Positions 1 to 64,000 of a stretch of 64,000 nt of DNA are shown here, piece by piece. The notes beneath the pieces are model-generated. The model worked only from the letters and a program-made list of their open reading frames with translations. It was not told the DNA's origin and made no database searches. The stretch is from the NCBI GenBank assembly GCA_021613535.1, contig CP075494.1, positions 8,370,001-8,434,000 of the forward strand, in the 5' to 3' direction. The stretch comes from Adineta vaga (lineage: Eukaryota > Animalia > Rotifera). The translations under genes and the position numbers were made by a program. How positions within the stretch are numbered: the first letter of the stretch is position 1; each line of letters begins with the position of its first letter.

Positions 1-1971
1 GTACAGACAAAGAGAGAAGAATTTTGCCCGCTGTGCTTCATGCACGTATAAACAATGAGTATCCTTACTAATCATTGGATATACAAGAGAAGAAGAAAAG
101 AAAAAAAGAAGGCAAGAAATAGAATATACTATAGTCATTACTCATTCGTTCTCTCTAGTGAGAAAACTAGAAGAAGAAGAAGAATAAGAAGGAAAGCGGT
201 CAGTCTACTACATATTGATACAGAGAAGGATTATTTTACTTCTGAATCTAATGCTACCAACATAACAACAATTCTTATCTATATATGTGTATAGAGAGAA
301 TTGGTTTAGTTCATTAAAATTTCGATTAAAGATAAATTTGTAATAGAAATAGATGGACAGTTCTAGACGACCTTTTTTTATGCAAAGTCTGATGTTGCTT
401 CGATCGAGTTAATCTTTTCTATCGACAAATGTAGTACTTCCGATTTGTGTTGATTGATTTATCGAATTAAAAGAATCGTTCTATTGTTAATAACAAGAAA
501 TAAACACTTGTTCGACAGTTTATCCTGATTATTATTATCATCATCATCATTCATAGATAATACAAAAGAAAATCTAATTCATAACAATCCTTTTTCTCTC
601 GAGTTCAATGTAAAATCATCTATATTATCTGTTATTTTATTTACCTGCATCATTATGTTTTGAAATATTATTATCTCGACTATTTAATATTGTATGAATA
701 ATATACACATGAATGAATGTTGCACAGAACCATTCATGTATGAGAGTCCAAAAAACACGCCAGACATTGCTCGAACTGTTAGCCATTATTGTTGCGTATG
801 AAATGATTGCTCACTAAACAATGATTCAAATGATTATATGATCAGTGAACTTTTTCTTTCGATAATCTCTCTTCTTCGATCGGATTAATGATGATTGTAT
901 GTTATGACAAAATCATATTGTTTTTTAATGAATCCACTGATTTGTCAATACAAATCTGAACGCGAAAGACCAATAAAACGATGATAGACGTCTCTATTCA
1001 AAAATTGACATTTTATCTCTCAAATAAACCATCAAATACTCAATTGAAGAACGAATGTTTCGTTTAGTATAAATATATGAAATGATTAAAAATCTTATAC
1101 TACAGTTATCTAAACAAATCTACTGAGAAAGTTAGTATATACTTTAACGATTTGACGAATTGTTCGCAAGATTCAAATCTGTCATTATCAGAAGAACTAA
1201 CATCAATACACTAACTGCTATGTTATACAAAATAATGACATGAAATCGAAAAGTATTTATAACTCGCGTCATATTTATTCTGTTCAATACAATATATCAT
1301 TATCATCTTCAATCAAACGATAGTGCCAGATGTTTCTCCGAGCAAGATACAACGATTATCACATATCAATATACAACCGATCATATTTTATTTAGATATT
1401 TTCAATATCTAGTAAAATTTCTCGTAATATGTGATAAATAACGTCAAGGGTCAATTTTTATGACTGTTCTGTTTTGTAAGAGAATAAAAACAGAAAAATA
1501 AGTTCGGATCCAGGCAATTTCCTATCGAGTAATTGAAGCGATGAATATCATAAGTTTGTATGCTGTTTGTCGTTATGTACAACGGCGTTTTGACGCAACG
1601 TACTTGGAAAATCTAATCAATATTAGCTGTTCTCTATTATATTAGGACTTTCCTAGTAAACTACAATTTATCTGGGTACATAAATAGTTGATTAATTATC
1701 AAAAAGTTTCACTATTCATTTCCATCTGTTGTTTTCAATATAATAATAATTGGAGAAATAACAAAGATATACAATTATCATCTAAACGACGCATTGTTTT
1801 TACGATCAGTCTATTTGACAGACAGAACTACGATGTCAAGAATTGTTTTTCTCAAGATACTTCCCTCGATAGATGATATATTTGGTAACAATCAATACAT
1901 TTCCTTTATTTTATAAAATAATACTTCAAAAAGAAGTTGTATCACAAGAGGAACAAAAAAAACAGACATTT

Positions 1972-2604
1972 TCAGTTCTTCTTCGTTTTTTGTGCATAAA
2001 TCCATTTTGTATATGGCTCTTCGAATAGTAATGCAATTTGATAGACAATATAAATTTCAAGAGTTAGTAGAATACCAACTGGTGATAAGTAATACAATGT
2101 CATGGCAATAAATGATAATGTTGAACCAACATACATTGGATTATTTAATACATTGAATGGAAAACTTGTGACTGGAGCATCCATAAGTATTCCACAGTAA
2201 TCACCTAGAAATGTTCCTGTTATACCTAATTTATAAAATGATGATAGAACAAATAATTGTCCAAGAAGAAATAATCCAATAGAAATGATTTGTATTAGTG
2301 GAAAATACTCATTCGGTATGATTAATTTCGGTTGATTTTGTATTGTTTTTCGAATTAAATAATCTCGATAGGATGAAAATGAAAATATCCATATAGTTAA
2401 TAAATAACATGTTAAATATCGTACATATTTCGGTGTAGTTTTAGGTAAAAATTTATGAAGTAAACGTGCAAGAATATTCCATATTAATGGACAGAATATG
2501 ATTATACAGCATGTATAATGCAAATGAGAATCATTAAAATTAATGGATAAAATGGACATTGTATTCGAGAAAAAGATTTCGTTTTTTTTTGTATATGATT
2601 TCAT
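1972..2604 (-). CDS. PEMT: Phosphatidyl-N-methylethanolamine/phosphatidylethanolamine N-methyltransferase (PEMT/OPI3 family), intronless; alternative start at 2559
   Basis: Motifs CPLIWNILAR, LGITGTFLGDYCGILMDAPVTSFPFNVLNNPMYVGST and ALLFEEPYTKWIY match the PEMT/Opi3 family; several hydrophobic helices; Lys-rich C-terminus. Confidence 0.93.
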   Translation of the reverse strand: MKSYTKKNEIFFSNTMSILSINFNDSHLHYTCCIIIFCPLIWNILARLLHKFLPKTTPKYVRYLTCYLLTIWIFSFSSYRDYLIRKTIQNQPKLIIPNEYFPLIQIISIGLFLLGQLFVLSSFYKLGITGTFLGDYCGILMDAPVTSFPFNVLNNPMYVGSTLSFIAMTLYYLSPVGILLTLEIYIVYQIALLFEEPYTKWIYAQKTKKN

Positions 2605-3744
2605 GTTTATTCAAGTTAAAGATAGAGAGTTTGATAAGGGTATACTATGGATCCAATCAGGTAATCTATGGTCCGAAGATTCGAAAAGATATCCTCAGTG
2701 TTGTTTTAAGAAAATATAATGATTTATACCGATGTTTTTGATTGATAATATGTTCTTGTATCATTATATCATATCTATTCATGATTTCTTTATAAAAACA
2801 TTCATTCTTTTCTTTCAATGCAATAGTCTTTATTTTGTCGATAGATTGTAATCGTACTTGTCAAAAGAAAAATGACTTCAATAGCGTTTCGATGATAAGA
2901 TCAATTTTTCTTTGCTTTATTCATGCTCATCGAACGGTATCCGTCTAATAATATATGATTTATATTATTACATATGCAAAGTAAAGGTGCAATCAACAAA
3001 CTAGATTGCATGTCTTTTTTTTCCAATGCATCGAGTCCTTTATTGATACGTGTATATTAAAATAAATTAAACGAAAATTTACAGGCAATTGATTCAGTAT
3101 ATATGGAACTAATTTGACCAATAATATGTACAGATTAATTGATTTAATCGATTGATGACTAGGGAAGATATTTTCTTGGCATTGATTGTTGTTTACGAGC
3201 TTTTCTGTTTTTGTCCTCGAAAGCCTTCTAATAGGAATGATCAATTATTTTTCTTTTTGTCTGATATTTTCGTTGTGTATTGCATTACATTTGTTATGGT
3301 ATAAGTTGAATAATTGTCTGCTCATTTCTCCTTGTCATCATAGAAGAACACATTTCATACATGTACATCACTTGTTGTCTATATATTCATTAATTATATT
3401 AGTTACTTGACACGAGTACACAAAGATATCATTCATCATTGAAAAAAATTGTCTCGATTGTTTTTTGTGTATTTTTCTTTTTGCACACACACACACATAG
3501 AATGTTGAGCGTCCACTTTTGATATAGGTAATTATACCTTAACATCAATCGATTATTTATTCTTTCTTATTTTCATTGTAATCTGTTCTTGCTTTTTGTA
3601 TTTTATTCTTTTTTCTTGCTCGTTCTTTCTGATCATTTTTGTCCTCCTACGTTCTCACTAATAAGTCATACTATATAACTCACCACAAACCACAAATTAT
3701 ATTGTGTTGTCTCTTAAATAATTTTTAGATACAAGTAAATAATC

Positions 3745-4431
3745 ATGGCAGCTGTTCTCAATCCTTATAATGCATTTACAGGTTTTCAACAACAATCTTT
3801 TTATTCAGGATTTCCTTTGAATTTTTCAACAGCACCTGTTGCAAATAGATTCTATGCACCACCACAGTTTCCTATCTATTCACAACCACCACCGATGACA
3901 GCATATCCATCGGAATCAGCCCGTGGATATCCTCAACAACAACAACAGGCACCATGTCAAGCACAACAGGTACCATGCCAAGCACGACAGACATCATACC
4001 AAGCACAAGGCGCATCACGTCAACCACAACAAGCACCAATGCATCCTCAACAGGCGCCATTACCACTTCGTCAACAAAACACAATACGATCTCAAAATGT
4101 GCCAATGCCTCCACCACCACCACCACAATCGGTACCATCACAAGAGAGAACAGTTGAATACGTAGATGCAGATCCAAGTATATTTCGTCGTCGTCAACCA
4201 CGTATTATTCGACAAGTAATCAAGTTACCAACGCCAGAACCAATCTATCGTCAAGTAAGACATCGTTTGCCAACACCTGAACGTGAAGTTATTCAACGAA
4301 CGATAATAAAGAAAGCAAATGGTGATGTCGTTGTCAGACAACAACAACCATCAAGACCTAGAACCGAAAGTCGAACGGAAAATACTTCATCACGTCATTC
4401 AACACGTCATCGACATGTTTATACTGATTAA
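3745..4431 (+). CDS. Pro/Gln-rich low-complexity protein with repeated LPTPE motif, function unknown
   Basis: 228-aa ORF with coding-like composition; TTTTAG acceptor about 15 bp upstream of the ATG; overlapping ORFs are shadows. Confidence 0.75.
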   Translation: MAAVLNPYNAFTGFQQQSFYSGFPLNFSTAPVANRFYAPPQFPIYSQPPPMTAYPSESARGYPQQQQQAPCQAQQVPCQARQTSYQAQGASRQPQQAPMHPQQAPLPLRQQNTIRSQNVPMPPPPPPQSVPSQERTVEYVDADPSIFRRRQPRIIRQVIKLPTPEPIYRQVRHRLPTPEREVIQRTIIKKANGDVVVRQQQPSRPRTESRTENTSSRHSTRHRHVYTD

Positions 4432-5347
4432 GACTTATCTTAATCAAGTTCGAAGATCGATTGAAAAAATACTATTCGTTCTTCATTTAATTAATTATTT
4501 ATTTTTCGCTTTTATCTTAGACACTTTATTTATTGTCACACTTTTTTTTTCTAATTGTCTCTTTTAAACCGGAATTGTCATAAATAGATAGAATATAAAT
4601 CATAACATGTCTATCAGTCAATTTTTTTTTCTACTTAAATTTAATTATTTCAAATCATGCATATAGATACCTTTAGATAGCAAAATTTTCTACTGCTATC
4701 ACATAATGGATAATATTATTTACTAATCAATCGGAACTATTGATATGGTCGACGAGCATTTGATTTCATTGTGACAATAACATAGACACTGTATTGTGAC
4801 CTCAGAATCAATTATTGTTTTGATAATGATCTCTGTCTGTATGTATAAAGAATCTCAAGGTGTATAAGAATAAGGTTAACAAATTTAGGTGGACTACATA
4901 ATTGCATTGTAATTTATTGCAATTGAACTACGTATTTTTGTTCGTTTTCTTCCTATCTTTGTTCACAAACATAAGAGAAGGATAATCTGATGTTGCTTTG
5001 ATTGATTTTTAGAGTCAATATTTTAGTTGAATCATTGACATCAATTTACAAAATCTAAGTTTTGAGACATATAAAAAACAGTCATGTATGATAGAAATAC
5101 AGGTGTATTCTGTTCACTGCTCGCCCACACTCTCAAGTTTATCTTTAAAATATCATTGGTTAATCTTTTAAGAAAAATCGGATTGTATTTATCTGTTCGG
5201 TTTTTTCCTTTCATTTCCTATCTACGATAACATACAAAATAAATGAGTAATGATTGAAAGATCAATGACGTCATATATTCTCTTTTGCATTACACGTAAA
5301 CGTACTTAAAACATACATTTCCTAATTCAGTTATATTGTGTATTCTC

Positions 5348-6053
5348 TTACCTAATAAAATCTTACTGGATATCTTCGAATATTTATCTATGATCGAACT
5401 TTTTCATAGCTTTGACAAATCTCAATTCACATTTTAATTATCTACCAACAATTTTTTAAATGATGCTAAATTTAGTTTCTTTATCCATATAAATATATGA
5501 GCTTAAGTATCAAATGACATTAATGGCAATATCACATTATGATAAGGATATGGAAGAAGAATTCAATGAATTAGTTGATTCATTTCGAACAAACTTTGGG
5601 ATTGATGAATATCAATGGTCTATCAGTTGTGATTGTTTATATTCAAATCTATACTATCGTTTTATTCTGAAGACGTTACCAGATGTTTTAGAAAATGAAC
5701 ATAGAGCAGTTGTGAAATCGATTCGATCTCATCCTGGTTTTAATCAAAATAAAATATTTGAATTGTCTTTTCCAACTGATGAACGATTTCTTACAATCGA
5801 TTCGACTTTTGAGCGACTCACTTCCCTCACAGTTCTTCATTCTAACAATCAACATATTGATCATATATCATCACAACTACAACTACTACTTGATAGTTCA
5901 CCTCGTCTCTATTCATTAATTTTTCGTACGGAATCAGTGTATCGCTTAGAAGTACCACTGACGAACTTAACAAGTAAATCAATTCATCAAAAACATAACT
6001 TTCTTTTTGTTTGGTTTTGTCGATATTTTTTGATTTTTCTTGTTTTTATTTGA
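5348..6053 (+). pseudogene. Degenerate F-box/LRR-like gene relic
   Basis: 5348 onward reads LPNKILLDIFEYLSMIELFHSF, then a +1 frameshift to NLNSHFNYL (N-terminal F-box-like motif). The 5514-6053 ORF has an LRR-like segment (LQLLLDSSPRLYSLIF) and runs out into non-coding sequence. Confidence 0.6.
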
Positions 6054-6468
6054 TTACTGTATGTTCTGAAGTAGATGAGTAATTTTTAAAAGTATTAGAG
6101 CAAACGAGTAAAACAGAAGAGAAGTCTCTAGTTGAAACATCGGTATACATAGCAAAGATTTTATATTGAAATTGAAATTTGTCGTATTTCTTTAGTGAAC
6201 GCATCGGGCGAATTCATCAAAAAAATGCAAATCACTTTTAGGATTTTGTCTTGAATAATTTCGCGCAAACTTTTCATCAGTAACCTATTTTTTTGTATAT
6301 AAAAATATTTGTCTTTAGTCTTGTTAACATTCTTCGTTATGTATTAATAAAATAAAGGAATACGCCGGCAGAAAAGAAATATATAGGGATTTATTCTCAA
6401 GATTGAAGCCATGTGTTTCTTTAAAAAGTTCAGTCAAGAAAAGCGAGATACTCGAGGTAAAAATAGAG

Positions 6469-7951
6469 TCAACCAATACGATTGAATTTTATAACTCGAT
6501 AATTGTTTGGATCTGTGACATATAAATTGCGATTGGAATCCAATGCAATGCCGGTAGGATAGGAGAACTGAGATCCTGCAATAATTCGACCACTTGAACC
6601 CGGCGAGTTTGAACAAAATAAGACAATGCGACGATTGCTGGAATCCGATACGTAGATATTGCCTTGTGAATCACGTTTCACGTCTTGTGGATAGGAAAAT
6701 AAATACTCTGTGGAACCATATGTATTATTAGCTCCGAGTAATATTGCTCCATTCGTAGCCCCTATTTGCCATGCAACAATTGTGTGTGCATTATAATTGG
6801 TAATATACATTGTATTCGTTGTTATATCTACGGTGAAGCCATAAGGATAGTAGAGTTGTGATGTTGAAAGGCCACAACTTTGATCACCTGCCAATATAGT
6901 GCCAGCTGTAGATGTTGGCGTCCACATTCGTACAACACAGTTATATGTATAACTGGCATATACGTTTTTGTTTGTATCAACAAAAAGCCCCAAGACACTA
7001 CCTAGACCATTTGAACCTGGAAGTTGTGTACTAGTCAATGCACCTATTGCCCATACGCGAATACCAATACTATCAGCAATATAGAGGTTTCCATTTGAAT
7101 CACCAGTAATTGCTGTAGGATAAGAGAGTAAACTATTATTACTTCCCAGAAAACCTGAAACACCTGCAATAGTAGTCCCAGACACAGCATTTGGTAGCCA
7201 CTGTTGAACACGATGATTATTGTAATCAGCTATGTACATCGCATTATTCGGATCAACATAGATAGCTATCTGATACCCGAATTGATTCGCTGCGTTACCA
7301 TATGATCCATTGCCTGCGACCATCACACCAACTCGTTCCCACTGTAATGAACTACCTAAATGGCAATCAATAGATACACGCCGATTCTTAACAAAATCGA
7401 CGCTATGATAAATATTTACATGCTGAATTTGTCGCTGTCGTTGAAGATGAGGGCCCTATGCATAAAATAATCATCATATATAAATAGCATAGTTATTTTC
7501 GACTTAGTAACGTACTCGACAAAAGAACTCCCAAGCAGTGCCTGTTGATATAGCAGCAATACCTAAGCCGACTAGCAGACCGATTAGACGATTCTTCCAT
7601 GCTAATGTAAAACAACTTTTCCTAAACGAAAAGAAACGAAAAATGCTTACTATTGCTTCAATATTAAACTAACATTTTTGCGTAAGCTCTATATTTGTTC
7701 GATTTCTCTTCTGATATAGATGGTGGCAGCCATGCATTGGAATTAGCAGTAGTCGTACTTGGTGAATGGAGAAGATTGGCTGGACTAACTTGTTGACGAC
7801 TAGGTCGTTCTTGATCATTCGCTGCACGTGTTAGTATCCGACTAAACCGAGGATCAATTGATGCACTAATAGGTATCGATATTTCAGATGGACGAGTCAT
7901 TTGACTCGCTTGAAGAGCATATTGTTCACACAATATACTACCACGATACAT
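6469..7951 (-). CDS. Single-pass membrane protein with NHL-repeat beta-propeller; exons approx. 7951-7674, 7621-7516, 7455-7420, 7356-6469
   Basis: Repeated YPxGIxxDxxxNLYV/IxDxxNxRV NHL units. GT-AG introns link an N-terminal low-complexity exon and a TM exon (LIGLLVGLGIAAIS). Confidence 0.85.
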
Positions 7952-9005
7952 TGAAATACGATTTAAGTTTGTCTTCCAAAAAAATAAAATAATAACACAT
8001 TGAGAGGTGTGTATTCTTATTTATACCAGTGTATTTTTATATACTCATTGGAATGCAGATTTCTCGTTTATTTACGAAATCTTTCCAGTGAATTTAGACA
8101 AGAACAAACCATATTAAATTAAATAATTCATTGTATTGTGAAATTCGATGAAAATTTTAGTTGTCTGAATATGTCTTCTTTTATTATCATATTTTTATAT
8201 TATTACTATTTGCAATCGTGCTTAATACACATGCGAAATACTGATTGATTTCAAAATTTCCTAGAGGTCGCTCTTATCCATCAGGTTTATATTGATGCAT
8301 TCCGATTGGTGAGTCAATGACGTGTAAGATAATAAAAAAAAACGATAATAATTATAATGTTTTTCGTTATTCGTTAGACGAAAAAAAGGGCAGAAACTGT
8401 TGCCTTTTTGTTCTTTTAGAACGACTGATACCGATCTATATTTTATTATAATTACTATCATTTAGTTAGTATGAAGAATTTTTCTCTTTCCATTCTCAAA
8501 TAATTGTGTCTATTCTTACTTTTCAACTGACACATCTGAAAGTAAGAACGATTTCATTTTAAATCTCACAAGAAATTGTGATTCATTAATAGTCGATTTA
8601 TTTCTACATGACATTGAACTCATTCTGTGATAGTATATAGCAGAGATATTTATTTTCTTTCATTTAGTTTCTCGATTCATACAAATCATTTCTACAAAAA
8701 CAAGCTTTCAATTATACAGAACAGGAAATTGATGACGATGAAAAGACTACGTTTACATAACCATAAGTCAAACAAGCACTTTCTACCATATCAATGAATC
8801 TATAGAAAGCATCAGTCATAGAATTGAATGGAAAGATATTGATTAGAATACTTCTCGTTTGTACATTGGTTGAAATCTCTCAATGTTTATTTTCATTGTT
8901 CTTATCTTTATATCTTGAATGACGATGAAGATTTTTTTCTTTTTCTTTCGTTTGCTTATTCACAACATTTGTTTTCTATTTTAGATTTTTACTTTGTGAA
9001 ATAAA

Positions 9006-9410
9006 ATGAAGTGGCCACTTTGCGGACCCAAATTATCCTTATGTTGTTCAATTATATCAGTATGGGGTGTCATTCAATTTGCTCTAATGGGAATATTCTT
9101 CTTTGTTAAAGCGGCACCTTTATTAGAAGATTTTGAATTCGATGGCAAAAATGAAACAGATATAAATAAATTCAATGAAAAACTTGAAACAGCTTTTCAT
9201 CAACGTGCTTATAATTGTTGGATTGCAGCTTTTCTCTATATTGCTTTATTAGTCTTTGCTGGTATGCAATTTATGACAAATTTAAAGAAATCTTCACGAA
9301 CTAATATTCCAACGTCAATCACATCGCCATTTGCTGGTGTGACAACGGAACATGATGGTTGTAATTCACAATATGGAGTACAATTTCCTAATAATCAAAG
9401 TGAAACATAA
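9006..9410 (+). CDS. RNASEK: Ribonuclease kappa / V-ATPase subunit f
   Basis: CGPKLSLCCSIISVWGVIQ..MGIFF and AYNCWIAAFLY are the RNase kappa two-TM signature. Confidence 0.9.
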   Translation: MKWPLCGPKLSLCCSIISVWGVIQFALMGIFFFVKAAPLLEDFEFDGKNETDINKFNEKLETAFHQRAYNCWIAAFLYIALLVFAGMQFMTNLKKSSRTNIPTSITSPFAGVTTEHDGCNSQYGVQFPNNQSET

Positions 9411-9801
9411 GATTTTTAATACACAGTGACAATTCTTGATAATACTTATTTTTTTTTCTTTCGCTTTTTATTTATATGTGACGGTGCTGGGGAGAGATGA
9501 TATTCTTGTGCTTGTATAACTTCAAACAAAAAAAATCGATATAAAGCATTTATTAAAAGAAACGATTTCGTATAATCATTTACTCAACAGTCTTGACTTG
9601 ATCGAGTATATCATCACTTTGTATATTCATTCGTTACGTATGAAATATACTTAACAAATTCTTTCAGTCTTTCATTAATTGAAAATATATCCTATATCAT
9701 ATTGATTAGGTAGAAATGATTTTGGAACATTTAATAAATGTATCAATTTAATTTGTGAACGTAAAATTCTGATCTAAAGATTCATTTTCCGTTCACTTTA
9801 A

Positions 9802-10409
9802 CAAATGAATCGAAATCTATGGATTAGAATCAAAATTCTGTGCTCTTTCTGTATATGAGCTTAGAACTTTTGTATCTATTTTTTGTTTGCACGTAGCAAA
9901 GAAACCTTTAAAAGACTTGAAAAATTTGTTTGGTACAATGAACTCGACTCTGCATAAGTATGGTGTACGACAGTTCTTAGCATTTTTCTAAACGGAAATA
10001 TACTGGCTAGAAGAAAAAGCTGTTTTTGCGACTACTCTCGCACAAAAATAGATACGAAATTTCTAAGCTTATATTTAGAAAGAGCACAGAATTTGGATTC
10101 TACTCCATAAACTCTGACTCAGAGTTGGAACAGGTCCGACCGGACCGGACAAGACAAGACAAGACCGGATGAAAATGCAAACCGGCGAGGGTGAAACCGG
10201 ATTTGTACCATTTTGTTATATTGAAATTTATGCTCCTATTTACAGTTTTTACGATTCAAACCTTGACAGATTTCATTACTATCTCAGTGGATAAAACCTG
10301 GTATACATGAATGATTTTGCTGGATGTTTGGTAGTTTGGCGTCAAAAATAAACCGGCCGGACCGGATGAAAAAAATTTGTCCGGTTCCAACTCTGCTTTG
10401 ACTCGTCTG
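9802..10409. mobile_element. Old foldback/MITE-like element with long imperfect inverted repeats; right arm interrupted by a younger MITE
   Basis: 9817-9884 is an imperfect reverse complement of 10044-10110 (about 67 bp). The match resumes across the insertion (9802-9816 vs 10111-10119 + 10404-10409), with transition mismatches. Confidence 0.7.
10120..10395. mobile_element. Non-autonomous hAT-like MITE (276 bp)
   Basis: TIRs CAGAGTTGGAAC(A/C)GG at 10120 and CCGGTTCCAACTCTG ending 10395. 8-bp TSD CTCTGACT (10112-10119) / CTTTGACT (10396-10403). Subterminal CCGGA/CCGG repeats. Confidence 0.85.
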
Positions 10410-10913
10410 AAGTATTTTTCTAAATGGGCATATTATCCTAAAACTTTCAATCTACTCGTTGAGCATGATTATCATCGATTATAAAATAAAACATGTCTGT
10501 AATCTAAAATAAGTGTCGACTGATAATAATTTTACTAAGGATATTAAGCACGCATACAATATGAGAAGGTTCATAATTATTTTTCCTTGTAAGAAAATGA
10601 ACAGATAGCTTATAAACTATTATAAAAAACATTCTGAAAAGAATAATTTTGATTGTTAAAGATTGCTACTTTTTGATACTAGTCACAACATGCTATGTAA
10701 CCCAATAGATATTATAATATGCGATTTTTTTCTTCAAGATGTGCATACTCATATTGAAACTTGAAGAGCACTTATTTTTAATTGTTAACATATGAGAATA
10801 GAAAAGTGTAAAGAAACGAACTATACGAACTTTTTTCTTTCATTATCTAAAGAATATTTTCTTCCAAAGTTTTCATTTCTACTGTAAAAAATAAGATTTT
10901 GTAGAGAGATAAT

Positions 10914-12032
10914 ATGTTTGACAGTAAGTAGAAGATTTTCATTGAAATGTATAGAAAATATTTTATTATACTTTCAGAATCCATTTCTGATGATTGTTGG
11001 TATTCAATTATTAATTTAACAAATTCAACTGTTGTTCGTCAAACAACTGGAAATGAATGTCGATTTTCTAGAATAGCTGGTACAATCTTATTAATCGTTG
11101 CAATTAATTCACTTATATTCAATATTTATTCATTAAAATTATCAAAAAAACGTTTACAAATGTCATCACATGATCGAACACTTATTATTGGAATGTTTAT
11201 TTCATCTTTATGTGTAACTGTTATAAGTACACCATCGGTCATCACACAATGTTTTCTTTGTCATCAATTATGTTCATCATTGATTTGTCGAATAGAAGGT
11301 TTTAATTCATTTTTTAATGGTTGTGCAACAATGCATTTGCTTGTTTCTTTATCAATTGTTCGTTATGTAACAACAGCTAATTCACCATTTTCAATTCATT
11401 TTCAACATCAAATTAAACGACTAGATCTTTTATTAGTTTTCATTTGTTTTCTTACTGGAAGTATATGGTCTATTCCACCAATGTTTAGTTATATCAATAG
11501 TTACGTACCTGAAGGACTTGGTTTTCATTGTGGTTTAAATTGGTTTAATCGTTCATTATCGAGTCGAACTTATTTCTTTTTACTTTTTCTGTGTGTCTAC
11601 TTTATTCCTATCACCATAATGATATGTATTAATTTTAGTATTCAACGAACAATTCATCGTTTAACACGTTTATATCCTAATGTTTTACTTGACATTACTA
11701 ATCGACCTTGTGAACATATTCTTCGACGACATATTTCAAAAACATTATGTGATAAAAGTCTACAACGATTACAACATTTATATGAAGATCGACGATTTGT
11801 TATAGCAACAGGCGTCAGTGTTGTGATTTATCTCATTGCATGGACACCCTATAGCATAGTAGCTTTGTCTCAATTATTTGGTAGAAGTTTTTCATTATAT
11901 AAACCATGGATTATGACAATATGTGCATTCTTAGCAAAAATTTCGATAATGATTAATCCGACTATTTACACAATTTTAATAAGAGCTCAAGAAACAATAG
12001 AAATTCTTCATAGTGAAGATGATCTCTTTTGA
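10914..12032 (+). CDS. Opsin (retinal-binding class A GPCR); micro-exon 10914-10923 + exon 10978-12032
   Basis: 7 TM helices; CRIEGF (TM3), YVPEGLGFHCGLNW (ECL2), AWTPY (TM6), FLAK...NPTIY with Schiff-base Lys at 11937-11939. ATGTTTGACA|GTAAGT...TTTCAG joins in frame. Confidence 0.92.
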
Positions 12033-12126
12033 AAAAGTTTCTTTTCGTTTTTTCTATAAATCAAAATTATTATGTGAATGGAAAACTAAAATTTGAGTTT
12101 ATATATTAAAAATATGTTCCTGAATT

Positions 12127-13322
12127 TTATACTTGTTCATTGATAAATAAAATGAAAAATGCATCATTTTGAATTTGTAAATCATTCATGGAACATTTTG
12201 AATGTGCTAAATAACCATTTACAAAAAAATATTGATTGTTCAATGAAAAACCATGTGTATATTGAAACTATACATAGAAACAAATATAAACACAATTAAG
12301 AAAATTCAGATCTATGTATTTACTATCACTTTAAGTTCGTGAACAGTTGTTGATTCATATATGTTCAAATTGTGTTCTTCATTAATCAAATTCTTTGGTA
12401 TATCAATGCCATCCATTTTAACGCGGATACTATTCAAATAAAAAGATATTTTCATATAAAGAGAAGTAGATGGTGAATTTCTGCATACCGAAGTGGACGA
12501 TTTAGTTGACTGTCATCGGATGTTTTATCTATTAGTTGAATACCTTGCACCGCTAATTTCGATGCAAGGTTATAAGCACTGTTAGCATCACCATTCTGAA
12601 TTGATTCAGCAAAATTGTGAATATCGATAAGAATGCCTATAAGACAAATATGAAAAGATTATAACGACTAAATACTTTTGTATAACTTAATCAAGGTTTC
12701 CATCTATATTTATATGCTATACAACATTTTATTTTATTCGAAATCGTTCTTCTGAATTTGCTCTGTGTTTCGTCCTATCACGAATCATTGCGAGTTTTCA
12801 AAACTATTAGCATTACCACCTGTATAGTTTTTCTATACTCTCTAGATTTTACAATAGAATGAGAAAATCTGACCATTTCCACTAGAAACATTTTGTGATT
12901 TGGTTCCGCTCCATGTGGATGTATTGACAGAAGAATTTGTGTATTCAGAGTTTGTTGATTTATCTTTGATAGAATTGATTTGAGCAAAACACATTCGAAG
13001 TTGTTCATGAAATTTATCACGTGAGTCAGGATTCAATGTCAAACGATACATTGTATCTGCATATCGAATTTCATCAGGAGAATTCAGTGATGGTCCAAAT
13101 TTGTACATACTACTTCGTATAAATGAAATGTTGAAAATTTCCTATACAACAGAATTGTAACTCAAGATCTGAATTAAATATTCGTACTGCTTTTTTGTTT
13201 TGAATATCGAATGCTTGAAGTGAATATGTATTTGAAACATTTTTATGTAATTCAACAATTGATCTTTCGAATTCACCACGTGTAGATTGAATAACACAGG
13301 AAGCGTATGTTACAAGACTCAT
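12127..13322 (-). CDS. SHARPIN/HOIL-1-like protein A: PH-like N-terminus + LUBAC-tethering-motif-like segment + ubiquitin-like domain; exons 13322-13188, 13141-12874, 12636-12489, 12429-12324, 12267-12127
   Basis: All junctions GT-AG and phase-compatible. FAESIQNGDANSAYNLASKLAVQGIQL resembles the LTM; IYESTTVHELKVI|FQYTHGFSLNNQYFFVNG...FFILFI resembles the HOIL-1/SHARPIN UBL. Confidence 0.7.
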
Positions 13323-13617
13323 TTTTATTTGAATTTGACTATTTATATTTACATGACATGGAGATGGAGGAACGGATGGAAAGATTCCTTTTCAATTTCT
13401 ATGACTCATCGTACATGTTTTCTCACTGAAATTCTCAGCTCGAAACAAAGAAATTTCATTTGAATTTGTTGAGCTGTATCACAAAATTTCGAACACCAAT
13501 CTGTTGATTTGATATAGAGGGCTGTAATTCATTTTTGATTGGTTGAGACTTGTGTATATGTTTTAAACATTATTCTCATTTTTTTTTGTTTTTCCCGATA
13601 AACGAACAAAAAAAGAA
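13323..13617. promoter_or_regulatory. Putative bidirectional promoter between SHARPIN-like A (-) and ANAPC15 (+)
   Basis: Only 295 bp between two head-to-head start codons; contains ATTGG (CCAAT box on the minus strand) near 13539. Confidence 0.45.
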
Positions 13618-14105
13618 ATGTCTTTACATATCTGGCCAACAGTCGAAACATCTAAAGTTAGTTCATCATGGTTTCGACCATTACAACCTGGTAAACTTGA
13701 TTAGAATCTTGAATAAATTCAATTAAAAATTTGATGTTTTATTTTCAGCTCGGGAAGAATTGAATTTAACGAAACTTGAAGAAATGCTCGATCAAGCACG
13801 TCGACAATGTCTTGAAAAAGGTTTGTTATTTTATTAATATTTCCTAGTGTTGAACTTACAATGTCAATTCTAATTCAGGTCTTAATTTACCATTTCATGG
13901 CAAAACCGAAATGGATAATGCTGAGGTAAGATTTCTTGAAAATGAATGACAGAGAAAGATTTCTATATTTTAGGATGATGAAGATGCAGATGAAGCTGAA
14001 GAAGAAAGTGAAGGAGGTGAACCAGATGATGAAGTCGATGCACAACAAGGTCTTGGATCACCAGGAATTGCAGCTGGTATTCCACCAACACCACTTGATA
14101 CTTAA
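13618..14105 (+). CDS. ANAPC15: Anaphase-promoting complex subunit 15 (4 exons)
   Basis: Spliced product MSLHIWPTVETSKVSSSWFRPLQPAREELNLTKLEEMLDQARRQCLEKGLNLPFHGKTEMDNAEDDEDADEAEEESE... follows the APC15 pattern (WF..P..EE..L, EK..NL..GK, acidic tail). Not in the ORF track because of three short introns. Confidence 0.75.
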
Positions 14106-14209
14106 ATATTATAATTAGAATATTTTGTAAATAAATAAATTCATTTCATTGATGTTTTTTACTCTCAATCGGAGTGAAATTGTAATGAATTGTTCATATA
14201 TTTTCAGAT

Positions 14210-15669
14210 ATGTCCGTCCAAAATCGGTAGGATATTGAAAAGATAAAATGAGAAAATATTTCTCTAGTAATTTCATGTTTATCACAGTTCTGTTTCCGTT
14301 AAAATGGTACGCATTCAGTTACCAGATAGAAAACAACCGATTTCTCATCGTCAAGCTGTAATTACAATTCTAGAAGATTCACAAACCGATATTGCATATC
14401 TTCGAATTAGTGAAAATCAACAGGTATATGCAAATTATGTATTCGAGAAGGAAATTCTTATATCTATCAGAAATATCTGAATTTCATTATTCTTTTCATA
14501 ATGTCATTCAAATTTACAAAGACAAATCACATATTACACTAATTTACATGATTTTATTAGATAATTTTATCTGAAGAACTCAATCATTTCGAATGGATAG
14601 AAGAATCTTCTTCAGATGGAGTAGCAACAATCACATCATCATCGGCTAAAATCATTATTATTTATAATGCACAAGATAGAGTGTCACGAGATCTTTTCGT
14701 CAGAATGAGAACACTCCTTCAGAAAGGTGTGCTTTACATAAATATATTATGTTCTCTAAACTAATCTTGTACAATTTAGATTCACACAAAGAAGAGAGTA
14801 ATTCGAATTCATGGCAATGCATTCGAACGCCCGAAGGTATGCCTTCCTTGTGTAACATTTGAAAAAGAGAACTATTTTTGTTGTTAGTTCATTAGTCGTT
14901 AGATAATCACTTTTTAACTTTTCAATTATTAGACTCTACCTAAACGATAAATTTCAATCCGAATAACTTCGACTCTTATTCATTTATATACATTGAAATA
15001 AAATGATTATGTCTTATTCCATATGTATTTTTTTATGCAAAATAGATCATATAGAATTAGCTACTAATGATCTGATCAAATACATTCAAGAAGGATCATC
15101 GAAAAATGCTGAACATGCGGCGCAATTTCTTGCACAATCACGTGCACAACTTCAATTCAATATAATCAATCGTGATAACAATCAGAACGAAATGATAATG
15201 AAAAAACCTGAAACTAAAACACCATCATCCACTATTTTTCAGTTTGTTACTTTTATTTATTTTACTATTCAATTTCATCTGGCTGATTTAGATTACAGCT
15301 ACAAATTGAATGTTATTTAAATAGAAAACCATTAAATTCAACGATATATGTACATACTGGTACGAATCTTCGTACATTGAAAGAACAAGTTTGTTAATTA
15401 ACAAAAGAAGAAATTGATTTGAACAGATTGTTTCATTGATAATTTAGATCGAGAATAAAACAGGAATTAAGTGTAAAGATCAATTTTGGTATGCGTTTGG
15501 TCAATATATCATTCCTGATGAGTATGAATTTGGTTCTGAAGAACCAGTAGTTCGACCTCGTCCGAAAACATCTGGTCGTAAAAATCAAGTTACCCCTCCA
15601 AATGATCCTATTCGCGTTGGTGATACTTTAATTTTGTATATTGCTCAACTTCGTCCATATGCTTTATAA
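14210..15669 (+). CDS. SHARPIN/HOIL-1-like protein B: PH-like + LTM-like + UBL; 7 exons beginning approx. 14210, 14288, 14561, 14780, 15046, 15292, 15448
   Basis: Phase-consistent GT-AG splicing. LIKYIQEGSSKNAEHAAQFLAQSRAQLQF is LTM-like; IYVHTGTNLRTLKEQ|IENKTGIKCKDQFWYAFGQ...GDTLILYI is UBL-like. Confidence 0.7.
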
Positions 15670-15746
15670 ATATCATAAATAAATTGATTTTATTTTTAAT
15701 TCTGATGATGTTTTGGTTTTATTTGATTTCTTTATCTAATTTCTAG

Positions 15747-16891
15747 ATGACTGATCATCGCCGTCAAATAACGACAGATCTTGACACGCATCTAAATAAA
15801 ATTATTTTGCCATATCAATGTCGAAAATCAACTTTATCATATGGTGTATGGAATACATCTTTGAATATGATAGAAATTCTTCATCAACATCGATCATCAA
15901 CTAAGTGTTTTCTTACGATGGGTATTCGAAAAAATTCCAAATTTTATCTATATCCCGAAGAAGCAATATATCTAATGCAATCTTCCTTATTACAAGTATC
16001 CATGAGTAATTTTGATCAAAAACCAAACCTACCATTATCATTGAATGAAGCTTATTCATTATGGTTTAATAAATCTGTATACAATTTAAATTATTTACAT
16101 GTTTATCAATATTTAACGAGAATAGGATTTATTCTAACTCGACATCAATCACAAATAAGACAGAATGAGAAACAAGACGAACTATCAACAACAGTTACAA
16201 ATAGTACGAAACGAAAACGAGAGGATGAAGAAATAGAACTAATTGACATTCCACATAATGATTTACAAGATCAAAGTTATATTTGTCCGGTAAATATGTC
16301 TAAGCTAAGAATGATCAAATATACTTCATAATATTTTTTACATTACAGATTCATTCAACCACTGATTGTCAACGACTATGGTTTCCAAGATATACTGATG
16401 ATCCTCCAATATTGACAAAACAATATCCTCGTTTAGTATTTCCTGATAAATTATCTCCAGTATCTATAGATTGGCTTCCATCTGAATTCAATTCAAAAGT
16501 TTCTCAAGTTCAATTGTCTATTTATGAAAATAATCTATTAACACCTCGTCCGTCATATTCTCTTCTTCGATCAATCGATCTTCCATCTCATACTACAATC
16601 TATCAACGTTTATCTTCATTTGCTCCTCATTTGACTTCACCTACAAAATCACTATCATCATCAAATATTATCTTTAATATGTTTTCACCACAAAAACTTT
16701 TTCGTAAACATCTAATCAATACACCAGATTATCATATTGAAATTAAAGATGGTAATTCAGAATTCAACTTCGAAGATTTATATGCTTCTCAAGAAGGCAC
16801 ACATATGTTAACAGCTATTGTTCATCATGGTGATATTTCGTTTTATTCATTTAAACCATTTGATCCAATTGCAACATTACAATCAAAATAA
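15747..16891 (+). CDS. TSEN54: tRNA-splicing endonuclease subunit Sen54; intron 16290-16348
   Basis: TMG...LYPEEAIYL...LPLSLNEAY...VYQYLTRIGFIL at the N-terminus and AIVHHGDISFYSF at the C-terminus are Sen54 signatures. Confidence 0.88.
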
Positions 16892-16936
16892 TTTCTCTCT
16901 ATAGACAAATTGCTCTCTCTCTCTCTCTTTTTCTAG

Positions 16937-18854
16937 ATGATACTATATTATTCTTGGCCAGTAGGTCTTTTCGTAAGTTATTTTATTTGGAAATGGCTTA
17001 AAAAATCTCGTTACCGTTCAATTGCTCATCATTGTGCTCAAAGAAAACGTTCAGTACGCGATAAACGTCGAGAAGAATTATTAAATCTTCTTCAAACAAA
17101 ATATTCATCGAAACTACCTGATCAATCAGTCATAGAAAGAATCTATAAATCTACAGCTACTGAATTATTAGAAGGCCTTGAGAAAAGAGACTTTACTTAC
17201 ACACAAGTTGTTCTTGTTCTATCTCTTCGTGCAATCAAAATCGGTCAGGAGATTAATTGTACAACGGAAGAATTCTTCGATCAAGCAATTGTTCTTGCCG
17301 AGAAACTAGATGCTGATGAAACTGGTCAAGAAAAACTTCTACTCAAAGGTATACCTATTTCTATTAAAGATCACATTGATCAACAAGGAGCAGATTCATC
17401 AATGGGCATGACAATGAGAAATTTTCGACCATCATTAAAAGATAGTCTGATTGTTCAACTATTGAAAGAACAAGGAGCATTAGCTGGTTTCGTACGTACA
17501 GCAACAATACAAGGAATGATGTTGCCCGAATGTGAAAGTGAAACCTATGGAATTGTTGGCAATCCTTTTGATCGAACACGTACACCAGGTGGTAGTTCTG
17601 GTTAGTAGATGGTTTGAAGAAAACAAAACAGTATAAAATAATGTTGTGAATCTTTATTAAGGTGGTGATGCTGCTCTAGTAGCTGCATGTGGTACTCCCA
17701 TCGGTATTGGTTCAGATATTGGTGGTAGCATTCGTATTCCTGCTCATTTTTGTGGTGTATTTGGTTTTAAACCAACGCCAGGACGTATTACTCGTAAAGG
17801 TGTAACAGTTCCATCTAAGAAGCAGTATATGGGTGAAACAAATGTTCGTTCAACTATGGGCCCATTAGCACGTTCTACAGCTGATCTTGTTCTAGTGATG
17901 CGTTCATTTTTACAAGAAACTATGTGGTTTGAAGATCCAGAAATTCCTCGACAACCATGGCGAGAAGAACGTTTTAATGATAAGAAAAGACTAACTATTG
18001 GTTATTATACAAATGATAATTGGTTTCCAGCCTCACCTGCTTGTATTCGAGCTGTTAATGAAGCTGTAGAGGCTCTTCGAAAACTTGGTCATACAGTTAT
18101 TCCATATACACCAATTGATGTTCCCGAAGCAGTACGTCTTTATGTCGGAATTGTAGGTGCTGATGGTGCTCGTCATTTTTATGAATCATTAGAAAATGAA
18201 CCGCACAATCCACTTTATACAGCACTTCTGTTTTCTGCTCAACTTCCAAATTTTCTTCGTCCATTTATTGTTTGTTTCATGCGTTTATTAGGTGAACAAC
18301 GTAATGCAATTGTCATAGAATCAGTTGGCTCAAAAAGTGCATATGAATATTTTGATTTAGTTATTGATTTACGACGATATATTGATAGATGGTTAGATGA
18401 TATGAAACAAAATCATATTGATCTTCTTCTTGTAAGAAAACATTTTTAATTTATATGAAGAAAATATCCTTTTTCTTTTTGATTTATCTAGACTCCTGTT
18501 AATGCTTTACCAGCTTATCGTCGTGGTCAATCTAAATATTTATTTAGTTCATGTAGTTATACATTTCTTTTCAATATTTTACATCTTCCAGCTGGTGTTG
18601 TTCCAACGACTGTAGTTCGTGATGACGAACAGTATTATGAAGAGAGTGGCAATTTACATAATGATATGATTTCAAAGATGGCAAAAGATGTATGTCGAGG
18701 TTCAGCAGGTTTGCCTATTGGTGTTCAACTTGTTGGTTGGCCAAATGATGATGAACGTGTGTTATGTGTTATGAACGAATTAGAAAGTACCATTGATAAA
18801 AATCATCGACCAATGCCAGCTTTAGCTAAAAATATCGATATCTACGCAAATTAG
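16937..18854 (+). CDS. FAAH: Fatty-acid amide hydrolase (amidase signature family); introns 17601-17661 and 18432-18491
   Basis: N-terminal TM; GIPISIKD (catalytic Lys); NPFDRTRTPGGSSGG; GSDIGGSIRIPAHFCGVFGFKPT; GLPIGVQLVG. Confidence 0.9.
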
Positions 18855-19934
18855 AACAATAAAGGACAGTGTTTTTCCACTTTCTTACTTTAGCATTTTA
18901 GTAGAGAATCTATTTTCTATTTTTCAAATTACCTGACACGTAGATTTTATTATTTTTTTATATCTACTATTAAATACATAATGACTAACTTAATTCTATT
19001 GTTGATTTTCTATTAACCAAACAAAAATACAATTATAAACATGCGATCTAGTTTTATAAGATTTTACTTTAATATACATTCTCTATCTCTCTATATTGGA
19101 CTGTATTCCATTCCGAATTATAATAATAGCATATTTAGATGAATATTTACAATGAAAAGTTTCTAGGTATTTTGTCTTTTTGTTTGAATAGAACTTGTAT
19201 TGATTTTACTTCCAATTGCTAGAGGAAATGAGCAGATCTGTATTCAATCATCAATTAAAAATCATTTATCATGAAAGAAACCACATCTTTTGACAGATTT
19301 ATCAAACGACTGCATCTCTAAGATATTTCTCATTTGATAAAAAGCATGATTATGAAAATGGCCATATAATTTAATGATTGAATAGAAATAAGAGAAGAAA
19401 AACTAAAGTAATCTATCGTATGATAAAGTGTGTATTCAACCGTTTCAATGAACAAAACAATTCGTCCTATATACATCCGTACATTTGAGTGCTTATATCA
19501 TGATCATTATCATGAAGATATGGTTCACTGACTTGTGATTGATCAGTCGCATACATTGAGTATTGTCAACTAGGATACAGATCGATATATACATTTTCAT
19601 ATATTATTTATATAAGAAAACGACATTAAAATGAAGGTTTGTAATTGCTTGGGTACTTTATTTTATAATAAGACTGGATCGTTTGAGGAAGACTATTGAT
19701 ATACTGTTAATGTAGAACATCTATAGGATAAACAAATATTTCAGGAATGGTTGTATGGATTGACTGAAAAAAAGAAAAGAAAAGAAAAGAATACAGACAG
19801 ACAGACGAGTGAATTCGTTTTTGTTTAATATCGTCTATCTATCTATCTTATATCTATTCTAATTCTATTCTATTTGCATTTATTCGAGTAGATTCGTTCA
19901 TTTGAAATTTTTCTTTTCTTCATAGTATTCCGAA

Positions 19935-22338
19935 ATGAAAGAAAAATGTGACACACAGCAAATCAGATTTGCTACTAATACAAAAGATGGAACAGAAAAT
20001 GAAAGTTATATACGTAGTCATAGTGATCAACATTTATCGACAAACAAAGAAGTAGATAAATTAACAATGAGACAATTACCAAGAACAACATCAGCCAGTG
20101 CAACTACATTTCCTGTTATATACGAAGCACCAACTGAACTCATTAACAATAGTACAATAGATATACCATGTCCATCACCGACATGGCACTTACCTGTCTC
20201 TGCTCCGCCAACCGTTCATAATCCACAATCAAACCATCGAGCAACAATTTTCGGATCATTTGAAAGACATGCATCATTACTCGATCCAATGTCGGATCGT
20301 GTTAGTACTATACTTGTCTGGCAAAATTTGACTGTTTCGACAAGAGAAGATAAAAAGAAACAGTTGTTACAACATATTCGACCATCAAAAACTTTTGTAC
20401 CAAAAAGAAAAGTTTTATTACACAATGTTAGCGGTGCGATTACAGGTGGTTTATGGGCTGTTATGGGTACGTTTTTCTTTTTATATTTGATTGAAATTTG
20501 AAACAAAACATCTTCTCGTTCGGTTATAGGTGCATCTGGTTCCGGCAAATCTACTCTCTTGAATACGCTAGCTTGCCGATTAGATGTCAACACAGTTGTT
20601 GAAGGTGAAATGCGTCTCAATGGTGCACCATATGATAATGCTGAATTGAAACGTATTGCTGGTTATGTGATGCAAGACGATCTATTAAGTGGATATCTAA
20701 CGGTCGAAGAAACACTAATGTATACAGCTAAACTACGTTTACCACGAACATTTACTGATAAACAAAGAAAGGAACGTGTCGAAGATGTATTGAATGATAT
20801 AGGATTAGTACATGTTCGAAAAGCCATCATTGGTAATCAACTAAAACAAGGAATATCTGGTAGTGAACGTAAACGTTTATGTGTTAGTATGCAACTATTA
20901 AATCGTCCACAATTACTCTTTCTTGATGAACCAACAACAGGTTTAGATTCAGTCACTGCATTGGATCTGTTACATACACTTAATGCATTAGCTCATGGTA
21001 AATCACAAGAAAAAGCTGTAACTATTGTCTGTTCTATTCATCAACCACAATCAAAAATATTCAATCTATTCGATTCAGTTACTTTACTTAAAGCAGGACG
21101 TATCCTTTATCAGGGTCCAAGAAAACAAGCCATGGTAATAAAATTGATCATGATTATTAATAAAATCTTTTCTTTTCTCTATAATATTTCCAGGAAGTTT
21201 TTCGTGCAGCTGGTTTTCCATGTCCATTGTACACAAATCCAGCTGATCATCTATTAGATGTTGTTACACCAGCAAAAACTGGTGCACTTGATACTGTTCT
21301 TGAACAACAAGCAGCCACAGATCGAGCCATTATTCAATGTCAAAAACCCATCGATATTGATTTAAATATGGGTGGAGATAAACGTCTTGTTCAAATGGCT
21401 AGTTTACCATTAAATCCAACTTGGATCGAACAAGTTCATATACTTTTACAACGAAATTTTCAAGAACAAGCACGAAAATGGAAGGTTACTGCTGTTTCAC
21501 TTATACAAACCATACTCATGGCTATTTTAATTGGAACCGTCTTCCTTCGTATTGGTCAAACGCAAACAAGTATCGTTCGACGTGAACCTGTCATATTTTT
21601 TTGTGTTATTAATCAAGGTTTTTTTGGTGCATTAACAGTTATTAATTCTTTTCCTGTCGAACGAACATTAACATTACGTGAACGTGCATCAGGAACTTAT
21701 TTTGCTAGTGCTTATTTTACCGCAAAAATTATTGCAGATACCTTAGTTCAATTACCGATCCCGATTGTCTTTGTAAGTAAATCAATCATTGATGTTTTTT
21801 CTTTTCAAATAAAAATCAATATTATATTGTCTAGTCATGCATTGTATACTTTCTTATTGGTTTGGAAGCATCCGTTGGCAAATTTTGTATCTTTACTTTA
21901 TTTATGTTATTATGTTCAATAGCATCAACATCTTTAGCTTTAATGATTTCAGCTTTATGTCAAACAACTGATATGAGTGTGACTGTTCTTCCCATGGCAT
22001 TGGAAATGACACGTTTATTCAGTGGATTTTTCTTAGCACCATCACGTTTACCAAAATATTTCGCATGGCTCGATGCTATATCCTATGTAAAATATAGTTT
22101 TGTTGGTGCTAGTTTAAATGAATTGCATGGTTTAAAATTAAGTTGCGAAGGTGTTAGAACTATTCATGTTAATGCAACGTATGATCTAATAGAAAAATGC
22201 AAACGAACTGGTGAAGAATTTATTAGTGAACGTGGTTATGATTATTTAAATATGTGGGCATGTGTAGGAATATTAATTGGATTCATTGTATTTTGTCGGA
22301 TATGGGCATTTGTTGGTGTTCGATTTTTAAAGAATTAA
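19935..22338 (+). CDS. ABCG (white-like) half transporter, copy 1; 3 introns
   Basis: Walker A GASGSGKST across an intron; GYVMQDD; signature ISGSERKR; LFLDEPTTGLD; SIHQP; followed by an ABC2 membrane domain. Confidence 0.93.
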
Positions 22339-22564
22339 ATAATACTTTCCGTTTGGTTCCTTTAGAATATTAAAATGTTTTCTTTTTCGCTCAGATTTTA
22401 TATTGAATGTTAAATAAAATAGAGAAAAACTAAAAATATTTCTGTCTTTTAATCAATTCACTATTTTTTCAAAAAATTCATTTATTATAAATATAAACAT
22501 TAAAAAGAAAGAACAAATAAAATCTTTATAAAATCAAAACGAATCAAATGGAAGAAAATATCTA

Positions 22565-23518
22565 TCAATCAAGTATCATAATATCATCATCGTCATCATC
22601 TTGCACTGTCGTTGTTCTTTGGATTGTACTTGTAGAAGTTATTGTGATGCTACTTTCTGTTTGAATTTCATTTTCTTTAGCCAACTGTTGCTTTTTTTGT
22701 TCTTCAATTGTTTCTTTAACTCGATCACGTATACGTTCTTGTCGTCTTTGTAAATATTCTGGTATTTGTCGTTGTCGTTTAACTTCTTTCTTTCGAAGCC
22801 ATTTATCAATTGCCTAGAAATTTTAAAAGGAAAAGAAAGATGACGAATTGTAAAAGTAAAAATCTGTTTTCTACTTGTTTTGTATCTTCTTTTAGTTTAT
22901 TTGCCAATGTTAAATATTCATCTGGTTTAATACTACGTCGTACGTTATCTGTTACAGCTTGATTATAATACTCTTTGATTTGTTCGAAATTTAAATGTTC
23001 TGCTTGTTTATTAACAAATTCGTCTTTTAAATGTTGTAGTTTTGTTTGGAGAAATGCTAATTGATTTTCATAGGATTTTGACAATTCAGATTTGATATAT
23101 TGATGAAAAAGACTAAATTCTCGAGAACAATTTAAACGTGCTAATTTTTCTAAATCAGTTGCTTGTAAAGTACGTGCTGTTGTACTTAGTTGTGTTCGTT
23201 TTGAATGAGGATTTGGTACTGTCGAACGTCTGTTAGAACGTGATGATGAATCACGTGATGGTCTAACCGGTTTGGAAAGAGTTGCTGGACGTATAGGTTT
23301 TTTAGGTGCTTTAGGCTTAGGAGGTGGACGAACATGAGCAGGTTTTGGCGGTTCAAGGCCTTGAAGAGTAAAGAAATTTCAACTGTTAAAATACTACACA
23401 GAAAGTAAGACATACGTTTTTGAATTTCTCGAGTTTCACATTTAGTGACTCGTTTAACTGCTCGTTCCTTCCGTGACGGAAATTTCACACCAAATTTTGG
23501 TACTTCTGGTGTTGTCAT
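22565..23518 (-). CDS. Uncharacterised basic/Pro-rich + coiled-coil protein with acidic tail (3 exons)
   Basis: TTCAG|ATG start. Spliced frame MTTPEVPKFG...EPPKPAHVRPPPKPK...YENQLAFLQTKLQHLK...QDDDDDDIMILD*; introns near 23414-23360 and 22874-22814. Confidence 0.7.
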
Positions 23519-24613
23519 CTGAAAGATAAAGACAAAAATAAAAACGTACTTGTTTCTTAGCACATATGCAGTCGTAACCATGATGTATGAAATACTAGAC
23601 ATACGCACATATACTCGTGGCAAATATGGCCTTCACTAAGTAAGTATTCGAAGGAAAGGAGAGGTAAAACATTGATTTGGGTGGTAACTATGCATTTGAA
23701 ATGGAATATTTCATTATTTTTTGTAGACTATTTTCGAGCATTTTGTCCATAAAACTGACGACTTACGTTACAATACGGGTTTGAACTGTATCTATGTTTG
23801 TTCTACTAAGTTTGCGAACAACGTTCTGTTAGTTGATCAAGTGTAAAGCAGAGTGAACGTGAATGTACGCAAGATGTGCGCAACAAGAAAAAAAGAAAGA
23901 AAGAAAAAAAGAAAGAAATGAACAAACGAGTGTAGTAACAATGATGATATTACTGCGTAGCGCCTTAATTGCTAGGAGAAAGAGAGAGAAAAGACAAAGA
24001 GGCCGTTGACCTCTTATCGGAAGAACAAGAAGAAAAAAGTGTAAAAACTGGTTTTACCAGGCTCGTTTGATTAAAGACGTCCTGTAAATCTAACCTCTTT
24101 TTTATTTAATCTAAAAATCATGTCATTAGTCATAACATGAACTTAATAGTTTAAGAATATTATTTATTCTATTAATTTTTCATAATATTCAATTAATTAC
24201 ATGGTACATTAGGAATTTCAAGTCATACAATTAATTTGATTCTTTTATTCTTCAAAACTAGCAGTATTTAGCAATAAGAACTTATCACAAAATATTGATA
24301 ATCAAGTGATATTGTATGTCATGAAATTTCGATAGTAATCATATGTGAAGTACATATTTTTAAATACATAGGTATACATGATTGAACGAACCACTTTTCT
24401 ATCGTCCTGTATTGTTTTAAATACATAAGGACATATGGGTGAAATAGAAGATAATCATCGTCAAATGAAAGAGTGGATAGAAGAGAAGAAAGAAAGAAGA
24501 AGAAGAAGAAGATGAAGATCATATCGATATATATATATATCCATTCATGTCTATCATCAATTTCATTCTCTCGATTTGTACTTACAGTTTAGTTCATTTT
24601 ATAACACAATCAA

Positions 24614-26948
24614 ATGAATCCAATAACTCCTGAAATATCAACAACACCAATTAAACAATGTGAAAGTAGTACGGATAATCGTGGTTATAGTCGACATCTT
24701 GCAGATATTCCTGGATTTAATTATAAACACTATGAAAAACTCGATGATCATGAATCTACGCGACAAATATCCACAGCACCCAATACATGTACAAAGATAT
24801 CCGAAATATCGCCGTATACACATAAAATCGTTTCAATACCATCAACATGTTCGTCTACTTACCATCAACAACGTTCATCTGATGCAGAATTATTTGAAAG
24901 ACAACTATCTTTACTTGATCCAATGTCGGATCGTGTTAGTACTATACTTGTCTGGCAAAATTTGACTGTTCAAATTCGAGAAGATAATAGAAAAGAAACT
25001 TTTCAACGTATGAAATCATATAAAACTTTTGTTCCGAAGCGAAAATGTTTACTAAATAATATTAGTGGCGCAATAACAGGTGGTTTATGGGCTGTTATGG
25101 GTACGTTTGAGTAATATTTATAACAATGAAAAGAATTTTCCTATTCATTAATAGGTCCATCTGGTTCTGGCAAATCTACTCTTTTGAATACACTAGCTTG
25201 TCGATTAGATGTCAACACAGTTGTTGAAGGTGAAATGCGTCTCAATGGTGCACCATATGATAATGCTGAATTGAAACGTATTGCTGGTTATGTGATGCAA
25301 GACGATCTATTAAATGGATATTTAACTGTTGAAGAAACATTAACGTATACAGCTAAACTTCGTTTACCACGAACATTTACCGATAAACAAAGAAAAGAAC
25401 GTGTCGAAGATGTCATGGCTGATTTAGGTTTATCACATGTTCATGATGTTATTGTTGGTACACCATTAAAAAAAGGTATATCCGGTGGTGAACGTAAACG
25501 TGTATGTGTTGGTATGCAATTATTAAATCGTCCACAATTACTCTTTCTTGATGAACCTACATCGGGCTTAGATTCAGTTACTGCACTCGAACTTTTACGT
25601 ACACTTCATGCATTAGCTCATGGTAAATCACAAGAAAAAGCTGTAACTATTGTCTGTTCTATTCATCAACCACAATCAAAAATATTCAATCTATTCGATT
25701 CATTGATTTTACTCAAAGCAGGAAATGTTATCTATCAAGGACCACGCAAACAAGTGATGGTAAAGTACTCTACTTTACTAAGATGAAATCTTATTGTTCA
25801 TATGTTACATTTTAGGACGTATATCGTACAGCTGGTTTTCCATGTCCATTGTACACAAATCCAGCTGATCATCTATTAGATGTTATTACACCACCAAAAA
25901 GTAATGCACTTCTCGGTGGACAGATAATTTCTCTTCAACAACAAGCAGCAACCGATGCTGCTTTAATAGCTGCTCAAATTCCTATTGATATTGATTTAAG
26001 TATGGGTGGAGATAAACGTCTTGTTCAAATGGCTAGTTTACCATTAAATCCAACTTGGATCAAACAAGTTCAAATACTTTTACAACGAAATTTTCAAGAA
26101 CAAATTCGTCGATCAAAAGTTATTCTTATTTCACTCATTCAGACAATTATTATGGCGATATTAATTGGAACGGCCTTTCTTAAAATTGGAAAATCACAAA
26201 CCAGTATTGTACGTCGTGAACCGGTGATCTTTTTCTGTGCTGTCAATCAAGGTGTCTTTGGTGCATTGATGGTTATCAATTCTTTTCCAGTAGAACGTGC
26301 ATTAACATTACGTGAACGTGCATCAGGAACGTATTTTGCTAGTGCTTATTTTACTGCAAAAATTATTGTCGATACACTTGTTCAAATACCTGTTCCAATT
26401 ATTTTCGTAAGTCAATGAAAATTCACAAATACAATTGAAAATAGTTCGTTTCGTTTTATTTTTTCTAGTCATGTATCGTGTATTTTCTGGTTGGTTTGGA
26501 TCCAACGATTGCAAAATTCTGTATCTTCAATTTACTTATGTTATTATGTTCGATTGCAGCAACATCATTGGCTTTGATGGTTTCTGCTATTTGTAAAACG
26601 ACCGATATGAGTGTGACTGTTCTTCCCATGGCATTGGAAGTGACACGTTTATTTGGTGGTTTCTTTTTGGCACCATCACGTTTACCAAAATATTTCGCAT
26701 GGCTCGATGCTGTATCTTATGTTAAATACACTTATGTTGGAGCTAGTTTAAATGAATTACAAGGATTAAAATTAACATGTACAGAAGCTGATCGAATGAA
26801 ACATTCATGTATTGAAAGTGGTGAACATTTTATACGTGATCTTGGTCTTGATTATATTAATATCATTGGATGTATTGGAGCATTAGTTGGATTTATTATT
26901 ATTTGCCGTCTCATAGCTTTTCTCGGTGTTCGATTTCTTAAACATTAA
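24614..26948 (+). CDS. ABCG (white-like) half transporter, copy 2; 3 introns at the same positions as copy 1
   Basis: GPSGSGKST, canonical ISGGERKR, LFLDEPTSGLD, SIHQP, ABC2 membrane domain. Confidence 0.95.
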
Positions 26949-27515
26949 TTCAATTTCTTTTCAATATTTCAAAAATTTCCCATTTTTTTCCTGTTTATAT
27001 TAGAATTATTGTTGAATCTGTTTTTCTTTTCATATATATAATTCAATTGCTTAAAATAAACGTATAATTCTTTTCATTTAACGAATGTCTAACATATTCT
27101 TCGAGAGAATCATCATCAAAAGGTTATCGGATTAAACATTCAGTAATCTGCGAATAAAGACATCATATGTTGAAAAGGATAAAAGATAACTACTACATCG
27201 TTAGATGAGTCATATGAGAAAGTAAAATCCTATACATATAGTGATGATTTTTACTAATATTTTCAAATAGTAATATTTAAGATCGTAATCAATATCATAA
27301 ATGTTCGAATGTGTTCCTATCTTTCTTCTCTTTGATGTATATATTTGACAACCGTGTAGAGTATAAACCTACTTCCTAGTGTTTTTGTATGAAAAGAAAA
27401 AAAAACGGAAGAAAATTTCGTCTGTTGATATAATATATAAATCTATACCGTATACGTTCTTGTCCTTAGTAAGATCATTATTATTATCTGCAAAGTGAAT
27501 ATTATATTCATCAAT

Positions 27516-28048
27516 ATGGCCGAATATTTCGATAATTCACAACCTAGTTATTCAGAATTAAGAACAACAATGCGAACACCTGAATTGAATTACTATCTGG
27601 TCATTCAGCGTATAATTCTATTTCTACCGATATGGATTCATCTAGAACATCTTCATCTACAACTTCAAGTAACGTAACTAATGGATATATACCACCATCG
27701 GAGAATTTTTATGAAGTACCTTTTGATCGTAATGAATGGTTGGTATCCGAACCGTTTTCAGGTAGAAAACGTCCTCCTCGACAAAACGAATTTCTTCAAC
27801 TTCTCCTAGAAAAGCCACATTATTCTTCGTACATAACTTGGATAAATAAAAAGGATGGTTTATTTACAATTCTATTGCCAACTGAAGTAGCTCGATTATG
27901 GGAGAAAGTCAAACATCGACAAACCAGTAAAGAAATGGATTATCAAACATTTTCCAGAGGTTTACGAGCATATTATACAAATGGAATTATGATTAAAACA
28001 TATAAAAAATATACATTCTGTTTCAATCAATCTATGACACCAGAATAA
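27516..28048 (+). CDS. ETS-domain transcription factor, copy 1; N-terminal frameshift at 27582-27591, ETS ORF intact from ATG 27632
   Basis: EFLQLLL...YITWINKKDGLF...EVARLWEKVK...MDYQTFSRGLRAYY is an ETS domain. Confidence 0.85.
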
Positions 28049-28496
28049 CGCATAATCGTTTTGAATAACATACTATTTCTTTTTTTTGTTTTTCTGGAAT
28101 GCGGATAATATAATCAGAAATTAATAAAATATTTTTTGTACGATGAAACTGAAAATCAATATTGAAGAGAAATTCTAATTCAGAAGTTAGCATCTGTTCT
28201 ACCTCTTAACGAAAATCGAAGTTTATGAAGAGCTTCCTGTATTTTGTTGAAAATTTAATAGAACAAAAAAGCAAGAATGACGCACGACATTTCTCTTTTG
28301 CTTTCTTTTTATTACAATTTTTATCTATCTATCTATCAATCTTATTACAAGCTTATTCAGTTATTTTTGTACTATCAGATATATGATTATTGATAATATT
28401 ACGAAAAAAAAAGAAACTTCCTCGTCTCAATCTATAAATATGCGTAGTCAACATTCGATAATTATATTTTATATTCATATAAGAATTAACGAACGA

Positions 28497-28943
28497 ATGT
28501 CCAACGACACTTCCTCATCTTCAACTATAGATCCTATAGATTTATTACTCGAAATGATTGATTCTGATTCACATTATCCTGATTCGAACATGCCTTGGAT
28601 CGATATCGATAGTAATGGAATACCATTCGGTTTGAATGAATGGTTAGTAAGAGATCCAGCGACTGGCAAGTTACGGCCTCCAAAATTATACGAATTTCTT
28701 CGTTTACTTCTCGACAATCGCCGTTATATTTCGTATGCATCTTGGTTAAATCAAGATGAAGGTCTATTTAAAATTCATAAACCAACAGAAGTCATTGAAC
28801 TTTGGCAAAAAGTTAAAGCTCGACAAACAAGTAATAACATGGATTATGATAGATTTTCTCGAGGTATTCGGCATTATTATGAAAGTGGAATAATGATTGC
28901 AACATACACTAAACATACCTATCGTTTTGCTACGAAAAAATAA
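28497..28943 (+). CDS. ETS-domain transcription factor, copy 2; start uncertain (upstream ATGs at 28383 and 28440)
   Basis: LYEFLRLLL...SWLNQDEGLFKI...EVIELWQKVK...MDYDRFSRGIRHYY; shares PFxxNEWLV..PP with copy 1. Confidence 0.88.
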   Translation: MSNDTSSSSTIDPIDLLLEMIDSDSHYPDSNMPWIDIDSNGIPFGLNEWLVRDPATGKLRPPKLYEFLRLLLDNRRYISYASWLNQDEGLFKIHKPTEVIELWQKVKARQTSNNMDYDRFSRGIRHYYESGIMIATYTKHTYRFATKK

Positions 28944-29513
28944 CTTTTTTTCATTTGTTAATATAACTGTATGTATTCTTTTTTTAATTTAAAAAAATAA
29001 AAAAAGATTCATTCGTACTTTTTTAATCGCCATCGATTATGCTTCATTTATTAGAGTAACCTCTCATAAGAACCATTCACAAACACCCTCAATTCACTTT
29101 TTACCTGGATCTTAAGAAGGACAGAAAATCCATAACTATTTGATGAGTCATTTGATCATAGCAATTGAAACAGAACATGATCATGTACAAAATCATATCG
29201 TACTAAAAATCACACAGAGTAAATCAATGTCAACCTAGGGTTTTTCGCTGCATGATTAAAGGAGTGCACGGATGGCCTACGAGAACATTTGTATGTCATG
29301 TCTCGTGTATTATTGGAGTTAAAATTTATGTATTCACTTTGTTTTCTACTTCTAATCATCTTATTAACAAATAAATAATTACAAAAAAAAATCAGAACGT
29401 TTCATCATAAAACAAAGAACATCATGATTATATATAGAGAAAGATTAACGAAGTAAAAACCAACAAATATATATATATAAAAACGTATGAACAAAAGACA
29501 AAGAGCTATAGAA

Positions 29514-30491
29514 TTACAAATAATTATAAAACATCCAATCATCTGTATCTTCATCGTAATCATCATAAGCGTCAGTTGTTGAATATGCAGCTAAATTCAA
29601 ATAACCATGAGAATGTTTATCTTTCTCAATGATATGTTTCCATTCACTTCGACAAAATGGACAGGTTACCGATTCGCCCATTGATAATTTAGCGTGACGC
29701 CATTTTTCAAAACAATTTTTATGAATATTATTTCCACATAATGTCGAACAAAATATTATATTCGTTTGTTCACCAAACATAGATTCGAAACAAATTGGAC
29801 ATTCATCTTCCGCTGAAATCGGTTTTTGTTCAATATCTTTTGAAATTAAGATAACATCAGGATCGCCTGTTTTCGCACGGTAAGCTTCACGAATCTAAAA
29901 GAATAAATATTTCAGAAGTTTTTGTATTTCTTTCTACAGATAATTACCGGTTGTTCAGCAAGAACGGATGAATCATGATTTTGTTCATCGGCTTTAGTAA
30001 AAATTTCGTATAATTCATTGGTTAACAATGCTTGTTGAAAAAGTAATGGTGAATGTCGATCAACTTTAAGTACTCGATGTAAAACAAAGATGATATGTTT
30101 ACATAAATGACCTTTGGCATAATCTGGACCTATTATGAAAATTCTTTGTTTTATTATAAACAAAAAAAAAACAATAAAACTTACATGTACATAATGGAAT
30201 ATGAGTAACTGTAACTGTATAAACATTAGCAGTTTGTCCGAGTACTTTATATTCTCGATGAATGAATTCATTTGTTGATTTACTTATCGCCAGTAAATAA
30301 AGACGTTGATTTAAAGCACGTTCAATACGATCATATATGGCAACAGTCATTGTTGCTCGATAACGACGAAGACGTTTTTCAGTTACTTTTTTTTGCCGTT
30401 TCGATGATGTTGGACTCGGCTCATTTTCAATAGATGTAGTATTATCTTGGGCATTTTTACGTTTCGTAGAAGCACGTTGTCGAAAACTCAT
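29514..30491 (-). CDS. SWIM zinc finger + RING finger protein (putative E3 ligase); 2 introns
   Basis: ERALNQRLYLL; CTC|PDYAKGHLCKHIIFVL (SWIM); ECPICFE...CGNNIHKNCF...CPFCRSEW (RING). Confidence 0.88.
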
Positions 30492-31349
30492 TATGTTCAA
30501 TATATGTACAATACAAGACGGATCGATATGAACAAAAATAATAAAAAAAACTAGAAACAATCGATTAAACCTAAACTAAACTAGCCGTCGAGTATGTATG
30601 AAAGAATGTTTCTGATTCTATTGCATTGTCTATTCTTTGAATAGAAGTTATACTTAAACAAAGTTAACTATTTAGACGAAAGATGACGCCAGTCATTATA
30701 TGTTCTAATCATATCGGTAGAATATTTGATTCAATATCTACGCTTTGTATATATATATTATAGAAACCTTTTTTGAAAATAATTCTGATTCAATTATAAT
30801 TCGTAAGATTTCGAATGCCTAGAATTTGATAACGACATTATGAATTCGATGTTTATAACGATTCTCTATTTTTTGTAGTAAAAACTGTTTAAAAGGAAAG
30901 TATATCACAAACAAAAGTAATGAAACCAATCTCAGACAAAGCTGAAACAAAGTTTATCATGAATTTTCATTAGAAAAGAGTTAGTTATAACTATTCGTCA
31001 TCGATTGGTATCATTGAGATTCGATCATTATTTCAAATGTTAACAAACAAATGTACTAGCTTTTTCACTGGACAGAATGAAATCGATGAAGAGTAAATAT
31101 ATAAGATGAAGTAAGTTAGTATGTCATCGATTTTGACAAAGAGATTGTGCTTCCATCTATTTAATTTAATAATGAAACAATTGTTTTTAGTTTTTAAAAT
31201 ACGATCTTAGAAAATCTTGTTGTTATTTAATGAAATGATTTTCCTAAATCAGTTTTCATTTTTATAGAGTCTTCTGTTGAGCATTGCTTAGTGCATGTCA
31301 ATACTCATGGCAATACTTGACATTCTATTGAATAATCAATTCTAATCAA

Positions 31350-32822
31350 ATGGGAGCTATTTTGAATACTCTTCCCTTAAAGGATACGGATAATTTAACA
31401 AATTTATCACCAAATCGTGCTGATTGGTTAACATCGCATGCTGATGCAACAGGACTTGCAGTTGTGGAAGTTGAACGATTATGGAATCGTTTTAAACAAT
31501 TAACAGGTTCACATGAACAAACACATTTGTATCCTGATAAAAATGCATTACCCAATGAATTATCTAATGACATTTTTGTTAAAAATGTAAGTTTAACAAT
31601 GATTCTTCTAATTCAGATTATATTTGCTTAAACAGTAATGATAGTTGAGAGTTTGTGGTGTAGATTTATTTCAGTCTATAAACAAGAGAATAAAATCGAA
31701 AAAGGTTAACAAAACAAATAAAAGTAGAGTATGATTGAATTTCAGAGTTTTTCTTTCTGAAGTATTCTTCAAAATTCACAACGAACTTTCGAAAAAAAAA
31801 CATACTCTCTAATGTGCCAAAATACTTGATTGTACTTTTCTAAACAGTACATGACTAAACATTATCGTAGTAATTCAAGTTGAGAAAATTCAATTGGTTT
31901 TAAACCACATAGTTCATATCAATGAATTTTAGCTTTTGAAACATTTTCCTCGATCAAAAGCAGATCCGAATAGTATTCCCTTTGGATATTTCTTACTTGT
32001 TATGCATTGGTTTGATGAAGCAACGGTTAACGATAAATTATCTGCTCTATTCATCTATCTGAATAATGGTGAACCAATTGATGCATCAATGATCGGAAAA
32101 CTTTTGAAACATGTTTATCGAGAAACGAAAGAAGTATGTATTATATGTCATCAACAAATAAGACAACACGATTCATCTTTATCTTTTTTTTAATCAAATT
32201 TTCAAAGGAAGATATTCGATTAATATCATATCAATTTATGCAACAATTGGGATCAACTGATCAAGGTAGAACTTCAACATATAAAAAATAAATGAATCAA
32301 TAGAATGTTTTGTAGGTCGTTTAAATATGACACAATTTATTGCTGGTGTTCAACGATGTTTTTCTCCAGGTGAACTTGAAGAACTGCTCAAATTTGAAAT
32401 TATACCAGGTCATATTCTCGAAGAAGCCAATGCAATACCTTCACTTCAATCATCTTCAACAAATGTTCGCGATCATCCTGGTTTTACTTCGCAGGATCTT
32501 GTGAGTGAAAGTCATTTAAGACAGTTAGCCTATCAAGCATCTCGTCGTAATTGGACAAAACTAGCAGTAACACTTGGTTTTCTTGAATATGATATTGAAG
32601 CATTTATAGCTAAAAATAACAATGATTCATCAGCAGCAGTAAGTTTCATCTAATAATTATGATTGATGAAGACAATGGTTAAAAATGAATTTTGCTTTTA
32701 TATAGTTACTTGAATTATTACAAGTTTGGCGTGAACAAGAGGCTGGACTTGCAACGAAAAGACGATTGAAACGTTGTTTAGAACAAGCTGATTTACAAGA
32801 TCTTGCTCCGATATTGAATTAA
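31350..32822 (+). CDS. Degenerate calcineurin-B/CHP-like EF-hand domain fused to a C-terminal death domain; exons 31350-31586, 31933-32133, 32208-32265, 32316-32638, 32706-32822
   Basis: TGLAVVEVERLWNRFKQL, ELSNDIFVKNLLKHF, DKLSALF and DQGRLNMTQF follow the CNB/CHP helix pattern. RRNWTKLAVTLGFLEYDIEAF...LLELLQVWREQEAGLATKRRLKRCL is a death domain. Confidence 0.78.
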
Positions 32823-33064
32823 AATTTATAAACAACTGAATCTTTCGATAATGAGATAAAACATTCATCAATTGATGAGAAAATAGCTTTTATTTGTATG
32901 TCATTATTTATGTATTATCAGCAATTGAATGTGCTTTTTAATTATAATTAATATATGATATCGTTTTTATTGAATAAGAAAGAAACAAATAAACGCGATT
33001 CTTTCCAAAGTTCATTTGATATTTTTTATATGAAAACTACGAAAAAATAAATAAACGAGAATGT

Positions 33065-36000
33065 TTAATCTGAGTAAGAACTACTCTTTTCTTGTTGTTC
33101 TCGTACTTGTTGCTGTAATAAATACAATTCAGGTGCATACTGTTTGACTTGTTCGAGTATAACACTAGATTCTTCTCCAGTTTCAACAATAAAATCATAT
33201 GGACGATCAGCAGTAGAAGCAGGTCGAAAGATAGCTCGTTCAATGATTCGAGTATTTTGATTTATATTTCCGTCTGATTTCGTTTCTGTTAGTCTACCAT
33301 TTAATGAAGCTGATGATCTATTAGATAGCCTCGATAATTTTCCATTCAATTCTTTAGATATCGATGTTGCTGGAGTTGTAATTGGCATAAATATAAGTTG
33401 CGGAACGTTTTTTGCCGGCGTAGGTGTTACGATTTGAGTTGATTCAGATGTCGCTTCAAGAACATTATCAATTTCAATTAGAAATTGAGTATAAACACCT
33501 AATGGTAGCGTTAAACCACGATATCGACTACGTAACTCATCATTTAATTGCGCATGAACACGGCTAGGCTTTTTTTGACATATTCGATAAAATCGTAATA
33601 AACCTCGACCAGTCATTGAGTCACATAATGGCATCATTAGAACCAAATTATAATCAAATAGAAAATCTAAGATATCTTTCTTCTTCCAATTATTGATTAG
33701 TGTTGAACGATAAGTTGCATCTCTCGTATCACGTTTAGTATATTCTTGAGGAAGATATTTTTGATAGTTTGCATTGATAAGCAATGGCGTTTGGGACAAA
33801 GGTGTCATGGTTAAGAACGATTTCTCGAACTAGACCGCCAGGAAAGTTGCTGTTCTTTATCAACAAGAACAGGTTTATCAGTTGAAGTTAGTGTTCGAGA
33901 ACTTGTGCGTACAATTTTTGGTTCATCTGATTTATCAATGACATCAGCAGCAAAACGAAGGACATTTTGTTCCAAAATCTTTGGTTCTGTTGATGATTTT
34001 GATGATAGCTTTCTCTTATCAATTGACTTCTTTTTACAGTATTGACTGATTTTTTTAATCACTATTTCATTACTTCGTGTCAAATCATTGACGTCAAACT
34101 GAATCAACGCACTTTTGTCAATCATCGACATCAACCAACTATTCATCTCATATCCTCGTTCAACAATCAATGGAACAATGATTCGTTTAGAATTAGATGC
34201 ATATACACTTTCACATACACATTGATTATCTCGTTCATACCATTTCGATAAACAAACTATCACCACTGTCGATTTGTTCATTGCTTCGCCTATATTTTCC
34301 ATATCTACAACAAAAACAGTAACAACAACAACATATTTCTATTCCATTCTTTCATCTACTCACTTTGTCGTTGAAGAATGTCACGATCAATCCAAACTGT
34401 GTAACCTTCATTTGTCAATGCTTCTTTCACTTTACTAACAATATCTTTATCTTTCACTGAATATGATATCACTACATCATATTTGCGCTTTTCAGTCATC
34501 GTTCTCGAAGTGTTCACACGAAATTGAGATTCTACAAAGCATAAATGATGAATCGTATGCAGAGAATACATGATGTGATCTGACTTACCTTTGAAAAGAG
34601 TCCAGAGAAGACCATTTGCCATTTTATAGATGGTATCAACTACTGCTTCATTCCATGAGATGAGATCATCTTCCGAAAGATGACTTGATTGATAAGAACG
34701 ATCACCATTGGTATGATTGTTCTTGTCTGATAGTGATGAGGTGATACTTGGTTTGGGTATGCTTTGCAGTGAGTGAATAAATTGTGAGTTGTCACGAAGT
34801 TGTTGAGATAGCTGTTGATCAAATGATAATGTCCAGAGAGATTCTAAGATGAATTGTTTGGCCAGTCCAGTTAGTTTGTGTGAAGATTCGATGAGAAAAG
34901 GTAATGCATTTTGTTTGATGATTTCATGTTTGACGTGTTCATGTCGAACGAGACCTATTGATTATATGTTAGAAGAAGAGGAAATGGTAATGACAATGAG
35001 AGATGTATGTTAAATTACCTGTTAATGTTTCTGTAAGTTGTAGAATATTTCGATTGATATATTCTGAATTGTTTTCCGACTGATCATTTGCTTCATCAGT
35101 AGATCGAACTGCTTTGTAGAGCGCAGAAAGTATAGTAAAGAGTAATGGTGTCAAATAGTCGTCTAAATGTTTAATATCATTTTCATCAATTGAATAAGCA
35201 AGTATTGTATATGTATTTGTAATAATAGTTTCACAAGGCGTCGATAATAATCGTCGAAAGGTCATCGTCGGTTTACACTGTTTAATATAATCAAGGGCAT
35301 CCGGTTCTCGCACTAAGACATTAATAACCTGTAATGCCGCATCAACTAATAATGATTCAGAATTATCCGGTATTTCACGTATTTGATTTATTAATGTTGA
35401 TTCATTAACAAGACGTAAAAGATGATTGATAAGTGTTTGAAGTAATTCATTACTTAAAAATGTTAGAAAATAACCTTCAGCAAAGACGAGTATCGTAAGC
35501 AAATGATATATAGCAAGTTTTACTGGTCGACGCCATTTCTTGATTGTTCGGATATGTGTATCAAGTATGGACACATAACGTGGTAACATGACTTCCAGAA
35601 CTTGTTCAATCGTCTTTTCTATACGTGGACCTAAAAGACATCAGGATAGATTAGAAAAAGTGCGTAATTATATCTACCATTGTAAGATGTAAGAAAATGA
35701 GGACATCGAGTCAATAATAGTTTTTGATATGAATGAAATACTGATGAATTTGGTTTTAAATCTTTGAAAGTGTATACATAATTGGCTGATGTCAAACATT
35801 TAATAGTCGGATGAAGTAAACGAGAAAATAAACTATTATGTTGATTAGCAGGCAAACGTTCTTGTAGATCAATAAACATGTCCAATAAACGTGCAATTTG
35901 TTTAATGAAAAGATGACTTTGATCAGCTTTTGATATTCTCTCTATCTGATACAAACAATTGCCGAGTGCATCAAGAAATGCTTGATCAGTTATCCAATGT

Positions 36001-36404
36001 AAAAGTTTGGAAACATCATTAGTTTCTGTTACTAAATATTCAAATAATAGAATAGAATTTCGTAGAACATAAGTTGCCAATTGATTTAGTTGATAATTTG
36101 TATGTAGTGCTTGGAGTAAACTTTGGATGGAATTACGAACAAGAATAAAAAAGTAATTAGAAGTCACAGAAAGCAATGATGGTGGTGAAGTAGCATTCAA
36201 TGCAAGAATAATTTCATTTAAAGAAGTGAAATATGTTTCAGAATGCGATGTAGTAGCATTTAATTCACGAACAAAATCATCTAATATAGATGATAATTCT
36301 AGAGAATCAATGTGTATTGTTTTACGTCGTATGGTTGAACAATGAGCAGCAATAAGCAGTGAAACAGGTGCAGGTTGATAATCAAAGTCCGACTGATTTG
36401 TCAT
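33065..36404 (-). CDS. ARM-like helical region + TIR + SAM protein, copy 1; 4 introns; apparent frameshift near 33811-33830 before the SAM domain
   Basis: TIR: YDVVISYS...VWIDRD...IGEAMNKSTVVIVCLSKWY...CVCESVYA...IVPL. SAM-like: NNWKKKDILDFL...MTGRGLL. ARM-like: LESLWTLSF, MANGLLWTL. Confidence 0.82.
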
Positions 36405-37201
36405 TATTTCCTTTGTTCAAATCGAAGGATAAGACAAATGAGAGGAGAAAAAAACGTGTATTTATGCGCTAAGTTAAGCAATCAAATAAACTTATTTTTA
36501 TATTCATTAGAGTGATTAATCTGATAGCCTCGAAGCAAGATAACCTTGATTTATAGAAGAAGCCGTGTAAAACAGAATCTAATGAATGTATCAAGCGTAA
36601 CGATATATGTATGTTCAGAATATTTTATGCATATCTCTTTGTCTCATCATAAGAACATACTAATAACATATGTCAATCATTTATCTTTACGTAGACTATG
36701 TCTGTAGTTTGTGTCTGATGGCAAGGATACTCAAAACATAGTTTGTAATGACAAAATCTACCAAGTCTACTAATATCTATGACGTATACAGAGAGTGTAT
36801 TAATGAAATAAATATAAGAAAATGTTGTTCATTGTTCATCTTTAACATTTAATGGCATGTAACAGATGTAGAAGAGAAATAAATACAATCTTGTTTCTTT
36901 TCTCGCTTTCCTTGTACTCTTATTTACAATTATTGTAGTGATTTTTTCTAGATAAATCTGTCTAGATAAAGAAGATTAATTTTTATAGTCTATGAAAACA
37001 TACTTTATTGATTTCTTTTCTTTTACTATAATCTACTGAAGTTCTATCGCATTCAAATTCATGTACTATGATTGATATCGAGCATTAACATTAAAAACAA
37101 GTCTCATTGTATCTTTTCTTTTCTCTCAATATTCATCTCTACTCATATTCTCACCAACAAGACAAAATTCATCTGTACTGATAGATTCTAATATACGTTA
37201 A

Positions 37202-37617
37202 TAATCATATAATATAAGCATCAACAATACTATTCTCTTTCTTTTGCAACAAAACCATACACGAAAATGTCAGTTCTATCAGACGACATCCGATGTCATA
37301 AATTACACAGTCCAATGACAATACTCCTCTCTCTCTCTCTCCCCCTCACTTTCATAAGTTATCAACGACAACGAAAATACTTTGCAGAAAAAAGTGAGAC
37401 GGTAGTAATTTCCTGTGCGAGATAATGTTTAACTTGAAAAAGTAATAATTATGGAAAAATAATTATGATGAAAAACGACAGGACACGATACATCTCGGTG
37501 TAACATAGCAGAAATAGATGCTTGAAAAACAAGTAAGCATTTGAAGTAACTAATTATATTTGTTAATCAACAGAGTTTTTCTCTTGTTCGACATAAAGAA
37601 AAAATTAACTCATTCAT
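37202..37617. repeat. Non-coding direct repeat, copy 1 (partner 42771-43202)
   Basis: Core 37248-37617 is nearly identical to 42834-43202 by direct reading. Confidence 0.92.
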
Positions 37618-38070
37618 GTAATTGAATGAGAACAAAGCAATATTATTTCTAGTCTTTTTGCATTCAAAATGCTACACAACAAGAGACTCATGAACAGTAA
37701 GTTTGATGATTTCACTCGTTGATTTTCGTCTTTATAAGAAAATAACTGAGAATAGAAACGTGCGACTACAAGAATGTTTTCTCTGATGCTTATATTCTCT
37801 TAATAGATCACTTTAGTACTAATGACGAGTTCGTTTTCATCACTATAAACATTATAAGTAACATCAAGAAAACTGCCTTCATATTTTTATTCATGTGATT
37901 AGAAAAGAACACTTCTAGCAGAAAGTAACCTATTGACTATTGTCCTGAATAAATTGTCAAAAACAAATCATGCAATAGTATTATCATCAATAAATATTGA
38001 ATGATATATTTTATTTATATAAGAAAAACTTAATAAAACACTTAAGAAAAACTAACGAGTATGTTTGTTT

Positions 38071-41000
38071 CTAAAAGACACCATTTCTTTCGCGATATTC
38101 GCGTGCTTGATCCTGTAATGCATATAATTGATTTTCATAACGTGCAAGTTGTTCAAATACTAAATTCGTTTGATCATCAGTTTCGACACTAAAATCGTAG
38201 GGACGGTCGGCAGCTGAAGCTGGTCGAAAGACAGCACGTCGTACAACTCGTTCACCATAAGAGACTGGTTCTTCTGGTAAAGTTTCGAATGATCTAGGAG
38301 TATTCAATAATGTGGATGGCGCCATTGGAGGTTCTAATATTGATTGAGCAGTACTAAGAGGCATATGCATAAGGTGTTGATTATCATTATTGACAGAAAA
38401 GGGTAATTGTTGAGAATAATTCGGTTCGGTATTCATTAAATTATCCATTTCGATTAAAAACTGACTGTATATACCCATTGGTAAAGTCAAACCACGATAT
38501 CGACTACGTAGTTCTTCGTTTAGTTGTCCAAACAAACGAGAAGGTTTTGACTGACACATTTGAAAGAATCCCAATAAACCTCGACCAGTCATTGAATCAC
38601 ATAATGGCATCATTAGAACCAAATTATGATCATACAGAAAATCTATGATATCTTTTTTCTTCCAAACATTGATTGGTATTGAACGATAAGTTGCATCACT
38701 CGTATCACGTTTAGTATATTCTTGAGGAAAATATTTCTGATAATTTTCATTTAGTGGTAAAGGCGTTGTAGATACAGGAGTCGTGCGAGGTATTGGGGTT
38801 ATGACAGACACCGGAGTCATGATAGATACAGGCGTTCCACTAGATACAGGAGTTATACCTGACGGTGTTGGTATAGAATTAGGTCGTGAGCCATTTTGTT
38901 GTTGCTGTTTATCGCTGCTAATAGACACACGTCCAGATGCTGTTGGTGTTGGCGTCGCAATAATGCGTGCAAATGTATGGTCTCTGTCGCCATTTAAAAT
39001 ACTATTCGGTGTCGGTGTCATTATTTTAATTTTTGAAGATTTGTTTCTACAATGTTGACTGATTTCTTTCATCAGTATTTCATTACTTCGTTTCAAATCA
39101 TTGACGTCAAACTGAATCAATGCACTTTTGTCAATCATCGACATCAACCAACTATTCATCTCATATCCTCGTTCAACAATCAATGGAATAATGATTCGTT
39201 TAGAATTAGATGCATATACACTTTCACATACACATTGATTATCTCGTTCATACCATTTCGATAAACAAACTATCACCACTGTTGATTTGTTCATTGCTTC
39301 GCCTATATTTTTCATATCTACAACAAAAACAGCAACAACAACATATTTCTATTCCATTCTCTCATCTACTCACTTTGTCGTTGAAGAATGTCACGATCAA
39401 TCCAAACTGTGTAACCTTCATTTGTCAATGTTTCTTTCACTTTACTAACAATATCTTTATCTTTCACTGAATATGATATCAGTAATCATATTCGTGCTTT
39501 TCATCTATTGTTTTCGGTGTGTTCACACGAAATTGAGATTCTACAAAGCATAAATGATGAATCGTATGCAGAGAATACATGTGTGATTGACTTACCTTTG
39601 AAAAGAGTCCAGAGAAGACCATTTGCCATTTTATAGATGAGATCATCTTCCGAAAGATCACTTGATTTGGGTATGCTTTGTAGTGAGTGAATAAATTGTG
39701 AGTTGTCACGAAGTTGTTGAGATAGCTGTTGATCAAATGCTAATGTCCAGAGAGTTTCTAAGATGAATTGTTTGGCTAGACCAGTTAGTTTGTGTGAAGA
39801 TTCGATGAGAAAAGGTAATGCATTTTGTTTGATGATTTCATGTTTGACGTGTTCATGTCGAACGAGACCTATTGATTATATGTTAGAAGAAGAGGAAATG
39901 GTAATGACAATGAGAGATGTATGTGAAATTACCTGTTAATGTTTCTGTAAGTTGTAGAATATTTCGATTGATATATTCTGAATTGTTTTCCGACTCATCA
40001 TTTGCTTCATCAGTAGATTGAACTGCTTTATACATCAAATTGAGTACAGTGCAAGTGAGCCGAGGAAAATAACTCTGTGGTTGTCGAAGATCATTTGTGT
40101 CTATCACATAAGCAAGCAGAACATAAGCTTTAAAAACAATATTTTGTTTTGGTATGAAAATAAGTCTTTCAAAAATTCTCGTTGGTTGAGACTTTTTGAT
40201 GATATCTCGTGCTTTTTCTTCGCTGATTAATACTTCACATAGATCGAGCGTTGCATAAATTAGTAAAGAGTCAAAGTCAGTGGTTCTTTCTGTGATATTT
40301 TTAATTAATGTGGGTTCCACAAGTATTCTTAAAAGATGGTTAATTAGAGTTTGCAATAATTCATCCTTTAAATAGGATGTAAAATAGTTTTCAGCATACA
40401 CAAGAATTGTAAAAAGATGATATATAGCACGTTTTGTTGAACGATGCCAACCTGTGATTGTTTTCATGTGTATATTAAGTATGGACACATAACGTGGTAA
40501 CATTACTTGAAGAACTTGTTCAACAGTTTTGGCCATATGTGGACCATTGTATGTTGCAAGAAATCGAGGACATTTTGTAAGAAATAATTTTTCAATTGGG
40601 TTTGTGCTTTCCGAAGATGGTTTTAATTGACTAAAAATTTGAACATACGTTGATGATGTAAGACATCTGATTACTGATTCAAGTAAACGAGCAAATAGAC
40701 TATTATGTTCATCAGGAGGTAAACGTGCTTGAATATCATTAAATATATCTAATAAACGTGTTATTTGTTTGATGAAACGACGACTATCATTGATCTTTGC
40801 TATTCTTTCTATGTGATTTAAACAATTTGCTATTGTATCAATAAATGCTAAATTAGTTATCCAATGTAGAAGTTTAGAAACATCCTTTGTATTTTCAACT
40901 AAAAATTCAAGTAATAGAACACAGTTTCGTAGAACATACGTTGCTAATTGATTCAATTGATATTTTATTAAAAGTTGTTGAAGAAGAACTTGTATTGTAT

Positions 41001-41268
41001 TACGTATGAGAACAAAAAAGTAGTGTGAACCAAGTGATATTAATGCAGGTGGTAAAGTGAATCTTAATGTAAGAAGTACTGCATTTAGAGAATTAAGATA
41101 GGATGGAGAAGCTAAAACATTCGATTTCAATTCACGAACAATATCATCGAGTATTTTTGAAAGATTTTGTGCATCAAGAGAGTTCGCTTTATTTCGTATC
41201 GTTGAACAATGAGCAGTAATAATCTGAAAAGATGTTGGCTGCCGGTTCAAAACTGTTGGCTTTCTCAT
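38071..41268 (-). CDS. ARM-like helical region + TIR + SAM protein, copy 2; intact; 3 introns
   Basis: Same domain order as copy 1, continuous TIR-linker-SAM ORF 39315-38071, TP-rich repeat linker; first ATG at 41268. Confidence 0.87.
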
Positions 41269-42770
41269 ATTGTTTTGTAATATTGTCAATAGATAAGAAA
41301 GGAAGATCCGCTACTTTATATAATGACTTGTATTTATATTTTTCTAAAATGAATGGTGACGTCGCCTTGAAATACAATAACCTTGAGCTGTTGAGAAAAA
41401 AAGTAAATCTATTGGTTTCATCAAGCGTAACATGATTGATTCAATTTATTATAATTTATGTATAAATAAATAAATCGTTTTTATATCAGATAATAATTTA
41501 TGATTGTGTGGCATTAATTAACTTTTGACTTTCTGTCGACTTATACAATATTTCGGAAGCACAAGTTTCTGTTTGTATGTAATATTAATTACGAAAACAT
41601 AAACATTGAATTTGGGGTATGGCGTGTGTTTTTCTCTTGTTTTGTATTGTATACATAAATAAAAAAATATTATGACAATGAATGACATGTTTATGTTTCT
41701 TTCTCTCGACTTGTTCATTTTTTCGTTTCTTGACGTTGAAATATTTGTACTTCTCGTATGATATACCCTATGTAGTGCATAGGATGAAGAGAAAAAGACA
41801 GAAACCGTTCTTGATTTTGATATGATATAATAGAAGTGTCGTCAATCTATTGCATTTCTATACATTTCATATGCTGACAATGCATTAAGCGTTTGTATGA
41901 TCAGATAAAAGAGAATAACAAAAAGATTATAATAGCCAGATATAAATAAATTACTCATATTAAGCATATGAGTAAATGCTTATTAAATGTATGGTTTAAA
42001 GTATTGAAGATCGTATATTGCTAGAATACAATGTGACAAATTCTTGTCTTCTATTAATTTTAAGGATGATCAAGAGCAATTATAATTTTGGTTGAAAAAT
42101 TCATATATCTTGGAATGCTTTAGTTAGTTCTATCTCTATTAAAATTCTTTCTCAAGGACATATGAAGTCCTTCAAATAGACAATAACCTTCATTGTATTG
42201 TTTTCATATCATCATCTCAATCTCACACGTATTTTCATTATAATAAATAACACTATAGACGTACCATTGTTTACTTCTATATCATTTATAGAGTTCATTT
42301 TATTTACAGATTTATTATTGTGTGATATTATAGACAATAGATGTCTTCTAGTATTAATCAGCTGAATTCTCATTACATTTCATCTTTTTTTCCTTCCTTT
42401 TCTTTTCTTTTGTATTCATTCTTATTGTTATTCTATCATACGAACCAAAATTCGATCATGCAGTCAATTTTTGTGACATCAAATGTCACTTCTTATCGTT
42501 CATCATTTTTCCAACTATGTCATCAGTCATTTTGTCAAGCTCATTTTAGACATAGATAAGAACTGAATCTATTTGAGGAATACATTTCGTGAGTACCTAT
42601 TCACTATCTCTATCTAGCATGATCTCAGAAGTACTGAAATAAAACTATGGTATCGGTGTGAACTTTCTCAGTTGTCTCTTGTTGTTGTTTCTCTCTTCTT
42701 TTTCTTTTATCATATAATATATTTTAATAATCATGTCTAACAACAAAAGTACTTTTTTTTCTACCCATAG

Positions 42771-43202
42771 TAATCATATCATATAAGCATCAACATTACT
42801 TCTCTTAGTTATATTTAAATTTATTTTCTTTGTAACAAAACCATACACGAAAATGTCAGTTCTATCAGACGACATCCGATGTCATAAATTACACAGTCCA
42901 ATGACAATACTCCTCTCTCTCTCTCTCCCCTCACTTTCATAAGTTATCGACGACAACGAAAATACTTTGCAGAAAAAAGTGAGACGATAGTAATTTCCTG
43001 TGCGAGATAATGTTTAACTTGAAAAAGTAATAATTATGGAAAAATAATTATGATGAAAAACGACAGGACACGATACATCTCGGTGTAACATAGCAGAAAT
43101 AGATGCTTGAAAAAAAAGTAAGCATTTGAAGTAACTAATTATATTTGTTAATCAACAGAGTTTTTCTCTTGTTCGACATAAAGAAAAAATTAACTCATTC
43201 AT
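42771..43202. repeat. Non-coding direct repeat, copy 2 (partner 37202-37617)
   Basis: Near identity with the 37248-37617 core. Confidence 0.92.
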
Positions 43203-45791
43203 ATAATTATCAAAATCAAAAATACATACACATAAAATATGGTTTCAGTGTAGTCTGTTTATATTACCAGGGAAATGAAAAGATAATGAATGTCAGATTG
43301 AATAGTTCTATATCTGGTGTTCTTTTGAAAAAGTAAAGCAGTGAATAGGATACTAATAAACAGGATGATTATGACATATAGGGAATAGAAGAAACGTCAG
43401 GAAACGATGCTTTATCCATTGAATATTCTCGCCTACGAAAGATAGAATTACGTCGTTCGAAAACATTCTTTATAGATATAATTCAGTTTAACTACTAAAA
43501 ACATGCCTACCTAAAGTGTGTACTTGAATATTTTGATTAGTTATTATCTGTTCAATGACAATCATTATGTATCTTTTCCGCGTAATGTTAACTAATTTAA
43601 GAATGATATTTATTTTCTCAATATATGTTTCAGTTCATTTTCTAAGTATTATATTTAATGCATAAAAGCAGTCGTTTCAAGTACTATCATTAAATTTTAA
43701 AAAGAGCAGAGAGAGAATGAAATATATTGTACACCAGTATCCAGATACATCTATGTCATTTTCAGTAAGTTTTCTATGATAAAATCCACTATTCTGTATG
43801 AGTTTTAGTAAACAATCAATTGTTTTTCATGATAACTAATCAGAATTATACTTTCTTAGTCATTTGACATCACATGATATTAGTTTAACGCTTTCTACAC
43901 TCTGAGTTTCACTTTGAAGAGGATTTAAAGAACTTAATAAGATGGCTTGAATACAGCACATTTTCTCTGGGAAAAACGATTCGCGTTGTCTAAGAAATTG
44001 TTTATATACTTCTATAGAACGAGTCGTAATTCAAGTAATGATTTAATAGCTGTTCCTTATTTCTTATTATAGAATCATTTTTTGACATTATTATACTTAG
44101 TTTAAAATTTCTTAATATAGTGTTGCATTGCCTGAGGGAAAATATATCGAATAGTTTCATAGAAGATCTTCAAAGATCACAATTTCTTCAGAAGATAAAG
44201 AGCGTATCTAAGTATAGATAGTTCTCGTCACGTTAATTTTGAACACGTGTTGTTCTAATTAAAATAGTTCTTTTGTTTTTGTAAGATATTATGTTTCATA
44301 GTATTCATTGCTAATACTTCTGTTAACGCTGAAAGCTTTTCCTTTCAAGGGATGAAAAATTAAAAGGTTTTCAATCAGGATAAGTACTGACTTAAAATAA
44401 ATAGAGAGAAAATAGTTCCTGTGAGCGTCTTCATAGAAAAGAAGAAACAAAAACTTGAGATAAATAACATGTGAAACTGAATGACTGAAATATTCTTAGA
44501 AGGTAAGAAACATAAATTTCTGAACCATGACATTCTTAACAAAAGATATTTATTACAAATACTTTATTTAAATCAATGTCATCGGTGAAATAAATAGTAC
44601 TTACGTATGACTAACTAATTTATTGAGTTGCAATATTATCTAGAGAAACATTTCTTTTCTAAGTCATTCATTTTACTATCGATTTAAGATGATTGTAACA
44701 AGTACAGAGTTGACATCAACTCGATAATATAAATCAGCATCATTTTTGTTTATCATCGAGAATACATCTGATATTTATGAAAAATTTCTTATTATTTCGT
44801 TCTTTAATTTGCATCAGGTTATGTTGTGCTGCTAAATAAAGATAAGGAGAGCAAGTTCTTCTAGAACCGGAATAGTCTTGTTGACTTCTTTCGATTAGTA
44901 ATATTAGACTTGTCATCGCATGACAATGAGAAAGGAAATAGAATTTCAATAGAAACGACAATTTTATTAATCTTTTCAACTTCAAGAAGACTCGTATATC
45001 ACATGTTAAGTAACTACTCGACTTGTCTGTCAAATTAACTTGCAAATGTCATATGTTTTCCTACAAGTCGAAACTAATAATTGTTTATTATGTTGTGCTG
45101 TTCTTTTTTTTACAAAAATAACTAATAAATAATAATTGTTTCGATTAAATGTGACTAGCATATATATTTTAATTAATATTCTATGAAAAGCAAGATGATT
45201 ATGTTTCTATTTTCGTATAGAGTATTCATTTTTTTTCTTCTATATTTATTGATTTTTCTTTACTTATATAATAGTGTTCTTTTTTTTTCATCATCAACTT
45301 TAGTCATTATTAATAATCCTTCTTATCCGACATAGAAAAAAAATGTGAAAATCATTATTTATGATTAAGAGAGAAGTACAAGACTGACAAATTACCTACT
45401 TGAGAGCATACAATCAACCAGAAATAACTTCATCAATTTGATTCTTATTATTAAGAATTTTCTTTTCTTCAATATTAAATAACACATGTTCATCAGTTGT
45501 CATCATTTTTCATTTTATGATTGAATAATGAATAGTTAGATCGACGAATGTCTATTAAAAGATCTCAAAGATCAAGTTTCTTCGTTTGTTTATTTTTCTC
45601 TACATAGAATAACATAGTAGATAGTAACCAATGTCACGCATTCATTAAACAAGAAAAGGAAAAAGTTTCTTCTGATTGATTAGGTAAATAGATGTTAGCA
45701 GAAAGAACTAACTACTCGTCTTCTTCTTGTTTGATATATAACACGCATTATTCACCTGTTTTCTCTTACTAGAATCAAATCATAACTAACC

Positions 45792-47348
45792 ATGATGACG
45801 ACAACATCAATGGACGATAAATATTCTAATATTACACATAAACTTGTTCATGCTATTTTATCATTAACAGCTTCACAACGTCATGCAGATAGTTCACAAT
45901 CAATTTGTCATTATATTTATTGTCAATTTTCAATCAATGATCTCGAAGATCTAAGTGAAGCATGTCAAGTAAAAACAACAGAATTAACATTCTATGATTA
46001 TGGACAAAGAAAAGATAATCCATTTATGCTATCAATTGTTCATTTTATTCAACTATATATCTATCCAATATTTATCTTTACAGGTATTCTTGGAAATAGT
46101 TTATCATGTTATATTATGTTTCGGAATGTTCGTCGAAATGGTTATTCAGCAAATCTTTATCTAGCATTATTAGCATTTGTTGATTGTTTATTTCTATTAG
46201 GAAGTGCTATACCTGATTGGATCTCACATATTGATGGTTATTCACATATAAAATATCTTTCGGATTTATGTTGTCGTTTTGTTCATTGGTTCGGACATTT
46301 TACTACACATTTATCAGCTGGTCTTGTCGTTAGTGTAACTGTTGAACGTTTTATTGCTGTACGATATCCTTTACTTGCTCCAAAAATTAATACCGTATTT
46401 CATACACATATTGTTTTAATAGTACTCGTAACATTTCTTTTCCTATTGGATAGTCGTGTTTTTATTCTTGTCAAACAGTTTCATGAAAGTATGCATATCG
46501 TTTCAACATGTCAAAATGGAACTAAAATTCGCTATGACAGACCAAATATAATTCGCTGTGATATAGTCGATGACAAGAATGAATTAATATGGAGTTTTAT
46601 TGATTCCGCTGTTTACGCTCTAATACCTTTTCTAATTATTGTTACATTAAATTCTCTTATTATTCATCGATTAATTCATGCTCAACGTCTTCGACAAAGA
46701 ATGTCGTATAATAAAGGAAAATTTTCCAAATATGAATATGAACATATACATATGCATCGAACTGCTTCTGATTGTCATCCTGTCATTATAGAAGAACCTA
46801 CACATTTAAAACGTTCTCGATCAGTTCCAGCTAAACCACATAGTCCAATGCTATCTCGTGAACAGAATAGTAAGTTTCAATATTAATCTTATTTAATTTG
46901 ATTTTTTTAATTATATATAGATCAACATTCTTTTCATCTCAGTGTTAAACTTTCCGATCTTTCAACTGAAACATCATTAGAACTTAAACATCGTTCCGAT
47001 CATTCGAATGAAAATTCTCTCATGCGTCAAACAATAAATACAAATAATATGCGTCTAACTATTGTCTTACTCTTTGTATCATTTTCCTTTCTAGTATTAA
47101 CCTTACCGTCAGTTGTTTTCAATTTAATTGCTCTAAGAACATTTCAAACTCGAACACCAAAATCCAAAAATTTATCAACTTTAACATACTATAATTTACC
47201 TTTATATGCACAATTTTGTCATGCAATCATACGTTTATTTATGATTATGAATCATTCAATTAATTTTATACTTTATTTTGTTGTTGGCAAACGTTTTCGT
47301 CGTGATTTAAAACGACTCTGTTTTGGTTGTTATAAACATCCTCAATGA
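45792..47348 (+). CDS. Class A GPCR, peptide-receptor-like; intron approx. 46871-46920
   Basis: GILGNSLS, YLALLAFVD, VTVERFIAVRYPL, FLVLTLP, NHSINFILYFVVGKRFR. Confidence 0.9.
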
Positions 47349-48209
47349 AAAACATTTTGTGATATGATTCAATAAAGTCAAGATATTGTCGATGACATGT
47401 CATACATGTGCGACGCAAAAAGAAGAAGAAGACAGCATAAATTATTCTTGTATTTAGTACGATTTTGTTTTTGTTGCAAATAAAAATGTTTTAACTTAAA
47501 CTCAAGTTTGAACTCCTTAGAATCTGATATACATTACAATTATATCGAAGACTAACATGACCTATTAGTTCATTTGGTAAAAAAAATTTCATTCAAAAAA
47601 TACAATAATTACACTAATGTCAAACATGATTTGTAATGATTAACTAATGATAATAATATCCCATATATCTGCCATATAATCTCTCTTCTTCAAACTTGTT
47701 TTTTTCTCATTACAAATGTCAAAAGCTTTTGCTATTGAGTATTTCTTTTATTAGAAAATTTTTGACTAGCAATAACTGTCTGCTAACTCTATTCAAACAG
47801 ATTAGGCGAGTTTCTGCCGTAAGACTATATCGGATGTATTAAAATATTTGCTTGCGTCAGCAACCTACACATAATTGTAACCTTATATATTAAAATATTC
47901 AATCTGCTTTGTTTTCGAGATTGACTGAACGATTATTCTTATGATCAGCCTAAAGGTAAAATTATAAATGTCTATGGCGTCGTTGTTTTAGTATTTATAA
48001 CAACAATTGAGGCCTTGAAAAGTAAATTAATTTATTTGATTTGAAAGAACAAGCTAAATGACGGACATCTGTCACTGCAATCAATTATTGGTTAATATAT
48101 TTCACTTATTATACTGTACGTACAGAAACGTGTTTTATAAGAAAATTTTCTATTCTACTGAGAAAAAAAGTGAAAAACTGATCATTGATTGATAAAAGTG
48201 TGTTTTCAT

Positions 48210-48816
48210 ATGGCATCGAAAACTAAAAAGACAAAAGAACCATCAGCATCAGCTGCTGTAAGTTGTATAAATAGGATTATTCGATTTTATCAGTTAATAT
48301 AGGCATTACCCATTGTTACTGATCCAGAAATGGCTGAACGTTTCGAACGAGAATTAACTTGGTGTGTTGGTCAATTAGAATGTATGTTAAAATCACCATC
48401 TATGAAAGATAAAGAACCTCGTAAGTTTTTCTCAGTATTTCGTAGGAATATTCGAATAAAAATAAAACTTTGTCATTTCTAGCTCGATCAGCTTTACAAG
48501 TATTAACAAATCCCAAAACAGCTTTCGTTCGTAAACGACAAATGATGCAACAATTATTCGGTGATTATCGTCAAAAGATGCATGATGAAGATGTTGCACG
48601 ACAAAAACGTATATTTCTTCTTATAGAAATCTAATATACAGAGACTTATCTACTTTTTCTCTAGGTCACAATCAAATACGGGCCAGTACTAATAGTGAAA
48701 TTCCATTAGCTTCACGATTTGTTCGTCGTACCAATCAGACTAATGATTCAACAACAAAAGACAATACATTTTCGTTTAATTTTGATATTCCATTAACAGA
48801 TATGGATAAAAACTGA
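48210..48816 (+). CDS. C8orf33: UPF0488/C8orf33 homolog (4 exons)
   Basis: Spliced product contains FERELTWCVGQLE, RKRQMMQQLFGDYRQKM and FSFNF, the conserved blocks of this family. Absent from the ORF track. Confidence 0.82.
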
Positions 48817-48841
48817 TCTTGATGATTTGTCTATTCTAGAT

Positions 48842-49889
48842 ATGTCTATTGAACAAACTTTATTTCTTAATATTCTCGATCAAATCGTCTTATTAGATGA
48901 TACTTTTACAACAAATGGTGAATAAATAAGATAATTTCATGAAACTATTTCATTTCGAAAAACAATCTTCTAGATTTAAATGCCATACGAACATTTAAAT
49001 CAACAATAGCATCATCACATTCGTCTATCCATACGTCTTTACAAGTAGGTGAATACAATTGAAATGATACTTTCACTTTTATGTATATCTACTACCATCT
49101 CTATTCTTTAGATTTTACCTGTCTCAGTTCAACGGCAAGTAAACGAATATTTAACTGAAATTCTTGGACAGCTTATTCTTTGTACAGGTTTGTTTGATTT
49201 CCTATGAATGAATCGAATTGATTTGATTGATATTTTTCAAAACAGGTGTCAATGCAAAATCTCAATTACCGAGTGCAATATCTCATTTAATCAAACGAAC
49301 AATTTCAAATCGAAAAGAAATAACATTAAAAAACATACAGTTTACTAAACAAATCAATGGAATCAATGATCTCTATTCGAAATTAAATCATCAAATTCAA
49401 AATGTGTGTATTGAACAATTAAAAATGATTAAAGCAAATGATTTAAATACGAATCAAATCGATAAACTTCGAGAACAATATCAATTATTACTTAAACAAA
49501 TTCAGTAATTATGATTTATTTTTACTTTTGACAAAAAGAAACTATAATATCTATTCAATATTTATAGATTACGTCGATGTGAATTCATTCGAGATATTTA
49601 CACAATGGAAAATATTGAACTTTTACAAAATAAAAAGTTAGAAGAGAGACCATTGGAAATGTTTAATAAATTTGAAATCTTTTATATTTATAGATTAGAT
49701 TATGAAGAGAAACAACATCATTATGATGAACAAATCAAATATTTCAAAAAAATTGAAATGAGTATTGGTAATGAAGGTGTACATTATCAACAATTAATCA
49801 AACGTTATTATGAATTAGGTGATGAATTAATAAATGCAAAGAATGCTCTTAAACGACTCAAACAACAGAAAGAAAATGCTTTGATTTAA
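48842..49889 (+). CDS. Coiled-coil protein, HAUS4 (augmin subunit 4)-like; 6 exons
   Basis: Phase-consistent introns. C-terminus RDIYTMENIELL...GVHYQQLIKRYYEL...AKNALKRL resembles the HAUS4 DTYTxE...LGEEF..LVKEY...WAL pattern (from memory). Confidence 0.55.
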
Positions 49890-50315
49890 AACAAAACAAA
49901 AATAGTCTTTTCATCGATAATCTATCAGAATAGAATTTCTTTTTTTTTTCTTCTCTTGTCAGATATTAATAAATGGTAATCATTGTATAGATCCATAACT
50001 AGACTTGTTCACATCTGAAGATAACATGAGGTTAAAAGACCTCGTCTGTCAATATCACATGATGCTGTTTTCGGTGTGTAACTGATAAGACAAGTTTTGT
50101 TTTTCTTCTATCATGTCAACTTACCTGTTCGAATGTTACAAAAAAAACGAACCTAACATAATGACGAAAGAATTTCAAAAGATGATGATGAATAATTTTT
50201 TTCCAAAATGATTCTTTCCTTCTAGAAGATAACTCGAAAAGTGTCATATGATGAAAAAGCCTTTCTCTTCTTTTTCTTTCTGAGCAAATAGATTGTTTGT
50301 AATGCAACACAAGGT

Positions 50316-50672
50316 ATGACTAGTGACAATATATTTAATAATGTGACAAGTACAATAACGGATGGATATAGTACGATTACAACTCACATAGACAATAATG
50401 TGGATTTAAAAACTATTCTATCTTATGCAATACCATTGTCAAGTTTAATCATCATCTTTGTTTTGATGATTGTATTTGGTATTCGTCAACGTCATCGTGT
50501 ATTGGATAAATGGATATCATTAAAACGGATGAGAAATACAAATCCACGATTTCTGACAAGTGTTGGTTTACGACGTGATTCAGAATTTGAATCCCATGAT
50601 GATCACGAACGTGTTATTTCAACTTTGGAAAGTTCAGATAATTCAAATTTTCTATTAACAACAATTGCTTAA
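50316..50672 (+). CDS. Small single-pass membrane protein, function unknown
   Basis: Ser/Thr-rich N-terminus with an NVT sequon, one TM (YAIPLSSLIIIFVLMIVFGI), basic stop-transfer; AATAAA near 50728. Confidence 0.7.
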   Translation: MTSDNIFNNVTSTITDGYSTITTHIDNNVDLKTILSYAIPLSSLIIIFVLMIVFGIRQRHRVLDKWISLKRMRNTNPRFLTSVGLRRDSEFESHDDHERVISTLESSDNSNFLLTTIA

Positions 50673-51038
50673 TTCCAAGAAATTAATAATGATAATCTCT
50701 ATGTATTTGTTATCGGTGACATATTCAATAAATGAATTCTTTCTAAAACATGTTTTTCCTCTATTGAGCGCGAGATATACTATCCTTGAACTTTGACCCT
50801 CACAATATGAGAAGAAAGATCGAAATCAAGGATATCTATACACAATGATCAATGATATTTTCTTTTGATAACGTCATAATACTTTCTTTTGAAGACCTTG
50901 CCTACCTACACATTTGAAATGATGTCATTGTATATAATGAGTTTAACCACGTTCTTGCGTGTTGAGGCGTATCCATCTATTGATATACATATATGCTTGA
51001 GATGTGAGATATCAATGTTAATACAAATCTTTTCCAAT

Positions 51039-51434
51039 ATAGGTCAATGAGTATCAAAAACAGATCTAACGCGTGACGAAGTTGAATATTTATCGAAAGA
51101 AGAAATTATGCGGTAGTATGGACAATTTATGCATGATTTTCCAAATGGTAAATTTGGTTGTGATAAATCTCGACGAATAGATTTCATTGCGCATCATGTA
51201 TTCAATACATTTGATTTGGATGAATCGAGTTATTTATCATTTAGAGAACTTGTCATTAAGTTAGTTATATATATATATTTACATCATGCAGAGATTATCA
51301 ACGGATATTAAATTTTGCTTTTCAATTGTATGATACAAAAAATGTATGAATTACGTCGTTTAGAAAAGAAGAATTCGTTCTCGGATGTTTATTCAATCCA
51401 AAAAATTGTTCCTTTACTTGAACCATTTGTTTGA
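51039..51434 (+). pseudogene. Neuronal calcium sensor (NCS/recoverin/hippocalcin-like) pseudogene
   Basis: (ATA)GQ*VSKTDLTRDEVEYL..EEIMR*YGQFMHDFPNG...HVFNTFDLDESSYLSFREL; FAFQLYD; KEEFVLGC...IVPLLEP. Lost ATG, two stops, deletions and a frameshift. Confidence 0.78.
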
Positions 51435-51551
51435 ATAGAAAAAAAACGAAAATTTTTTTAAAATAAACACAGCAATAATACACAGGAGAAAGAAAAGAAA
51501 ACGTCTATTCACTGTTTCTACACGTAGACTATGACTATTATTCTAGTTGAA

Positions 51552-53169
51552 TCAAATAGTAAATGATTCATTGAGATTGAGTGTAATTGGAAGTATTTCA
51601 GGCATTACTGAATGATGAGTTATCAATGAGAGTAGTGTAGGAAATTGTTTAATTGTTCCTTTAATACGATAAGTAGGTGTTTGATCAGTAATCGTTTTTT
51701 CAATAAGATAATGAACTATATTAGATTCATGAGTAAATTTTGGAACTTTAATAGAAAGTGCATAACAATCTGCATGTGTTGTGCTATTGCGTAAGATAAA
51801 TGTACCATAATCAGCTTGTTGAAGTGCTTCACATACGGCTTCTCTGAAATAAAAATAATAAATGATCGTAGTCGCAAAAAATGTTCATGAAATACCTTTC
51901 TAAATATGGTTTATACCAACGAGATATAGCTGAGAAATCATCTGGTGGAATTGTAGGAAGTCTACGAAAGAAAAATGAAATCTATTAGCAATGAGACAAT
52001 TGTCTTCCTTGAAATTTATGCAAGGTAAATTTGTCATTATCCTTCGAATCGAACAAAACAAATTGCCGCAGAAAAGAGAGAAATTTAACATACCTTTTAA
52101 AACTTGTTCGTCTATTCTCTCTAAAGGCCTGTTGTCGATAATAGTATTCATCTTTATAATCATTGATTTTCATAATCGATCTCTTTGGCAGTGGTGGCGG
52201 TGGTAATAATGGTGGATGAATAGTCATAGTTGAATGATATTTTTGATGACATGTACATTGATTAATCATACCATTCTCAGTTTGATGTGAGTGTGTTAAT
52301 GTTTGACGAGATAAATAAGAACGTGATGTTGGAGAAGAAAATTTACGTTCTGATTGATTTGATAAACAAGTCGTTGATAATGATGATGATGGACGACAAG
52401 TACAAGTCAAACAACGAGTATTTATTGAATCATGTGTTGAAAGATTCACCGGTATCAATGTACATGAGATTAAATGTATAGGAACAAGTTTCGGAGTTGA
52501 AACTGGTATATCACTATAACCTGAATCAGTGGAAATTGATGAAACGTTTGTTGTACGACGTGGTATACGACGAGAAAAATGTCCTTGTTCTTGATTTTGA
52601 TCGCTATCACCATCATCATCATCATCATCATCATCGAAAAGATATTTAACACTATCTAATGGATCATCATCTTGTTTCGATGATTCATCCGTCACATCAT
52701 CATCAATATAATCAACAATCGAAAGAGATTTTTGAAATTCGGATGCAAATGATGTTGATGGTACACGTTTCTCTCGTTGACATACGTTTTGTAATGTTGA
52801 TGATGAAATATTGGGATCATGATAACGATAAATAACTTGTGATTTCTTCCAAGAATTTCGATGTAATTGTTCTGAATACGATGAATGTTCAGGATTTCGT
52901 CGAGTAATTGTATCAATCTAGAATGGTAGATAAAGAGAGAAAAACAAAATCAATTGGATTGCTTACTTTAGCTTTGATCTCTAATGGTGATAGATAACCA
53001 TCTTCATCAAAATTCTTCTGAGAATTATGTAATGACTTCGAAGAAGAAGAAGGAGAAGAATATTGCTTAGTTTCAGGCGAACTTCTCTGTGCTTCAGCAC
53101 ATGGTGCACGATTTTGTTCATTAGAATATGTATTCCGACGAGGTTTATGAAGAGTGATCAAACGTGTGC
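51552..53169 (-). CDS. Adaptor with low-complexity N-terminus and C-terminal tensin-like SH2 domain; probable additional upstream exon 53431-53225
   Basis: WYKPYLER|EAVCEALQQADYGTFILRNSTTHADCYALSIKV...IVHYLIE...KQFPTLLSLITHHSVMPEILPITL is an SH2 domain; upstream exons splice in frame back to 53169. Confidence 0.83.
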
Positions 53170-55719
53170 CTAGAAAATAAAATAAAATTCAAATAAAAAA
53201 TTGCGTTCTTTTAAAATTCTTTACCCAATCTCGGCTCTTCTCTAATAAACTAATACGTCTTTTAACTGAACGTGTAGAACTTGGTAGGAGAAGTTTATCA
53301 TGTGTATCAAATATTTTCGCTTCTTTATCATTAAGAAGCAAAGAATTTTGTTGCTGTTGGTGGTGATGGTGATGATGGTGATGTTGTTGTGATAATCGAG
53401 TAGGAATGGAAAAATTATTTGAATAAATCATTGATAAATATAGACGATCAAGGAATATTAAAAGTGTTCCTTCTCCTAATGTTGCTCGTCTTAGTTAGTG
53501 TTGTCTGAATTCGTAAAAAAAAAAGAAGAAATGATGATGTTTTGCATAAATCATTCAATGACATTGAGATACCATCATCTGCAAAAGAAAAAAAAATAGA
53601 AAACAACAAATGAAAATGAATTTTTATGGTCCTCAAAATTGTTGACAATATATCATGATCAATATCATTGCTATTTGTTAGCAACCCTGCATTGATATAA
53701 ATGCATATAATTATCCAACGAGATCAATAGATAGATCATGCTGAATGTTACTGAACGATTATCATATGATGTAAGAATTCTTTACTTTTACTCGAAGAGA
53801 AAATGAAACATGCAGAGAACATACATGGTAAAAACGAAGCGCACACGACAGGCGGCAACCTTCATTCAAGGACAATAAAAATAAACGTGCCAATCGGTGT
53901 TGATCGATATAGTCCCGCAAAGAGACAGTTGCGAAGAAGTGTTAATGTACTTTTGAGAGATATGTTCTAGGAAATGACGCCAAATTTGTCAATTAATATT
54001 TGGACATCAGAAAGGTCATCAGTCGCCAAAATTATCATCAACAATGAAAAGAAAAAGAGAAAGTCGATTGATAATGAACATTCTCTATTCACATTAGAGT
54101 CATTTCTTGGTTAACCTTTTGCACCTCAATAGAAATCAGACTACTCGAAAAGAATACAACCTACGACTAGTAATTGTGTTAATAATAAACATAACAATGA
54201 AAGAAAGAGATTTGTCTCGCCGTCTCGAAAGATAAAAATGAAGAAAAGCAAAGTGAGAAATAAACATTGACATTTTTTCTAAATGAATAAAAAACCTTGG
54301 ACATTTGAATAAATTAATATCTATGACAGTAGTGAATTTCGAGAGAATTTATAAATGGATTAAAGATATGTTGTTCAGAAGAAAAAAAGAAAGATTTTCA
54401 AGTACTTTCACTTTTCTTCAATGTGCTTTTTTAGAAAGTAAATGTCCTTGTAAGCCGTAAAAAAAAGTGAATAGGTGCAATTGAATTATTCTATTAACGT
54501 ATGTTAATTTACGTTATTAGAAAAAGAACAAAAATGGTCGAGTATTTAAACAATATCAAGAAAGATGATAGTAGAGAAGAAGAAAAAAAGACAACAGAAA
54601 GTACATTAAATGATATACTATCGTCAATAATCATCGATCAGTACATGTATGTCTGTATTCACATAGAGATCAATCATATTGGTCACAATCTATACATATC
54701 GTCGAGGTGAAGAGACAAAGATACAACGAAAATGACGAAGACAAAAAGAGAAAAGCGTGTCCCCGAAAGGCGATGATCAACAAGTACTATTTGTTGCAAT
54801 GAGATAGGGATAGATAGTGATGTAAGTATGAACGAAAGAATGTTCAAGCATATGCTTACATATTCAACTCATCATGTTCAATATGTATCATGAGAAATAA
54901 ATGGTTACTATGTGCAGAAAAGAACAATATTCAACGACGCGTCGTTTTTCTATTAGTAGGTTTCATCGATAGAGCAGTTCAATTACCTGACAATACAATT
55001 CGATGACGGATTCTTATGTATGTGTGTTTACTATAGGAATGAAAAGACTATTGGTCAACATAATTTTCTAGTTAGATCATCATATCCTATGTGTATTGAT
55101 AATGTCCTCTGTTCTTCTTCTTCTTCTTCTTCTTCTTTTTCTCATCCAATTCGTCTGTTTTCAATACTCACCGGTTATTAATATTAAAAAAAAGAATAAG
55201 TATAAAGTGAATAAAAATATAATTTATCGTTTAAGAATAAATAATTGATTACACAGAACATGATACATTCTTGTATAACCAACGTTCATTTGTTCTTCAA
55301 GGGATGAAAATTGATAAGACTAGTTCTTTCACAGCGAAGTGATAGATAATGATTAACGAGAATGAACGATTTATGTTTGTCGGTAAAAAAAGACTTGAGT
55401 AGCCTTTGATGCAAAATTCTCTCATGACAAGAAGTATGGTGGGATGATCGTTGTTTTTTCTTCCTTTCTTTCCTCTAAGCTTTATATAATCAAATGAGGA
55501 GAAGAAGAAGAAGAAGACAAAAAAAGAACAAATTATGACTGGACATCATGCAATTTGTATACCTTATGGTCAGCGAAAAGGAAATAGAGAAAAGATGGCT
55601 CGAAGATATATTCAACAAGACACTTATTTTCGCTTCTTATTGTTTCTCTTCAATTGCTAAGAGGCAAACAGACGTTTACTACATAGTTAAAATCATTACA
55701 ATTGATCTATCATTATCTA

Positions 55720-55758
55720 AATAGATAGATAGATAGATACATATATATATATATATAT
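55720..55758. repeat. Compound (ATAG)n/(AT)n microsatellite
   Basis: Direct reading. Confidence 0.8.
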
Positions 55759-57370
55759 GAAACAATATGCTCTCGCTCCATGTTACACACGTAATCGATA
55801 TTACAAATAGAAACAAGCAAATATCTTCATATATGCATATCTATAGAAACTAATTGTAAGATTATTATTACTATATGACCGATATATAAATCAGTCGATA
55901 ACGTGTGTACATGTAATTTTTTCATATTTGCATGGTCCATAACTAGACACTTGAATGAACATCTTTTCTCTCTCTGTCTCTCTCGCTCTCTTTCCTTTTT
56001 CTACACAAATGAATTGATCAATAAATATGTTAGACAATTGCATATATATAAAACGATAAATACTATGGAGTTATTCTATTGCTTAACTAACTAATTAATA
56101 ATCTGAATATATAGATGCATAGAAGCTATTTCTCTATTATTTATAAACAAGAACTCAAGAAAATAAGACCAAAAGAACTATATAAGAAAATCGTGAATGA
56201 GTAAATCGTATAGATACGTAATTAGCCTTGGTAATAGTAATTGTAATAGTGAGAAGGTCGATAGATGCCTACACCATATTCTACCTAATGATGTCTGTCA
56301 GGCGTAGGAGAAGAAAAAACGAAGTGTCAATAATAACATTGATGGTCTAGTATGTTATTTCAATTGTACATATATATATATATATATACGTATCTACATA
56401 CTTGACTTCATAGTCTTGGTTTAAGTCGTTCGTAGACAAGTATCGTTAATATTAAGAAAAGAAAAATCAATCATGATTGATCGATTTGAACCGTTTTTCG
56501 TCGTATATCGACTGTATCAAAAGCAAAAGAAATGAGACATACGCATTTAATCAAGGTGTGATCTTAACATCATTTGACAGATGCAACTTCATAAACAAAG
56601 CTTTCTTTTTTTTTCTTCTTGTTCTTGTTCTTCTTTCTTTTGGGAGGGACGAAAGAAGCTTCTAATTAAAGTTTGATATGTCCATGGATATTGACATGAT
56701 GATGATCGTCTATGAAATTCAATTGATTGATACTTCAATAATCAATGACAGAAGAGTCTATTTAATTGAATTCATTATTCTTCATTATTAATTAATGGTA
56801 ATATCATATAGTCTTCGAATGAGAGAGAAAAAGAAACACAATTTGCAAGAAATGATAAAGTGATAATACAAATGTTTATGCTTATCGTTACTTAATAATG
56901 GTCATTATTTAGCCGTTTACAATGACATATACGTATGATATATGTTACTTTACATATGCGAGATGTCAAACATTTCTACTAATGTTCAAACAGATTGTAA
57001 TGATTTTTCAATGAAATTTGTCTTGACAAAGTTCATCACATCGTTATTTATCTTCAATATTGAGATGAGAAATATTAATTACTGTTTATCAACGATATTT
57101 ACAGATCAATTCTTATATAATCTCCTTCGAAGTTATGCATATTTTCCTTAGCAAACATTCGTTTTAATTTTGATGAGATGAACAGAATGTCTAGTCGATC
57201 ATAGACTTATTCTTAATCCTTTCATATCACTTGATATAACAGATCAGATGTCAAAAAAAACATACAATACAACTTTATTAAGAACTGATAACATCGTATT
57301 AGAACGATTAAACATATGAGAGGACTATAACGACAAACAATGAGAAGAAATCATTTTTTGTTTTGATAAA

Positions 57371-58585
57371 TTAAACATTTGTTTGTTTTGAATGTCGGGG
57401 AGTTGGAGTCGATGTGTGTATTTGTTTAACTGAAGGCAACTTATAATGTTTATTACAGAGAATATATCGATGGTAGAAAATTTTCAATTGTATTGAATAT
57501 TGATTGAAAACTTCGATTGTTGCTTGACGAAAACGTTGACCAGTAAAACAATAAAATATAAAATTTGTCTAAAAAAAAAGAATTTCAAATATTTTCTTGT
57601 TTATGTTTGTTTAACTTACAGCATTATGTAATTGTAATAGAAGAACAGATGTTTGCGAGAAAAGAACAGCACGTTTAAGTTTATCTATTTCACGATGTTT
57701 TGGTGGTGAATATTCAGCTATGTAAATAATAAGAGCAGGTGTTGTGAATAAATAAAAAGCGAAGTTCACTGTAACAAGCATAATAGTTAATTGTCGTTGT
57801 TTACGATTTGAATGAACATCTGAAATACGTAATTCCGATGTTTCATCATTTGATAGACGTTTATGTTGTTTTCGTCGTTGAAATAAACAATAAACCGTAA
57901 ATAAATTCGATAATAGAAGAAGATCAGGTATACCATAGAAAACAATCGGTTGATAGACACGATGTACAAGACCATATTGTGGACGGATAACACATTTTTT
58001 TCGATGAGAATTTTCATCGGTATGATAGATTATTGGAAATGTCGAAGAAAATAAGAGAATAGCAACAGATAGAAGAATATATACAGAATAACGTGCTGAA
58101 TGTATTGTACAAAAACGTTTGGCAAGAAATGGCGAAGCAACAGCAACACAACGTTCTAAAATGAAGAAAATAAAGAAGTTTTTCTTATTTTAAACTTTTC
58201 GTTTCAAGGATAAAAGTTTACCTAATGTTATGATAACTAAAACCCAATTGGCACAGAAAGTAAATAAATCTGTTAAATATGTTAATGAACAATGAAGAAA
58301 TAGATTTCGACGTGGACGTCCTAAATTTGCAGCATGTAAAAGTAAAATTGCACTATCAAATATCGCCATATAAGTTATATAAACAGCTGATGTAGTATTT
58401 CGTAAAGCTTTTCTATTGATAACGATTAATGTTAAAATATTACCAAATAAACCACTTATGGACACAAATGATTGAACGAATGCAAGAATAAAATTAATCT
58501 TTGCAACATATTGATTAATTTCTCTACGAACAAAATAATCCGATGGATAAATCCATGTTGTGTTATTACCGATTGATGTTGACAT
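57371..58585 (-). CDS. Class A GPCR, peptide-receptor-like (3 exons)
   Basis: GLFGNILT, YITYMAIFD, TL|ERCVAVASPF, FYLFTTPA, HNA|TNFIFYCFTGQRFR. Confidence 0.9.
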
Positions 58586-61059
58586 CTTATCTAAATATAG
58601 TTTAAATTTTGAAAGAGTAACAGTTAGTTAAGCAATGATTTATTTACTATTCTATGCATGTAAGAAAGATGAATAACTTTATTAACTATCCTATTCTTTA
58701 GTAATATAAACGATCTATTATTCTCAAAAGAATATTCTTTGATAGAATGTGCTGTAATGACACGTTCTATCTTTTCTATTTCAAGCTCGAGGATATATAG
58801 TATTATTTCTCATCTAACAAACTATTAACAACAGATCACGATTGTCTATTAGTAAAACATCAACGAGCAAAGTCCAATGGAAATTCTATAAATAGATTGT
58901 ATCAATTTCTCTATATGGATTTTATGAATAGGAACTCATCTGTAAAGAGAGAAAAAACCACACGGAAACTTCGAGAATTATCAATAATGACATGTGATAT
59001 AAAAAGAAAAAATAATCAGAAGTTTTCTCTTTATGTCAATCTATATTTATTGTTACTCGATCACCGAACTGTTTTCTTTGAAATTATAAACCTTGAAGTT
59101 AAGAACGAACGAATATGTAACACCCATTTCCGTATATAATTCAATGTGAACGAGTACGCAACTAACTATTAATATCGAATAATAATCTTTAGAGATATTC
59201 GTTCAACTCTGATATTGGTAAGTATAGAAGAAAAACAAAGAAAGGTTCGTTTTGAGAATGTCAATAATTGAACTAATTCAAAATCTTATCTTTTGTTCTT
59301 ACCTATTTTCCTTGAATAATAGTATTGTTCACCGAAGACGATGTTGTAATTATTTCCTTGGAATAAAAAAAAGCAAACTTTCACTTATATATAGATAGTG
59401 AATAATGACTAATGAGAAAAGAGTCATATCTAATTGTCATGACTAAGCCATCAAAAAAAGTCAATTAATTATTCTTTCTTTACATTAATACATTAGAACT
59501 TAATCATAAAGAGGAGATAGTCTGCTAGAAATCTGTAGATGACAAAAAGAATACTCGTTTTTCTCTTCATGAACGTTTCTCTTGAGAATAGGACTTTTTT
59601 TTCTATACTTCTAATGATCCTTATCTTACATTCGAAATTAAGGCAATTCTTATTACATATCCAAACTTTGGAGTCATTTACTCTCGAGGGTGTTTTCCTG
59701 TATTTTGAAGATTTGTTTTTTCATATATGATAATAGTCTTACTTTCTCATCTATGTTAAAAGATGTAATCATGATAAACATATTTAAAGAATCTGTTATG
59801 ATCACAAATATATGAAGAGAGACGAACGTTTCTGTCTAAGGATAAGACATATTTGTATAGTGAACAAAATCATAACCTGATAATCGAATTATTTTCGATG
59901 GAAACACATTCTTGTTCTACTATTCTATCTCATTTTAATACACAATTCGATAATGCAACTATAATACGCATTATCGATTAGTTTTTCCTAGAAGAAATTG
60001 TCAAAAACAGAAACGGACACATTTGCATTTTAAGTATATATTGAACATAATCACCCACGTCTGTTGTTGATCTATAGAAATTGGTTTAGAAAGAATAGAC
60101 GGAAAACATGAGTCACAAAATATGACAAATAAAATCTTATCAAAAACATACTCTATAGAAGAAGATAATGAGTTATATGTATTGTCAGTTTTTTCAAAAG
60201 TTAATTGAACAGATATATTCAAACAAGAATGGCATGATCTATGAAAAAGAATATATACCATTTAGATTATATACAGAAATCGATTGACGAAGTGCGAGAA
60301 CTCAGTCTCAAGTTCGAACATAATTCAACAAAAATACATTAGAAAAAAAAACAGTATATGTCAATAAGCACTTGCCATATGCAGTCTTACGAAAAAGAGA
60401 AGAATATTAAACTAAAAATAATGTCTTTACGCGATTTTTATAGATGCCATATCGAATTTTTTATGACATATATATATATACCCTTTCTAAATCGATGACT
60501 AATCATTAATGACAGAATATATTTCGAGACATCAGTTCTAATTTATACAAGATCTTTCGGTTTGCAATGCATAAAAAAATAGACGAAAAATTGATCGTAT
60601 TTCCTAATATGAATATACTGCAAGAATTCTCATCCCAGATACCTATACCTTTTCTCTACTTGTGATGACAGACATCTTCAAACACTAAGATAGATAGTCT
60701 GTAATTTAACAGAAGCTTTTCATTTAATTTCCTTTCGGTTTTTATGAAAAGAAAAGTACCTTGTTTAGTTGTTTGACAAGAACAAATAACAAGAATTCTC
60801 CTACCTAGTTGCCTTTTGTAAATGATACGTGTTCATTTTTCTACTTTGACAAGAAGACAGAATTGTGAAAGAAAGACTATTTCTATTTGATAGACATCAT
60901 ACAAAATCATAGATTTGTTCATCTATTATTTTATTCTTGTCAAATTAGATTGGAAATAATATAATTTTACGTTCTGTTCATTGTGAGTTCGACTAGCCGA
61001 GAAAGAGCATATTCGTTTTTTGGAACGTATAACTATATAAAAAAAACGTCAATCAAACA

Positions 61060-61133
61060 GCTCTTGTGGCGCAATTGGTTAGCGCGTTCGGCTGTTAACC
61101 GGAAGGCTGGTGGTTCGAGCCCACCCAGGAGCG
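61060..61133 (+). tRNA. tRNA-Asn (GTT)
   Basis: Acceptor GCTCTTG/CAGGAGC, D-arm GCGC..GCGC, anticodon arm TTCGG-CTGTTAA-CCGGA, T-loop GGTTCGAGCC, discriminator G; TTTTT Pol III terminator at 61138. Confidence 0.97.
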
Positions 61134-61438
61134 TAACTTTTTCGTTTTTTTTTAATATAAGATAGATTGTTAGTTATCTACTCAAATGTAGTTTTTATCC
61201 ATTTTTCTAAATTACAATTCTCAAATAGATTGATTTTTATATGATCATTGATGATATGCCGGTTTGTTTTCAAAGATTCTTATGTATTATTAAAGAATAT
61301 AAAGTATTTTCTTTGTGCAAATCACTAAGACAAAAGCACTACACTACGGGGAGAGAAGCAATAGTCAATGTATTCATCGATGCATATCGACGTGGCGAAT
61401 AGTTTATTAAAATAGGTGATAATTGTGAATTTTTGTCT

Positions 61439-62398
61439 TTACATTACAGCGGTTCGTAAATAAGGAGTTTTAACAGAAATTACATTTACTCTTGTTGTTG
61501 TGGGTTGAATTCGTCCTGTATTTGAGGCATGCTGTAAAACTTCTATTTTCACGCACCGCCATATTTTCTGCCATGCTTGCCAGAAACGAACATCCAATGC
61601 GGCAATGATTATAGGATCCAGGGTAACTTCAATGAAATTCAGTAGACGAAAAGTGCTCGTTAAGTCTCCACCACCTGATATTTGATATAAGACGACGTTT
61701 GGTGTCCATAACGAAACCCAAATGATATAAAATAGGAGAAATTGAATTACTAATGATCGATTGTATTTTTCACGAGCAGAAACATGCGTTGCTTTTTGTA
61801 ATGTTGATGCCAAACGAACATGACGAGCACTGATGTAGATAACAATGACATTCAGCAAGATGGGAAGAGCATATGCAGTAGCGATATTGAATATTTGAAC
61901 GTATAGATTGGTATATGTGACTTGGCATGAATCTCCATTAATTATGACTAGCTGTGCCCATCCAAAAACAAATTGTATAACCATAGAAAGCAAACTTAAA
62001 AAATAGATGGATAAGTGAGTAATAAGCAATGCTTTCTTGTGGACTTGATAAACATTTATATTGTGAGCTATTTGTACATAACGACAGATGTTCAATGGCA
62101 AAAGAATGTACACTTTGAGAATGTTGAAATAATTATCAACGGTTGCTTCAAAATAACATACAAACAGGATCCACGTCGGATCTGGATAACAGTCTCTACT
62201 CGTTGTACGAACAATATAAGTAAAGAAGAATCGAAAAAGTAGAAGAATATCGGTGATGAGATAAGCATAGATCCATTGCATTGACTTTTGTCGAACCGAA
62301 GAACAAAATGCAAGCTGAAACCAAAATACCGTATGCAGGAATACTGCTACTATGCAAACACACAACCGTGATGCACGACTGTCGATATTCGTGTCCAT
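61439..62398 (-). CDS. Divergent 7TM GPCR-like protein, copy 1 (likely start MDTNIDS at 62398)
   Basis: 7 hydrophobic segments, LNICRY (DRY-like), LWTPN (TM6), LDPIIIAALDVRF (TM7). Confidence 0.82.
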   Translation of the reverse strand: MDTNIDSRASRLCVCIVAVFLHTVFWFQLAFCSSVRQKSMQWIYAYLITDILLLFRFFFTYIVRTTSRDCYPDPTWILFVCYFEATVDNYFNILKVYILLPLNICRYVQIAHNINVYQVHKKALLITHLSIYFLSLLSMVIQFVFGWAQLVIINGDSCQVTYTNLYVQIFNIATAYALPILLNVIVIYISARHVRLASTLQKATHVSAREKYNRSLVIQFLLFYIIWVSLWTPNVVLYQISGGGDLTSTFRLLNFIEVTLDPIIIAALDVRFWQAWQKIWRCVKIEVLQHASNTGRIQPTTTRVNVISVKTPYLRTAVM

Positions 62399-63264
62399 AG
62401 AAGTGGTGCCGGACAAGTGTTGTTTGTATTGTTGAATATTATTGATTGAGTTATAAGTATATTCATCACTAATACTATGTTTCAATATGAAAGTAGTCTT
62501 GTAAGAATAGACCATATATGAGTATTTATTGTATGTTGTTACTGGAGTAAGGAAATAATTAAATGATGATGGAGTATCATTCAATAATTGAAAATACACA
62601 TGTAAACAGAAAAAGATTGACGTAGTATTTTCTATATCTAGATTTCGTTTATAAATAATTACTAGAGTCATATTCATCATGGCATATTGAAGAGAACTAT
62701 TTTATGAAAGAGTGTAAAATATGGTTATTTGTTGTGTTGTGTGGTGTGATAAAAATGAATCAGAGAATTGCGCGACAAATATAAATTATCGATTTTTTAA
62801 ATGCGTACTACTTATGATGTGATCAACACTATTAATGTATTTGATATAACAATGACGTTAAACATGATATTGATCAGTATCACTATGACATCATCATTCA
62901 TATTAAACGTGTATAAGAAGCACTAAATGGAATTCGAATGTGTGTACGAGGTGGAAGTACAACCTAGTGGTAAGTATAGTTCGTCTTCATGGAAAAATGT
63001 TGATTTATCTGTTTACTTCGAAATATGATCATCATAAATCATAATCAACAATACATACGAGTTATTCATTATCTAAAATTGTAATTCTTACTTGCATGTG
63101 ACTTTTCATTTCTTTACTCAAATACTAAATGATGAGAGACTCTAGATAAGCATAGTGTTTGTTTATTAGAATTAAATATAGATATTACGGGATACCAGAA
63201 TATTAGTCAATCTAGTTTTGGAACTGAAAGGTATTGCAGAAAAATGACATGAAGAAAAACTAGT

Positions 63265-64000
63265 TCAAAGTGCTGTTGTTCGTGGTTGTGTTGTTTTAAT
63301 CGAAAATACATTTACTCTTGTTGTTGTGGGTAAGACTCGTCCTGTAGTTGAGCCATGCTGCAAAACTTCTATTTTCACGCACCTCCATATTTTCTGCCAT
63401 GCTTGCCAAAAACGTACGTCCAATGCAGCAATAATTATTGGATCCAAAGCTATTTCAATGAAATTTAACAGACGAAAAGTGCCCGTTAAGTTTCCACCAC
63501 CAGATATTTGATACAGAATAACGTTCGGTGCCCAAAGTGCCACCCAAACGGTATAAAACAGGAGAAATTGAATTACTAATGATCGATTGTATTTTTCACG
63601 AGCAGAAACATGCGTTGCTTTTTGTAGTGTTGATGCCAAACGAACATGACGAGCACTCATATAGATAACAATGACGTTAAGAAAGATTGGAATAGCAAAT
63701 GCAGTAGCGATATTGAATATTTGAATGTATAGATTAGTATATGTTACTTGACATGAATCTCGATAGTAAATAGTTAACTGTGACCATTCTAATATAAATT
63801 GTAGGACCAAAGAAATTGCTGTTGACACATATATAGTGATATGAGTGATAGCCAATAATTTTTTATGAACTTGATAAACATTTATATTGTGAGCTATTTG
63901 TACATAACGACAAATGTTGAGTACGAGAAGAATATAAACTTCAAGAACATTGAGATAATTATCCACTGTTGCTTCGACATAGCATACAAAGTAAAACCAT
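63265..64000 (-). CDS. Divergent 7TM GPCR-like protein, copy 2 (5' end outside the window)
   Basis: Close paralog of 61439-62398; the frame stays open to the window edge. Confidence 0.85.
   Translation of the reverse strand, partial: WFYFVCYVEATVDNYLNVLEVYILLVLNICRYVQIAHNINVYQVHKKLLAITHITIYVSTAISLVLQFILEWSQLTIYYRDSCQVTYTNLYIQIFNIATAFAIPIFLNVIVIYMSARHVRLASTLQKATHVSAREKYNRSLVIQFLLFYTVWVALWAPNVILYQISGGGNLTGTFRLLNFIEIALDPIIIAALDVRFWQAWQKIWRCVKIEVLQHGSTTGRVLPTTTRVNVFSIKTTQPRTTAL

Follow-up and report, generated by a model that had tools for sequence, protein, structure and literature searches.

In the bdelloid rotifer Adineta vaga, two small genes, here called A and B, are part of a larger expansion of the SHARPIN/HOIL-1L (RBCK1) family in bdelloids and do not stand alone as a pair. 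SHARPIN and HOIL-1 are accessory subunits of LUBAC, the ligase that makes linear ubiquitin chains in mammals. Both rotifer products are predicted to be built from a PH-fold domain, a flexible linker, a LUBAC-tethering motif (LTM) and a ubiquitin-like domain (UBL), and they probably act as small adaptors of this family, in which the LTM would serve for tethering and the UBL for docking. All positions given below refer to the window, that is, the whole stretch of 64,000 nucleotides that was analysed.

Gene models, splicing and expression

Gene A is encoded on the minus strand (coding span 12127..13322, 265 aa) and gene B on the plus strand (14210..15669, 296 aa), with ANAPC15 (13618..14105, plus strand, four exons) located between them and head-to-head with A. 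In gene A, exon 1 (13188..13322), based on the exon model, an RNA joint and the AlphaFold model, encodes the first PH-like strands and ends in phase 0, and exon 2 (12874..13141) encodes the remaining PH-like domain with its C-terminal helix and a linker of which 68% is Ser, Thr or Asn, and ends in phase 1. Exon 3 (12489..12636, end phase 2) contains the LTM (two helices, residues 133-164) and a spacer, exon 4 (12324..12429, end phase 0) UBL strands 1-2 and the helix, and exon 5 (12127..12267) the UBL's second half with the stop codon, with no NZF after it; all five are on the minus strand. In gene B, all exons of which are on the plus strand, exon 1 (14210..14226) provides the start codon and the first residues, exons 2-3 (14288-14423 and 14561-14726) the PH-like domain and its C-terminal helix, exon 4 (14780..14836) the linker, exon 5 (15046..15241, end phase 2) the LTM and a low-complexity spacer, and exons 6-7 (15292-15388 and 15448-15669) the UBL with an insert of about 40 residues and the stop codon, again without an NZF following.

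All introns of both genes are clean GT-AG introns in the exon models. The nine introns predicted for A and B were all seen as joints in RNA-derived contigs (runs X1, X2, X3 and X5, from two studies), and the same contig set displayed all 3 introns of ANAPC15. An extra 5' intron of B (14227-14287) appeared as an RNA joint (14226/14288) in run X1 only, and with it the introns with RNA joints number four in A and six in B. The joined exon models are identical to the deposited proteins P0003 (gene A; NCBI hypothetical protein I4U23_024565, Adineta vaga) and P0002 (gene B; NCBI hypothetical protein I4U23_024567, Adineta vaga); from the identity with P0002 it follows that the coding sequence of B starts at 14210 and not at 14304, and the extra 11 N-terminal residues are kept in orthologues. 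Both A and B are genuine genes that are expressed and spliced as modelled. An earlier note, made from the sequence alone, had described two intron-fragmented genes flanking ANAPC15, which the joints from the four runs bear out; in gene B the predicted introns stand, while the start had to be corrected, exon 1 having been missed. On the 3' side of gene A, one RNA contig (run X3) continues unspliced to 12064, and a poly(A) loose end of the same run is located at 15747, downstream of gene B.

Domain architecture and predicted folds

AlphaFold models of A show a PH-like domain (residues 1-106), a disordered linker, two helices (133-149 and 152-164) and a UBL (183-262), and those of B a PH-like domain (7-105), two helices (125-141 and 144-156) and a UBL (189-288) with a long insert. 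In the monomer models the LTM region has a moderate pLDDT of 50-80, and the strand after the helices is absent from the prediction. When the models were compared with 350,542 PDB chains using Foldseek, the top match for A (E 5.5e-9, 133 columns) and also for B (E 4.6e-6, 169 columns) was 5y3t_A, the chain with the LTM and UBL of HOIL-1L in the LUBAC core. The SHARPIN chain 5y3t_C came 4th among the matches of A and 12th among those of B, and identity to the two 5y3t chains was 16-19% in the Foldseek alignments.

With VIA-align, residues 1-106 of A reached Z 11.3-12.5 and the N-terminal domain of B reached Z 9-11 to RanBD, EVH1 and PH domains, and in the models both N-terminal domains clearly have the PH superfold (Z 9-12.5). 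The PH domain of SHARPIN (4emo_A) gave Z 9.4 for B, a score equalled by numerous EVH1, RanBD and PH domains, and the Pfam model Sharpin_PH (PF16764) matched neither the genome nor any protein of the A and B families. The HOIL-1L UBL chains 7v8e_D and 5y3t_A gave Z 9.4-12.5 with the models of A and B, and the Pfam ubiquitin model matched 9/9 members of the A family and 4/6 of the B family, mostly below its cut-off. Pfam scans detected neither a zinc finger or NZF nor an RBR in A or B, and both frames stop after the UBL; lacking a C-terminal NZF, the two proteins would have no ubiquitin-chain binding of their own. The earlier reading of both genes as SHARPIN/HOIL-1-like, with a PH-like domain, an LTM and a UBL and with no NZF or RBR, is backed by profiles, structures and paralogy, including the fold search that placed the HOIL-1L LTM-UBL chain first for both proteins.

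The LTM and its contact residues

The best Pfam match of the LTM exon of A was the LTM model PF25393 (E 0.0064), at 16.8 bits and so below the cut-off of 27.5 bits. The same model matched 6 of the 9 A-family members and exceeded its cut-off in P0001; neither A nor B singly reached the Pfam cut-offs for LTM or ubiquitin. When a profile of the A family was searched against PDB sequences, the LTM and UBL of RBCK1 were matched as one stretch (E 3.2e-4), and SHARPIN was matched with E 2.8e-3. Family profile, fold match and sub-threshold Pfam match place an LTM directly N-terminal to the UBL in A. Scanned with Pfam exon by exon, gene A yielded this weak LTM match alone and gene B no match of any kind; the protein of B likewise had no Pfam LTM match, and the B-family profile alone gave no match to PDB sequences. 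The B family aligned with the A family in hhalign across LTM and UBL (probability 94%, E 1.5e-7), and gene B matched a local A-family HMM with E 2.7e-5, so that in B the LTM in front of the UBL is recognised through transitive and structural evidence and not from its sequence directly.

Single LTM exons searched against PDB sequences returned only designed helical repeats and noise, and a profile of four rotifer LTM exons had the LTMs of RBCK1 and SHARPIN as its top two PDB matches, in register. Known LTM contact residues are L15, V19 and A31 of HOIL-1L and L176, I180 and A192 of SHARPIN (Fujita 2018, PMC6044281). The LTMs of A, B and two chromosome 2 paralogues were aligned to 5y3t_A and 8k6p_A, and in the columns at HOIL-1L L15, V19 and A31 the four rotifer LTMs have Phe or Leu at the first position and, without exception, Ile at the second and Ala at the third. 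The vertebrate LTM sequence quoted in the earlier note matches PDB chain 8k6p_A.

Helical hairpins are common, and B has neither a Pfam LTM match nor a PDB sequence match, so B, and with less likelihood A, might be a generic UBL protein in which two helices resemble an LTM by chance. That explanation is extremely improbable, as it is opposed by the hhalign alignment of B with the A family over LTM plus UBL, by the fold search of the whole PDB, in which B matched the LTM-UBL chain of HOIL-1L best and over 169 columns, and by intron positions and phases that B has in common with A and the chromosome 2 paralogues.

Introns, paralogues and origin of genes A and B

Intron positions were compared on hhalign and MAFFT alignments. 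A phase-0 intron in the PH domain, a phase-2 intron before UBL strand 1 and a phase-0 intron after LK-x-x lie at the same aligned residues in A and B, the phase-1 intron that precedes the LTM differs in position by one codon, and the linker of B contains one additional phase-1 intron (14727-14779) with no counterpart in A. The shared introns named in the earlier note were those before the LTM, before the UBL and after LKxx, of which the latter two are exact and the first is one codon off. Intron positions and phases are common not only to A and B but also to the chromosome 2 paralogues.

Exon 2 of A has matches at three other loci in the genome, and at least three further A. vaga genes encode this N-terminal domain, and two of these also an LTM; a word search with P0003 gave no match besides P0003 itself. 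Chromosome 2 carries an A-like gene and a PH-LTM-UBL-NZF gene, the latter directly upstream of a HOIL-1-type RBR, and chromosome 3 carries a PH-RBR fusion gene. For the C-terminus of the chromosome 2 RBR, RBCK1 was the sole PDB match (E 2.5e-12), and for its RING1 RBCK1 was the first (E 8e-8). A and B lack the RBCK1-type RBR module, which occurs downstream of the chromosome 2 paralogue and within the fusion gene of chromosome 3, and an NZF is found in the protein type P0034 and in the chromosome 2 gene. The A and B families are homologous, as judged from the hhalign comparison. In the tree, A clusters with the paralogues from chromosome 2 and B stands on a very long separate branch; the idea of A and B as mutual closest relatives was rejected on this evidence.

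Orthologues of B were found in five other bdelloid species, with the gene order ANAPC15-B-TSEN54-amidase kept. In Rotaria, ANAPC15 and B have remained adjacent, and degenerate pieces of A-like sequence are located upstream of ANAPC15; the Pfam ANAPC15 domain is carried by the Rotaria neighbour gene and by the fused prediction P0068. TSEN54 is single-copy in the genome and is therefore uninformative on a duplicate of the A-ANAPC15-B region on another chromosome. Both A and B are kept across bdelloid genera with intact frames, and gene B evolves very fast and has the insert in its UBL.

The earlier note had proposed that A and B form a self-sufficient two-subunit tethering pair, mainly pairing mutually, which arose by an old local duplication independent of the vertebrate SHARPIN/HOIL-1L split. 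Their place on either side of one gene, four intron positions in common, LTM contact residues kept in both proteins and the situation in Rotaria, with its adjacent ANAPC15 and B and its A-like remnants, all speak for such a pair. We consider it improbable nonetheless: a self-contained pair is contradicted by the further genes that encode this N-terminal domain, of which two also have an LTM, and a single old local duplication is too simple because A clusters with the paralogues of chromosome 2 and B is on its own long branch. An independent origin is doubtful as well, since a rotifer paralogue with the full SHARPIN order PH-LTM-UBL-NZF (P0034) speaks for inheritance, and the PH-LTM-UBL architecture looks inherited rather than reinvented.

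Search for a HOIP-type partner ligase

Pfam searches of the genome gave no match to the HOIP LDD model (PF18091) and none to OTULIN. The sole match to the HOIP double-UBA model (PF16678) was a DDI1-like gene, rejected on reading the locus, and the PUB-domain matches, considered as HOIP, belong to UBXN6-like and PNGase-like genes. Two paired RBR genes, situated at about 9.672-9.677 Mb of chromosome 3 and about 6.327-6.330 Mb of chromosome 6, displayed a weak match to RING2 of RNF31 (E 0.15), and the exon after RING2 matched RNF31 chains only, also weakly (E 0.35) and with the same zinc-ligand spacing; the matches to RING2-LDD of RNF31 were exclusive and in the right order. In pieces of the candidate no LDD was detected by Pfam, an open frame of 99 aa, partly made up of intron, had no PDB match, and an ESM Atlas feature search with the RING1 exon returned generic RBR clusters only. 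Judged by their sequences, the chromosome 3 and 6 genes are tentative HOIP candidates. The earlier note had suggested looking in the genome for HOIP, OTULIN and a full RBCK1, and what was obtained is this pair of tentative candidates and the HOIL-1-type RBR.

Possible roles and comparison with known systems

If A and B are adaptors, each LTM would pair with that of a second family protein and co-fold to form a tethering domain, for which A, B and the chromosome 2 paralogues are candidate partners, the NZF-bearing one above all. The UBLs would dock on the UBA of a partner ligase, which may be encoded by the paired RBR genes named above as tentative HOIP candidates, and A and B would act as stabilising or competing subunits that add no ubiquitin binding themselves. 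Alternatively, A and B could be truncated duplicates that serve as decoys, capping LTM or UBA sites and damping the ligase, or that use their PH fold in unrelated interactions. The loss of NZF and RBR from both genes would fit such a role, as would the very fast evolution and the UBL insert of B, and the PH domain of SHARPIN is a dimerisation and scaffold module for which LUBAC-independent functions are known (PMC9084887). Expression of both genes, frames that are intact across bdelloid genera and the retained LTM contact residues argue against it and leave it rather unlikely; the contact residues fit a positive or a negative subunit alike and so do not favour a decoy.

The adaptor reading can be set beside known systems. 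With SHARPIN of the vertebrate LUBAC (4EMO, 5Y3T chain C, 8K6P), A and B have in common the order PH-fold, linker, LTM and UBL, an LTM in register with its contact positions kept, and folds that match 5y3t_C and, in the case of B, also 4emo_A. They differ from it in lacking the C-terminal NZF, in an N-terminal domain that Pfam Sharpin_PH does not recognise and, for B, in the large UBL insert. HOIL-1L/RBCK1 (5Y3T chain A, 4DBG, 8EAZ) is the best fold match for A and B and the best family-specific sequence match of the A family, and the chromosome 2 paralogue of A lies directly upstream of an RBR with an RBCK1-specific C-terminus, whereas A and B themselves are without NZF and RBR but possess an N-terminal PH-fold domain that is absent from vertebrate HOIL-1L. 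In Drosophila, the HOIP orthologue LUBEL works without HOIL-1L or SHARPIN, and flies have neither accessory subunit (PMC5090701). Fly and rotifer are alike as invertebrate departures from the three-subunit mammalian LUBAC, but flies have HOIP without accessory subunits whereas the rotifer has many accessory-type genes and an uncertain HOIP.

To our knowledge, work on SHARPIN and HOIL-1L has been carried out almost wholly on vertebrates, Drosophila being the single invertebrate that has been studied well. We found no description of rotifer homologues of SHARPIN or HOIL-1L in the literature, and the deposited proteins are unnamed. LTM-LTM and UBL-UBA binding are what we infer here, and the practical weight of the finding on A and B is limited accordingly. 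The presence of many LTM-UBL genes in one lineage offers natural variants with which the contributions of LTM, UBL and PH domain can be dissected, a PH domain on HOIL-1-type genes bears on the origin of SHARPIN and HOIL-1L, and the rotifer provides a test of whether accessory subunits can function when HOIP is very divergent or missing. A bolder and at present doubtful idea is that bdelloids run a combinatorial form of tethering, in which five or more LTM subunits, mostly without ubiquitin-binding fingers, would pair variously and tune a split-off HOIL-1-type ligase, perhaps together with a very divergent HOIP or with none. If this were true, the LTM-UBL module would predate the assembly of linear ubiquitin chains and could be separated from it, and the order PH-LTM-UBL-NZF(-RBR) would be ancestral to both SHARPIN and HOIL-1L.

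Gene structure and expression of A and B

Genes A and B lie in AT-rich eukaryotic DNA of about 30% G+C and were rebuilt from sequence, A with five exons on the minus strand and B on the plus strand. ANAPC15 separates the two genes, oriented head-to-head to A and in the same direction as B, and all introns of A and B are of the GT-AG type and 46-237 bases long. Contigs from four public runs of two studies were taken as transcripts since they behave as RNA, and all 9 of the 9 introns predicted for A and B, as well as the three introns of ANAPC15, were seen in them as joints, which bears out the earlier claim that two intron-fragmented genes flank ANAPC15. The predicted introns of B were thus confirmed in RNA, but the earlier model had missed its first exon and an additional 5' intron (14227-14287), both revealed by the RNA contigs. 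With this 5' exon included, the B model equals a database protein of 296 amino acids (P0002) in every residue, and its 11 additional N-terminal residues are kept in B orthologues; the A model equals a database protein of 265 amino acids (P0003). These identical proteins are named hypothetical proteins I4U23_024565 (A) and I4U23_024567 (B) of the bdelloid rotifer Adineta vaga. The message of B ends at 15747, where the RNA contigs carry a loose poly(A) end. A and B are real, expressed genes, spliced as first described, with one 5' exon added to B.

The genes are tightly packed: about 100 bases beyond the ANAPC15 stop, the first coding exon of B follows directly behind a TTTTCAG that resembles a splice acceptor (14105-14226), and the poly(A) site of B at 15747 borders immediately on the ATG of the TSEN54-like open frame that comes next (15669-15750). 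On the other side, a single-exon open frame of 361 amino acids with seven-transmembrane, GPCR-like features (10947-12032, plus strand) converges on the 3' end of A and stops 95 bases from its stop codon. The RNA contigs also contain two variant forms, with several linked differences in exon 2 of A (12924-12984) and in the last exon of B (15514-15589), which are probably alleles or strain differences.

Domain plan and relationship to HOIL-1L and SHARPIN

Early searches were done exon by exon and later ones with deposited full-length proteins, which were retrieved from 1.84 billion representative proteins by a profile of the four A. vaga LTM exons. In AlphaFold models based on family alignments, A and B have the same plan, in which a seven-stranded domain with a closing long helix is followed by a disordered linker and two helices, and a further short disordered stretch leads to a beta-grasp UBL. 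When these models were compared with the whole PDB by Foldseek, the best match for both was 5y3t_A, the LTM-UBL part of HOIL-1L in the LUBAC core; the alignment spanned 133 columns for A (E 5.5e-9) and 169 columns for B (E 4.6e-6). The SHARPIN chain of 5y3t ranked 4 for A and 12 for B. A structure search independent of Foldseek placed both N-terminal domains in the PH superfold, that of A at Z 11.3-12.5 against RanBD, EVH1 and PH domains and that of B at Z 9-11; for B, 4emo_A, the PH domain of SHARPIN, reached Z 9.4, level with many other domains. The domain reading of the earlier note, PH-like domain, LTM and UBL, is upheld by these structural matches, including the comparison with the LTM and the HOIL-1 UBL that it had proposed.

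At the sequence level, the A-family profile matched the LTM and UBL of RBCK1 (HOIL-1L) as a single continuous stretch (E 3.2e-4) and also matched SHARPIN (E 2.8e-3), and the best two of 177,635 PDB sequences for the four-exon LTM profile were the LTMs of RBCK1 and SHARPIN, in register. The tethering domain is held together by L15, V19 and A31 of HOIL-1L and L176, I180 and A192 of SHARPIN (Fujita et al., PMC6044281), and the columns aligned to these residues are conserved in 4 of the 4 rotifer LTMs. B alone gave no match with the Pfam LTM model or in PDB sequence searches; it is tied to the A family by hhalign (probability 94%, E 1.5e-7, over the LTM and the N-terminal half of the UBL), by a local HMM test (E 2.7e-5) and by common introns.

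Read on the alignments, three introns of A and B have exactly equal place and phase, namely one in the PH domain (phase 0), one before UBL strand 1 (phase 2) and one after the LK-x-x motif (phase 0). The latter two had been described as shared and stood, but the phase-1 intron before the LTM, likewise described as shared, is one codon apart in A and B. The linker of B has one further phase-1 intron, and the same four introns are also present in both chromosome 2 paralogues.

Family tree and gene order in bdelloids

All named family members belong to Adineta or Rotaria, two bdelloid genera, and their names are solely automatic, such as 'ubiquitin-like domain-containing protein'. In a maximum-likelihood tree of 16 sequences, A pairs with an Adineta ricciae protein inside the group that holds the chromosome 2 paralogues, and the B clade lies outside this group, separated by a very long branch. 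The closest relative of A is thus not B, nor that of B A, which makes the earlier idea of a single old local duplication an oversimplification.

The order ANAPC15-B-TSEN54-amidase is retained in Rotaria sordida, which together with the close packing in A. vaga is compatible with an operon organisation. Upstream of the R. sordida ANAPC15, no intact A-like gene was found at 4700-5100 (minus strand) of the excerpted locus L048, where only two short, collinear fragments occur, resembling exon 1 and the PH-domain helix of the A family (E 0.004 each). They may be a decayed A-like copy, so the arrangement A-ANAPC15-B may, tentatively, be old.

Paralogues in the A. vaga genome

The genome searched was the 100.8-Mb assembly of six contigs, in the fifth of which the window occupies 8,370,001-8,434,000. 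The Pfam LTM model gave two matches, both on chromosome 2, and exon 2 of A matched both of these genes and one gene on chromosome 3. The chromosome 2 genes form a tandem pair on the minus strand (C2:9200000-9204800; about 3030-7806 of the excerpted locus L003). Gene one is A-like and stops after PH, LTM and UBL; gene two has in addition a RanBP2-type finger (Pfam E 4e-6) and is directly followed by a further two fingers of this type and a RING1-IBR-RING2 module. The final 38 residues of this RBR match RBCK1 alone in the PDB (E 2.5e-12) and its RING1 matches RBCK1 first (E 8e-8), so that the genome check for an RBCK1-type gene found a HOIL-1-type RBR with an RBCK1-specific C-terminus. An in-frame stop behind the first finger of gene two suggests that the NZF-bearing gene and the RBR downstream are two separate genes. 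The Adineta steineri protein P0034 (PH-LTM-UBL-NZF, 313 amino acids) terminates where this stop falls, and none of the 64 LTM matches to the LTM profile among representative proteins exceeds 571 amino acids.

On chromosome 3 (C3:13075690-13077230, minus strand; about 4690-6230 of locus L011), the PH-type domain of this family is joined directly to a HOIL-1-type RBR in one open frame, which showed no LTM, UBL or NZF. The IBR_1 model had at least 79 matches in the whole genome, many of them lying at 4.27-4.57 Mb on chromosome 1 in near-identical clusters, which suggests that RBR ubiquitin ligases have expanded greatly. The wider paralogue family changes the interpretation of the A/B pair.

Search for HOIP

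The Pfam models for the HOIP LDD and for OTULIN had no match in the A. vaga genome, in searches that examine each exon separately and overlook weak segments, the LTM search having missed A and B themselves. The double-UBA model matched nothing but a DDI1-like gene, and matches to the PUB model were confined to UBXN6-like and PNGase-like genes, none of them HOIP. The check for HOIP and OTULIN thus yielded no such gene with these models, but it did yield a tentative RNF31-like pair of RBR genes with an unusual RING2 (C3:9671500-9676000, locus L049, minus strand; C6:6327600-6329750, locus L050, plus strand), which look like mutual duplicates and are among the IBR-type matches of the genome. Their RING2 exon, which may resemble that of HOIP, matched ARIH2 in the PDB at E 0.047, followed by many RNF31 chains at E 0.15 (residues 33-59 of 4ljo). 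A profile of the exon right after RING2 matched four PDB sequences only, all RNF31 (E 0.35), aligning to residues 61-89 of 4ljo, immediately C-terminal to the RING2 match, with an identical zinc-ligand spacing of C-x4-C-x6-H-x-H-x4-C. These RNF31 matches have weak scores, yet they are collinear and exclusive. The two genes are regarded as a tentative HOIP-like candidate, with about even odds, that was missed by the Pfam LDD model.

Possible role of A and B

By analogy to the solved LUBAC core (PMC6044281), each LTM would be expected to pair with another LTM, the two folding together as one small domain, and each UBL would be seated on a UBA of the ligase. Having no ubiquitin-binding finger, A and B would, by inference, act in a ligase complex as stabilisers, or as competitors at the LTM and UBA sites, and their most obvious partner would be the NZF-bearing paralogue. 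Drosophila LUBEL (PMC5090701) represents the opposite case, as flies have HOIP but no accessory subunits. Our literature search found no account of rotifer SHARPIN or HOIL-1 homologues, and A and B represent a variant of the SHARPIN/HOIL-1 theme.
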